A stretch of DNA of 62,995 nucleotides, filler included, from Hydrolagus affinis (GCA_012026655.1; 4 parts of 4 records of this genome joined end to end with filler, not necessarily neighbours in it), one strand, 5' to 3'; positions 1 through 62,995 are shown, counted from the first letter of the whole stretch. Notes: a model not told the origin generated them from the letters alone. A program made the numbers and translations.

Positions 1-888
1 AACTCTCTACCTCCCCCTTCCTTCTCTCTCCCCCTCCACTCCCAACTTTCTCCATCTGCCCATCCTATCTCACCCTCTTTTCTATTCTCCTGCCCCTAGA
101 CCCTACCCCGATCCCTTCCCCTACTGATCTGGTCCCGACTTCGTTGTACAGCACATTCGAACTTCCTCCCAAAGGGAAAGGCGCTCTCTCAGTAATTTTG
201 TTGCTCTCGTTGTTAGTTTGTCTTTACCGACTCACAACAGAGGCCCTCTCTACATCACGCCGCCGTTTACCCTCTGGAAGTCTCATCACTTACTTTCCTC
301 TCACTGCCCTCGCCAATTGCCAATTTATTCAACAGTCACCCACAAATCAGTCCTTTCGGCTCACTGCTCACGTACACAGTTCGTCAATCCCTTTCCTTAA
401 ATAGCTTCTCGCCCCGACCTCCTCCATCTCCCAAATCCGCTGTCACCAGCCATCACTTCACACGCCAATGTGACTCTCCTGACGTGAAAGGCTCTGTACA
501 AGTATAATTTAGTCTCTAACGCTGCTACAGAACATCCCTGTGTTACACACAGCCACTGTGTTGTCCAGCGAGGAGAGAATGCATCTCATATCTGTCGCCA
601 TCGCCTTCCACTTCTTACAACGTGAGTTTTTATTCCAATTATACGGCACGAGTGAATACCATCGTTACCCTTTGCCTTATCGTAATTTACATTATTCCAC
701 GCTTTGATACAGAGGCTTCTCACGTCGATGAAACGTCTTAATTCGCTTCGCAGAGTAAATTGTTTGTCGAAGTGAACGTACTTTTTCTTTTTTTATTTTG
801 CGGGCAAAAATCAGCAGCCGATTGCGATCGATTAATCTTTTCTGCTTGTATTCGATTCAGTAAACATGATCGTATACTTATATCATTA

Positions 889-949
889 ATGTATTCATTG
901 AAATCAATTGAATTCATTCCAAGCATCGGGATTTGCTGCTGATGTACAG
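889..949 (+). pseudogene. candidate leader exon of NAR-type V 1, with in-frame TGA at 940-942
   Basis: ATG at 889 to phase-1 donor ACAG|GTCAG at 949/950 (61 nt), 49 nt before the V acceptor; reads MYSLKSIEFIPSIGICC*CT. The paralog near 54158-54230 keeps the donor but has no clean ATG frame. Confidence 0.4.
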
Positions 950-998
950 GTCAGAGTAGTGCCTGTGTTAATCTGATGTCCTATTGTACATTTTTCAG

Positions 999-1287
999 AT
1001 GTTTTCAGTCAGACAGTAACACAGACACCAACCTCTGTTACTAAAGAAGAATGCGATTCTTTGACCATCAACTGCGTCTTTGCAAAAGGGAGTTCGGGGA
1101 TCTACAGCTCTATTAGCTTCGCATTTCGAAGGCAGTTTCCAAATGGAGGAGATTGGAAGCCTATCCCTAATGAAAGACGGTTTGATGTTATCAAAGTGGG
1201 ATCAAAGACATCTAGACTGGAAGTTAATGATTTGCAAGTAGCAGACAGCGCTACCTACAGATGTACAGGTGGATATTGGTGGAAGAA
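999..1287 (+). CDS. NAR-TCR-type (VNAR-like) V segment with 22-bp RSS
   Basis: Acceptor TTTTCAG at 992-998; open frame DVFSQTVTQTPTSVTKEECDSLTINC...DSATYRCTGGYWWK; short Cys-Cys span lacking CDR2; extra FR1 Cys. RSS CACAATG 1288-1294, 22 bp, ACAAAAAGC 1317-1325. Confidence 0.88.
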
Positions 1288-1678
1288 CACAATGCTGCAT
1301 CCAGGCTTCCTAGAATACAAAAAGCCCCTTCGCGAATTCAAAGAAAATACGCAGACAATGTGACTTTGTCAATGAATTCAATGCACATTTTCCATTGCTG
1401 TGTGTTGTGCAATGGTGTTTCATAACACTCTCTTCAAGATCAAACGTTAGTGATGAACAGATTGAAAAATGTCGTGAGTATGAATTGACTTTAAGTGTTG
1501 AATCCAATTAGCATATATTGCTGTTTAAGGAAGTGAGATGGATGGCATGTGAAGTTCTACTAGGAAAATGTTCAATATAATTGTTCACTTTATATCATTG
1601 TTTGGTAATTTTAAATGGCTAGAGAATATTACACTTGTTCTGCAAAATAATGTATTTGTGTTGACAGCAAATACTGTG

Positions 1679-1698
1679 GTAGATATAGTTGGGGAGGC
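1679..1698 (+). other. D segment (20 nt) flanked by 12/12 RSS
   Basis: TGTATTTGT 1651-1659, 12 bp, TACTGTG 1672-1678; core GTAGATATAGTTGGGGAGGC; CACAGTT 1699-1705, 12 bp, ACAAATACC 1718-1726. Confidence 0.88.
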
Positions 1699-2073
1699 CA
1701 CAGTTGAATCAATCAGCACAAATACCGTGCAGCTATTTACGTGGAAATACATTGTACCTGAACACTAACTTCTGTGTACTGTTGTATTGTGCTACATTTG
1801 TCAGATGTATACTTTCGAAATTACTCATTTCAAGCCGATGTTTCTGGAATTATTAACAGTAGGTTGTTTTCTGGGCTAGGCACGTTGTCAGTGTTTGGTG
1901 GAACTAATATTGAAATTAAACCTGTTTTGGAAAAAGTGTATGTCTGTTGAGACCATGGTAGAGATATAGAAACTGATAGAAACTGATAACTAACTTGTAC
2001 GTATTGTCTGTATTCAGTCATGATAAGATAGAACAGTTTTTGCACCTTGTATAACGAGTGGTGTGTGACTGTG

Positions 2074-2129
2074 TTATGATGCGTACTATACTAAAGATGG
2101 ATCCGGAACCAAAGTCACGGTAACAAAAA
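2074..2129 (+). CDS. NAR-type J segment with 23-bp RSS
   Basis: AGTTTTTGC 2035-2043, 23 bp, GACTGTG 2067-2073; encodes YDAYYTKDGSGTKVTVTK; phase-1 donor GTAAG at 2130. Confidence 0.9.
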
Positions 2130-3129
2130 GTAAGTGTGGGTAATTTCTATCATCCTAAAATAAAACTTTATTTACGTGAATTTCTCAAATGCATTATTCT
2201 AAAAAAAAATGCTCCTAGTTATTCGCTAGTGTGTAATTTTAACAATCAACTTGAAGGTTTTTGGAAAACACATCATATGTTTGTTATTTTGAAAAGGCTG
2301 TTTCTTTAGTATATTATCTGCATTTCATTATTTTGTAGAGTCATTGAATTTTTCTGGAGAGTTTCCAAAGAAACATGCCTACAGGATATGTTGAATGTAA
2401 ATTCAGGTAACTAACAAACGTAGGAAATGCTAGTTCCAATGGCGTATTCTAACCTTGTCCGCCTCGATTCTCCCGAGATGTCAGATCTCCTTTGACTGAA
2501 CTGACTCCAATATGAAATGCACCATAAACAATTCCATCAGAAACCCGCCTTTTCGAAGCGGGGTCATAAAATTGAAAGGTGCTCTCTCTGTATACGTTGA
2601 GTGTTTCCAACGAATTCTATGTTTGACTCGACAGCAACAAATCCAATAAATATTGAAGAACGCGAACACACGTTATTCTGCCAAAATATAAGGAACAAAA
2701 GTTCAAGGAGGAATTGAAACTGTTAAAGAGAGTGAGACGAAAGAAAGAAAAAAATAATTTATGAACATTTTGTCAGTAATGTTTGTGTTGCTGGCAGCAT
2801 TAATTCATCTTGATCTGTTTAGGCACAGAATCAAACCTGTGTCATTATGGTATGATGAAGAATATACAGAAGATGGGAGTTTTCTGGGAGCTGAATTGTA
2901 TCCAGGTTGACATTAAATGGAAGGGCACACTATAAAATGAGATGACGAACAGAATCTCTAATCAACCCGTTCCCATTATATCTGAAAGTGGATGAGCTTC
3001 AGGCAGTGTACGGTTTTGCAAGCAACAGAAGCTAATTCTCCCCCTTCAGCACTGCAAGGGAAAGCGATAGATGTCCGGATTTGCAAGCCGGTTAATCTAT
3101 TATAAAAATAATAATCCTTCCACGTTTAA

Positions 3130-3430
3130 ACATAGCGCTATTCTTGTCTTCTAGACGTCTCAAAGCGCTTCACAGAATATACTGTAAAGCGAATTGACAC
3201 TGTACTTGTGGGCGAAACGCGGCAGATAATTTCTCACAGCACTTTCCCACAAATTGTTTTGTGTTGAGATGACCAATACGATTCTAGTCTTCTTATGGAA
3301 GTATTATTATCAGGCTTGTGTACGGAGTAAGGAAACTTTCCCAAGTAATCTTCCTGATGTGCCTGGATTCTAACATAGGTCTAACGCTTGTGAGGCGAGT
3401 TCTCTAACCGCTGAGCTACAGGACTCCACC
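3130..3430 (-). mobile_element. tRNA-headed Deu-core SINE
   Basis: tRNA-like head, degenerate core (TGCCGCGTTTCGCCCACAA on the minus strand), GTGAAGCGCTTTGAGACG tail. Confidence 0.65.
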
Positions 3431-4475
3431 ATTGCATTCAAGTTGATATAAATTGGAATGCAGACCAGTGAAACAGGTTTGGGTCTCTAACCAATCTACT
3501 CTCATTATCTCTGAAAGTGAAAGCGCAACAGGCAGGATCTGTTTTCCAAGTAAGTCAAGCTGCAAGTCTATTTGACAGAACATGTGTATTCAATGGCTTA
3601 AAGCAGTATTTGCTTGGAATATATTCGGGGCAGACACATTTTCACAGTGACACAGTATTCATTTTTTGGCTTGGAAACTCTTATTCATGGTGTTGTATTT
3701 TGACATGTTTCAACTACAGTCGAATGGAGTCTTTACAGACCACTTTAAGGAGCAGCCCACACAATCACTTTCCCAATAGTGTTGAAATTTTTTCGCTTGT
3801 AAGTAAAGCAACGATACCTTTCTCCCCACCAATATAGGCACATTGAAAAGACAGAAAAAGAACAGTGATCACTAGGTTAATTGTTTCGAATTATTCTCTT
3901 TCGAATTTAAAGATGAATTTTTGCACTCCAACTTCTACGGTAGAGACAACAATTGTCTGTTGTGTTTCCACCATTGCTTTCATGGGAGGGCGTCCCGAGG
4001 AGCTAACTGTCATCGTTACAACGTGAGGCAACACATGAATTGAAGCCAAATCTTGAGATTGATTCAGATGAGCTGCAGATAATACTGAATAATGAATATT
4101 GACAATACTCAAAAGGCAGATACTTCACTCAAAGGATAGTGAGTTTATTGAGTTTTCTAACCCAAAGGTCTGTAGATGCTCAGTCCTTGAACATATTCAA
4201 GATTGAGGTTGATGTGTTGCTTGTGGATAAAGGGTTTAAGAGATGCGGGCATAAGGCGGATAGGTGGAATTAGGATAGATCAGCCATGAACCTATTAAAT
4301 GGTGGTGCAGGATTGAGGGGTCGAATGGCCTTCTCCTCCTGATTCTTATGTTCTAATATTAACTTCCATTAAAACATTGTGCCTTCTCCTCCTGATTCTC
4401 ATGTTCTTATGTTCTAATTTTATGTTATTATGTTCTAATACTAACTTCCATTAAAACATTGTATATATATTTCAG

Positions 4476-4826
4476 AAGCTTACAGTGTCTCGGTAAAACA
4501 GACACCAACATCTCTGCAGAGAAAGGAATGCGAGTCGATGACTATCAACTGTGTATTTGAAGCACAATTGGATGTGAATTTCAAGAGCATGGAATTTGTT
4601 AGACAAGTTGGCAAAGAGACACTGCGGGTGTCCATCCCTGCTGATGATCGGTTTGTAATAAAAACCGGAAAAGGATCGACTCCGTTATCTTTACAAATCA
4701 ATAACTTGGAAGTTGAAAACAGCGCTACCTATTACTGCAGAGCTCGATATGACGAATATCACTGCACAGTGGGAAACTCGATAAAAACCAAAGATGGGAC
4801 TGGAACCAGATTAACTGTAACAAAAA
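4476..4826 (+). CDS. germline-joined NAR-type V-CDR3-J exon
   Basis: Acceptor TTTCAG ending at 4475; one open frame AYSVSVKQTPTSLQRKECESMTINCVF...ATYYCRARYDEYHCTVGNSIKTKDGTGTRLTVTK; phase-1 donor GTAAG at 4827. Confidence 0.88.
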
Positions 4827-5648
4827 GTAAGTGAGGATAGATTCAAGCAATTGCTAGCACAAAATTTATTCAGGACCATTCGCTAAAAATACTCGTATTC
4901 GTCGATCTATCCAAGGTAAAATGATTGGCCATAGGATGTAGGGTTTGATTTCACTCTCTGTGATCAGTCTCATTTCCGTTCGTTAAACAAAAGGGATCTA
5001 CAAAACTCCAGGTCCCAGTTTATGTTTTTGTGTATCAAGCTCAGCATCTTGGTACACAAATAAGCAAATAATTGTGCGTTAGTTCAGATGCATTCCACTT
5101 TCTGCCAGGATTGAAAACAGGATGCTAATTTACTTGTGTTAATGTCTGATTAATTAAAAACAAACAAACAAACAAACAAACACGGCATTGCAGTGGCAGA
5201 TTATCCAGTTGGCGGGAAACACTTCTGAGTTGGAAGCTTGTGAGTTGAAGCACAAATTGCATATTGAACTCATTCAATGAGAGATAAAACTCATACGCTT
5301 TACTGGGATTTTGGTGTACAAAGTTGCCTTCCTTCGTCGTCACTCAAACTGCACCTTTTGGAGCACATCGATCCGTTTTCCTGGCAAGAAATAAATTTAT
5401 TGGTAAACTATGTGTTCAAACAGCAAACAGGTACAGAATAAAATGCATCTTAAAGTAAACAGATGGTTAGCTAGATTGGTTAGGAAGAAGCAGGGATGGA
5501 GAGTAAGACGAATAGATCTCAGCATTGTGGTACAATGGCTCGTGGAATGAGATGCAACGACGCAAAGATACTAAGGTAAGACTACAAAAAATACAAGTAT
5601 ATAACAGATAAACGGAAACAAACGTTTGCTTATGTCCTACGTGAAACC

Positions 5649-5757
5649 CAAGCAAGCCAAGCCAAGCCAAGCCAAGCCAATCCAAGCCAAGCCAAGCCAA
5701 GCCAAGCCAAGCCAAGCCAAGCCAAGCCAAGCCAGCAAGCCAGCAAGCCAAGCAGCA
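5649..5757. repeat. (CAAGC)n microsatellite
   Basis: Direct pentamer tandem array. Confidence 0.95.
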
Positions 5758-5894
5758 AGAAAATATTGATTTTCAATTTTTTAGAACAATAATAATTTAT
5801 TAGAAGAATAATTTATTCTGCTCAAAATGATACTGCATTGAGAGGCTCAAAGACTCAGAGAGACATTATATTGGAAACAAGTCAGAGAGTTCAG

Positions 5895-6087
5895 CTCCTC
5901 CGGCAGCAATGATCAAGTAACAACTTTTACAGAGGGGAATTCCATCTCCCTGAACTGTAAACTAACTTATTTAACTGTACTCACTGACATCTGGTTCTCT
6001 GCTAAATATTCCCATGATCAAAGACAAGCAAAGCTTCAATGTGGGCAATCTCCTATCGCAAACAACTTTACGGCTAAGCAAGCATAA
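5895..6087 (+). pseudogene. degenerate V-segment fragment
   Basis: One frame reads ...TFTEGNSISLNCKLTYLTVLTDIWFSAKYS... (FR1-Cys-CDR1-Trp pattern), then stops; no second Cys or RSS. Confidence 0.35.
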
Positions 6088-7084
6088 TTTAACTAAATCG
6101 TGTATATATCAGAGATAATAAGAATCCTTGCATTTAATGAAATGCTTTCCAGATCTTTGAGGTATCTCAAAGCTGTACAGCTTACATAGTAAACTGTAAA
6201 GAGTATACAAATATACAGTCAAATAAACTTTCACTGTATTCTGTGAAGCGTTTTGAGGTTCTAGCATAGTTGAAATCTGCTATGTCAACCGCAAAGATTA
6301 TTATTATTATAGTCAAGTATTGAGTCTTATTATTATTGAGAGCTATATTGTTTGCGGGCGAAATGATATGGACAACGAAGCACAGAAATATCATACAAGC
6401 AGTCTAAGCTTGACTTACCCAATGGATAAATATTTATAACATATATACATATATATATATATCAGTGATGATTGTCACCGGAAATCGGCAGAAAATTCGG
6501 TTTCCATTTACTGCTAGGAGAAAAGAAGCTTAATAAATTCGAGTATTTAATGAGAGGTCATATAAATTGTGATACGGAAATAGGCACATGGGTTCTGTCT
6601 GCACTACAATCCGTATTAAATTCAGCAGCTCATCATTCCTCTGTTTTCCCACCAGTGAGATAATAATATTCCTTATATTTGATAAACTAAAAACTTTCTT
6701 GGAAACATTAAAGTTTTTAGTGGATACATGGGAAGGATCTCAGAGACTTGGACAGTGTACTAAGGAGTTTTATCAGAATGGTAAAGGGATGGGGCACTTG
6801 GCATGAATGAAGAGACGAGAGCTAGGCAAGGTTCTTCTTGGAACAAAGAAGTTTAAGGGAGTGATTGATAATTGCAATTTTTCACAATCTGGAATGCGCG
6901 CCTGAAACTATGATAGAAGCAGATTGAGTAATAAATTTCAAATGGTGTTTGTATAAGCAGAGAAATCCAAGTGAAATATGCTGGAGGCCTATATAATAGG
7001 AGCATGGGTGTGGGATTAGATGGACAGCACATTCGAATGCCTATACGGAAGCAGTGCCTTCTTCTTTGCTGTAAGATTGTAGTG

Positions 7085-7392
7085 GAGTCCTGTATCTTAA
7101 TGATTAGAGCACTCTATTTACAAGCGTAAGACATGTGTTCGAATCCAAGCAGGTCAGATCAAAAGCATGGGCAAGTTTCGTTACTTCACGCGCCTAATAA
7201 TCATTATTCCAAAATAGCCACAATAATAAAATTGGTCATTTCAATCCACGTGGTACAGTGCCCTGAGCAATTGGCTGCCGCATTTCGCCCACAATTATAC
7301 TGAGAATTCACTTTACAGTTTAATCTGCAAAGCGCTTTTAGACGCCAAGAAAATATCAAAAGTGCTATACAAAATGCAAGGATTATGATTGC
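7085..7392 (+). mobile_element. tRNA-headed Deu-core SINE
   Basis: A/B-box-like head (GTTCGAATCC), core GCAATTGGCTGCCGCATTTCGCCCAC, tail TGCAAGGATTATGATT. Confidence 0.7.
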
Positions 7393-7440
7393 TATATTAC
7401 GACTTGTAGTTCCAACTAATCTCTATTTTGCACCCCATAG

Positions 7441-7766
7441 GATCGAGTTATCCATTTGAACTTTCAGCGAATTATACAGTTTCTCAGTCACCGCCTGAAC
7501 AAACGGATATTGTAGGTGAGAGAGTGGATTTACAATGCCAATATTCAGGAATCTGCGGACAGAATTTGAGTGTCTCCTGGTACCGTCAGTTCCCTGGTGA
7601 GGCACCGATATACCTTCTCCACAGAAGCCCCTCAAGAGAGGAAGAAAAGCCCACTAGAGATCATATTTCTGCTTCACTTGACACTGCCAAGAAAAGCAGC
7701 ATGTTAACAATCGCCAGCCTGCAGCTGCAAGACTCCGCTATGTATCAGTGTGCAGTCAGTCTCCAC
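7441..7766 (+). CDS. NAR-TCR supporting TCR-delta-type V (CDR1 Cys, no leader found), 23-RSS
   Basis: Phase-1 acceptors at 7440 (CATAG) and 7467 (TTTCAG); YTVSQSPPEQTDIVGERVDLQCQYSGICGQNLSVSWYRQ...DSAMYQCAVSLH; RSS CACAGTG 7767-7773, 23 bp, ACAATAACC 7797-7805. Confidence 0.85.
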
Positions 7767-10324
7767 CACAGTGATACACATCATAGGAAGCCTCGTACAA
7801 TAACCCTCATCAAAACCAAACACTGGCAAACAGTAAAGAGAAGTGAGACACCATGGAACAAACCCTCAGCTAACTGTCGCCAAAGCTTAAATTTTACTGA
7901 CTTCATATCAAGTCAATTAAAAACAAGTGATGCATCACTAGCTGTGTATTTTATGTGTTGATTAATCAACCGATAGAAGATTGTGATACATGTTTGTTAG
8001 AATTAAGACATGTGGATAATAACAGCAGTAATAAAAATAATCATTGCAGTTGATACAGCGCTTTTCACTCAAAGCAATTCACACAATATATTGTCAAGTG
8101 AATTGACTGTATTTATGGGAGAGAGAAACGCGGCAGGCAATTGCGCACAGCAACGACCCCAAACACAGAAGTGGATTTAAATGACCAATGTGTTATTGGT
8201 GATAGATTATTATTGGGCGTGTGGATTAAGGAAATTTGCCTAAGGTTTCGCCCTGTGTGTGTTCCAAACACAGTTCTCACTGTGTGTGGAATCCACTCTT
8301 ATGCACATTTCGTAAATAATGCGAATGTTGTAAAGTAATATTTCGTTTTGATAAAATGAATAATACACAAGGAATAAGCAGACCGCTATTTTAATACAAC
8401 AGAGTTCCTAATGATTGTATGTCAAACTGAGGCATGTGGAGTATGGATATCTGCCTAATGCGTTGCACTGTCCATGGTATCGAACCCAACAACAACAACA
8501 AAATGACGTGTGTAGAGCGCCTTTCACGTCGGGAGTTCCACTGAAGAGATTGACTGTCACTGTGGCTGCGTCTAACATAGCCACGTGTTACCATGCGATC
8601 ACACAAGCCATGTTCCAATCAGACTGCTGTCAGCCTGCCCCACTTTACATTAACCTGCTAATAGGAGAGAAATGGTTTAATCTCAGCACAGATGCCTGGA
8701 CTGACTGTTGCCATATTTGACAATCTGTTGTCTCAGCCGCTGTATCTCAGAGGAAAGTCGTGACGGATTTCGAACCACAAGCAAAAGCAGTGATTCAGTG
8801 GTTCATGTAGGGAAAGAGTTGAATTAGATATAATAAATTTTACATTTTGTACATTTGGTAAATTCGAATTTTTACATTTATTCTTACACACACTATGTTG
8901 CCGTCAGACTATACCACTGAAATCAAATCTCCCAAGGGCAGACAAATGGTTTAATCACAGCACAGATGTCAGTACTGACAGTTGACATATTACACAATTA
9001 CTGACTTTGCTGCTGCGTCTCTCAGAGGAAACACGTGACAATACAATATCTCAACTGCGAACCAAAGTGGTGGATACATTCATGTACTGAAAGAGGGAGA
9101 GTCATCAAAGTAATAATAATTATCATTGATTTTGATGCATCACATAATCTAGAGACTTGAATAGTTTCGCACAGATGTGTCCCACTGTGGACTCCTGTAT
9201 CTCAGTGTTAAGACGACTCGCGTTGCAAACATGTGTCCTGTGTTCCAATCCAGGTAAACCCTTGTGCAAATTTCCATACTTTGTTTCCTTATGCGCACAC
9301 ACGTCCAAACAGACACAGACACACACACACACACACACACGTACACACAAAGAAAACCACACAAAACCGCTTCGTAATAATCCTACCAAAGATAAACACA
9401 ATAATAAAATTAGTCATTTCAATTCATGACTGTTGCTGGGGAGGCTGCTGTGTGCAATTGGCTGCGGCGATTCGGTCAATAATCTATAGTCAATTCACTT
9501 GACATGATCGAATATTGTTGGGAAAAACGCGGTAGCACAGCAAAGATTTGTGGACTGAAATAACTTATGCAACAATTTTTTTGGAGAGATTATTATTAAT
9601 CAGCTAGAGTACAGAAAGTTGAACAATTCGAATCGATTATCGAGATTTTGACAGAGGGAATGAATGTCCACGTCGACAGCGTATGTGAGGATCGCTGAGT
9701 TAGCGTGACATACAACATGGTAACATAGCAGATTCCTTTCCTCCTTCAATGCCTGGATCAACAGGTTTCTTCTCAACTGTGTTTTCAGTGGTATTCCCAC
9801 CCCCCCCCACACTCGACCCCCATAGCTCGCCTTGCACTCATCAATCTCTCGTTGTGGAGCCTGCTAGCTCAGTAGATAGAACACTCGACTTAAATGCGAG
9901 ACGTGGGTTCGACTTCAGGCGGGAGATACCTTTGGCAAATTTCCTTACTCCACACACTTAATCAAATTCCTCCACAACCAAATTGGACAAACAATCTGCG
10001 ACATGTTGTGTGATGCTACTGTATGTAATTGGCAGCCGCGTTTCGCCCACAAATGTACAGTCAATTCGTTTGGCAGTGTGCAGTCAGACGCCCCTTAACG
10101 TAGCAACTCGCTTTTGTGAAAATGCAAGTCTAAGCTAGACAACGTTAAGCGAATACATTTTCACAATAAGAATAAATGGGAAACTTGGAGTTCGGAAATT
10201 TTGGATATTTTCCATCAAACAATTGTGCAAAAAAAAAAGATTCTCGCTCCCTGATTGCCTACCCGGCACACGCATGTAGAACATACGTGACACTTACACT
10301 CACTCGCTTCCTGCCCGGCTCAAA

Positions 10325-10424
10325 NNNNNNNNNNNNNNNNNNNNNNNNNNNNNNNNNNNNNNNNNNNNTTAATTAATTAANNNNNNNNNNNNNNNNNNNN
10401 NNNNNNNNNNNNNNNNNNNNNNNN
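10325..10424. other. 100-nt unsized gap with TTAATTAATTAA linker (also 35830-35929 and 52227-52326)
   Basis: 44 N + TTAATTAATTAA + 44 N, identical at three sites. Confidence 0.95.
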
Positions 10425-11720
10425 TTGCAGCTCCCTACGCTATGGAAAGTAGTCAAGGGGCGCTGGTCGATCAGGGATTTTGGAGCCCAGACACAAGTAG
10501 GCTGCTCAGGTGGGGTGGAGGGCTGGGGTGGTGCGGATGGAATGGTGACTAACTCCACGGTCAAAGGGGAGAATTACAAAAAGAAAATTACATTACTCTG
10601 GCGAACTGCACACTGGGCAGAGTTCCCAGGCTACTGGACACTTAGTGTTTCGCACCAGAGTTTGGGCTCGGAATCGGGAAGGTTGACTGGCAGTGGGAGT
10701 TGGAGGTTGATTAGAAGCACAGTCGATATAGAGTATCTGGAGATGGGTCTTGAGGGAAGTGAAAGAGAGAGGGGGCGAGACAAACGGACAGCAATATAGA
10801 GCTCCACGGTGTGGAGGCGGAGAATCAGCCGCCCATCAATTATATCTTTAGTTTGATGGATCATTTAATCGAATCCCCGCAGGGCCTCAAGGCCAAGAAT
10901 CCGCACACTTTCCAATAGAAAATGAAGGTAGTTTCTGTTGGAGCCTTGCAGTGCAGTCAACCAATGTGGTGAGAATGAAAGCACAGTGATACACTGCACT
11001 GTCAGATACCAGCAGCTCAGAGAAGGATAAACTGGTGATAGAACTAGATTCCTGTAGCTGAGCAGCGAAGCGGTTTCCAAATCCTGTTTGTTTCACTAGA
11101 TCGCCATCACCGGAATATATCTCCGGACTGTAAACTCTGGGTGTTTGTCTGGGTAAAGCCTGTACCAGAAGATATAGTAATTGCTTGCAGTAGTGGTGTA
11201 GGTACACACAAACTAGCAGCTTCTCCTTCTTTGTTAACCATCGTCGGCAGCTATCTGACTGACAGAATCGGCGTCAGAGTGTTCTGGAATAAATCAGGAA
11301 AAGCACGGCGAAATATTAGTCACTAAATTCACAATTCATTTGTCAGCCGTCGAACAATAGTTAGCAATACGTTTTAAACAGTGTGTTATAGCATCGTTGA
11401 GACGTCTTGATGCGCTGTCTAGAATAAGCAATCAAGTGATAAACTGTACATTTTGTCGCTAGAAAATGTCAGCTAGTTTTGCACAGCAAAGCACCACAAA
11501 GATGTGGGATGAGTTACTAAACTAGCATTGGGAAATACATAATACATTATTACCATCGGAAAAGATATATGTCTATGTGGAAAACAAAGTTTAAATCGAG
11601 AAATAAGTTTTATTTTGATTAGCAAGGCATGGGTTCAACCAGGTGATAAATCCACTGCATTTCTTCATTCAAGATCCTGAATGTAGGATCTTGAATGGTC
11701 CTCATATTTAAAGCCCTTCA
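10425..11720. repeat. duplicated block (family A pseudo-V plus flank), copies at about 28020-29290 and, in part, 57520-58400
   Basis: Shared GCAGCTCCCTACGCTATGGAAAGTAGTC... flank followed by the family A V. Confidence 0.85.
10969..11283 (-). pseudogene. TCR V pseudogene, family A (DSVSQ...EG)
   Basis: Homologous to the intact V at 29995-30307 with several frameshifts; RSS CACATTG, 23 bp, ACAGAAACT at 10930-10968. Confidence 0.85.
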
Positions 11721-11855
11721 CAACCTCGCACTAAACCAACATGTGTTACCTCCTATCCCCTTACTAACCTGACCTCCCACTCACTCTGCTCAGCAGGCTC
11801 TGGCCTGCTCCACCTACTCCAACCGAGGGACTGTTTCCCCTGGTAGGAGAATCTA

Positions 11856-12150
11856 CAACCAGGGGTCAGAGTCTTAAAATTGAGGGTCAGCCTTTTAGAA
11901 CAGAGTTGAGGAAATATTTCTTCACTCGGAGGGTAGTGAATTGATGGAAGGCTGTAGATGCTCAGTCCTTGAACATTTTGAAGGCTGAGACTGATAGATT
12001 TTTGAAAAATAGCGGGATTGGGGGATATGGGGATAGAGCATGTAATCCGAGTTAGGTGAGAAGATCAGTCTTGATCTTATTGAATGGCGGAGTAGGCTCG
12101 AGGGACTGAATTGCCTACACCTGCTGCTAATTCTTATGTTCTTATGTTCT
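11856..12150 (+). mobile_element. CR1 LINE 3' fragment
   Basis: ...TTTCTTCACTCGGAGGGTAGTGAAT... (FFTxRVV motif) and GTTCTTAT tail; similar pieces near 4.2, 6.9, 18.7, 24.5, 30.5, 58.5 and 60.8 kb. Confidence 0.65.
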
Positions 12151-12965
12151 AACCTATCTGCACTACCGTTGAGGGGCGAGTCTTCAGCCACTCTGCCACG
12201 AACATCTGGAACTACATCCAAGATTCCACTACATCGTCCCCTCCCTGGTGCAGCCTCAAGACTTTCCACTTAGACAGCAACTGACAAGCATCCCCGTCCA
12301 ACCCACCCACCAGTTCTCAGCAAAGGTTTGAAGCTGTAAATGTCCAGCGCCTTGGGACGCCCTGCTGATGGGAAAGGAGCTATAAAAATACAATTTTGTT
12401 AGGGTTGCTTTTGTTTGTTGCACAGTTTCCATACTGCGGGACAGGTGGCTGTTTCATTTTGGATGACGGTTGAGCTAGAGGTGAAGATTTGGAGGAGACT
12501 GCAGCACACTGACGGCAAGTTACACTATTGACAATTGGTCTAACGAAATAATAAATGGAAAGAACATGGTGTTTGCAAACTGACTTGAGTTAATTGCATC
12601 TGAACGTGTAGCGCTCAACTCGTTCATCAATAGCTGTCTGCATTTATTGCAACGTATAATGACGTGAGAGTTTAGCTGACAAGCTGATGGGAGGGGAATG
12701 TGGTTTGTGTTGACGATCGAGATAATGCAGGGGGACTGGCGAGGGGCTGGCCAGTGGTGGAAAACAGAATGTTGGGAATATTTCTGATTTCCACATCCAA
12801 TTTCGCAACGCAGTGTCTCACAAATAGTCGTGGAATCAGTGATCTGATTAATAATTTGCTTCTGTACATATTGGCTTTCTTTTTCACTCTAGTTTACCTA
12901 ATTTTGAATGTATTATTACCACCACCCGCGGAATGTGATCTGCCGATCGACTAACAAATTTTGAG

Positions 12966-13260
12966 CCTGTAGCTCAGCGGTAAGAGCATTAGGCTTACAA
13001 ATGAGAAGCCTGGGTTCTATTCAGGCTGGGAAAAATCATGGACAGGATACATTATTTTTCACACCTGATAAAAAATCCATTAAAAAAAATGATCATTTCA
13101 ATCCACGACTGTTTGTGGGAAACTGCTTTGTGAGATCGGCTACAGAGTTTCGCCCACAAACATATAATCACTTGACAATCTATACTGTGATGTGCTTTGT
13201 GATAAATGGATGTCGTAAAAAGCGCTACAGAAAATGCAAGAATTTCTATTATTATCATTT
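12966..13260 (+). mobile_element. tRNA-headed Deu-core SINE
   Basis: GCCTGTAGCTCAGCGGTAAGAGC head followed by the same core and tail. Confidence 0.7.
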
Positions 13261-13559
13261 CTAAATTGATTCCTCCTTGGTGCTAGTTAAACAGAGGTTT
13301 CTGTAGGAATGAAAGTGACTCGTGGTTTGTCCCACCCAGGAACCGAATCCAGCTCTGCTCGCTTTCGAGGCTTGTGTTGTAACCAGTTAGCTGTAGAACT
13401 GCAGGTTATTTGCTGTACAACGCAGTAACACGGCTTCATATTGATGTGAATGTTGCTATATAAATGATAGGTGTATTGTATTATTATATAGCGCCATCTA
13501 GCTTCGCTTCAGGCACGTTTCAGTTGATGGGTTGGGTGAGGATGATTTAATAATCATAA

Positions 13560-13892
13560 TGATAATAATAATCCCTCATTTGATATAGCGCTTTCCACAT
13601 ATTATCAACGTCCCAAAGCGCTTCACAGAATATACAGTAAAGTGAATTGACTGTATATATTTTGGGGAGAAAGGCGGCAGCCAATTGCGCACAGCAGTGT
13701 CCCACACACAGTCATAGATTGAAATGCCTATTTTATTACTCTGTTTTTTTTGGAGTGATTATTACTCGGCGTGTGGAGTAAGGAAACTTGCCCAAATTTT
13801 CGCCCTGACCGGCCTGGATTCGAACACAGGTCTCCCCAGCTTGGTCTCCCCAGCTTTCAAGACAAGTGCTCTAACCACTAAGTCACAGGAGC
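13560..13892 (-). mobile_element. tRNA-headed Deu-core SINE
   Basis: Reverse-complement copy with head, core and (ATT)n tail. Confidence 0.7.
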
Positions 13893-16110
13893 TGCACTTT
13901 TGCGTTTGATTTACCCGTGTATCCAATGGAATAATTAGTAGATCATCAATGTTCTTCTCGACAGCTCCCTGTTGAACAAGTCCTTGCAACGGCATTCCAC
14001 CACTTCGAGGTATATACACCGATATCTCCCATCACAGGACATCCACGATCCCCCCACACCCCTGCACCCCACCCACAACCCCACCCAGAGAAGCACCCAT
14101 CTCCCCAGCTCATACCCTATCTCCCTCCCTCTCCAAAACCTCCACCACTCCTTACCATCAGCGGACAGGCTTTCAGTCTCTCTCCTACCAGTCTCTTGAA
14201 TTCCATCCCAGTGAACCTTCGCTGCCCTTTCTCGCTTGACCATTTACGGCCGATCTCAAGACCCGCCTCCTCAATCTTGCCTTCTGCTGCCCTCCCGACT
14301 CTCTCCCACTCCCCTTCGAACTTTCTTCCGCTACCCTCCAAATCTCCCCCCCACCACCCCTTGTAACTCTCTGCCCCTCTCCTGCTAAATCTCGACCTCT
14401 CCTCTCCCGACTCTCTACCTCTCCACTCCCAACTCTCTATCTCCCGCACAAATCTCTCCATCTCCTCCCAACTCTCTCCCCATCTTCCACAATCTCTCCC
14501 TCCCGTAGCATCTCTCTTCCTTTCCTCCCTACTGTCCACCACCGCATTTGGATGTACTCCCGTCGTCAAATGCGCTCTATCAATTTAATTTTGTTGTTGT
14601 TGTTGCTTTATTCTAATAAATGCAGCAGTGCATGATAATGATAATAACATTACTGCTTCTATTTGTTGGAGCGCCAAATCATGTATTTCATTTGATCCAC
14701 AATATAATATAATATAGTATATAGAATATAATATACTTGTGATTCATTACATTTTGTCTGGAAATGCGGCAACGAAGAGACTACAGCTGTGTTCCACAAG
14801 AAGTCTTGGATACGGTGACTAAAGCTTTTCTAAGGGATGACAATTCTTGCATTTGGTATAACGCTTTTCACGTGTAATCGACGTCTCAAAGCGCTTCACA
14901 GAATATATAGTCAAGTGAATTGACGGTATATTTGTGGGCGTCACGCGGCAGCCAATTGTGCACTGTAGTGTCGCACAATTAGTCGTAGGTTGAAATGAAC
15001 AATTTTATTACTGTGGTTGTTAATTATTTATTACGTCTCCCTGAAAAGAAATGCGTCGATTGACTACCAACAGGAGGCCAATTTATTCCTTGTTAAACAG
15101 CGTAATTTGGAAGATGGAAACATGTCACACAGTCCTCTCTAAGAAATCTTTCTTCCACAAATACACAGTCAATTCGATTTACAGTGTGTACTATGTGAAG
15201 CGATTGAAGAAGTCGATAAGATGTCAAACGCACTTCATCAAATGCAAGGATTATTCTTATATTATCTTAACCTTGTGTCACATTCCATTCTATACAGATG
15301 GAGCCTGACTTTTTGAGTGTTCCCAGCGATATCAGTCTTTGTTCCCGTTTGAATTATGTTTCACTCACAAAACACTAAACTCAACACAATATGTCGTTGT
15401 GTACAACAAACATCCATCGGGATCACTGGCTCGAAATTATTTTGCCAAAAGAGCAAAACCATTTAGAATGTGAGACATCTCAAAAAAGCTGCAAATGATA
15501 CTGTATGGTATCTAAAAGAGAGACATCTAAAAGTGCTGGACAAGATACTGTGTGATGTGTATTGACAGTTTCTGTCTGCCAAGTCGCTGTTAACTAACTT
15601 TACATTATATTCACTGACACACGTTGAGACGTCCAGCAACATCAACAAACAAATTACAGTTGTACGGCGTCTTGCACGTCAGGAGAACGTCCCAAGACGC
15701 TGCCTAGTTACTGCTTCGGACCCGAGCTGAGGAGAGGTGGGGATGTGGGGAGGTGTGGGGTGGTGGCAGTGGAGTTCCTATGGATCCATCGAAGAGGAGA
15801 GTCTTGGGGCGAGACTCGAAGAAGTCCATCGAGATATGATAATGCGCCTATAACCAAAAGTAAAGATTATTATTGCTAATGTTTCTTCCACTGTTTCACT
15901 ATGTATTCTATCACTTGTTCGCCTGTGGTTGGAAATGTAGTCACCTGTTTCCTCTGAGAGACACAGCAACAATTGTAGGATTCGTCAAATAGGTCAACCG
16001 TCAGCAATGCCATCTGTGCTGTGATTAAACCCATTAACTCCCATTGCACGTTTATGTTCGGTGGTATATAGTGTTTTTATACGAGTCCCAGACTGGTTCG
16101 CATCACTGTG

Positions 16111-16419
16111 TGGACGGAGAGCACAGTAATACACAGCGCTGTCAGACAGCTCCAGCTGGGAGATAGTTAAACTGATGAGTTTTGTCGAGGTCTGGAGTTC
16201 CATAGTGAACCGTTTATCAATAAAACTCTGCTCTGTATGCACTCCCACTTGAATGCTTCATGAGTATGTACTGCGGTTCATTTCCCAGCAGTTCTCGATA
16301 CCATTGCAAATAATAGCTGATGAGAGATGTGTCATATTGACATTCCATGGTTACACTTCCTCCTTCTTTCTCGGTCACTGGAGCCGCCTTCTGTGTCACA
16401 GAGTCTCCTTGTGTCAGGC
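16111..16419 (-). pseudogene. TCR V with a single +1 frameshift in a T run (possible sequencing error)
   Basis: GLTQGDSVTQKAAPVTEKEGGSVTMEC...WYRE...AYRAEF then shift at GAGTTTTATT, continuing IDKRFTMELQ...DSAVYYCALRP; RSS CACAGTG, 23 bp, ATAAAAACA at 16072-16110. Confidence 0.82.
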
Positions 16420-17132
16420 CTGAAATACACATACATGCAATCCTGTAGATCAACCGTTAGAGCGCCTGCTTCGCCAGCGAGAAGACCTGGGTTCGATTCC
16501 CGGGCAAGACAGAGCAAATCGTCAGGCAATTTACACAATAAGCATGCGTTTGTGTGCCGAGCGTCAAGTGGAACCCAATTGTTTGTCAATTGACGAATTA
16601 TATTTACCAAGGGAAAGAATTCGTTTGGAAATAAAGAAACTATTTAGTCATTCAATCAGTGACTGTTTGTGGGACGCTTCTGTGAGCTCCTTGCTTCCCC
16701 GTTTCTTCCACAAATTACAATACTCTTTACACAATATTCAGTGAAGTGATTTTAGTATCTCTATCTCGTGCTTGACACAATGCGTCGATTGTTAGTGTTG
16801 TTATGAACCCTTTGGCAAGTTTTCTTAATCCACACGCCTACTAATAATCACTCAACAAATACACAATAATAAAATTGGTCATTTCAATCCACGACTGTTT
16901 GTGGGACACTGCTTGCGCAATTGGCTGCCGCGTTTCGCCCACAAATATACGGTCAATTCACTTTGCAGTTTATTCTGTGAAGCGCTTTGGGACGTTGATG
17001 GGATGTGAAAAGCGATTCATCAAATGAAAGGATTAGCATTATTATTATTAACATAATGAAGAGTATATATACACATACACAAATCAACGGTTTTGAAAAC
17101 TGTTTTAAATGACAACTGTTACACCATATTAC

Positions 17133-17184
17133 CTATTAATATGGCAACCAGGGGCAAACGCCCATTGATTCTCCATATTGCCAT
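17133..17184 (-). CDS. leader exon of V 16111-16419
   Basis: ATG...ATA G|GTAAT, MAIWRINGRLPLVAILI, phase 1, compatible with the V acceptor. Confidence 0.65.
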
Positions 17185-17249
17185 CACTCACTCCAAATCT
17201 CGATGTTTTATGGTAAGGTATTTGTGTTGATCTAAGATATGCAGCAGTG

Positions 17250-17345
17250 AGCCACGTGATGCTTCATCGCGATGACATCACTTCCTAATCCTGTGACGTG
17301 GACATCAACTGATCAGTGTGATAGCGATATCAATAAGTCACAGTG
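17250..17345 (-). promoter_or_regulatory. putative V promoter (CRE-like, Ets, E-box motifs)
   Basis: TGACATCA at 17273-17280 adjacent to ACTTCCT, plus CACGTG, TGACGT and CAACTG, 70-160 bp upstream of the leader ATG. Confidence 0.4.
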
Positions 17346-18224
17346 CTTCCTCTGGCGAAAGGGATGGGGGAGCGAATATTAATTGATCTAATTCAGTTTG
17401 GCCACAGGCGATGTTTAAGAATAATAATACTTTTGGTATTTGGTATTACTTTCTATTTTAACGATGAAGCAAATCCAAATGTTCGACACAATATACTGTG
17501 AAGTTTAGTGACTTTAGACCATATTTGTATATAGTCATGATATTACATAGAATGATTTAAACGTGAGTAACTTCCACAACGAGTTGTGGACTGGACAGCA
17601 ATGGATCTAGGCTGGAATCAGAGCAAAAATCCGTAGAATCGCGAAACGCGGCAGCCAAATTGCGCACAATCGTGTCCAACAAACAGTCATAGCAGTGGGA
17701 TTACGAGGAAAAGGGGCTAAAGTGGCAAGGGAATGAGTCGGTGTAGGGGGAAGGTGAGCACGAGTCGAAAGGTTGAATCAATTTTTCGTTCTCCATAGTT
17801 GCTGTCTGGCCTGCTGATTGTTCCAAGCCATTTCTGATTTTGTTTCAGATTTCCAGCCACTGCAATATTTTGCGTATTTATTCAGGCAGAATATATTCAT
17901 GGGAGTTCATCTAGTTAGTCACACATATTGAGTAGCTATTACTGAATATAATCGGCTACGGTTTAAGCGCTCGAGACACCATCTGGCATGGAGGACGCTA
18001 TGTAGACGCAAGTTGTTTAACGTATAATGTTCTGAGAGTTTAGCAGACAAGCTGATGGGAGGGGAATGTGGTTTCGTCTGAGTCTGGCTGCTGAAGTGTC
18101 TGCTCCCCGCAAGGTCTCAAGGCCTGACCAAGATTCCGCACAATTTTCAAACAGACGGATCGTCCCCTATGTTTAATATGAAGACAGTTATTGTTCGAGC
18201 CCTGCAGCGTAGTCAACCACAGTG

Positions 18225-18537
18225 GTGCGACTAAAGGCACAGTGATACACTGCGCTGTCAGATACCAGCAGCTCAGAGATGGATAAACTGGTGGAAGAAC
18301 TAGATTTCTGTAGCTGAGCAGAGAAACGGTTTCCAAATCCTGTTCCTTTGACTTGATCGTTATTATGAGAATATCTCTGGACTACAAACTCCGGATGTTT
18401 GTCTGGGTAACGTCTGTACCAGAAGAGAAAGTAATAGCTAGTAGTCGTGGAGTATTTGCAAACCAAATCGACAGTATCTCCTTCTATCTTAACCACCGTG
18501 GCAGCTTTCTGACTCACAGAATCGGCGTCACAGAGTT
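18225..18537 (-). pseudogene. TCR V family A, open frame but splice acceptor AG>AA
   Basis: Full V frame ...VCKYSTTTSYYFLFWYRRY...DSAVYHCAFSR; acceptor reads TTACAA versus TTACAG in the paralog; RSS CACTGTG, 23 bp, ACAATAACT at 18186-18224. Confidence 0.78.
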
Positions 18538-18967
18538 TTGTAATAAACGAGGGAAAGCATAGCTAAACATTCATATAATCAAGGAATCTTACGGCACCAA
18601 AGGAGGCCATTCGGTCCATCTAGGCTGTTCCGGCTCTTTGAAAAGAGCAATTCAATCCCACTCCCCAGCTCTCTCTCCCCATAAATGTGCATACTGCCCT
18701 CCACAAATAAACATCTACATCTCTTTTAAAATATATTTTTACATCGGCCAAACCTACCGTTTCAGGCAATGCATTCCAGCTCTCAAAAACTGGATGAATG
18801 AAAACACGTTTCCTCAACTCCCCTGTACTTCTATTAGAAACGATTAGATCACCTCAATTGTGGACTGATTGCTCTGACCACTCAGCTTCAGGTCTCCCTC
18901 CAACAATCGTTGTTGAAATGTAGCTGACAATCAGCAGCGACACTGAATTAGCTCAACACGACCTCAC

Positions 18968-19013
18968 CTGCCGTAAAGGTTCCCAGCACTAGACAGACAG
19001 CATACAGCCTCAT
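18968..19013 (-). CDS. leader exon, family A
   Basis: MRLYAVCLVLGTFTA + G|GTGAG, 46 nt, phase 1. Confidence 0.8.
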
Positions 19014-19042
19014 TGCTGCTCCTCAGCCTTCGCTGTTGTGTC

Positions 19043-19105
19043 TGTGACATCAGTTTGCTGGGAACCAATATGCCTCACTGGCAGATCCCACAGTCCCACG
19101 TCACC
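19043..19105 (-). promoter_or_regulatory. putative family A V promoter with CRE-like motifs
   Basis: TGTGACATCA at 19043-19052 and ACGTCA at 19098-19103; similar motifs lie upstream of the homologous leaders near 25.0, 30.8 and 58.9 kb. Confidence 0.4.
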
Positions 19106-19872
19106 TCATCGACATCTCAATTGCTTTTACATTGTGCAATACTCCTTTACTGTCAGTGTTAGTGTGGCGGGGGTGGGTGGGGTGGTGGGCTGTTGGGAGG
19201 TGGGGTGCAGGGAATCCTCCCACTCAGCTCCTGTTAACCTTACAATGAAATCTTACAAATATACAGTCAACTCACTTAACAGTATATATTCCATGAAGCG
19301 CTTTGCGACGTCGATAATCTGTGAAAAGCGCTAGTTTTGCCTTTATAATCAAATGCAGGTATTATTCATATTATTCTAATCCAATAAATGATGGTCATGA
19401 GCATCGGATTAGTTTACGTATACACAAATGGAAAGAGCGTTTTTAATTTCACGCCAAGTAATATTTTGTACTAATTGAAGCACATCCTCCATCTTATAGC
19501 TCAAAATGTGCCGGTAGCACTTTTAGTTAGATTTCTAAACGTTGTAAAATTAAATTTTTCATCCATTCGAAGATCTTCATGTATCTCCAGTGTTGATTCG
19601 TGCATGAATTATTTCCTGAAAGATCATTGTTATATTGATAATTTTTCCTGTGTTATAGTGTATTTAAATAATTCCCTACATGAAGCCATGTGACTTGCTG
19701 TAGCCCTTGTTTTAGTGCATGCGTTCGGGAATTAATCACGTGATTCCTATGAGAGACACAGCAGCAAAGTCAAATAGGTCAACTGTCAGGAATGACATCT
19801 GTGCTCTGATTAAACCATTAACTCCTCTTTGTAGGTTTATGTACGGTGGTGTAGCCTGACGGTAACAATGTG

Positions 19873-19985
19873 CGAGTAATGCCACAATAGTATGTGGCTG
19901 AATCAGATAGAGCCGCAGCCAGCACAGTAACATTGGATGTCTTGCTGCTAGTGTCCAAACCAGTGATGAATACATCTTTAGATTT
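19873..19985 (-). pseudogene. 3' half V fragment retaining a 23-RSS
   Basis: ...DVFITGLDTSSKTSNVTVLAAALSDSATYYCGITR then CACATTG (19866-19872), 23 bp, ACATAAACC; 5' half missing relative to V 59723-60027. Confidence 0.8.
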
Positions 19986-20146
19986 GAGCTTGCTTCGGAT
20001 TCCTTTCCAGTCGGAACCTGTCAGAGTCAGCAGGGATTGCACAGGTATATTGCAGACAATCCCCAGATTTCATTGGGAAAACCACATTGGTAATTTAGAG
20101 CTCAGGACCTTTTTGTACGAGAACGCAATAGACTCCTATCACAGTG

Positions 20147-20465
20147 TAGTGCACAGACAGAGCGAAAGCGCAGTGGTGCACGGCAGCGTCACCCAGCTGA
20201 ACATCAACGATGGTTAAAAAGAACCTTTTTTCAGGTTTATTCATTTGAGAAGAAAAGCGGTTCCCAACGCCCTTCCCTTTGCCATTGCTGTTTGAAGCAC
20301 TCCACCACAGAACCATTTTGGGGGTTTGACCTGAGTATTGCCGGTACCAATACAAGTCATAGAACTGAACTATCGTGGAGTAGGTACAGTTAGTTTGAAA
20401 TATTTGGTCCAATGTCAAGTTGACCGAGGAATAGGGTTGAGAAACTGAATCTCCACGACTCAGGC
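20147..20465 (-). CDS. TCR V family B, open frame (YYC motif read as HHC)
   Basis: TTCCAG acceptor; GLSRGDSVSQPYSSV...TNCTYSTIVQFYDLYWYRQY...DAAVHHCAFALSVH; RSS CACTGTG, 23 bp, ACAAAAAGG at 20108-20146. Confidence 0.85.
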
Positions 20466-21280
20466 CTGGAATAAGAATATCAAACATTGATGGTCAGTGG
20501 ACGCCCTCATTTAGCTATATTACACAGTGCGTTATCTTTGCCTGACAACTCGAAACACTTCACACGATTCTTTATATCAAGTGTTCACTCTGTGCATTGA
20601 GCAACAAACACGGCATCCCAATAGCAAACACAACTCTGGAAAGATTGGCGTATGGAGTATGGATAATTAACTCATATTTTGACCTGCCTGAAATGCACCC
20701 CAATATTCTCATTTTCCCCGCGACCCTCCAAACACAGCGCTACAAGATAAAACTAATAAAAGCTATGCAATCAATGATGAACAATGATGAGACCTTTGTT
20801 CGTATCCAGGCAGATCACAGCGAAACCTCAGGCAAATTCAACTTGCTCCACATGCCTAAAAATAATCCGTCCAAAAAAAACACAACACAATAATGAACAT
20901 TGGTCCCTTCAATCCATACTTACTCGTGGGACACTGCTATGCGCAATTGGCTGCCGCGTTTCGCCCCAAAAGATACAGACAAGTCACTTTACAGTATATT
21001 CTGTAAAGCGGCTTGTGACGTCGATCACACGTGAAANNNNNNNNNNNNNNNNNNNNNNNNNNNNNNNNNNNNNNNNNNNNNNNNNNNNNNNNNNNNNNNN
21101 NNNNNNNNNNNNNNNNNNNNNNNNNNNNNNNNNNNNNNNNNNNNNNNNNNNNNNNNNNNNNNNNNNNNNNNNNNNNNNNNNNNNNNNNNNNNNNNNNNNN
21201 NNNNNNNNNNNNNNNNNNNNNNNNNNNNNNNNNNNNNNNNNNNNNNNNNNNNNNNNNGGATATTTGCCTGAATTGATTAC

Positions 21281-21326
21281 CTATCAATAAAGCAGCCAGT
21301 AACATCCAGATTAAAATTCCCCCCAT
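21281..21326 (-). CDS. leader exon of V 20147-20465
   Basis: MGGILIWMLLAALLI + G|GTAAT, 46 nt, phase 1. Confidence 0.8.
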
Positions 21327-23044
21327 CTTCTCAGCTCTACCTGAAGATGCCCAATTAACACTTGGAAGGTATTGATGGTGAATGGTTCCAGCCCCCACAG
21401 TGCTGTCATTCACAGCATCCAATGGGTAAAGTGCGGAACTTCCACGCGATCATGAACAGTTTTCAATGTATATTTAGAAGTTGCTTAATAGGCTACAACC
21501 AAAGGATTGTAGAATCTTAGCAAATAGTAGGAGGCCATATACAGACGGTTCATTGTGAACCGTAACAAGTCCCTGTGTGAAAAAATATCTCAACGTCTCC
21601 TATGTTATTATGTTGTCGATTGTATTCAATCTGTGAAATAAATTAAAATGCTGTTAATGTTTAATATGTGTACGAAGTGTTGGATAGGATTAAGCAGTTT
21701 TGCAATTGACGGAAAATCGTTATTCTGGAGCTAGCTGCTAAGAGAACCCGTCTTACAAACATGAGACCTCTGGTTTCGAAGCCAGGCAGCTTAGGGCCAA
21801 ATTTTGGACATGTTTTCATAGTGCACACACCGAAAAATAATTCACCGAATTTCTCGAAGTTCTGTTTCCAAAAGAAAAAAGCAATTGAGAACGATGGACA
21901 TCTCAATGAGCTACACATGATGCAATGTCAAGTATTTTCATTGCAACTTTTTGCCACCTAGCAGCCAAACCTCTTTACAGTACAGTATATTCTCTGTGAG
22001 ACATTATAACTCACCGACATCAAAGTTGAAACACAGCAGTATTTCCATGTCAAGATTATCCAATCCACGACTGTTGGTGGGGACACTGATGTGCGTAATT
22101 GTCTACCGAGTTTCACTCACAAATATACAGTCAATTCACTTCACAGTATATTCTGTGAAACGCATTGAGACAAAGTCTAGAGTCTGCGAAAAGCTCTATG
22201 TCAAATGCAAAGCTTACTATATCATGATTATTATTAATGATTACATTCTGGGTCCTTGTTGTCAGGCTTACCATTGCACGATGGGGCTACAGTCAGTTAC
22301 ATATTCAATGACTTCATCGTCGCCAAATTTACTGTAAATAAAGCTTTGCTTACAAATAATCACAAGTAATGGTATGGTTTCCATCAACGTCGTTTAGTCA
22401 GCGATTGCAACGCAAAACTACATGAAACAGCTCCATTCACGTTGGGAGGATGTCCCGTGTCGCTGGACTGGTTAGGGATTTGCTCTCGAATTGCGTTTTA
22501 GAATGAGGGAGGACTGGAATGCTTGGTGGGAGGGGGAGGGATGGTCACTTTAGAGCCGATTGCAAACTAGGGCATTGATTAGGCATTAAAGTAGGAAAGG
22601 GTATTGAGCCTTCTTGTTCAACGTTATAGAACTTCATCCATATTTAGTTGCTTCCAATGTCTCTGTCAGTCTTCCTCAGCGCTCTGCACACACACATTGC
22701 GAAACCGGACACTCAGTTACCTCTGTTAGAATGTCGCTGCTCATTTCGTGTCATTCCATGTGATCCTTAAAATCCACCTGAACAGTCATGGAACGAGTGA
22801 TCAACCCTTATTTCTGTGAGGGGGAATGCTAACCTAGAAAACTGATCCATCGATCGATGTAGAACTGGTTTAGTACTTGCTGTGAGAGAAACAAACTCCG
22901 CGTGTGTGTGTGTGTGTGCGTGTGCGTGTGCGTGTGCGTGTGCGTGTGTGTGTTTTGAGTAAAGAGCCTGGATCAAGTTTTCACGTGACTTTATCCGAAA
23001 CGTGGTCCTCAGGTTTGCCAGGCTAGTGCGGCACTCACTCTTAG

Positions 23045-23620
23045 TAACTCAATAGCAACAACAATAACAACTTCGATTTATATAGCGCACTCCAAGCTGG
23101 ACGGCGTCTTAGAGTGCTTCACTGTAACGGATCCCTGGGGGCAGCCATAGACTGGGAGACAAATGGGAGCGAAGGCACGGTCGAAAAGCAAGATTTGAAC
23201 TGAGTCCTGAAACTAGGAATAGAGGGGAAGAGGCGAAGTGGGTGAGGAAGGAAATTCCATATCCTCGTGTCACAGTGGCACAAGGCACGGCTGCCGGTGG
23301 TGGAGCGGAGGATTTAGGGAACAAGGAAGTTAACTGAACCGGAGGAGAAAAGGCAACGGGAGCTGGTTTGAGGAGAGAGGAGGAAGGGGATGTAGGTGGG
23401 TGCTGAGGAGTGGAGAGATTTGAAAACAAGATTGAGGATCTTGAATTCGATCCTCTTCGGGGAAGGGAGCCAGTGGATTCTGACAAGGACTGTAGTAATG
23501 GGGGAGCGGAGTTTGGTGCGTGTGAGAATGCGGGCGCCAGAGTATTGAATGAGTTGGATAATCGCATCCAAGTTACAGCTCAATGTGCTTGACAGGAACG
23601 GCTTTGTCTCGGAAGCCGGG
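23045..23620 (-). mobile_element. L2 LINE 3' fragment (duplicate at about 34795-35360)
   Basis: ILTRTKLRSPITTVLVRIHWLP...EFKILNLVFKSLH, resembling the L2 ORF2 C-terminus, with a GTT-rich tail. Confidence 0.7.
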
Positions 23621-23924
23621 GTGGCTGAATAGAATTTTATTGTGACACCCTCAGTGACATCAGTGGCATTGAAGTATCTATAATTGGAAATATTGGAGAA
23701 TTGGAGATATTAGGCAACTATTGATTGTGTATTGTGGGGAGAGGAGGTCGGGGAGGTAAGATGTTGCAGAGGCTTGGAGTGAATTAAAGCAAAGGAGTGT
23801 GTATTTCTGTGTGTATATGTGTATGCTGAGTAAAGAAACCAGCTTAAGTTTTCATATGGCCCTGTCCGAACCTGAGTCCACAAGTTTGCGAGGACAGTGC
23901 TGAACCCACTCGGAGTAGTTGAAT

Positions 23925-24255
23925 CATAATAATAATAATAATCCTGGCATTTGAAATAGCGCTTTTCACATCTTATCGACTGTGTCTGAAAGCGCTTCAC
24001 AGAAGATACTGTAAAGTGATTTGACTGTATAATTGTGGGCGAAACGTGGCAGCAAATTGTGCACAGCAGCGTCCGCACAAACATTCGTGGATTGAAATGA
24101 CGAATTTTATTATTGTGTTCTTTTTGGACGGATTATTGTTGTTCGTGTGTGTAGAATAAGGAAACTTGCCTAAGGTTTCGCCCTGACCTTCCAGGATTCG
24201 AACTAAGGTCGCACGCTTTTAAGGCAAGTGCTCTAACCACTGAGCTACAGTACTC
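23925..24255 (-). mobile_element. tRNA-headed Deu-core SINE
   Basis: Reverse-complement full copy. Confidence 0.7.
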
Positions 24256-24888
24256 ATTATATTACCAGCGATGCTTTTTTTTAAGGGTTTAATGTCGTCA
24301 AAAAATATACCTGCCAATCCACTGAAGAGGTTTCAGTTGAAAAAAAATATTATTATTATTATTATTATTAATGATTTGGATTTGTGTTAAGGTAGTACGG
24401 ATTCCAAATTTGTGGAAATTGTGATTCGCGGTCAAAAGTTTAATACAGTTTCAAAACGAAGCAGAGGGGAGCTGACGATAATTTTGTTTCACTCAACTGG
24501 GTGTTAGAATCTGGAATGGATTGCGTGAAAATGTGGTGGAGGCACATGATAGCTTTCAACTTGCTCTTTATTTATGGAGAACGGGTCTGTTAGGTTATGG
24601 GGGAGAGCTGGACAGTGGGATTGAGTTGGTCTGTTCAAAGTGCTGGCACAGACTAGATGGGCCGAATGGCCTCCTTTTGTGCCATATAATTCTATGATTC
24701 TGCGATTCTATGATTATTGCCTCCTGGTTTCAGCTCAGCGATCAATCAAGCAAATGCCTGTTTACTGTTGGTAAACCAGCCTAAATTTGCGCCCTTCCCG
24801 GGAATCGAACCCAAGTTTTCTCGCTTGACTGATGGAAATTGAGCCGACAAAGAGCAGCAACAATGAGATAGCTCAACATTGACCGCAC

Positions 24889-24934
24889 CTGCGATAAATG
24901 TTCCCAGCAAAAGACACACAACAAACAGCCCAAT
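24889..24934 (-). pseudogene. orphan family A leader exon (ATG>ATT)
   Basis: ATT GGG CTG TTT GTT GTG TGT CTT TTG CTG GGA ACA TTT ATC GCA G|GTGCG; no family A V exon follows downstream. Confidence 0.6.
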
Positions 24935-25664
24935 TGCTGGTCTTCAGCCTGTGTGTTTGTGTCTCAAACATGAGTTTGCTGACATCTCACAGTGATTGTC
25001 GTCAATGGCGGAGCCCACAGTCTCACGTCACCTGATTGACAGTAAAAACAGGTTTCAAATACAACTTATGACTTTTACACTGGATCCTATCACCAGTCAG
25101 GGGGAGGAGTGAATCCTCCTTCTCAACTCCTGTTAACTCTCCAAGCCAAAGCTTAAATTGTTAGAAAGATAACACTAATCATGTGATAACACTACTATCA
25201 ACACATGGAGCGTTGCTGTGTATCATAACGCTTCACATTTTATTATTTGGGCCTGAAAATAATCCCTCAAGTAAAAAATAGGAAATCATAATAAATTTGT
25301 CAATTCAATCCACGTTTGTTTGTGGGATACCGCTCTCTGCAATTGGCTGCTGCGTTTTGCGTTGGAAAAAAAACTGGAGTCAGCTCACTGGTCAGTACAT
25401 TCTGTGAAGCTGTTTGGGTCGCCTTGAAGACGTCTATAACAATTACCATGGTGCTTCCGAGCGTGCGCCGGCTAAACAGAGTTGTTTGTGTGTAAAGAAA
25501 GGACAAATGCAAATTGATCGCTCCAACCTATCCACAGGACTCCCCAGCTTGTGAACACAACCCAGTCAGCTCTGCTTGTTGCTTGGACAAGAAAGCGAGT
25601 GAGAGGAAGTCACGATTGTCTGCTGGGTTTCTGTACAGTGTATCAGCCCTCCTGTAAGAGTGTG

Positions 25665-25933
25665 GGCTCCAGGGCACAGTGATACACGGCGCCGTCCTCC
25701 ACAAAAGCCCTGAGCCTCTGCAAGTTAATGACTTGATTCTCCTTGTTCATCGCGACAGTGAGACGGTCAGGAACACCAGGAGCTTGGACTTCAGTTAAAG
25801 AGGTATAGATCTTCAGCAAGTACTGAAGAGCTCCACCAGGATATTGCCTGTACCAGTAGAGAGTGTAAAATCCTGAAACACTGCAGTTTAATCTCACGTC
25901 CTGTCCCTCAAATACAGCCACCTCGGGAGGCTG
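25665..25933 (-). CDS. TCR V segment, open frame, atypical 5' end
   Basis: QPPEVAVFEGQDVRLNCSVSGFYTLYWYRQYPGG...DGAVYHCALEP; RSS CACACTC, 23 bp, ACAGAAACC; no phase-1 acceptor or intact leader found. Confidence 0.75.
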
Positions 25934-27242
25934 CTTATTAGGGGGAAATAACATAAAATAGGGGAAAAAAAAGGCATGGAAATTGCTTCTTCATCAATAT
26001 TAATCATTGGTGAGACAAACGGTTGTACATCTAAGCTGAAGCTGCAAAAGGTTATATGAGGGAATCTATGCCAACTGTAACATGAAACACCTGTTGCAGT
26101 GCAATGTTCATTAGTTACAGAAGTAACTTGATTTCATGTGTCATTAATGCACCACATACTGGAGTGTAGCTGCAACAGCACGTGTACAATTGGAGAGATG
26201 TGATCGCAAATTGGTTTGCTGCCTGCCTTTACTTGCCTGTTCCTGTCTCCTCCATTGGAAATGTTATACATTCGTCTCATTTCCCTGCATATACCTCAGG
26301 TTGGAGGGAAATTCGTCTCCAATCCAATTCCAACTGCTGTGCGTTTCGCCCACAAAATACACAGTCAATTCACTTTACATTGTATTCTGCGAAGCGCTTT
26401 CAGGCGTCTAGAAGACGGAAAATGCGATATATCAAATTCGAGGACCACTATCATTATTATTTACATTCCCTGACGTGTATCTGCTTATCTTTGATCCCCC
26501 AATGTAATTTATTTCTCTGCACTTTCCCATTATTCTTTGCTGTCAATAATAATTGGCTCCGAAAATGGGTAACTTTCTGGTTCAATCCTTCCGCCTTGCC
26601 ACCATTTACAACGGACACATCATGTGGCCTACTGTAGTTCAGTGGTTAGAACGCTTGCATTAAAATCTTGCGCCCTTTGTTCCGAATCCAGGTAGTACAG
26701 GGCGAAACCTTCGGGACATTTTCTTACTCCACATGCGTACTAATGATCCGTCACCAAATTCCTATTTTAGCAAGGCTATTTTAAGATATTTAATTCAAAA
26801 TAATATTTATTTAACAAAACTAAATCCTTACATTTGACAATACGCTATATCACATCTTCGAGATGCATCAAAGCAATCTACAGTATGTATATTAAGCGAT
26901 TTAACTGCGTATTTTGTGGGCGAAGCACTGCAGCTATTTGCTCGCATCAGTCATCCATTGGAAAGAATGTTGAATTTATTATTGGTGGTAGTTGTAGTAT
27001 TATATCGAAGGAAGTTATTCCCCTGGAAAAAAGATTCACGGATCAACTATCGAAGGGTTTCCTAGTTATTGCGCAGAAAACCGATTCCCGTGTGTGGATT
27101 CAGAAATTTTGCTCAACATTTCGCATTGTCGGGAATCGAACCCAATTGCATCTCATTAGTGAGGCGAGTGCATTCTCTGCCGAGTTACAGGACTCCACAT
27201 GGTAGTTTTTGTAGGACGGTAGCGCTGATCTGTGTCTCTGTG

Positions 27243-27554
27243 GGGCTCAGTGCACAGTAATACACCGCCGAGTCTGTGACTCTCACTTGTAATATATTTA
27301 GTGGAACGGTTCGCCGAACTTTATCCAAATTAGTTGAGAAACGTTCTTTTGCAAATTCTGCACGAAACTCCTTGTTGGTGCTGGTGTACACCATCAGGAT
27401 ATATTCTGGAGCTGCGTTGGGATAGTGACGGTACCAGAATATATATGTGTTGCTGTCGCTTGTAGCTGTATAATTACACGGCAGACAGGCATATTCTCCT
27501 TCACTCACTGCCACAGTAGATTGGAGCTGTGCCACAGAGTCTCCTACACAAAGC
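27243..27554 (-). CDS. TCR V segment, open frame (5' flank in gap)
   Basis: LCVGDSVAQLQSTVAVSEGEYACLPCNY...FWYRHY...DSAVYYCALSP; RSS CACAGAG (27236-27242), 23 bp, ACAAAAACT. Confidence 0.87.
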
Positions 27555-28563
27555 NNNNNNNNNNNNNNNNNNNNNNNNNNNNNNNNNNNNNNNNNNNNNN
27601 NNNNNNNNNNNNNNNNNNNNNNNNNNNNNNNNNNNNNNNNNNNNNNNNNNNNNNACCCCCACGTAGCTCTCCTCTTCCCATAGCTCTCGCCTCCCCACAG
27701 AGCTACCACACTTCCCATAGCGCCTCTCAGCCCCACACCCTCCACACACACCTCAGTCTCGGAATGAGGTTCAAGCAATAACTCTCTTGCACCATTGAAG
27801 ACTCAAATTTGCTCTCCGGGCTTAAGGGAGGAAAATATATATAAATTGTTGTATTTGTTCTTGTCATCAAAGGGGCAATATATCACAACATATTCTGCTG
27901 TAACTTAACTTAAATGTGTATAGATTGGGGAGCGTGACAGCCAGATAACACTGTTCAAGTGCGGATGGGTTCCAGACACAGTTGTGAATGGAAACAATCA
28001 CCAGAAAGCACTACATATTTTGCAGCTCCCTACGCTATGGAAAGTAGTCAAGGGGCGCTGTTCGATCAGGGATTTTGGAGCCCAGACACAAGTAGGCTGC
28101 TCAGGTGGGGTGGAGTGCTGGGGTGGTGCGGATGGAATAGTGACTAACTACACGGTCAAAGGAGAGAATTACAAAAAGAAAATTACATTACTCTGGCGAA
28201 CTGCACACTGGGCAGAGGTCCCAGGCTACTGGACTGTTAGTGTTTCGCACCAAAGTTTGGGCTCGGAATCGAGAAGGTTGACTGGCAGTGGGAGTTGGAG
28301 ATTGATTAGAAGCACAGTCGATATAGAGTATCTGGAGATGGGTCTTGAGGGATGTGAAAGAGAGAGGGGGCGAGACAAACGGACAGAAATATAGAGCTCC
28401 ACGGTGTGGGGGCGGAGAATCAGCCGACCATCAATGATATCTTTAGTTTAATGGATCATTTAATAGAATCCCCGCAGGGCCTCAAGGCCAAGATTCCGCA
28501 CACTTTCCAATAGAAAATGAAGGTAGTTTCTGTTGGAGAATTGCAGTGCAGTCAACCAATGTG

Positions 28564-28879
28564 GTGAGAATGAAATCACAGTGATACACTGCACTGTCAG
28601 ATACCAGTAGCACAGAGAAGGATAAACTGGTGATAGAACTAGATTCCTGTAGCTGAGCAGCGAAACGGTTCCCAAATCCTGTTCGTTTCACTAGTTCGCC
28701 ATCACCAGAATATATTTCCGGACTGTAAACACTGGTTATTTGTCTGGGCAAAGCATGTACCTGAAGAGATAGTAATTGCTGGCAGTAGTGGTGTAGGTAC
28801 ACACAAGATTGGCAGCTTCTCCTTCTTTCTTAACCATCGTCGGCATCATTAAAACTGACAGAATCGGCGTCGCAGAGTT
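28564..28879 (-). pseudogene. TCR V pseudogene, family A
   Basis: Near-copy of 10969-11283 with frameshifts; heptamer CACATTG at 28557-28563. Confidence 0.85.
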
Positions 28880-29994
28880 CTGGAATAAACCAGGAAAAGC
28901 ACGGCGAAATATTATACACCAAATTCACAGTTCATTTGCCAGCAGTGGAACAATAGTTAGCAGTGCGTTTTACACAGTGTGTTATAGCTTCGTTCAGACG
29001 CTGTAATGCGCTGTCCAGAATAAGCAATCGAGTGATAAACTGTAGATTTTGTCGGAAGAACATGTCAGCTAGTTTTGCACAGCAGTGCCTCACAAAGACT
29101 TGTGCGATGAGTTATTAAACTATTTTCGAACATACATAAGGCATTACTACCATCGGAAAAGATATCTGCCTATGTGGAAAACAAAGGTTAAAATCGAGAA
29201 GTAATTTTATTTTATTATTATTAAGGCATGGGTTCAACCTGGTGATAAATCCACTGCATTCCTACATTCAAGATCCTGGTCCTCAGACATAAAGCCCTCC
29301 ACAACCTCGCCCCACCATATATGACACCTATCCCTTTACTAAACTGACCTCCCCCACACTCCGTCCAGCAGCCTCTGGCCTACTCCATGTAACTCTACCC
29401 TTCCACACTATGAGCGAACCTTCAGCCACTCTGCCCCCAACATTTGGATCACCATCCCGAAGTCCCTCTGCCTCGCTGCGTTTTCCGGCCTCCTTCAAGT
29501 CTCGTCTCCAGATTCTCCTATTTAATTGACACATCGGCAACTGCTAATCCATTCTCCCCACCCACTGTCCTCAGCTTGGGTCTGAAGCAATAAGCCCTGA
29601 CTGAAAGGCGCTATACAAATGTAATTTTGTTGTTTCTATTGTGTATTGGACAGTTTCATTACTGCGGATTATTTGGGAGTTTCGTTTTGGAAGAAGGTTG
29701 AAATAACTTTGCGAGCTGGAGATGAAGATTTGCACATGCCTCACAGCAATTAGTGAACTCGATCACTAATTGCTGTATTCATTGATTGTAACGTATAATG
29801 ATGTGAGAGTTTAGCTGATAAGCTGATGGGAGGTTAATGTGGTTTCCTCTGAGTCTGGCTGCTGAAGCGTCTGCTCCCCGCAGGGCCTCAAGGCCTAACC
29901 AAGATTCCGCACACGTTTCAAACAGATGGATCGTCCCCTATATATAAAATGAAGCAGTTTTTGTACGAGCCCCGCAGTGTAGTCAACCACAGTG

Positions 29995-30307
29995 GAGAGA
30001 CTAAAGGCACAGTAATACACTGCGCTGTCAGATACCAGCAGCTCAGAGATGGATAAACTGGTGGAAGAACTCGATTTCTGTAGCTGCGCAGAGAAACGGT
30101 TTCCAAATCCTGTGCCTTTGACTGGATTGCCACCCCCAGAATATCTCCGGACTATAAACTCTGGTTGTTTGTCTGGGTAACGTCTGTACCAGAAGAGATA
30201 GTAATATCTGGCAGTAGTGGAGTATGTGCAAACGAAATCGACGGTATCTCCTTCTTTCTTAACCATCGTGGCAGCTTTCTGACTGACAGAATCGGCGTCA
30301 CAGAGTT
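29995..30307 (-). CDS. TCR V family A, apparently functional
   Basis: TTACAG acceptor; LCDADSVSQKAATMVKKEGDTVDFVCTYSTTARYYYLFWYRRY...DSAVYYCAFSLS; RSS CACTGTG, 23 bp, ACAAAAACT. Confidence 0.9.
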
Positions 30308-30737
30308 CTGTAATAAACGAGGGAAAGCATAGCTAAACATTGATAGAATAATAGAATATTTTGGCACTAAATGAGGCTATTCGGACAATCGAGACTGTGC
30401 CGGCTCTTTCAACAGAGCAATTCAATCCCACTCGCCAGTTCTCTCTCCCCATAACTGTGCATACTGCCCTCCACAAATAAGCGGCTACATCTCTTTTAAA
30501 ATATATTTTTGCTTCGGCCTACCCCACCGCTTCAGGCAATGCATTCCAGATCCCAAATATGCGATGAATGAAAAAACGTTTCTTCAACTCCCCTGTACTT
30601 CTATTAGAAACTGTTGGATCATCTCAATTGTGGACTGATTCCTCTGTCCACTCAGCTTCAGGTCTCCCTCCAACAATTGTTGTTGCAATGTAGCAGACAA
30701 TCAGCAGCGACACTGAGTTAGCTCAACACGACCTCAC

Positions 30738-30783
30738 CTGCCGTAAAGGTTCCCAGCACTAGACAGACAGCAAACAGCCTCAT
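30738..30783 (-). CDS. leader exon of V 29995-30307
   Basis: MRLFAVCLVLGTFTA + G|GTGAG, phase 1. Confidence 0.82.
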
Positions 30784-31635
30784 TGCTGCTCCTCAGCCAT
30801 CGCTGTTGTGTCTGTGACATCAGTTTGCTGGGAATCAATATGCGTCACTGGCAGATCCCACAGTCCCACGTCACCTCATTGACATATCAGTTGCTTTTAC
30901 ATTGTGCAATACTCCATTAATGTTAGTGTGGCGGAGGTGTGTGGGGTGGTGGGCTGGTGGGAATTGGGGTGCAGGGAATCCTCCCACTCAGCTCCTGGTA
31001 ACCTTACAATCAAACCTTACAAATATACAGTCAATTCACTTAACATTATGTATTCCATGAAGCGCTTTGTGACGTCGATAATCTGTGAAAAGCGCTAGTT
31101 TTGGCTTTATAATCAAATGCAAGTATTATTCATATTATTCTAATCCAATAAATGATGGTCATGAACATCGGATTAGTTTACGTATACACAAATGGAAAGA
31201 GCGTTTTTAATTTCACGCCAAGTAATATTTTGTACTAATTCATGCACATCCTCCATCTTATAGCTCAAAATGTACGGTTAGCACTTTTAATTAGATTTCG
31301 AAAAGTTGTAAAATAACATTTTTCATCCATTCGAAGATCTTCATGTATCTCCAGTGTTGATTCCTGCATGAACTATTTCCTGAAAGATCATTGTTATATT
31401 GATAATTTTTCCTGTGTTATAGTTTATTTAAATAATTCCCTACATGAAGCCATGTGACTTGCTGTAGCCCTTGTTTTAGTGAATGCGTTCGGGAATTAAT
31501 CACGTGAATCCTCCGAGAGACACAGCAGCAAGTCAATTAGGTCAACTGTCAGGAATGACATCTGTGCTGTGATTAAACCATTAACTCCTCTTTGTAGGTT
31601 TATGTACGGTGGTGTAGCCTGAAGGTAACAATGTG

Positions 31636-31748
31636 CGAGTAATGCCACAATAGTATGTGGCTGCATCAGATAGAGCCGCAGCCAGCACAGTTACACTGGA
31701 TGTCTTGCTGCTAGTGTCCAAACTAGTGATGAATACATCTTTAGATTT
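31636..31748 (-). pseudogene. 3' half V fragment retaining a 23-RSS (duplicate of 19873-19985)
   Basis: ...DAATYYCGITR then CACATTG (31629-31635), 23 bp, ACATAAACC. Confidence 0.8.
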
Positions 31749-31909
31749 GAGCTTGCTTCGGATTCCTTTCCAGTCGGAAACTGTCAGAGTCAGCAGGGAT
31801 GGCACAGTTATACTGCAGACAATCCCCAGATTACATTGGGAAAACCACATTGGTAATTTAGAGCTAAGGACCTTTTTGTACGAGAACGCAATAGACTCCT
31901 ATCACAGTG

Positions 31910-32228
31910 TAGTGCACAGACAGAGCGAAAGCGCAGTGGTACACGGCAGCGTCACCCAGCTGAACATCAACGATAGTTAAAAAGAACCTTTTTTCAGATT
32001 TATTCATTTGAGAAGAAAAGCGGTTCCCAACGCCCTTCACTTTGCCATTGCTGTTTGAAGCACTCCGCCACAGAACCATTTTGGGTGTTTGACGTGAGTA
32101 TTGCCGGTACCAATACAAGTCATAGAACTGAACTATCGTGGAGTAGGTACAGTTAGTTTGAAATATTTGGTCCAATGTAAAGTTGACCGAGGAATAGGGT
32201 TGGGAAACTGAATCTCCACGACTCAGGC
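31910..32228 (-). CDS. TCR V family B, apparently functional
   Basis: GLSRGDSVSQPYSSV...YWYRQY...DAAVYHCAFALSVH; RSS CACTGTG (31903-31909), 23 bp, ACAAAAAGG. Confidence 0.87.
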
Positions 32229-32816
32229 CTGGAATAAGAATATCAAACATTGATGGTCAGTGGACGCCCTCATTTAGCTATATTACATGGTGCGTTATCT
32301 TTGCCTGACAACTCGAAACACTTCACACGATTCTTTATATCAAGTGTTCACTCTGTGCATTGAGCGACAAACACGGCATCCCAATAGCACACACAACTCT
32401 GGAAAGATTGGCGTATGGAGTATGGATAATTAACTCATATTTTGACCTGCCTGAAATGCACCCCAATATTCTCATTTTCCCGGCGACCCTCCAAACACAG
32501 CGCTACAAGATAAAACTAATAAAAGCTATGCAATCAATGATGAACAATGATGAGACCTTTGTTCGTATCCAGGCAGATCACAGCGAAACCTCAGGCAAAT
32601 TTATCTTGCTCCACATGCCTAAAAATAATCCGTCCAAAAAAAACACAACTCAATAATAAACATTGGTCCCTTCAATCCATAATTGCTCGTGGGACACTGC
32701 TATGCGCAATTGGCTGCCGCGATTCGCCCCAAAAGATACAGACAAGTTACTTTACAGTATATTCTGTAAAGCGGTTTGTGACGTCGATCACACGTGAAAA
32801 GCGCTATATCAAATGC

Positions 32817-32956
32817 AATTATTATTACTATTATTATTATCATCATTATCATCATTATCATCATTATCATCAGTATCATCATTATTATTATCATCATCGT
32901 TATTATTATTATTCTTATTAATATTATTATTATCATTGTTGTTGTTGTTCTTCTTC

Positions 32957-32993
<37 letters not shown>

Positions 32994-32997
32994 CATA
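32817..32997. repeat. (TAT/CAT)n microsatellite (SINE tail expansion)
   Basis: Trinucleotide array; the paralogous position 21036-21257 is an N gap. Confidence 0.95.
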
Positions 32998-33037
32998 GCA
33001 ATGACTGAAACATAGGATATTTGTCTGAATTGATTAC

Positions 33038-33083
33038 CTATCAATAAAGCAGCCAGTAACATCCAGATTAAAATTCCCCCCAT
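33038..33083 (-). CDS. leader exon of V 31910-32228
   Basis: MGGILIWMLLAALLI + G|GTAAT, phase 1. Confidence 0.8.
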
Positions 33084-36000
33084 CTTCTCAGCTCTACCTG
33101 AAGATGCCCAATGAACACTTGGAAGGTATTGATGGTGATTGGTTCCAGCACCCACAGTGCTGTCATTCACGGCATCCAATGGTTAAAGTGCGGAACTTCC
33201 ACGCGATCATGAACAGTTTTCAATGTATATTTAGAAGTTGCTTAATAGGCTACAACCAAAGGATTGTAGAATCTTAGCGAATAGTAGGAGGCCATATACA
33301 GACGGTTCATTGTGAACCGTAACAAGTCCCTTTTGTGAAAGAATATCTCAACATCTCCTATGTTATTATGTTGTCGATTGTATTCAATTTGTGAAATAAA
33401 TTAAAATGCTGTTAATGTTTAATATGTGTACGAAGTGTTGGATAGGATTAAGCAGTTTTGCAATTGACTGAAAATAGTTATTCTGGAGCTAGGTGCTGAG
33501 ATAACCCGTCTTACAAACAAGAGACCTCTGGTTTCGAAGCCTGGCAGCTTTGGGCCAAATTTTGGACACGTTTTCATAGTGCACACGCCGAAAAATAATT
33601 CACCGAATTTCTCGAAATTCTGTTTCCAAAAGAACAAAGCAATTGAGAACGATGGACATCTCAATGAGCTACACATGATGCAATGTCAAGTATTTTCATT
33701 GCAACTTTTTGCAACCTAGCAGCCAAACCTCTTTACAATACAGTATATTCTCTGTGAGACATTATAACTCACCGACATCAAAGATGAAACACAGCAGCAT
33801 TTCCATGTCAAGATTATCCAATCCACGACTGTTGGTTGGGACACTGATGAGCGTAATTGTCTACCGAGTTTCACTCACAAATATACAGTCAATTCACTTC
33901 ACAGTATATTCTGTGAAACGCATTGAGACAAAGTCTAGAGTCTGCGAAAAGCTCTATGTCAAATGCAAGGCTTACTATATTATGATTATTATTATCGATT
34001 ACATTCTGGGGCCTTGTTGTCAGGCTTACCATTGCAAGTTGGGGCTACAGTCAGTTACATATTCAATGACTTCATCGTCGCCAAATTTACTGTAAATAAA
34101 GCTATGCTTACAAATAATCACAAGTAATGGTATGGTTTCCATCAACGTCGTTTAGTCAGCGATTGCAACGCAAAACTACATGAAACAGCTCCATTCACGT
34201 TGGGAGGATGTCCCGTGTCGCTGGACTAGTTAGGCATTTGCTCTCGAATTGCGTTTTAGGATGAGGGAGGACTGGAATGCTTGGTGGGAGGGGGAGGGAT
34301 GGTCACTTTAGAGCCGATTGCAAACTAGGGCATTGATTAGGCATTAAAGTAGGAAAGGGTATTGAGTCTTCTTGTTCAACGTTATAGAACTTCATCCATA
34401 TTTATTTGCTTCCAATGTCTCTGTCAGTCTTCCTCAGCGCTCTTCACACACACATTGCGAAACCGGACACTAAGTTCCCTCTGTTAGAATGTCGCTGCTC
34501 ATTTCGTGTCATTCCATGTGATCCTTAAAATCCACCTGAACAGTCATGGAACGAGTGATCAACCTTTATTTCTGTGAGGGGGAATGCTAACCTAGAAAAC
34601 TGATCCATCGATCGATGTAGAACTGGTTTAGTACTTGCTGTGAGAGAGACAAAATCCGCGTGTGTGTGCGTGTGCGTGTGTGTGTGTGTGTGTTGTGTAA
34701 AGAGCCTTGATCAAGTTTTCACGTGACTTTATCCGAAACTTGGTCCTCAGGTTTGCCAGGCTAGTGCGGCACTCACTCTTAGTAACTCAATAGCAACAAC
34801 AATAACAACTTCGATTTATATAGCGCACTCCAAGCTGGACGGCGTCTTAGAGCGCTTCACTGTAACGGATCCCTGGGGGCAGCCATAGACTGGGAGACAA
34901 ATGGGAGCGAAGGCACGGTCGAAAAGCAAGATCTTGAACTGAGTCCTGAATCTAGGAATAGAGGGGAAGAGGCGAAGTGGGTGAGGAAGGAAATTCCATA
35001 TCCTCGTGTCACAGTGGCACAAGGCACGGCTATCGGTGGTGGAGCGGAGGATTTAGGGAACAAGGAAGTTAACTGAACCGGAGGAGAAAAGGCAACGGGA
35101 CCTGGTTTGAGGAGTGAGGAGGATGGGGATGTAGGTGGGTGCAGAGGAGTGGAGAGATTTGAAAACAAGATTGAGGATCTTGAATTCGAACCTCTTCGGG
35201 GAAGGTAGCCAGTGGATTCTGACAAGGACTGTGGTAATGGGGGAGCGAAGTTTGGTGCGGGTGAGAATGCGGGCGCCAGAGTATTCAATGAGATGGATAA
35301 TCTCATCCAAGTTACAGCTCAATGTGCTTGAAAGGAACGGCTTTGTCCAGGAAGCCGGGGTGGCTGAATAGAATTTTATTGTGACACCCTCAGTGACATC
35401 AGTGGCATTGAAGTATCTAGAATTGGAAATATTGGAGAATTCGAGATATTACGCATATTATGCAGAGATATTAGGCAAATATTGATTGTGTGTTGAGGGG
35501 AGAGGAGGTCGGGGAGGTAGGATGTTTCAGAGGCTTGGAGTGAATTAAAGCAAAGGAGTGTGTGTTTCTGCGTGTATGTGTGTATGCTGAGTAAAGAACC
35601 GAGCTTAAGTTTTCATATGGCACTGTCCGAACCTGAGTCCACAAGTTTGCGAGGACAGTGCTGGACCAACTCTGAGTAGTTGAATCGTAATAAAAAATAA
35701 TGATCCTGGCATTTGAAATAGCGCTTTTCACATCTTGTCGACTATGTCTCAGAGCGCTTCACAGAAGATACGGTAAAGTGATTTGACTGTATGTTTTTGA
35801 GCGAAACGCGGCAGCCAAGTGCACACAGCNNNNNNNNNNNNNNNNNNNNNNNNNNNNNNNNNNNNNNNNNNNNTTAATTAATTAANNNNNNNNNNNNNNN
35901 NNNNNNNNNNNNNNNNNNNNNNNNNNNNNTTCGTGTTTCACCCCCGCCCAAACACTCCCCTCCCAGCTCGGGTCACACTCCCCCTGTGCAGCGCCTTGAG

Positions 36001-37761
36001 ACGTCCTCCCGACGTGAAAGGCGCTCTATAAATGTAATTTGTTGTTGTTGTTGTTGTAACTTGTTTTTGTTCTTGGATAGATAAGTGTAAGATACTCACA
36101 TAAAATACAAACAGGAAAATAGCAAAATTAAAAATTAGTTGACATTTTGAAACACGACCTCACGGTATGTGTCTGACTCCTTTGTGCAAGGCGAACATTT
36201 AGTCACGAAACAAACCAACATATCAAATTCAGCTAATATTTTATTGAAAGCAATTTGAGATAATTGATATGAAAAGTAATTCTCAAAAAAGTGATACAAC
36301 ATGTTTTTCTCGTTGTCAGAAATTATTCCAAAGTATTCAATAATTCAATTAACAATTACATTTATATAGCGCCTTTCACGACAGGAGGATGTCCCGATGC
36401 AGAAATACACAGTACAGAGATTTGACGTAATTTAAGTTTGTCTCTTGAAACCTTGCATTTTTTTTTTGAAAAGCTACATTTCTATTCATAACTTTACAAA
36501 TGCAAAATCTCATCAATTACCATTAATTTCATGCTGTTGGTAAAACTCTGCCGTGCAGAAATTAGTGCCCACATTTGCCTACAATATAGTTCGTCAGTGT
36601 GTGTCTCATTAATTTCCTTTGAAATGCTTCAATGTAATTATGCAATATAACAGATTAAAGGATATTATTATGGTTGATGACAGCAATAACTGTAACAATA
36701 ACAATAATGCACAGATGAATTTGAGGTTTTTCTTTTTCTTTTCATATATAACACACATGGTTTTCTTCTCATGCGCTTAGATGTAAACTGTACATTCCCT
36801 TGATTCTTCAGTTGTACTGCGAACGGACATCTGCCTCTTCTTTCTTATACGATCTATAACAGAATATAATTATGAATATTGGTGAATTATTAATTATGTT
36901 ATTGACTTCACTATTCACAACTTTTGACATAATAGTGGTCTTTTATGTGACATCTGTTTGCAAATTCTGTTTGTAATGGATTACGCGAGAAATAGAAAAA
37001 TCTGTTTCTCGTATAATCCGTCCCCAAAAAATTAATTGATCATTTCAATCCATGACTGTTTTTGAGACACTGCTATGCACAATTGGCTGCCGCATTTCTC
37101 CCACAAATATATACATCAATTCACTTTACAGTATATTCTGTGAAGCGCTTTGAGACATCTAGAAGACGTGAAAAGAGCTATATCAAATGCAAGGATTATT
37201 ATTATTATAATTTGCCAAGCATCCTTCACCCAAATGTGGAAGCATCAATTTGTTACCCCATTTTATTCACGTTGTTTAAAACCAACTATAATGCAATTCA
37301 CTTTACAAACTTGCTCAAATTGTAGGAAAGAAAGATTATTCCACTACCGCATCAACATACAGTATTAAAATTTTGGTGGGGAGTAATTTTAGGTAAGTTT
37401 CTTTACTCTACATGCCTCTGTTGCGCCACAGCAAGTTGGAACCCAGTCGTTAGACAATTAGCAGATTCTTTTTTGGAGTAATAATCCCTAAAAAGATGGT
37501 CACGACTACTTGTAGAGCACTGCTGAGTTTCAATTGACCACCACATTTTGACCGCAAAATATACAGTCAGTTTGCTTTACACTAATGATAATAATGTGAA
37601 GTGCTTTGAGACGTCTCAATTGCATCATATAACACTCTATCAAATGCAAGGATTATTATTATTATATTTAAATAATGTAAAAATATATTTCAGCTTGTTT
37701 GTTCAGCACCACAAACAATTTAATATTAAAACAACATCATTCTCAAAAAGCAATAAATATT

Positions 37762-40700
37762 TTACCTTTGAACGGGATGAATTCTGAAATGGTCCACAAC
37801 AATGATGGTCAAGAGTAGTATTACCAACACACTCCATGTAAACCTGGTAATTATAGTATAGGATTTTCCATCAGAACCTATGAAGTAATAATAATAATCA
37901 TAAATAAAAACAGAACCACGAGTCTGTGTGCTCTTGGTGATGCTCAGCTGAAATGAAATTAATTGGTTTAGACTGAACAAAAAAATCAACAACACCCAAG
38001 CCGTGGGGGGGGGGGGTGGGGGGAAGGGGGGGTGGAGGGTCGGGGCAGGGGGAAGGAGAGGGGGAAGAGTTAGTGGGAGAGCCGTAGGTGTCGTAGAAGA
38101 GACCGACCTTGAAGGAGGAAAGCGAGGAAGCGAGGCAGAGGGGCTGTGGGATGGAGTTCCATAGTGTGGGAGCAGAGAGGCTGAAAGTCCGGCCGCCGAT
38201 GGTTGGGCGGTTAGGGTGATGGATGCGGAGCAGGCCAGGAAGAGTGGCACACCATTATATACCAAGTCAAACACCACTGGATTCTAAGAGATTGATAGAT
38301 TGATAGATTTCTAATGGATAGAGGGATTAAGTGATATGGGGATAAGGTGGGCAGATGGAGTTAGATTACAAAATAAACCATGAATTTATTGAATGGTGGG
38401 ACACCTTAAGCGGCCGAATTGCCGACACCTGCTTCTAATTCCTATGTTCCGAATAGAGATTAAATGTCAAGTCAATTATTATTAATCTTTGCACTTGTTA
38501 TAGCGTCTTTCAGACATCTCCTAGGGCTTCACAGAATGGACTGATAGTGAACTGATTGTATATTTTGTAAGCGAAATGCTGCAGCCAATTGTGCACAGCA
38601 GTGTTCCACAAACAGTCATGCATCGCGTGACCAAATTTGTTTTGAGGGATTATCACTTCAGGAAAAGTGATCCACTAATTGAATAACAACCAGATTCCTA
38701 ACTACTGCTACATAATCAGAGGCGTGTCGAGTAAAGAAACTTGGCAAATGTAAATTATTTGGAAAAGAGAAAGACAACTGAATTTTACATTACACCAGAT
38801 GCTGCTGAAACCCGCTTCCACATCTTTTGCATTGACCACAAACACACTCCTTATTGATCCACCCAGTTCCACAATGCACAAGTCCAATTCATCCAAATCT
38901 GGGCTACTCATTTCCTCACATTTCCAAAACCTGCACGCTGATGATCCTGGTCTCCTTCTTAACTCCGAAGATATAGAATTCAGAATCTTCAGCCTCATGT
39001 ACAAATCCCTTAATACCCGGGCAGCCCCCAACCTCTCTGACCTAATGGCATCCCCTTTACACAGATGGCATAGGCAAGCCTGGGGAAAGTCCAATGACCA
39101 TAATCATTGGCTGTGCTTTCAGTGCTGTGACTCTAATCTTTGCAAATCACTGCCTTAATCCTTCCACTTTGCCACCTTTCTAATTATTTTTAATACCTCT
39201 TTAACAATTCCCCCTTTGGAGGCAGCTATGATCACCCTCAGCTTCCGAGCCCCTTACTGTGCAGCGTCCCATACACTGCCCTGTATGAAGAGTGCAATAT
39301 ATATGAGGTTAGAACACTCGCCTTACAAGCATGAGACCTGTGTTCGAATCCAGGCAGATCAGGGCGAAACCTTGGGCAATTTTCCTTACTCCACATGCCT
39401 AATAATAATCCATCCAAAAAACCCACAATAAGAAAATTGCTCATTTCAATCCATGACTGTTTGTGCAATATTGCCGTGTGCAATCGGCTGCAGCATTTTG
39501 CCCACAAATATACAGTCAATTCACTTCACAGTATATTCTGTGAGGCGTTTTGAGATGTTGATATGTTGTCAAAAGCACTATATCAAAAGCAAGGATTATT
39601 ATACTATAATGTATATAATGTACTATATATTATTTTAATTATTATATACATATGAAAGTGTATTCGCAGTTGACTTCTCATAGCATTTTTCTACAGGAAA
39701 ACTGTGAGCATGGGTCAAAATGCTCAATTTAGGAGAAATTAATGTGAAGACACACAATCCACTTTAAAATATATTATGCAAAGCATTTTGAGATGTATCA
39801 ATGATATAATACATTGTTTTATCAAAGGGAAGGACACTGAAGATTATTATTATCATCATTCTAAACTGATAGCTGGACGCATCCATGGAGTAATCTCTGG
39901 ATCTCATTCCCATTTCGGTGAAAATGAGCAATCAAATCCGGACACACCAATACAATAGAAACAATGTTTGGGAATTACATCACCTCATACACATGCAAGA
40001 AATATAATCAGATAATAGGAGCGTGTGAAACTATTAACATTAATTGACAATCAGATGGTTGGCATCCTACCTGGGTCAGAGAACTGAACTTTGTAGTTGG
40101 CAATTTCTGGAATCTGAAGGCTGATGTGTGAAACCTGACAGGTATAAACAACCCCACTTTGGACAGGCTTGTTCTCTTCCACAAAGCTTGAAGCTTCATA
40201 CAATCCCTCTGTATTCTGCTGTTTCGAGATATTTAATCCAGATGTAATTTTAGTGCCATTTTTATACCAAGTAAGGTTAAGATTCTCTGGATAATATGCA
40301 GTGGTTTCACACACAAGAGTCAGAGTGTTTTGCAAACCTATTTTAGGAATTTTGGAGAAAATCTTCAGTGGAGTTGGAGGAACTGTAGAGCAAACAGTAC
40401 AGCAAAATTACAAAATTTACATCTGTTAGTGGAGATAAAATTGCATTACAATATGCATACTATTCCTTTCACAGAATTTTGATATTGGTTTATTATTATT
40501 TGCTTAACATTTAAAGAAATAGTTAGTTCTAAGTTTGATTTGTTTCCCATCGATAACAACTATAAAGTTATTTTGGGAAAGAGCCATTGTCACTACAGTT
40601 CCCCCCACCCACCCCCAAATAAACAGATACACTAAAAAGAAAGCACACATTTTCATTGAATATCTCAATCTCCACTAAATAAAATATTATTTTCCAAAAT

Positions 40701-42737
40701 TCCGATGGCATCTTCACATTATACAAATTTGATCTTGTATTTTTTTTCTATACATGGAACAATAAAAAAATGGATTGTTCTAGAGTTACGGAGTGAAATT
40801 CCGGAGAAGAATATAATTTTCGAGCCATATAGTCACAACAGCAATGTAGCCAATGTTGATATATTCTATTGTTTTTCTCCTCAGAAAGATGAACAAATAG
40901 TTAAGTATAATACTCTATTTAACTAAGTGTATTTAATTGTTTACTGGAATTGCATTTAGTGCAAATTTGAGTTTTAAATTGCCTAAATCTTAAAAACCAA
41001 ATTTAAAATCTTTATATTTGTTATAGGGCCTTCTAATTCGAAATGCCTCAAATGCACAACTAGCATTTTGAATGTGTAATTTTATCTGGAGACAAAATTG
41101 TAGGTTATTAATGAGCACATCGAGAAACTCGTCTATTTTTGAAAAGTGTAATTTTGTTAATGTCGATCCCATCCATCTGACTGGATATTGATCGTGTCTG
41201 AATGAAGGCACTTCTGGTAATCCAATACTCCCCAATACTTGAGATGTCTAGAAGACATGAAAAGCGCTATACCAAATGCAAGGAATATTATTAGTATTAT
41301 TATTATTCCTAGTTAATACTCCAGCAAGTGCTTTTCAAACATGATGAGCATGCAAGATTCAGTTATTTAGTAAAGCTTTTTTTAAAGAAAATTTTTGATG
41401 AGCCAGCAGTCTGATATGTACTTAAGAGTATCTAAACCAAACCATGTATCTCACCCACACATGGAAATTCCCATTTATTGGAATGTAATACACTGCCTTC
41501 CCAAATAGACCCATCCTGTTCCTATGTCGACCATTGGTGGCCTCGAGGCTCTGGAACTCCCTTCCTCACTCCCTTCACCTCACCCATCTCTTCCTACCTT
41601 CAGATCTCGGGAAGACCTTTCTTTTCGACCACTGGCTCGGCCCCAAGACCTGTTATTGTGAAGTGCTCTGAGATGCCACCCAGCGTGGAGGGATCAATCC
41701 AAGTTTTTATTGTTACTGTTGGGTTAGTAATTCCACAGGGTATTACGCACATGCTGGCAAAAGCCAAGGCTTGGGGACCCCAGAGTGCTTGTTGGGGTAC
41801 TGTTGGCATCTAAACAGATAATACCCCATCGCTCGCCACTGTCTCCGAAGGTTTCTCACTGTTGTCCATCGAGTACAACTGTAACCATTAGGGCTTTGAC
41901 TTGTAGGTTTAATAGAAGCTGAGTGGGAACCATCCCTAACACTAGAGACTCGACCTGTTGATCAGTCAGGCTGGCTGGGCTGTCACCAGAAGTGCTTTGG
42001 AGTATTGCAAACCTGCCTGGCTCAGGATCATATTACCTCAACCACTGCAGAGAGTTTACTTGTTTCAGACTTTGTATTGCAAGCTTGTTACCCTGGAACT
42101 AAGTCAGCTCCAAGCAGATCCCACCTCCCCCCAAGAGGTACATTTTGAAGGAAAACACTGTGAAACACCCAATTCATATTCTTAAAATGATAAAAAAAAA
42201 TATTCTTCATCCATAACTTTTGGCACCATATCTAATTTGGAATATTCCATACCTACCGCATACAACCAGATGTGATCCAGGTCCACTGGCCACTAATTTT
42301 CCCTCAATCATGAGGGCACACTGATACACACCAGAGTCCTGGAGACTCACATTTAGGAGCTTAAAGAAGCTGCTTTGTTTGCTGTCAAACCCAAACAGTT
42401 TTCTTTTATCCGGCTTCGTATGCAGGTATCCATTGTCTTCCTGCTTCCACCAATACACTTTTTTACGCAGGTTGGGTTGAGTGTCAGGAAACATGCAGTG
42501 AAAGGTAACGTTAGTGCCTCTAATTGCCTCCACATGGTCGGGGAGTTGGGTCACTCTGGTCATTGTACCGTCAACAACTATCAGAAATAATTTCAAATGC
42601 TAATTAGAAAGAGAATAAAAAGTATAAATTTATGTAATTTAGTTCCTTTTTGGGCAAATTGGCATATAGAAGGAATACTCACCTGTGGATATAATCCCGA
42701 TCAGATATACACACTGAAACACATAACTCGCCAACAT
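37762..42737 (-). CDS. non-rearranging IgSF receptor gene A: leader-VJ-C1-TM(Arg)-short tail
   Basis: Exons with GT-AG and phase-1 junctions: leader 42737-42683, VJ 42577-42257 (ends SGPGSHLVVC), C1 40382-40071 (LVCETTAYYPENLNLTWYKNG...YTCQVSH), TM 37877-37762 (GSDGKSYTIITRFTWSVLVILLLTIIVVDHFRIHPVQR*). A possible extra tail exon 36853-36808 would add SYKKEEADVRSQYN*. Confidence 0.8.
39295..39602 (+). mobile_element. tRNA-headed Deu-core SINE
   Basis: Head GGTTAGAACACTCGCC...GTTCGAATCC, core and tail; lies in the C1-TM intron of gene A. Confidence 0.7.
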
Positions 42738-42829
42738 TCTCATCACGTGTTGAGACTAAAGATGAAGCTATTATTATTCAGTAGTAAGTAATTGTAGTTG
42801 TTTAAGATTTTATATATAAGGCAATGATG

Positions 42830-42870
42830 ACTGACTTCCTGTCTCTGTCAGTTTAGATGATTGGTTGAGT
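42830..42870 (-). promoter_or_regulatory. putative promoter of gene A (Ets motif)
   Basis: CTGACTTCCT (AGGAAGT on the minus strand) about 100 bp upstream of the ATG; also present upstream of gene B at about 51530-51560. Confidence 0.35.
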
Positions 42871-43049
42871 GTTCAATGGGATTTGCAACAGCATTTGTCC
42901 ACGTAAAAGTTATTATTATATCTCGTCAGTTTTTTTGATGGACATCAAAGCCTGGATGAACGCAACGTCCCAACAGTTGAACAACAGAATTAAATATGTA
43001 GGAGGGCAGCTGCAGATACGATTGAAGAGTAGGGTCTTGAGTCTAGCCA

Positions 43050-44050
43050 TGAATGAGGCAAGGGAGGGAGTAAGGTGAAGGTATTATGGCATGGAGTTGC
43101 AAAGGGTAGAGTCAGAGAGGCTAAAAGCCCAGCCACCAATCATAGGGCTGGTCAGACAGGAGATATGCAGCAGTTAGGGGCCTATTGAATGGACAGAGCA
43201 GGCAGGTTGATAAGGGATCATCTGGTTAGAGTGGTAAGGGTGGTCATGGGAATGGAGAGCCTTGTAGATGAGGAAGAGGATTTTGAATTCTATCCTTTGA
43301 GGGGTGGGGAGCCAGTGGAGCTGGGCAAGTGTGAGGTTTAGGGTGATCTGTAGCTTGTGAAGGGAAGAATTGAGGAGGCCAGCAAGGAGGGAGATGCCAT
43401 AGTCAGGCTTTGAGGTTACAAAGGCATGTGTGACAGTTTTGTTGGCCTAAGAGGTGAGGCAGTGACTGACTAGGACAGAGATGGTGGAATACAGAGCTGA
43501 TATGGGGGAGAAAGAACAGTTCAGGGTCAAAGAAGACACCTAAGGTTTCTAATTGGATTGGTGAGATGGAGTGTGCATCCATGGATGTTGATGCTGCCAG
43601 TAAATGAGGTGCAGATGCACTGGCATGAGCCAATCAGGAGGGCCTAGATTTTTCTGACATTCAACTGTAGAAAGTTATCTCTCATCCATTACTTGATGTC
43701 TGACAGCCAATCTGTCAGGACTCCAGTTTTCCTGGAATAAAGGATGGAGGCAGGGATAGAGTTAGGTGTCATCCACGTACATGTGGGTATTGATCCCATG
43801 TCTGCTGATGGTGTCACCAAGGGGATCATGTAGAGGTTGAAGAAGATAGGACCAAGGACAAGCCCTGTGCAACAGCACATGTGTTGGTTTGGGAGCTGGA
43901 AGAGAAACTGTTAGTGGAAACAAATTGGAGATGGTGTGAGATAAGACCGGAAAGAGTCAAGGACCGAACCTTGAAGGTTGAGGTGAGAGGAGAGGTAGTG
44001 GAGGAGGATTGAATGTTCCACGGTGTCAAAAAGTGAGATTCTTGGGGTAA
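43050..44050 (-). mobile_element. degenerate L2 LINE fragments
   Basis: RT-like remnants (GLVLGPIFFNLYMIPL; LETLGVFFDPEL) with frameshifts. Confidence 0.6.
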
Positions 44051-45314
44051 TATGCTCGTGTTTGACACAGGAAAGTCAGAGACGCAAATGGGTTGCATTT
44101 AGGAAGTGTAGGGAAAATCATCAACTGTATTGGTGGAACTGTAGATCAGATCACTGAGCAGAATTACATAACTTCTGTGCAAATTGTTTTTCTTTTCAGC
44201 TCCCACAATTCATTTAATCATAATGTTCCACTCAAATCTGTTATGCACATGTAAATGGTAGCAAAAGGAAGTTTAGCTGCATATTATTTGTGTGATATAT
44301 AGTCTTATAGTTGGAATGGAATTGGAGATGGAAACTCAGGACAAGAAAATAGATTTTGAACTGTGTCACAACACAGCTGAGAAAGTCCTTTATATTCCTC
44401 CTCAGCAGACTGGAGAAATGGTTTGTTGCTGAAGTAGTATTTAGTGAAATAATTATTTCTTTGGAATGGTTTAATGTTTTACTGGGGGAAGGTGGGTGAC
44501 ATGTAATTTCTGACAAATAATTTGCAGTGGTAATGACCATGGTTATAGAAACAGAAATGTATCATGATAAAATATTTAGGAGTTTGTGGCAATTCAAAAA
44601 CTTAATTTTCTTCATTAAGTTGACCTGCAATGTTCTTATTTAATTTATGAGGAGAGACACTTCAGTATAATCATAGAAACTCTTTCAGCAATCAATAGAA
44701 TCACTACATAGTGAGTAACACCAAATATATTAACTGCGAATAGAAGGACATAGGTCAATAAATCGTATTCTATATTTAATCACATTCAGTGAGAAGCTTG
44801 CAGTGGAACTATATACGTCACTGGCAAGCGTAGCAAAAATAACAGCCTTTGAAAATTTTGCTACTTCCGTTTCAGTGTGTTTAAGCAGATACACGACCAT
44901 TGGAACGCCCACTGTTTAACCTTATCACGGATTGCATCTGATTGTGGTAACAAACTCTCAAAGTAACACATGAGACATAGCAGTTTGTTACTATTCTAGA
45001 GATGAAGTGTTTGAAAGCGCAAAATGTGTTTTATGAATTCTGATCGTGTTTTGGATGAGACGTTAAACCGAGGTCCTGTCTGCCTGTTCAAGTGGACCCT
45101 AAAGATTTCAAGGCACTATTGGAAAAGAGAAGAGAGATTCTCCCAGTGTACTGACCAACATTTCCCCAAATAGAATTGGTCACTCACTACATGACTGTTT
45201 ATGGGACTTTGTTGAGCCCAGATTGTCTACTGATTTTACCCACAGAATACAGCCACACTTACTGTGAAGTGTTTACTGTCTGGACAATGTGATCAGGCAA
45301 TAACTGCATGCTCC

Positions 45315-45632
45315 TGCAGCTTAATGGTTAGAGCACTCGCCTTACAAGCGTGAGACCTGTGTTTCAAAACCAGGCAAATCAGGGCAACACCTTGGGCAAG
45401 TTTCCTTACTCAAAATGCTAACAATAATCCATCCAAAAAAAACCACAATAATAAAATAAGTTTGTGGGATTGCTGTGCCCAATTGGCTCCGGCATTTCGC
45501 CCACAAATATATCAATTCACTTTACAGTATATTCTGTGAAGCGCTTTGAGATGTGTTTCATATTCTGTGAAAAGCGCTATATCAAATGCAAGGTTTCTTA
45601 TTATAACTACATCAAATGCAAGGATTATTATT
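45315..45632 (+). mobile_element. tRNA-headed Deu-core SINE
   Basis: Full-length copy between genes A and B. Confidence 0.7.
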
Positions 45633-47032
45633 CCTTATGAAATGGTTGTTTGAAAAAATGCACCATTACACCCATCTCTTTTAAATAGATTACATAGTTT
45701 TATTGGTATTTGTGTGGTGCTTTATCAGTTATTTTTGGTTAAAGTATTCATGGTTACATTTAGAGACATTGTAATGTTAGGATTAAACATGACACTTTTT
45801 TTTAAGCAATGAAGCAGTGTAATATTGCCATGATCAGCAATATATACTTCCTTTTTTAAAAATAAAACCCAGCAGACACAACAATTTGGGAGGAGGGAGT
45901 ACCTCAATGAAGGTGTGGGGAGTAGATGATGAAATATGCGATGAAAGAGGAAGTCTTAAAATGGACCTTAAATGAGGCGAGGGAAGGCACAAGGCAAATG
46001 GTTTTCCAGTGAGAGTTCCAGAGAGGGGGAGCAGATAGGCTGAAATCCTGACTATCAAAAGTGTGACAGGGAACGTGGAACAGGTCAGTGCTCACTGAGC
46101 AGCGGGCAGGGTGGATATTTAGGGTTGACGAAGGTTGCAGAGGTATGGTGTGCAAGATGGTGGCGAGATTTAAAATTGAGGACAAGTATCTGGAACTCTT
46201 CTGAAGGATGGAGGCCACGCAAGAATGGACAAAAAAAGTAATGATGCAAATAACTATAGGTCTGTTTGAGATACGATATCAGATTAGCAAAAACAGGCCT
46301 GATATGCTATGCATAACGCAACAGTACCAACATAGATACATTTGCTTCTGTCCCCATTGTACCATTATGCTACTGTTGGTTCCTTGTAGTTGGTTGGTTC
46401 CGCGACTCTATGCTTTCTCACGTGTATCTGGGCATATTCTGTTTTACTATCACTGCATTCAGGATTTCTCTTTCCCTTTGTTTTGGAGCCAGACAAGTCC
46501 AAACTTGCATACGTCAGCATGTTACCGTCTGCCACTTGTTTGGTCTGTGAAGGGAATGGTTGAGATTCCAGTTACTAACTCATTTTATCAGCATGTAGAA
46601 ATCTTCAAATCTTCAAAAGTAACTATTTGACCCTGTTGTGCATCCAGTAAAGAACCACCCAATGCTAAACTCAGACTCATGAAGCCAGAGTTCACAGTCG
46701 ACGGTCTCCGTTCTATGATACATCCAACTAGATGTGATATCTCTTAGTTTGTGCAGTGCTAATTGACTGATGGGAAACAGTTATTAATATCACTGTAGGC
46801 ATGTTCTATTGGTGATATCACATATTTTGCCTATTTGGACTACTTGGACACTACCCTGCAAATGTACCAGAGTCCAGACAAGCGGCTGAGGAGAGGATGA
46901 AATATAGTAGGAGGAAAAGCTATCGTATTACACAAACAACATTATCCTAAAAAATAAATGTTAGTTCAATTTTACTTGATATCACCAGATATCATATTAG
47001 TTATAAAGAATCTATATCACAATTTTATGTAC

Positions 47033-49068
47033 CTTGGCACCTACTGCCACTTTCCCTGGATGTCTTTTCAAATCAGGTGGGACATATTCCACCGTCTCAT
47101 ACGTCTCTTCATGGATTTTCTGTAAAACACAAGGTGTGGTTATTTGGTTGGTCCTGGTCTTTACTTGTCTCCGCTGCTGGTTAAGCAATACAGCATCTGA
47201 ATATTAATTTGGAAACTTGACTTGTTTTGCAATCTGTGTGGAGGCCGGCTAAATGCAGTGAATCTGTAATAGAGACCCAGATACAGGTATCTGTTCATCT
47301 CTCATCAAACCTCACATTCACGTACACCTGAAAATAGTCAAGGAAGAGTCTCGCACCAGGAGAGCTGCCTCAAAATACAGCTAATATTTTCAGAAGCCAT
47401 TATAAACACAATGCTCATGCCTGCTATTAAACATTGTATAATAAAATCACATCTGTGCAATGTACAACTTCTATATAAATCAAAGTTGTTGCTGTTGTTG
47501 TTATATACATCACGGCTCTTATGCCATGTAATAGAAATAAACGTCAGCTGCCATGTTTCAAATATTTAACATACAACTTGCACTGTTTTACGTAGATTTA
47601 TGCAACAGTGCTTCATTACACCTCATACCATATACTAAGCAGATGGATAGCTTACAGAAAACATTGGAATGACACAGTGAAGGGGGGCAATAATTAGAAG
47701 TAATGGAAGCGGGTAAATGAGGCATTCAACGTTAACAATGGTGAGAATATCATTACAACACAAATCTTATTCCATTGTAACATGGAAACATCTTCTCAAA
47801 TTAATTCTGTGCTTTACCTGCTTTCCACAAACGTCACACCCATTCAGCTTTCTGTGCGAGCCTGAAACGAAAACAATTCAAAAAGTGAAATGTACTGAAT
47901 TTTCATATTATCTTATACGCCCATGAAAATGGGTGAGCGAACTAAAACTGTTTGCCTACCCAATAGCTTTCTGCTACGATTTATAAAATATAAAAGCTTA
48001 CTATTGCAGGATAAGGGCAGCAACAATCTTCCTTTACTGTTAACTGTACAATAAAAAGAGATGGTGGGAAAGCATTAGGCTCAGTTTAGCCAGATTGGAG
48101 ACTTGGGAACTGCATAGATTGTCTTGGAATATTACTGGCAAAGATTTGCACCTGCCTTACTCAAAACTAAATTGCTGAATCTAGGTCCTCATGCAGGTTT
48201 TCAAATCCATTCACTCTCTGGCACCTCCCTACCTCTCCGACCTCCACACTCCGCAGTCCACCACCCAGTGCTTCTTCTTGATTGGCACCGGGCCCCTGTT
48301 CACCATCGCACCCAGTGTCCCACCATCACAGGTCACACTTTCAGCCACTATACCCCAAATCTCTGGAACACACTCCCTCACTTCCTCCACCTTGCCTGAA
48401 AACCTTCCTCCCACCCCCCAACCCCACCATCCTGTAGCCCCCTATACTGACATTTCAACCAATACATATAGATATGATAAGACTTGAGACATTTGTTGTC
48501 CAGAGTAAACTTCTGCTGTAAACGAACATCTAATTAAATTACCAGTTTGGTGTTCGCAACATAAATTTCAGTGGTATAAAAGTATCACATTGCTTTATTT
48601 TTTATCCTTTCAACCACATTAATAGCCGTGCCACCCAGGGACCTGTTAAGTTACTCATGGAAGTATTACGTTAAAAGAAAAAGAAAATTAAAGCCTAATT
48701 AAAACCTAAATGTATCTTACCTTTCCTTTTTGTTAATCGCCATGACATTACAATGATTAAAAGTACGAGAAATGTCAATCCTGCACATCCAGATATTAGT
48801 ATTTGATAGACTTCAATATTATTTCCTATTCCAATAATAATACAAACAAAAAGGTAAAACAGTATTAGTTCATTCCATTTAGTGTTGTAAACAGAATATG
48901 CCAATGATTGTGAAAGACTGTACAAATGTAATTTATTGTTAATGATGCACTACATAATGGTAAATACTAATAATTCTTGAATATCATGGCTTTCACATAG
49001 AGAGCAAGTCTTACAATGCTTCACAGGATGTATTGCATAGAGCATTTGATAGAAAAACATGCAGATAT

Positions 49069-49101
<33 letters not shown>

Positions 49102-51438
49102 AAAAAGAATGAGTGGATTTTACCTAATTTGCTGTAATTAATAGTAGGAAATATTCTTTTGAAAAAAATACAGATTTTAAATTTTATTATGACAGTAAGA
49201 TTGTTGGCATCCTACCTGTGTTGGAGAACTGAACTGTGATCAGGTAATTGGCAATTTCTGGAATCTGAAGGCTGATGTGAGAAACCTGACAGGTATAAAC
49301 AACCCCACTTTGGACAGGCTTGTTCTCTTCCACAAAGCTTGAAGCTTCATACAATCCCTCTGCATTCTGCTGTTTAGAGATATTCATTCCAGATGGAATT
49401 TTGGTGCCATTTTTATACCAAGTGAGATTAAGATTCTCTGGATAAAATGCAGTGGTTTCACACACAAGAGTCAGAATGTCTTGCAAACCTATTTTAGGAA
49501 TTTTGGAGAAAATCTTCAGTGGAGTTGGAGGAACTGTAGAACAAATGGTGCAGCAGAATTACAAAAAGTTACATCAGTTGGTGAAGATTAAACTGTATCA
49601 TGATTTGTATACCATTTGTTTCAATACAGAATCTTGAGTATGATTTATTTGCTTTGTAAAATCTTTAGTTCTGATTTTGATTTGTTCGCCATCAATAACA
49701 ACTATAAAATTTGTCACGGGAACGATACTCTATCACTAAAGTTCCACTCAAAAATTAATAAATATAGAATGTAAAGTTACCACATTGAATGTCTCAATCT
49801 CCGCATAATAAAATATTATTTTTCACAATTCTGATATGTATCCCCATTCAAACAAATTTGTTCTTTTCATTTCTCCATACCTGGTACTGGAGTAATAAGA
49901 AAAACTGTTTTATAGTTATAGATTGAAATTCCGGAGAAGAAAATAATGTTTGAGCCACATAGACAATCACAACAGCAATGTAGCCAATGCTGATATTGTA
50001 TTCATTCTCAGTGAAATGAAGAAATAATTAATTACTGACATTATATTTAACTAAATCTATTTAGTTGATGATTGAAATCATATTTAATGAAAATTTGGAG
50101 TTTTAAATTGTCAAAATCTTAACAAAATTAGGTTTTAAATATCCTTGCATTTGATATAGATTCTCAGTAAGTTGAAATCCCTCAAATCACATCACAAAGC
50201 TTTTTTGTATGTACAATTTTATCTGGAGAAAATTCTGTCTGGAGATAAAATTGTGGATATGTTCATTGGCACACCGGGAGGCACTCTTTTCAAAAGGTAT
50301 CATCTTTTTACTGTTAATATCAAATGGCGGAATGGCTATTGATCTTATCCAAATAAAGAAACTGCTGGTAATGTAGCGCTGCACAACATTCCCAGCTAAC
50401 GCTTTAGCACGTGCTTTCCAAACATGTAAGAATATGATAAGAATAATAAAATTAAAAATTAAGATTCACTGTTGCATATGAGTGCATGATCTATGTGACA
50501 TAACCGTATCCATGAGGGCTATATTACCTGCAGAGTTAATGTTAACAGGTTCAATGTTATCAGCCTGCCCAGAATGACAAGCCTGTCTCTCTTAGTCCAA
50601 CTGATGAACTAGGCTGGCAACAGTCGTGCCCCAGAATACTGCAGCCCTGCCTGGGTCAAGAGCTGGACCAATGACTGAGGCCATTGCAGAGGGTTGATAT
50701 GATTCAGACATTCCATTGGCAAGTGAATAATTCGGGAGTCATCTCCAAGCAGACCCCACCTGGTCCCAGGAAGATTCGTTTTAAAGGATAACATTTTGAA
50801 ACACCTGTTTCACATTCTAAAAATAATGAAAATGTCCTTCACACATGGTCAGAGTTTTTGGCTCAAAATCTAATTTGGAATATTGCCGTTCTTCACTGAA
50901 ACCATACCTACCCCATACATCCAGACGTGATCCAGGTCCACTGGCCGCTATTTTCCCCTGAAGCACGAGAACACAATGATACACACCAGAGTCCTGGAGA
51001 TTCACATTTTGGAGTTTAAAGAAGCTTTTTTGTTCACTTTCAAACTCAAACAGTTGTCTTTTGTCCTCCCTTGTATGCAGGTAGTTATTCTCTCCCTCTT
51101 TCAACCAGTAAACTTTTACACGTGAGTTGAATTGAGCGTCAGGAAACATGCAGTGGAAAGTAACGTTAGTGCCTCTAATTGCCTCCATATGATCTGGGAT
51201 TTGGGTCACTCTGATCATTGTACCGTCAACAACTATCAGAAATAAATTCAAACGTTAATTAGAAAGAGAATTACAGTGAAAGACAAAGTAATGCACAAAG
51301 ACTTATTCTATCAATAAAAATAATATTACATTACGTCATTTATTTCCCTTTTCGGCAAATTGGGGTATAGAATGAACACGCACCTGTGGAAATAATCCCG
51401 ATCAGATATACATACTGAAACACATAACTCTCCAACAT
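47033..51438 (-). CDS. non-rearranging IgSF receptor gene B: leader-VJ-C1-TM-tyrosine tail (last exon unresolved)
   Basis: Leader 51438-51384, VJ 51232-50912 (ends SGPGSRLDVW), C1 49533-49216, TM 48825-48721 (GNNIEVYQILISGCAGLTFLVLLIIVMSWRLTKRK), probable tail exon 47196-47033 (DAVLLNQQRRQ...KIHEETYETVEYVPPDLKRHPG...). The tail exon is less certain than the ectodomain exons. Confidence 0.8.
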
Positions 51439-51682
51439 TCTCACCGTGTGTTGAGACCAAGGATGAACCTATTACTGCTCAGTAGTAAGTAATTGTAGTT
51501 GTTTAAGATTTTATATGAGGCAATGATAACTGACTTCCTATTCTCTGTCAGGTCATACGATTGGCTCGGAGGGTTCTCTGGCATTTACAATTGTCCACTT
51601 AAAAGTTATTTACTTTCAGTTATTTTATTGGAAGCTTAAACTCCATCTGAAAGAAACAATCAAAGTTTGTGGTAATGTTATT

Positions 51683-52226
51683 AACAACAACAACAACAAC
51701 AACTTAAACTTATAAAGCGCCTTTCATGTCGGGAGGACGTCCCAAGGCGCTGCACAGGAGGCGTGTGACCCGAGCTGGGAGGGGGCTGTTCGGGAAGGGG
51801 TGAAACACGTAGGGGAGGTCGAAAAATTCAGGGGGGAACAAAAGGCACGGTTGAAGAGGAAAGTCTTCAAACTGGCCTTGAAAGAGGAAAGGGAAGAAAC
51901 AAGCCGGAGGGATTGGGGGATGGAATTCTATAGGGTCGGGGCAGAAAAACTGAAAGCCTGGCCTCCGATGGTGGGGCGGTTCGGGTGGGGGGCTTGGAGC
52001 AGGCCAAGACCTGCTGAACGGAGGGTCCGGGTGGGCTTATAGGGGGAAAGTAAGTCAACAACAACAAATTACATTTATAGAGCGCCTTTCACGTCAGGAG
52101 GACGTCCCAAGGCGCTGCACAGGGGGAGTGTGACCCGAGCTGGGAGGGGAGTGTTTGGGCGGGGGTGAAACACGAAGGGGAGGTCGAAGAATTCGGGGGG
52201 GAACAAAAGGCACGGTCGAAGAGGAA
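51683..52226 (-). mobile_element. two tandem young L2-like 3' ends adjoining a gap; near-identical inverted copy at 35930-36056
   Basis: GCGCCTTTCACGTCAGGAGGACGTCCCAAGGCGCTGCACAGG with a (CAA)n tail. Confidence 0.65.
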
Positions 52227-52978
52227 NNNNNNNNNNNNNNNNNNNNNNNNNNNNNNNNNNNNNNNNNNNNTTAATTAATTAANNNNNNNNNNNNNNNNNN
52301 NNNNNNNNNNNNNNNNNNNNNNNNNNTTGCTGTCTTGCTGTCTTGCTGTCTTGCTTTCTTGCTTTCTTGCTTTCTTGCTTTCTTACTTGGCAAAATAATT
52401 TCGCGTGCTTCAAGATCTACTTGCATGTTGATGTCCAAGAAAATAAGTTTCAGTGGGAAAACTCAACGTATATGGAGAGAGGAAAATTCGTGAACGTTTC
52501 AAGTTATTAATCTGCATTCAGACAAGGTGGGGTTTGAATGGAACTGTTTCTAGCACATTTCATATTGGATCCAATTCATTTCCAAGAAAAGTTGGCTTGT
52601 CGAGACAAATTAGTGGAACATTGATTGAAATACGGCATTGCAACTAACATATATAGAGTTAATTAGTTACCTAATTGTACACTCAACTTGTCCTCTCGTC
52701 AAGTTGCTTTGGAAACCCTCTCCAGAAGAATTCAACGACTTTAGAAAATAATGAAATACACGTAGTTCAGCAAAGAAACAAGCCTCATAGTGGGAGCTGT
52801 CCAATCTTTTGAAAATCGCAAACATACGTTGTAGTTTTCAAAAATGGATTGTTGAATTGACACAGTTTCAAAAAACTGGGAGCAGTCTGTTAGAATATTG
52901 CATTTTAGAAATTCAATAAAATCAACAAATAAATGAATAGAGTTTTATTTTAAGATGATAGAAATTATCCATACTTAC

Positions 52979-53034
52979 GTTTTATTACCGTGACTTTGGT
53001 TCCTGATCCATCTAAGCTATATGGCTTATAATTA
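52979..53034 (-). CDS. NAR-type J segment with 23-bp RSS (inverted paralog)
   Basis: AGTTTTTGC, 23 bp, GACTGTG (53035-53073); NYKPYSLDGSGTKVTVIK; phase-1 donor GTAAG. Confidence 0.9.
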
Positions 53035-53414
53035 CACAGTCACACAGTTCTCGTAATACAAGGTGCAAAAACTAGTCTATCTGATCATGATTGAATACTG
53101 CCATAAAAAAGAACTAAATGTTAACAAGATGGTTAACAGTTTCTACATCTCTACCACTGTCTCGTCACCCGACATTCATTTCGTCCAAATCTGGTTTAAT
53201 TTATGTAGAATTTCCACCCAACACGAACAAACTCCCTCAACCAGAAAACATTTTTGTAAATAATTACAGAATTTTCTGCTTGAAATGTCTAAATCAGTAA
53301 GTAAACTACAGACAAATTTAGCGTAATAAAAGAAGATACAGTACTTAGTGTTCATGTGCAATATAATTCCATGTAAATAGGCGCACGGTAGTTGTACTGA
53401 TTGATTCCAATGTG

Positions 53415-53427
53415 GGTCTCAAATCAC
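53415..53427 (-). other. D segment (13 nt) flanked by 12/12 RSS
   Basis: TGTAATTGT, 12 bp, TACTGTG; core GTGATTTGAGACC; CACATTG, 12 bp, ACAACTACC. Confidence 0.85.
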
Positions 53428-53819
53428 CACAGTATTTGCTGTCAACACAATTACATTGCTTTGCAAAACAACTGTAATAGTGTCTGGCCATGAACAAATT
53501 AACAATCAATGATATCACGTGTACAATTGTTTTGAAGATATTCCTATTCAGATTTGATATGTCGTCTAATATATATATGTAAACTGCGATATATGCCAAT
53601 TGCACTCACATTCAACGTCCTTTAAAACTACATAAATTTTCCTAAGTGTTCCCGAATAATGCGTGTTTGTCGAAGAGTGTGTTACTAAACACCATTGCAC
53701 ATCACACAACAATGGAAAATGTGCATTGAATTCATTGACAAAGTCACATTGACTGTGTGTTGTCTTTGAATAGATGAAGAGGCTTTTTGTATTGTTGGAA
53801 GCCTGGATGCAGCATTGTG

Positions 53820-54108
53820 TTGTTCCACTGATATCGAGCTCTACATCTGTAGGGAGCGCTGTCTGCTACTTGCAAATCATTAGTTTCGAGCCTAGATGTC
53901 TTTGCTCCCACTTTGATAACATCAAACCGTCTTTCGCGAGGGATGGACATCCAATCTCCTCCATTTGGAAACTGCCTTTGAAAGGCCAAGCTAATGTCTC
54001 TGTAGTTCCCCCAATTCCCTTCTGCAAAGACGCAGTTGATTGTCAATGAATTACATTCATCTTTGGTAATAGAGGTTGGTGTCTGTGTTAGCGTCTGACT
54101 GAAAACAT
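53820..54108 (-). CDS. NAR-TCR-type V segment with 22-bp RSS (inverted paralog)
   Basis: DVFSQTLTQTPTSITKDECNSLTINC...DSAPYRCRARYQWN; RSS CACAATG (53813-53819), 22 bp, ACAAAAAGC (53782-53790); no intact leader found. Confidence 0.87.
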
Positions 54109-57100
54109 CTGAAACATACACAAAAGAACATCAGGATAATACAGGCACAACCCTGACCTGTACCATTAGCAGCGAATCCCAATGCTTTGCTGACTTCAGT
54201 TCAATTGACTTCAATTAATACAATAGTGATATAATTATGCTATCATGTTTGTTGAATAGAATACAAGCAGAACAGATTAATCGATAGCAATCGGCAGCTA
54301 CCTTTCGCCCGCAAAATAAAAAAAGAAAAAGTACGGTCGCTTCGATACACAATATATTCTGTAAAGCGCTTTAGGACATTCAATCGACGTGAGATGCCTG
54401 CGTATCAATGCAAGGAATAATATAATTATGGCAACGCACATTACAATGATGGTATTCACTCGTGCCGTGTAATTGGTACAAAAACTCACGTTGTAAGAAG
54501 TGAAAGGCGATGGCGACAGAGATGAGATGCATTCTCTCCTCGCTGGACAACTGAGTGACTGTGTTTATCACAGGGATGTTCTGTAGCAGCGTTAGAGACT
54601 AAATTATACTTGTACAGAGACATTCACGTCAGGAGAATCATATTAGCGTGTGACGTGATGCCTGTTGACAGCAGATTTGAGAGTTGGAGGAGGGCGGGTC
54701 GAGAAGTTATTTAAGGAAAGAGAGTGACGAACTGTGTAGGTGAGCTAGGGGCAGAACAGGGTGCTTTGGGGTGATTGTTGAATAAATGGGCAATTGGCGA
54801 GGGCAGTGAGAGGAAAGTAAGTGATAGTGGTAAGTGATCGGGGTAGTGGCCAGGGGAAAGAGAATAGGAAATGAGGGAGAGTATGCAGGGGAGATGGAGA
54901 GATTTGGGAGTGGAGCGGGAGAGAGTATGCAGAGAGAGGGAAAGAGTTGGGACTAGAGGGAGAGAGTCATGTGTGTTATGAGACAGTTGGGAAGTGGGGC
55001 AGAGATTTGAGAGGGGAGGCATACAGTTGGCAGCGTAGTAAGAGAATTTGGAGGAAGAGAGATTTGGAAATGGAGGAGGGATTTGGGACGAGGAGAGATT
55101 TGGAAGGGGAGGGAGAAAGTTTGGTGGGAAAGGCGAGTATTGGGCTGGATGGGACAGAGTTGGGAGTGGAGGGGTACAGTTGGGAGAGGAGAATGCGAGA
55201 TTTGAGAAGGTGGAGCGAGAGAGTTGTGAGTGGGAGGGAAAGAATTGGGAGGGGAGAGAGCAGGGATGGGAGGGAATTGGGAGGGGAGGCACAGAACTGT
55301 AGAGCAGTGAGAGAGTTGGGCATGGAGGGAGCGAGTTGGGAGGGGAGAGGGAGATATCTGGGAGGGGAACGGGAGTGTTAGGAGGGGAAGGGGGAGAGTG
55401 GGAGGGCAGATGATGGGCGAGGAGGTCAAATTAGAAACTAGGATAAAGGCATTGTGAGTGCGATCAGTGGCTGGAGTCGTATGTGGCAGAGAGAGTAATG
55501 GAAGTTTGCAATGTGACACAGTGGAAGAAGATGTGGCAGACAATGGATCAGTTGAACCGTTTTAAAACTTCTCAACAGCTGTACCAAGATAGAGCGTTTG
55601 TAGCAATAATATTTAACTCTCGTCCAGTCCATCTCTCTGCCAAAGTGTTTGTCTTTGAAATTGAGGGCAGTTGTGGAGAAAATTATTTACCTATTTACGA
55701 AGCTGTAATTAGAAACTCGCTAATTTGTCGTTTGTCTAATGGCTTTGGACGGTAAAAATTGCCTTCAAAATAATGTTAATAATTGTGTGATCGCTCATTC
55801 CACGATTCAGTGTTGGACTTCGCTGTTCATAATAGTCTGCAAACTTTGTCCACCAAACACACAAAAACAACTTGTATTTATTTAGCGTCCTCCGCTCCGT
55901 ACGGCGTCTCAGAGCGCTTCAGATTAACGGTACCAGCCAAGGACAGCGGGAAAAAGGTGACTGAATGTGACACATTCAATACTCTTGTATCCTGTCAATC
56001 GCTTGGAGCCCTCTCGATCAAGTAATCAGTTGGTATGTAAAATGTCAGCATAAGGACTATCATGTTGTCTATTCTGACGGAAAGTATTTCTGTTTCCAAC
56101 TGACATTTGTATTAATTATGGAGATGGTTGAGGAAATGTGAGGAGGAGATGGTCCCTAGTGGAAATAGAAGTTTGAGATTATCTTTGATTCCATGATGGA
56201 GTGTGAGGAGAATGCAGTTTGGGGCTTTGTGGGTGAAAGTGGTGATACTATCGATCATTCTGGTATCAATTTATTGCTGATAATCACAGCAGTCATTGCA
56301 TTTCATACAGTGCTTGATTACGTACGCGAGATGCATCCAAATGCTTCACAGAATGCGCGGTAAAACAGAGTGACTTTGTGATTTTGGGGTGAAACATTAC
56401 ACAATTACTTACTGCAGCATCTCACGGAAAGCAGTGTATTTAATGATCAAATTGTTATATAATATGTAGTTATTTTTTTTTCAGCAAATTATTACTTTAT
56501 TTTATTTTCTTTGACATATCTATTTATTTTTGTTAACTTCTTACTTAATTATTCAGAATTATTGTTGTTATTTTGGTTCCTTTACTCTTATTATTTATTA
56601 CTTAATGTATTTTTTCACGTACGTTGTTAACTATATTTTTATTTATTAGATAATCACTTTGTTTAAGTGTTTATTGGCTGATTCGTTTGTTCGCTTGTTT
56701 ACTTTTCCAAGGATTATTTCCAGTGGAAGATGACCCGCCAATCGACTAAAAACCGGGTTCCTATTCACTGTTTAGTAAAGAGAGGCATGTTACATACAGA
56801 AATGTTCTCTTGGTTTCGTCCAGGCTGGGAATCAAACGCAAGACCTTTCGCTTAAGAGATGGGAACTCTCGCCATAAATTTGGAGGATTCCACATATTTG
56901 TTAGATGGCGGCATCTAGTGGTGTATCAGGAGAATGACAGCGAATGGTTTGAGTTCATTTATGAAAGATGCAAGTTGGTTTTCAGTTAACCGTGTAAACG
57001 TTGAATGCGGGATAAGTCGAACAACATTAATTTCAATATTCCGCTCACATCAACACTCCCCTCCACAACCACACCTTCTATAGTGACTGACTCTCCAGAG

Positions 57101-58067
57101 CTACTCTACACCTCCCAAACTCTCCCATCCCGTGACTCTCCCACGAATTCCCCCATGTCCCCGTAACTCTCCTCTCCCCATAGCTCTCGCCTCCCAACAT
57201 AGCTACCACACTTCCCATAGCGCCTCCCACCACCCCCCCCCCTCCACACACACCTCATTCTCGCAAAGAGGTTCTAACAATCACTCTGTTGCACCATTGA
57301 AGACTCAAGCTTGCTCTCCGGCCGAAAGGACGGAAAAAAAATACAAGTTGTTGTATTTGTTCTTATCATCAAAGGCGCAATATATCACAACAGATTTTGC
57401 TGTGAAGTAACTTAACTGTGTATACATTGGGGAGCGTGACAGCCAGATAACACTGTTCAAGTGCGGATGGGTGTCAGATAGTGTTGTGAATGGAACCAAC
57501 CACTAGAACACACTATACTTCTTGCAGCTTCCTTCACTATGGAAAGTAGTCCAAGGGCGCTGGGCCATTAGGGATTTTGGAGCCGAGATACAAGTTGGCT
57601 GCTCAGTTGGCGTGCAGGGCTGGGGTGGTGCGGATGGAATGGTGACTAAATCCACGGTCAAAGGGGAGAATTACAACAAGAAAATTACATTTCTCTGGCG
57701 AACTGAACACTGCGCAAATATCCCAGGTTACTGGACAGTTAGTGTTTCGCACCAGCGTTTGGGCTCGGAATCGGGAAGGTTGAATGGCAGTGGGAGTTAT
57801 TGATTAGAAGCACAGTCGATATAGAGTGTCTGGCGATGGGTCTTGAGGGAAGTGAAAGAGAGAGAGGGCGAGACAAGCGGACAGCAATATAGAGCTCCAG
57901 GGTGTGGGGGCGGAGAATCACTCCACCTTCAATGATTTCTTTAGTTTATTGGAACATTTAGTCGAATCGCCGCGAGGCCTCAAATCCAAGATTCCGCACA
58001 CTTTCCAACAGATGTAGAAAATGAAAGAAGTTTCTGTTCGAGCCCTGCAGTGTAGTCAACCACTGTG

Positions 58068-58380
58068 GTGAGACTGAAGCCACAGCGATACACTGCACTG
58101 TCAGTTACCAGCAACTCAGAGATGGATAAACTGGTGATAGAACTAGATTCCTGCAGCTGAGAAGCGAAACAGTTTCCAAATCCTGCTCGTTTCACTAAAT
58201 CGCCATCACCAGATTATCTCCGGACTATAAACTCTGGGTGTTTGTCTGGGTAATGTCTGTACCAGAAGAGATAGTAATTGTTTGCAGTAGTGGTGTAGGT
58301 ACACACAAGATTGGCAGCTTCTCCTTCTTTCTTAACCATCGTGGCAGTTTTCCGAATGACAGAATCGGCGTCACGGAATT
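58068..58380 (-). pseudogene. TCR V family A with one nonsense codon
   Basis: Frame intact except TAA at 58216-58214; RSS CACAGTG (58061-58067), 23 bp, ACAGAAACT. Confidence 0.85.
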
Positions 58381-58811
58381 CTGTAATAAACGAAGGAAAG
58401 CATGGCTAAACATTTAAAGAGTCGTAGAATCTTACGCAACAAATGGAGGCCATTCGGCCCATCGAGTCTGTGCCGGCTCTTTCAATCGAGCAATTAAATC
58501 CCTCTCGCCAGCTCTCTCTCCCCATAACTGTGCAAAATAGACCTCCACAAATAAACGTCCACCTCTCTTTTACAATATATTTTTGCATCGGCCTCCCCCA
58601 CTGTTTCAGGCAATGCATTCCAGATCCCCAAAACGGGATGAATGAAAACACGTTTCCTCAACTCCCCTATACTTCTTTTAGAAATTATTAGATCATCTCA
58701 ATTGTGGACTGATTTCTCTGTCCGCTCAGATACAGGTCTCCCTCCAACAATTTTTGTTCAATTGGAGCTGACAATCAGCAGCGACACTGAATTAGCTCAA
58801 CATGACCTCAC

Positions 58812-58857
58812 CTGCCGTAAAGGTTCCCAGCACTAGACAGACAACAAACAGCCTCAT
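58812..58857 (-). CDS. leader exon of V 58068-58380
   Basis: MRLFVVCLVLGTFTA + G|GTGAG. Confidence 0.75.
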
Positions 58858-59722
58858 TGCTGCTCCTCAGCCTTCGCTGTTGTATCTGTGACACCAGTTT
58901 GCTGGAAAACAACAGCAATATGCGTCACTGGCAGATCCCACAGTCCCACGTCACCTCATTGACATCTCAATTGCTTTTAAATTGTGCAATACTCCATTAC
59001 TGTCTGTATTATTGTGGCGGGGGTGAGTGGGGTGGTGGGCGGGTGGGAGGTGGGGAGCATGGAATCCTCCCACTCAGCTTCTGGTAACCTTACAAACAAA
59101 ACTTACAAATATACAGTCAATTCACTTAACAGTATATATACCGTGAAGCGCTTTGAGACGTCGATAAACTGTGAAAATCACTATTTTGCCTCTATAATCA
59201 AACGCAAGTATCATTCATATTATTCTAATCCAATAAATGATGGAAATGAACATCGGATTAGTTTATGTGTACCCAAATGGATAGAGCGTTTTTAATTTCA
59301 CTCCAAGTAATATTGTGTACTAATACAAGCACTTCCTCCATCTTATAGCTCAAAAAGTGCGGTTAACATTTATAATTGGATTTCTAAATGTTGTAAAATT
59401 ACATTTTTCATTCATTCGAAGATCTTCATGTATCTCCAGTGTTGATTCGTGAATTAGTTATTTCCTGAAAGATCATTGTTATATTAATAATTATTTCCTT
59501 GTTATAGTGTGTTTAAATAATTCCCTTCATGAAGCCATGTGACTTGCTGTAGCCCTTGTTTTATTGCATGTGGTTGGGAATTAATCACGTGATTCTTGTG
59601 AGAGACACAGCAGCAATGTCAAATAGGTCAACTGACAGGAATGACATCTGTGCTGTGATTAAACCCATTAACTCCTCTTTGTAAGTTTATGTACGGTGGT
59701 GTAGCCTGAAGGTAACACTATG

Positions 59723-60027
59723 CGAGTGATCCCACAGTAGTAAGTGGCTGAATCCGATAGAGCCGCAGCTAGCACAGTTACACTGGATGTCTTGCTGCTT
59801 GCTTTCACTAGTGGTGAAAAGACCTTTAGCAAATTCAGCTCTGAAAGTTTCCCCATTATAATCATGTCTCAGTGTGTACAGAGGACGCTCCCCTGGATAT
59901 TGACGGCACCAGTAGAACAAAACATTGGTGAAATCATCAGTGTAGGTACATCTCAGGGTCACAGTCTGGCCTTCAGTGACACACCCTTTTATCTGTGATG
60001 GTTGAACACTATCTTCATTCGCTTTCC
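59723..60027 (-). pseudogene. TCR V pseudogene (frameshift, WY>WC, heptamer CATAGTG)
   Basis: GKANEDSVQPSQIKGCVTEGQTVTLRC...FRAEFAKGLFTT, shift, then SKTSSVTVLAAALSDSATYYCGITR. Confidence 0.82.
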
Positions 60028-61600
60028 CTATCGCCACAGATAATTTGTTAGGCAGTGTGACAGAAAGCCGAGAAACAAATCACCAATTTGGATTGATGGT
60101 GAGCAACAAATCGTACTGTATTAGGACCAGTATTAGTGAAATATACAGCGTAATCTCCCTCCATGTTTCCAAACGAGCACATCATTTGGGCAATTAGAAT
60201 CTACAATGGTATTTATCCTGATTAGGTCATCATGAATTGTCCTTTATCGTAAATGTCCAGGGTTGAATTTGTCATCAGACTTCTGGTGGGATTTTCCTTT
60301 CCTTCTCATCACAAGATGATCACTAGCATGCAAAGAAATTAAAGATGATCTTTCAATTCCGCGTTTAAAATAATCATTTTTGCACTTGATTGACCACAGT
60401 GTGTCGAAGAACCTGTCAGCATTTGCAATAATGTGAATGGATGGTCATTTTTGTGCTCAAAACGTAGCAGCGGATTTTGAACAGCAGTTTTCCAGAAATA
60501 GCCTTGCATTGAGAGACAATGTCAGTTTTAAAATAATTATTTTAAAGGGATTTTTACTCTCTGGAACAGCAATCCACCAATCGACTAACAAACCAGTTTC
60601 TATTTGCTGCTATGTTAGCGGAGGCATGTGTATTGAGAAAACAGATCTACGTTTTTGGCAGGTCCCGCCCCGGAATGTAATCCTGTTCACTCTTTCGTGA
60701 GACGAGTGATCTAACCATTGGGCTACAGGGCTCCACAACCCTACACATACAACATGTATGAAGTTTTTCGAATAAGCAGAGGGGATGTGAGGAGAATTTT
60801 TATTTCACGCAGCGAGATGTTGGAATCTGGAATGCATTGCCTGAGGTAGTGTTGGAAGCTGACTCGACAACAACTTTTACATAATACATGGATGGTTATT
60901 TGGGAGGATGGGTTTGCGGGGATATGGGGAGAGAGACGGGAAATTTGTTGACTTTAAATAGTTCTTTTCAAAGAGGCGTCACGGAGTTGATGGGCCTAAT
61001 GGCCTCCTTTTGTGCTGTAAAATTCCAAGTCCCCATCTCTCCCATCTTTGCCCGATTCCATTGGCTCACCATTATTCAAACTATCCAATTCAAGATCCTG
61101 GTCCTCCCATTTAAATCCCTCCAGAACCTCGCCGAAACTACATTCGTTACCTCCTTACCAACCTGCCCGCCTCTCCGCTCAGCGGGCTCTGGCCTTATCC
61201 ACGTCCCACGACGTATCCGCCCAACCACTGGCTGGAGACCCTTCAGCCCCCAACCTCTGGAACTCCGTTCCGCCTAGACATAAAAGAGGCTCCCTTGCCT
61301 TCAATGGACCCACTGGAAACAAGTTGGACCCCCTTCCCCCTCCCCCTTGTCCTCAGCTCGGGTCTGAAGCACTTACTGTCGAGCGCATTGGGACGTCCTC
61401 CTTACATGAATGGCGCTATATAAATGTAATTTTTTTGTTGTAGAATATTGTGATGCTATGAAAATGCCGATAATAACAAGGAAATTGAGTGAAACCAAGA
61501 TTACGGTGATGCTGAGCAGATGCAGTGATGATCAAGGGGGAATTATTGGCTGATCAATGGAGGCTTGTGCATGGGGTCTCTTGGCGATTGTCTCACTGTG

Positions 61601-61865
61601 CAATCATTGCACACCAGTAGGTGGCAGTGTCTGTCATTTCTGTACGTATGATGCTCAGATTACTGCTGTTTTCTCCGTAGTTCGTTGTAGCTGAGATCCT
61701 CCCACTGTGCTGATCTCCTCTCGTTCCTGTTACCAATTGTTGGAATGCCTTGATCGTATACTTGCTGTACCATTGTGAGGTCATTGTGGAACCATTTATA
61801 GAACTGCCTCCAAAATACAAACGTTCACGCGTCTCAGAGACGAGATAAGCTGCTGTATCAAAATG
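61601..61865 (-). pseudogene. divergent V pseudogene with YWC motif and 23-RSS
   Basis: ...SQWYSKY...NSSNLSIIRTEMTDTATYWCAMI; CACAGTG (61594-61600), 23 bp, weak nonamer GCACAAGCC; first Cys lies in another frame. Confidence 0.7.
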
Positions 61866-61964
61866 TGCATGTTATTATTTATATAGGTGACCAAAACATG
61901 ACAGGAGAAGGTGTGCAGCGGCGTCTCCTAAGTGTAAGCGAATGGTTGGACAATGGCCTAATAT

Positions 61965-62292
61965 AATATTAATAATATTAATAATCCTTGCAATTGATAT
62001 GCGCTTTTCACGTCGTATCGATTCTCAAAGTGCTTCATAGCATATACCGTAAAATGAGTTGACTGTATATGCATGGCTAAACTCGGCAGCCAACTGCGCA
62101 TAGCAGGGTCCCCACGAACAGTCGTGGATTGAAACTAACCGATTTTTATTAATATGTTTTTTTTTAATGATTATTATTAGGAGTGTAGAGTGAGCAAATT
62201 TGCCCAAGGTTTCGCCCTGATCATCCTGGATTTCATCACAGCTCTCACGCCCGTAAGGCTAGTGCTCTATCCACTGAGCCACAGGGACTCCA
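61965..62292 (-). mobile_element. tRNA-headed Deu-core SINE
   Basis: Reverse-complement full copy. Confidence 0.65.
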
Positions 62293-62639
62293 CAGGTGTT
62301 GGGTTCGCATTCACTGCGGCAGGTGGCAATTTGGCGAAACAACCCACTGAGAAGGTTCAAAGCCACAAGGGAAGAGCGACCTGACGTCAGCAGTTTCTCA
62401 GATGTCTGTGCCCCAGTTATTTGCAGGTTATATTCATGTGCGTTTCCGCTCTAGGCTTCAGGGTTGAAGCAGCTTCGGAACAAAGTGCTCGCTGTCTAGA
62501 ATAATACAAGATATTGTACTGTATATTTCGCTGAGTGACGTACTATGTTGTAAAATTTATTGTGTTGTTACTTTGATGACTGATTGATGGCATGCTTTCG
62601 AGTTGTTCAAACAAAATGTGAGATACTGTACTATAATGA

Positions 62640-62995
62640 TCCTTCTGTGTGATATAGCTGTAGGATTATGCTTCACCTCATTTACTCTTGCGATGAGGCC
62701 AAGATCGACGCATGCTCGTTTACTGAGTAGCGAACATCTCTGGTTTTGAATTACGTAGAGCCGCTCAGTTATCTCCCTCTGGAGGTACTGCAGTTTAGCA
62801 ATCAGCATTCCCTTCACTGGTAGTGGGATGCCACCTGGACCACGGAGGGACTGATTGGTCTCTTTGAGTTGTACATCAGCTAGCCAGGGTTCTGTGTCAC
62901 TAATGATGGAAACGGTTGCCCCGGTGTCTAGTTTGAAGCAGGTGCGGTGTCCATCAACTGAGATGCAAGCACTCCAAAAGTCGTTATTACCTACG
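62640..62995 (-). mobile_element. Ty3/Gypsy LTR retrotransposon aspartic protease fragment
   Basis: Open frame from the window end: ...ISVDGHRTCFKLDTGATVSIIS...GPGGIPLPVKG... with the DTGA catalytic motif. Confidence 0.8.

Follow-up and report, generated by a model that had tools for sequence, protein, structure and literature searches.

A probable activating/inhibitory receptor gene pair of a cartilaginous-fish V(J)-C1 family in Hydrolagus affinis

Pairs of inhibitory and activating receptors recur throughout vertebrate innate immunity, and a kinship between the antigen-receptor precursor and V-plus-C1 receptors, SIRP among them, has been under discussion for a long time (PMC2785349, PMC12227049). 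Two neighbouring V-C1 genes of a chimaera raise the question of whether they form such a pair or are the trace of an antigen-receptor precursor embedded in a TCR locus, since a first-pass annotation had combined both ideas. The window analysed is a stretch of 62,995 nucleotides from Hydrolagus affinis (GCA_012026655.1), made of four parts joined with filler, and the two genes lie in one 16.3 kb piece of it, between assembly gaps, as tandem paralogs on the minus strand, here called genes A and B. Very probably, they constitute a tandem activating/inhibitory receptor pair of a chondrichthyan V(J)-C1 family. This reading draws on gene structures, domains, motifs, family membership, conservation of the tail types, and the transcription and splicing of a homolog.

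Each gene has a split leader (phase 1), one V exon, one C1-set exon and one transmembrane (TM) exon. Pfam recognises the expected exons of both genes (V-set E 1e-8, C1-set E 3e-13), the splice sites are canonical throughout, and the reading frames remain open over four and six exons, in agreement with the two tandem paralogs previously described as having a leader, a V domain with a J-like strand, a C1-set domain and a TM segment. The V exons end in ASGPGSHLVVC in gene A and ASGPGSRLDVW in gene B, a J-like G-x-G-S-x-L-x-V strand that is part of the V exon in both and is followed directly by the splice donor. No RSS-like heptamer and nonamer at a spacing of 12 or 23 (+/-1) bp was found on either strand of the piece, where 0.055 would be expected by chance, and the reported lack of an RSS thus holds. 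The plan of a rearranging TCR or Ig segment, in which a V ends in an RSS and J is separate, is not that of genes A and B. They are real, tandem, germline-encoded, non-rearranging type I membrane receptors, and the V(J)-plus-C1 plan had been correctly identified.

Gene A encodes 269 amino acids in four minus-strand exons. The leader (MRMLASYVFQCVYLIGIIST; 42683..42743) is paralogous to that of gene B, and is followed by a V-set exon with the J-like strand (42257..42577; Pfam V-set E 1e-8), a single C1-set domain (40071..40382; Pfam C1-set E 3e-13) and a last exon (37763..37877), read directly, that encodes a stalk, an arginine-bearing TM segment (YTIITRFTWSVLVILLLTIIVV), DHFRIHPVQR and the stop. 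This exon reads GSDGKSYTIITRFTWSVLVILLLTIIVVDHFRIHPVQR up to the stop codon, which bears out the earlier description of a TM arginine, an acidic residue after the TM and a short tail. The arginine sits about 5-6 residues in from the outer face of the helix, Asp-His marks the inner boundary, and a tail of 10 residues follows. Such a basic TM residue combined with a short, motif-free tail is one of the marks of a paired Ig-like receptor, and the sequence makes gene A a very probable activating-type chain. Its TM arginine would pair with the TM aspartate of an ITAM adaptor, and, judged by the position of the arginine, an adaptor of the FcR-gamma/CD3-zeta type would be more likely than DAP12. As a residue near the membrane boundary, the arginine could also be a mere stop-transfer or snorkelling residue. 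Taken as a whole, gene A is 60% identical to XP_007902896.1 of Callorhinchus milii, which shares the Arg-TM and the short tail, while exon 4 is 59% identical to the last exon of XP_007902898.2 of the same species.

Gene B encodes 340 amino acids in six minus-strand exons. Exon 1 (51384..51438), in which the ATG and the donor cag/gtgcgt are read directly, encodes the leader MLESYVFQYVYLIGIIST and ends in phase 1; it is 81-92% identical to the leader region of gene A and aligns with the leaders of the family. Exon 2 (50912..51232; Pfam E 2e-8) encodes the V-set domain with its J-like G strand, for which the best relative, from C. milii, is 70% identical, and keeps the family-invariant Q, C, W, D-x-G-x-Y-x-C and G-x-G. 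A single C1-set domain (exon 3, 49216..49533; Pfam C1-set E 3.5e-13) lies only 390 bp from exon 4 (48721..48825), read directly as a stalk, the uncharged TM segment QILISGCAGLTFLVLLIIVM and SWRLTKRK, ending in phase 1 and homologous to the inhibitory-type TM of the family. The tail of gene B had been assigned to an exon with TYETV and EYVPP (47033..47119), but joining the TM exon directly to this exon, or to the last exon, gives mismatched phases and an immediate stop. This mismatch led to a bridging mini exon of 44 nt (exon 5, 47818..47861; GSHRKLNGCDVCGKQ), which passes from phase 1 to phase 0, has the splice sites ttttcgtttcag/ and /gtaaag, and resembles the family's GSHKEINGSHRSGEQ with a score reached by none of 300 shuffles. 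The TYETV exon has good splice sites in phase 0-0 and could be a cassette exon; it received zero RNA reads, with flanking exons at 32-44x, no family protein matched it in tblastn, and its best score was reached by 36 of 300 shuffles. It is probably not used, so that of the earlier account of gene B the uncharged TM stands and the TYETV/EYVPP tail does not.

The last exon of gene B (46365..46544) reads TKQVADGNMLTYASLDL…TEYAQIHVRK… to the stop and carries a canonical ITIM, LTYASL, and an ITSM, TEYAQI, with their tyrosines 25 residues apart, both overlooked in the earlier account. The exon is homologous to the repeated ITIM/ITSM tail units of many family members (E 6e-9); gene B has one such pair against two or three in its relatives, the upstream ITIM exons of the family having been lost, a difference that weighs against the paired-receptor reading. 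From these motifs gene B is very probably a canonical inhibitory chain, and the paired-receptor interpretation holds more strongly than first put forward, gene B being of inhibitory type and not merely signalling. Upon ligand binding and phosphorylation by Src-family kinases, the ITIM and ITSM would recruit SHP-1/SHP-2 through the tandem SH2 domains of these phosphatases. What we infer in the paired-receptor reading is the coupling to adaptors and phosphatases, the cell type and the ligand. With gene A beside it, gene B completes the picture expected of paired Ig-like receptors, namely adjacent paralogs with similar ectodomains, one member with an ITIM and one with a basic TM and a short tail.

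Stranded RNA reads over the region of gene B are confined to the exons for leader/V, C1, TM and ITIM; their depth is low at the leader, 7-15 over V, 69-83 over C1, 44 over the TM exon and 32 over the last exon. The reads, compared at gene B, are only 90-99% like the window, and their loose ends diverge from it; their source is an ortholog or a recent paralog and not demonstrably gene B. From the loose ends it can be read that, in a closely related transcript, C1 is joined to TM and TM to the mini exon; the loose end at 48742 reads AAAGGAAAG/GCTCACACA, the start of the mini exon of gene B. A near-identical homolog of gene B is thus transcribed and spliced, the ITIM exon included.

The duplication that gave the two genes spans 40045-42914 and 49190-51610, and the DNA likeness between A and B breaks off precisely at the 3' boundary of C1, from which it follows that their TM and tail exons are unrelated, as had been proposed. 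Inhibitory-type exons near gene A and an Arg-TM exon near gene B were searched for, and none was found. Over 211 columns the ectodomains are 79% identical, and they are sisters in the ectodomain tree (support 100/99). The V domains are 71% identical in amino acids (dN/dS 0.62), and the C1 exons 91% in amino acids and 94% in nucleotides, where the adjoining intron reaches only about 75%. Between the two genes lies the broken C1 exon of a third copy, the 5' part of which (44029..44139, minus strand) has an in-frame stop and abuts a LINE fragment; tblastn reads it as VPPIQLMIFPTLPKCNPFASLTFLCQTRAYYPKNLTF followed by a stop, with E down to 5e-7, and it shows 78% nucleotide similarity to the intron/C1 boundary of gene B. 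Such a relic would suit an account in which A and B are themselves non-functional copies in a fast-turnover cluster, paired without present function, and so would RNA reads that match only at 90-99% and may stem from another copy, the loss of the upstream ITIM exons from gene B, and the Trp that gene B has at the V-C1 boundary where gene A and several C. milii members have Cys. Against this account, which we hold to be highly improbable, the frames are open across four and six exons with every splice site canonical, the family-invariant Ig residues are all intact in both genes, and dN/dS is below 1 in V as well as in C1.

Genes A and B belong to a multigene V(J)-C1 family, all members of which, as far as our sequence searches reached, are from cartilaginous fishes. 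Word-indexed searches were run with one member, with the family alignment and with the region of the ectodomain, and each gave nothing but chondrichthyan members of the family. The family V exon ends in the consensus NGTGSxLxV, and nearly all relatives have a single C1. C. milii holds a family cluster of at least 600 kb (15.2-15.8 Mb), in which an activating gene stands between two inhibitory neighbours. Nine sampled windows of this cluster (about 260 kb, fetched at +/-10 kb) contained only family genes and no stretch orthologous to the piece, with only SINEs and C1 exons of 73-79% identity in common. The names given by NCBI are inconsistent: SIRP-alpha-like, SIRP-beta-like, tapasin-related, NCR3LG1-like and Ig-lambda-like all occur, as do 'tyrosine-protein phosphatase non-receptor type substrate 1-like' and 'CD276 homolog'. 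In the searchable literature, neither a description of, nor an experiment on, any member was found.

The first-pass annotation had allowed that its proposal would fall if the genes were plain orthologs of a known family with the same tails. In part this is the case: predictions of the family, with both tail types, exist for at least 10 public chondrichthyan genomes, and genes A and B are ordinary members of it and not a unique system. The activating TM exon is conserved in Callorhinchus, Heterodontus, Carcharodon, Heptranchias and Scyliorhinus, and its R-x16-(D/E)H pattern is kept in 8 of 9 activating-type relatives from five species. The activating types are scattered over the ectodomain tree, with seven state changes for seven rows, and an AU test rejects monophyly of the activating ectodomains (p 5e-56). 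Both tail types are ancient and common to chimaeras and sharks, and the ectodomains are repeatedly re-paired or homogenised between neighbouring genes of the two types.

The distance to known families was gauged by sequence and by predicted structure. Against single PDB domains, the C1 exon scores 42 bits for B7-H6 (E 7e-10), 41 for MHC II beta, 38 for TAPBPR and 31.5 for SIRP-gamma d3. The 60 PDB chains that match the V domain best include neither SIRP nor B7-H6. PDB profile searches with the V and C1 alignments of the family gave no useful ranking, because multi-domain chains such as titin, Robo and Ig heavy chains, whose domain scores add up, dominate them. Foldseek with the predicted structure ranked Ig light chains and TCR beta best in the PDB, and B7-H6, then PD-L1 and CD276, best in Swiss-Prot; as a family classifier it singled out no one family, the E-values for SIRP, B7-H6, PD-L1, CD276, Ig kappa and TCR beta falling within about one order of magnitude. 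By sequence and predicted structure, the family is about equally far from SIRP, B7-H6 and Ig/TCR.

It is against this background that a direct SIRP affiliation should be weighed, in which the genes are true (co-)orthologs of tetrapod SIRP-alpha/SIRP-beta and the family is the chondrichthyan SIRP family with a CD47-like ligand. Many members are named 'tyrosine-protein phosphatase non-receptor type substrate 1-like' or 'signal-regulatory protein beta-1-like' by the NCBI pipeline, but since it also uses five further family names for other members, the names are not evidence. A 'SIRBL' cluster stands at rank 2 in an Atlas feature search, the predicted model superposes on SIRP-alpha/beta d1-d2 (TM 0.7), and C1 matches SIRP-gamma/alpha d3 and d2; yet the single-domain scores of C1 are higher for B7-H6, MHC II beta and TAPBPR, SIRP is missing from the 60 best V-domain matches, and Foldseek scores B7-H6, PD-L1, CD276, Ig kappa and TCR beta much like SIRP. 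The shared plan, a VJ-type V with its J-like strand in one exon, an ITIM/ITSM tail and an activating twin, speaks for the affiliation, and LTYASLDL…TEYAQI of gene B resembles ITYADLNL…TEYASI of SIRP-alpha. ITIM-ITSM pairs about 25 residues apart are, however, generic, and PD-1 too carries one. Moreover, A, B and nearly all relatives have one C1 and not the two of a V-C1-C1 receptor, and the activating form has its arginine near the outer face together with a conserved DH, where SIRP-beta has a mid-TM lysine. With no closest sequence affinity to SIRP, this affiliation is on balance unlikely.

The B7-H6 scores raise another possibility, that the family consists of B7-H6-like surface ligands of the B7 family, read by a receptor such as NKp30, with tails for reverse signalling or trafficking. 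B7-H6 gives the best single-domain PDB match of C1 and the best Swiss-Prot match of the predicted structure, ahead of PD-L1 and CD276, and several members are named 'NCR3LG1-like' or 'CD276 homolog' by NCBI. It does not, however, appear among the 60 best V-domain matches, the V domain has a J-like G-x-G strand, and ITIM/ITSM tails paired with an Arg-TM, short-tail twin of near-identical ectodomain are a receptor signature; such a ligand family is very unlikely. What counts against the paired-receptor reading is that B7-H6, in mammals a ligand and not a receptor, lies as near to the family as SIRP does, both in predicted structure and by the sequence of C1.

The remaining question is that of the TCR locus. 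In elasmobranchs, UrIg2 is a VJ-C gene that does not rearrange and is in linkage with TCR-alpha/delta and IgH (PMC12227049), as UrIg is with the MHC, and genes A and B might similarly be a relic of an antigen-receptor precursor inside a TCR locus. A split leader, a single VJ exon and C1 are what UrIg/UrIg2 and antigen-receptor chains have (PMC12227049), among whole PDB chains the C1 exon scores highest with UrIg2, and the best Foldseek matches of the predicted structure in the PDB are antigen-receptor chains. The UrIg2 score, however, is the total of three domains, none of which reaches more than 17-24 bits; UrIg2 carries 9-11 C domains, and an ITIM tail or an activating twin is unreported for it (PMC12227049); genes A and B have the split-leader, non-rearranging VJ exon, but neither multiple C domains nor a specific V/C affinity. 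The TCR context itself came from pieces unrelated to this one. Neither a TCR/Ig segment nor an RSS is present in the 16.3 kb piece or in the three C. milii cluster windows sampled first (about 80 kb), and all nine sampled windows contain only family genes. Linkage to TCR V segments, as first claimed, is not supported by this piece, and a relic inside a TCR locus is very improbable. A broader variant holds that the family is no side branch of SIRP or B7 but survives from an ancestral signalling receptor with one V and one C1, the common source of SIRPs, of B7-H6-like molecules and of antigen-receptor chains, with the chimaera cluster perhaps linked to TCR/Ig as UrIg2 is in elasmobranchs. This is improbable as well; were it true, the Arg-TM exon would date adaptor-coupled V-C1 receptors to the base of the jawed vertebrates.

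Overall, the analysis shows that the oldest living lineage of jawed vertebrates has a large, clustered V(J)-C1 family, in which chimaeras and sharks share a canonical ITIM/ITSM tail as well as an Arg-TM exon conserved in its own right, and whose ectodomains are shuffled between the two tail types. The family is thus a concrete, testable object for comparative immunologists.

Compared with known systems, SIRP (2wng, 4i2x) resembles genes A and B in its non-rearranging VJ-type V followed by C1-set domain(s), its clustered genes, and an inhibitory member with an ITIM-type tyrosine pair beside an activating twin whose TM is charged and whose tail is short. It differs in its two C1 domains and in the DAP12-coupled TM lysine of its activating form, the arginine of gene A lying at a different helix depth with a conserved Asp-His, and in the V domains of A and B no greater likeness to SIRP than to V domains of other kinds could be detected. 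UrIg2/UrIg (9dmx; PMC12227049), also of cartilaginous fishes, shares the split leader, the single VJ exon, C1-type domains and the absence of rearrangement, but has Fc-like dimers of chains with 9-11 C domains where A and B have a single C1, and its linkage to TCR-alpha/delta and IgH is not shown for the family described here. The PRARP-A/B genes of chicken are attributed to Fu et al. (2019, J Immunol), as cited in PMC10751288. B7-H6/NCR3LG1 (3pv6, 4zso) has the same two-domain V-plus-C1 ectodomain as A and B. Unlike these genes, the FcR-gamma/CD3-zeta-coupled NKp30, NKp46, Fc-alpha-RI and GPVI are without a C1 domain. They have a TM arginine in the outer part of the helix and a very short tail, and the V domain of NKp30 is of the VJ type and contains a GNGT…L.V strand; B7-H6 is a ligand in mammals and is not known to have an activating twin. 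Teleost NITR, LITR and DICP and skate MDIR likewise form large, fast-evolving, non-rearranging clusters with ITIM and charged-TM members, and NITRs have a J-like motif in the V domain, but the second domains of these families are of the V/I or C2 type and not C1-set, and none of them was among the relatives found by our searches. Finally, the re-pairing of ectodomains with tail types in this V(J)-C1 family follows the usual evolutionary pattern of paired receptors, the same one that is seen in SIRP, KIR, PIR and CD300.

Central to this analysis are two neighbouring receptor genes within the piece at 35930-52226 (JAAILG010016978.1), an activating-type gene A and an inhibitory-type gene B. Direct reading of the DNA places both on the minus strand, and Pfam detects a V-set (E about 1e-8) and a C1-set domain (E about 3e-13) in the expected open reading frames of each. 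Exon assembly, with canonical splice sites throughout, yields an open model of four exons and 269 aa for gene A, comprising the leader (42743-42683), V (42577-42257), C1 (40382-40071) and TM/tail (37877-37763) exons. The open model of gene B has six exons and 340 aa, comprising the leader (51438-51384), V (51232-50912), C1 (49533-49216), TM (48825-48721), mini (47861-47818) and last (46544-46365) exons. The leaders of both genes have a phase-1 split, and both V exons end in ASGPGS-x-L-x-V, a J-like G strand, with a splice donor directly after it, while a scan of the piece found no RSS heptamer/nonamer pair on either strand. Together, these features make A and B non-rearranging VJ-C1 genes, as the first-pass annotation had read them. 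Its further proposal, that the genes are embedded in a TCR locus, is what made the finding look exceptional and finds no support within the piece; a further reading, in which the genes would be an ancestral-type V-C1 signalling receptor linked to the antigen-receptor complex, is considered unlikely.

The tail of gene B required a different reading from the TYETV/EYVPP tail first assigned to it. With a TM exon ending in phase 1, a direct join to the TYETV/EYVPP exon (47119-47033, phase 0) was rejected because a stop is reached. The frame is restored by the 44-nt mini exon, which has excellent splice sites (ttttcgtttcag/GCTCG…CAG/gtaaag) and whose product GSHRKLNGCDVCGKQ resembles GSHKEINGSHRSGEQ of the wider V(J)-C1 family, with a score reached by none of 300 shuffles. 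The last exon encodes TKQVADGNMLTYASLDLSGSKTKGKRNPECSDSKTEYAQIHVRK…stop, with an ITIM and an ITSM, both canonical, whose tyrosines lie 25 residues apart, and the repeated tail units of many relatives are homologous to it (E 6e-9). Inclusion of the TYETV exon in gene B would be frame-preserving; the exon has no match among family proteins, and its score was reached by 36 of 300 shuffles.

Reads from four runs were placed on 45600-51500, one of them DNA-like and the other three stranded single-cell RNA. In the RNA run X15, depth was 2-15 over the leader and V exons, 69-83 over C1, 7 and 44 over TM and 32 over the last exon. Most intron bins were empty or did not exceed a depth of about 1, and the bin with the TYETV exon was empty. 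Read orientation was that expected of minus-strand RNA in all covered bins, and the non-exon bins of appreciable depth coincide with repeats, which show up in the DNA-like run as very high word depth. Loose ends of X15 reads reconstruct the C1-to-TM joint and the TM-to-mini-exon joint (…AAAGGAAAG/GCTCACACA, against the window's GCTCGCACA). The phase clash leading to a stop, the missing family match and the zero depth in its bin tell against the TYETV/EYVPP tail. Since read similarity to the window is only 90-99% and the loose ends differ at exon borders (for example, TVQISEAGPDNQSLQILISG against the window's TVQFSNTGNNIEVYQILISG), the source of the reads is either an ortholog of some related animal or a paralog of recent origin. 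What the X15 reads support is the exon plan of gene B and not expression of the exact window gene; a subset of the libraries expresses a very close ortholog or paralog. The receptor transcript was present in only one of the three single-cell RNA runs of one sample. Public DNA runs contain no more than about half of the 31-letter words, so that neither the source individual nor its species is represented in them.

Both genes belong to a V(J)-C1 multigene family. When 1.84 billion representative proteins were scanned exhaustively with HMMER, the gene B V exon as query gave only 252 matches (E<=1e-3), and every checked match joining a family V to a C1 domain is from a cartilaginous fish. V and C1 matches were found in Callorhinchus milii, Scyliorhinus, Heterodontus, Heptranchias, Mustelus, Carcharodon, Cetorhinus, Chiloscyllium, Hemiscyllium, Mobula, Hypanus, Hemitrygon and Leucoraja. 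The best match of the gene B V domain is from C. milii (70% in V), gene A shares 60% end-to-end identity with C. milii XP_007902896.1 (266 aa), including …SRFTLSMLLILFLAIIIVDHFRKNPL*, and in the V-C1 tree genes A and B are nested in a clade otherwise all C. milii. The automatic NCBI names of the family (SIRP-alpha-like, SIRP-beta-1-like, tapasin-related, NCR3LG1-like, CD276 homolog, Ig lambda-like, MHC II beta-like) contradict each other and therefore carry no weight as family evidence. The C. milii cluster occupies at least 15.22-15.83 Mb of scaffold MU249845.1. Nine windows sampled from it hold family genes only, including an inhibitory/activating/inhibitory trio; no RSS was found in the first three (~80 kb), nor a stretch orthologous to the piece in the nine. 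Three matches of the V-exon scan, P0016, P0005 and P0019, are gene models in which five or six VJ-type V domains stand in tandem; in P0016 each of these domains ends in YYCVKFKSD…GSGTRLYV, strikingly like the SIRP V-domain signature. The three models represent either multi-V receptors or concatenated V exons.

Across the family, the TM and tail follow two designs. In the first, that of gene B, a TM …LI(A/S)GCAGGGLAFLVLLIIIGK… leads into a long tail that holds one to three units of the form x-TYA-x-LDL … TEYA-x-(I/V). In the second, that of gene A, the TM R-(F/L)-x-L-x-x-L-V-I-L-x-L-T-x-I-I-V-(D/E)-H precedes a tail about 8 to 35 residues long, and the Arg and (D/E)H, 17 positions apart, are kept in eight of nine such proteins (from Callorhinchus, Heterodontus, Carcharodon, Heptranchias and Scyliorhinus). 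Activating forms occupy scattered positions in a maximum likelihood tree of the V-C1 ectodomains. Gene A groups with gene B (support 100/99), C. milii XP_007902898 with its near-identical inhibitory neighbour XP_007902825 (branch lengths 0.02 and 0.005; 90% identity by sequence search), and the Heterodontus protein match P0036 with the Mustelus match P0032. The tree requires seven state changes to account for seven activating rows, and a single activating clade is rejected (AU test, p 5e-56), a group named after the tree was seen, the margin being very large. Both tail types across the family and the scatter of activating ectodomains indicate that the signalling exons are old and that ectodomains have repeatedly been re-paired with them through duplication, exon shuffling or gene conversion. 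Such re-pairing on old signalling exons is the classic behaviour of paired receptors, and the V(J)-C1 family does the same.

DNA similarity of 75-85% between genes A and B (40045-42914 against 49190-51610) runs from upstream of the leader to the exact 3' end of the C1 exon, which means that their TM and tail exons are unrelated, as had been proposed from the first inspection. The V domains share 71% protein and 84% exon DNA identity (dN/dS 0.62, dS 0.27), the differences lying mostly in the C-C' and F-G regions. The C1 domains (40071-40382 and 49216-49533) share 91% protein and 94% DNA identity (dS 0.12), against only about 75% in the adjoining intron. The C1 exon is closer between the genes than neutral sequence, which points to homogenisation as well as constraint, and the pattern suggests gene conversion limited to the C1 exon. 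At the V/C1 boundary (42257-42262 in gene A, 50912-50917 in gene B), a Cys just before VPPTPLK (…LVVC/VPPTP) is found in gene A and several C. milii relatives, and a Trp in gene B; this predicted unpaired Cys could form an interchain disulfide, so that dimerisation may differ between A and B.

The piece also carries relics and repeats. Between the two genes lies the 5' third of another C1 exon (44029-44139, minus strand; VPPIQLMIFPTLPKCNPFASLTFLCQTRAYYPKNLTF*), which has an in-frame stop and looks like a remnant of a lost gene copy. Abutting it is a LINE-like fragment (43499-44027) with a reverse-transcriptase-like ORF (…GLVLGPIFFNLYMIPL…), also found in the C. milii cluster. SINE copies with a tRNA-like head lie at 37013-37212, 39307-39627, 45312-45637 and elsewhere, with an Rfam tRNA match at 45315-45377 (31.7 bits), and the sampled C. 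milii loci all contain this tRNA-derived SINE in abundance (75-90% identity), in support of a holocephalan origin of the piece. Together with the nesting of genes A and B, this sharing points to C. milii or a close chimaera as the source. The piece ends at assembly gaps in inverted copies (35930-36050 and 52056-52176, 98% identity over 121 bp), which are either recent copies of one repeat or a product of assembly at the gaps; more diverged copies occur at 51684-51809 and in C. milii loci. GC-rich, low-complexity stretches at 38003-38277 and 51800-52067 contain long Pro/Gly-rich ORFs on both strands and recur within the piece (78% identity) and in C. milii loci (about 73-84%); they are most probably one more interspersed repeat rather than coding sequence.

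Drawing on what is understood of ITIM/ITSM receptors and of ITAM adaptor assembly through TM charges, a mechanism can be proposed. Tyrosine-phosphorylated gene B would recruit SHP-1/SHP-2 through its ITIM-ITSM pair, whose 25-residue spacing would suit tandem SH2 domains. Gene A would be expected to depend on an ITAM adaptor, a TM aspartate of which would pair with its Arg. From the outer end of the helix, this Arg is about 5-6 residues in. NKp46, NKp30, Fc-alpha-RI and GPVI are FcR-gamma/CD3-zeta partners, and DAP12 partners carry a mid-helix Lys; the geometry of gene A would point to the former class, in keeping with the first-pass annotation. Further, the C-C' and F-G differences would let A and B bind related ligands with different strengths.

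No paper describing the V(J)-C1 family was found in the literature searched, a coverage outside which the key shark-immunology papers that could mention it fall. Family sequences with the same tails are already predicted in public genomes, and the paired Ig-like receptor design is well known.

How, then, does the family relate to known receptors? In a PDB sequence search, the gene B C1 exon scores highest with the single C1 domains of B7-H6 (42 bits), MHC II beta (41 bits) and TAPBPR (38 bits), followed by SIRP-gamma d3 (31.5 bits) and d2 (20.5 bits) and three domains of UrIg2 (17-24 bits each), which comes first in the whole-chain list only because three domain scores sum. The best PDB matches of the V domain, all weak, are pIgR, Robo, CD79b, PD-L1, a TCR and NAR, and none of SIRP, B7-H6 and UrIg2 is among the best 60. 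The model that AlphaFold gives for the V-C1 ectodomain (first row C. milii XP_007902896.1, pLDDT 89) has many structural matches (E 1e-15 to 1e-13, 17-25% identity), among them B7-H6, PD-L1, SIRP-alpha, CD276, Ig kappa, CADM2, butyrophilins, TCR beta and SIRP-beta; its PDB matches are Ig light chains and TCR beta, and an Atlas feature search gave SIRP-beta-like, NCR3LG1, Ig-kappa-like and tapasin-related clusters. On sequence and predicted structure, it would appear that the family cannot be assigned to B7. UrIg2 has 9-11 C domains (PMC12227049) and the SIRP architecture two C1 domains, whereas the V(J)-C1 family has one, and it fits neither. By analogy, the family would work like SIRP-alpha/SIRP-beta, a likeness of design that need not mean membership.
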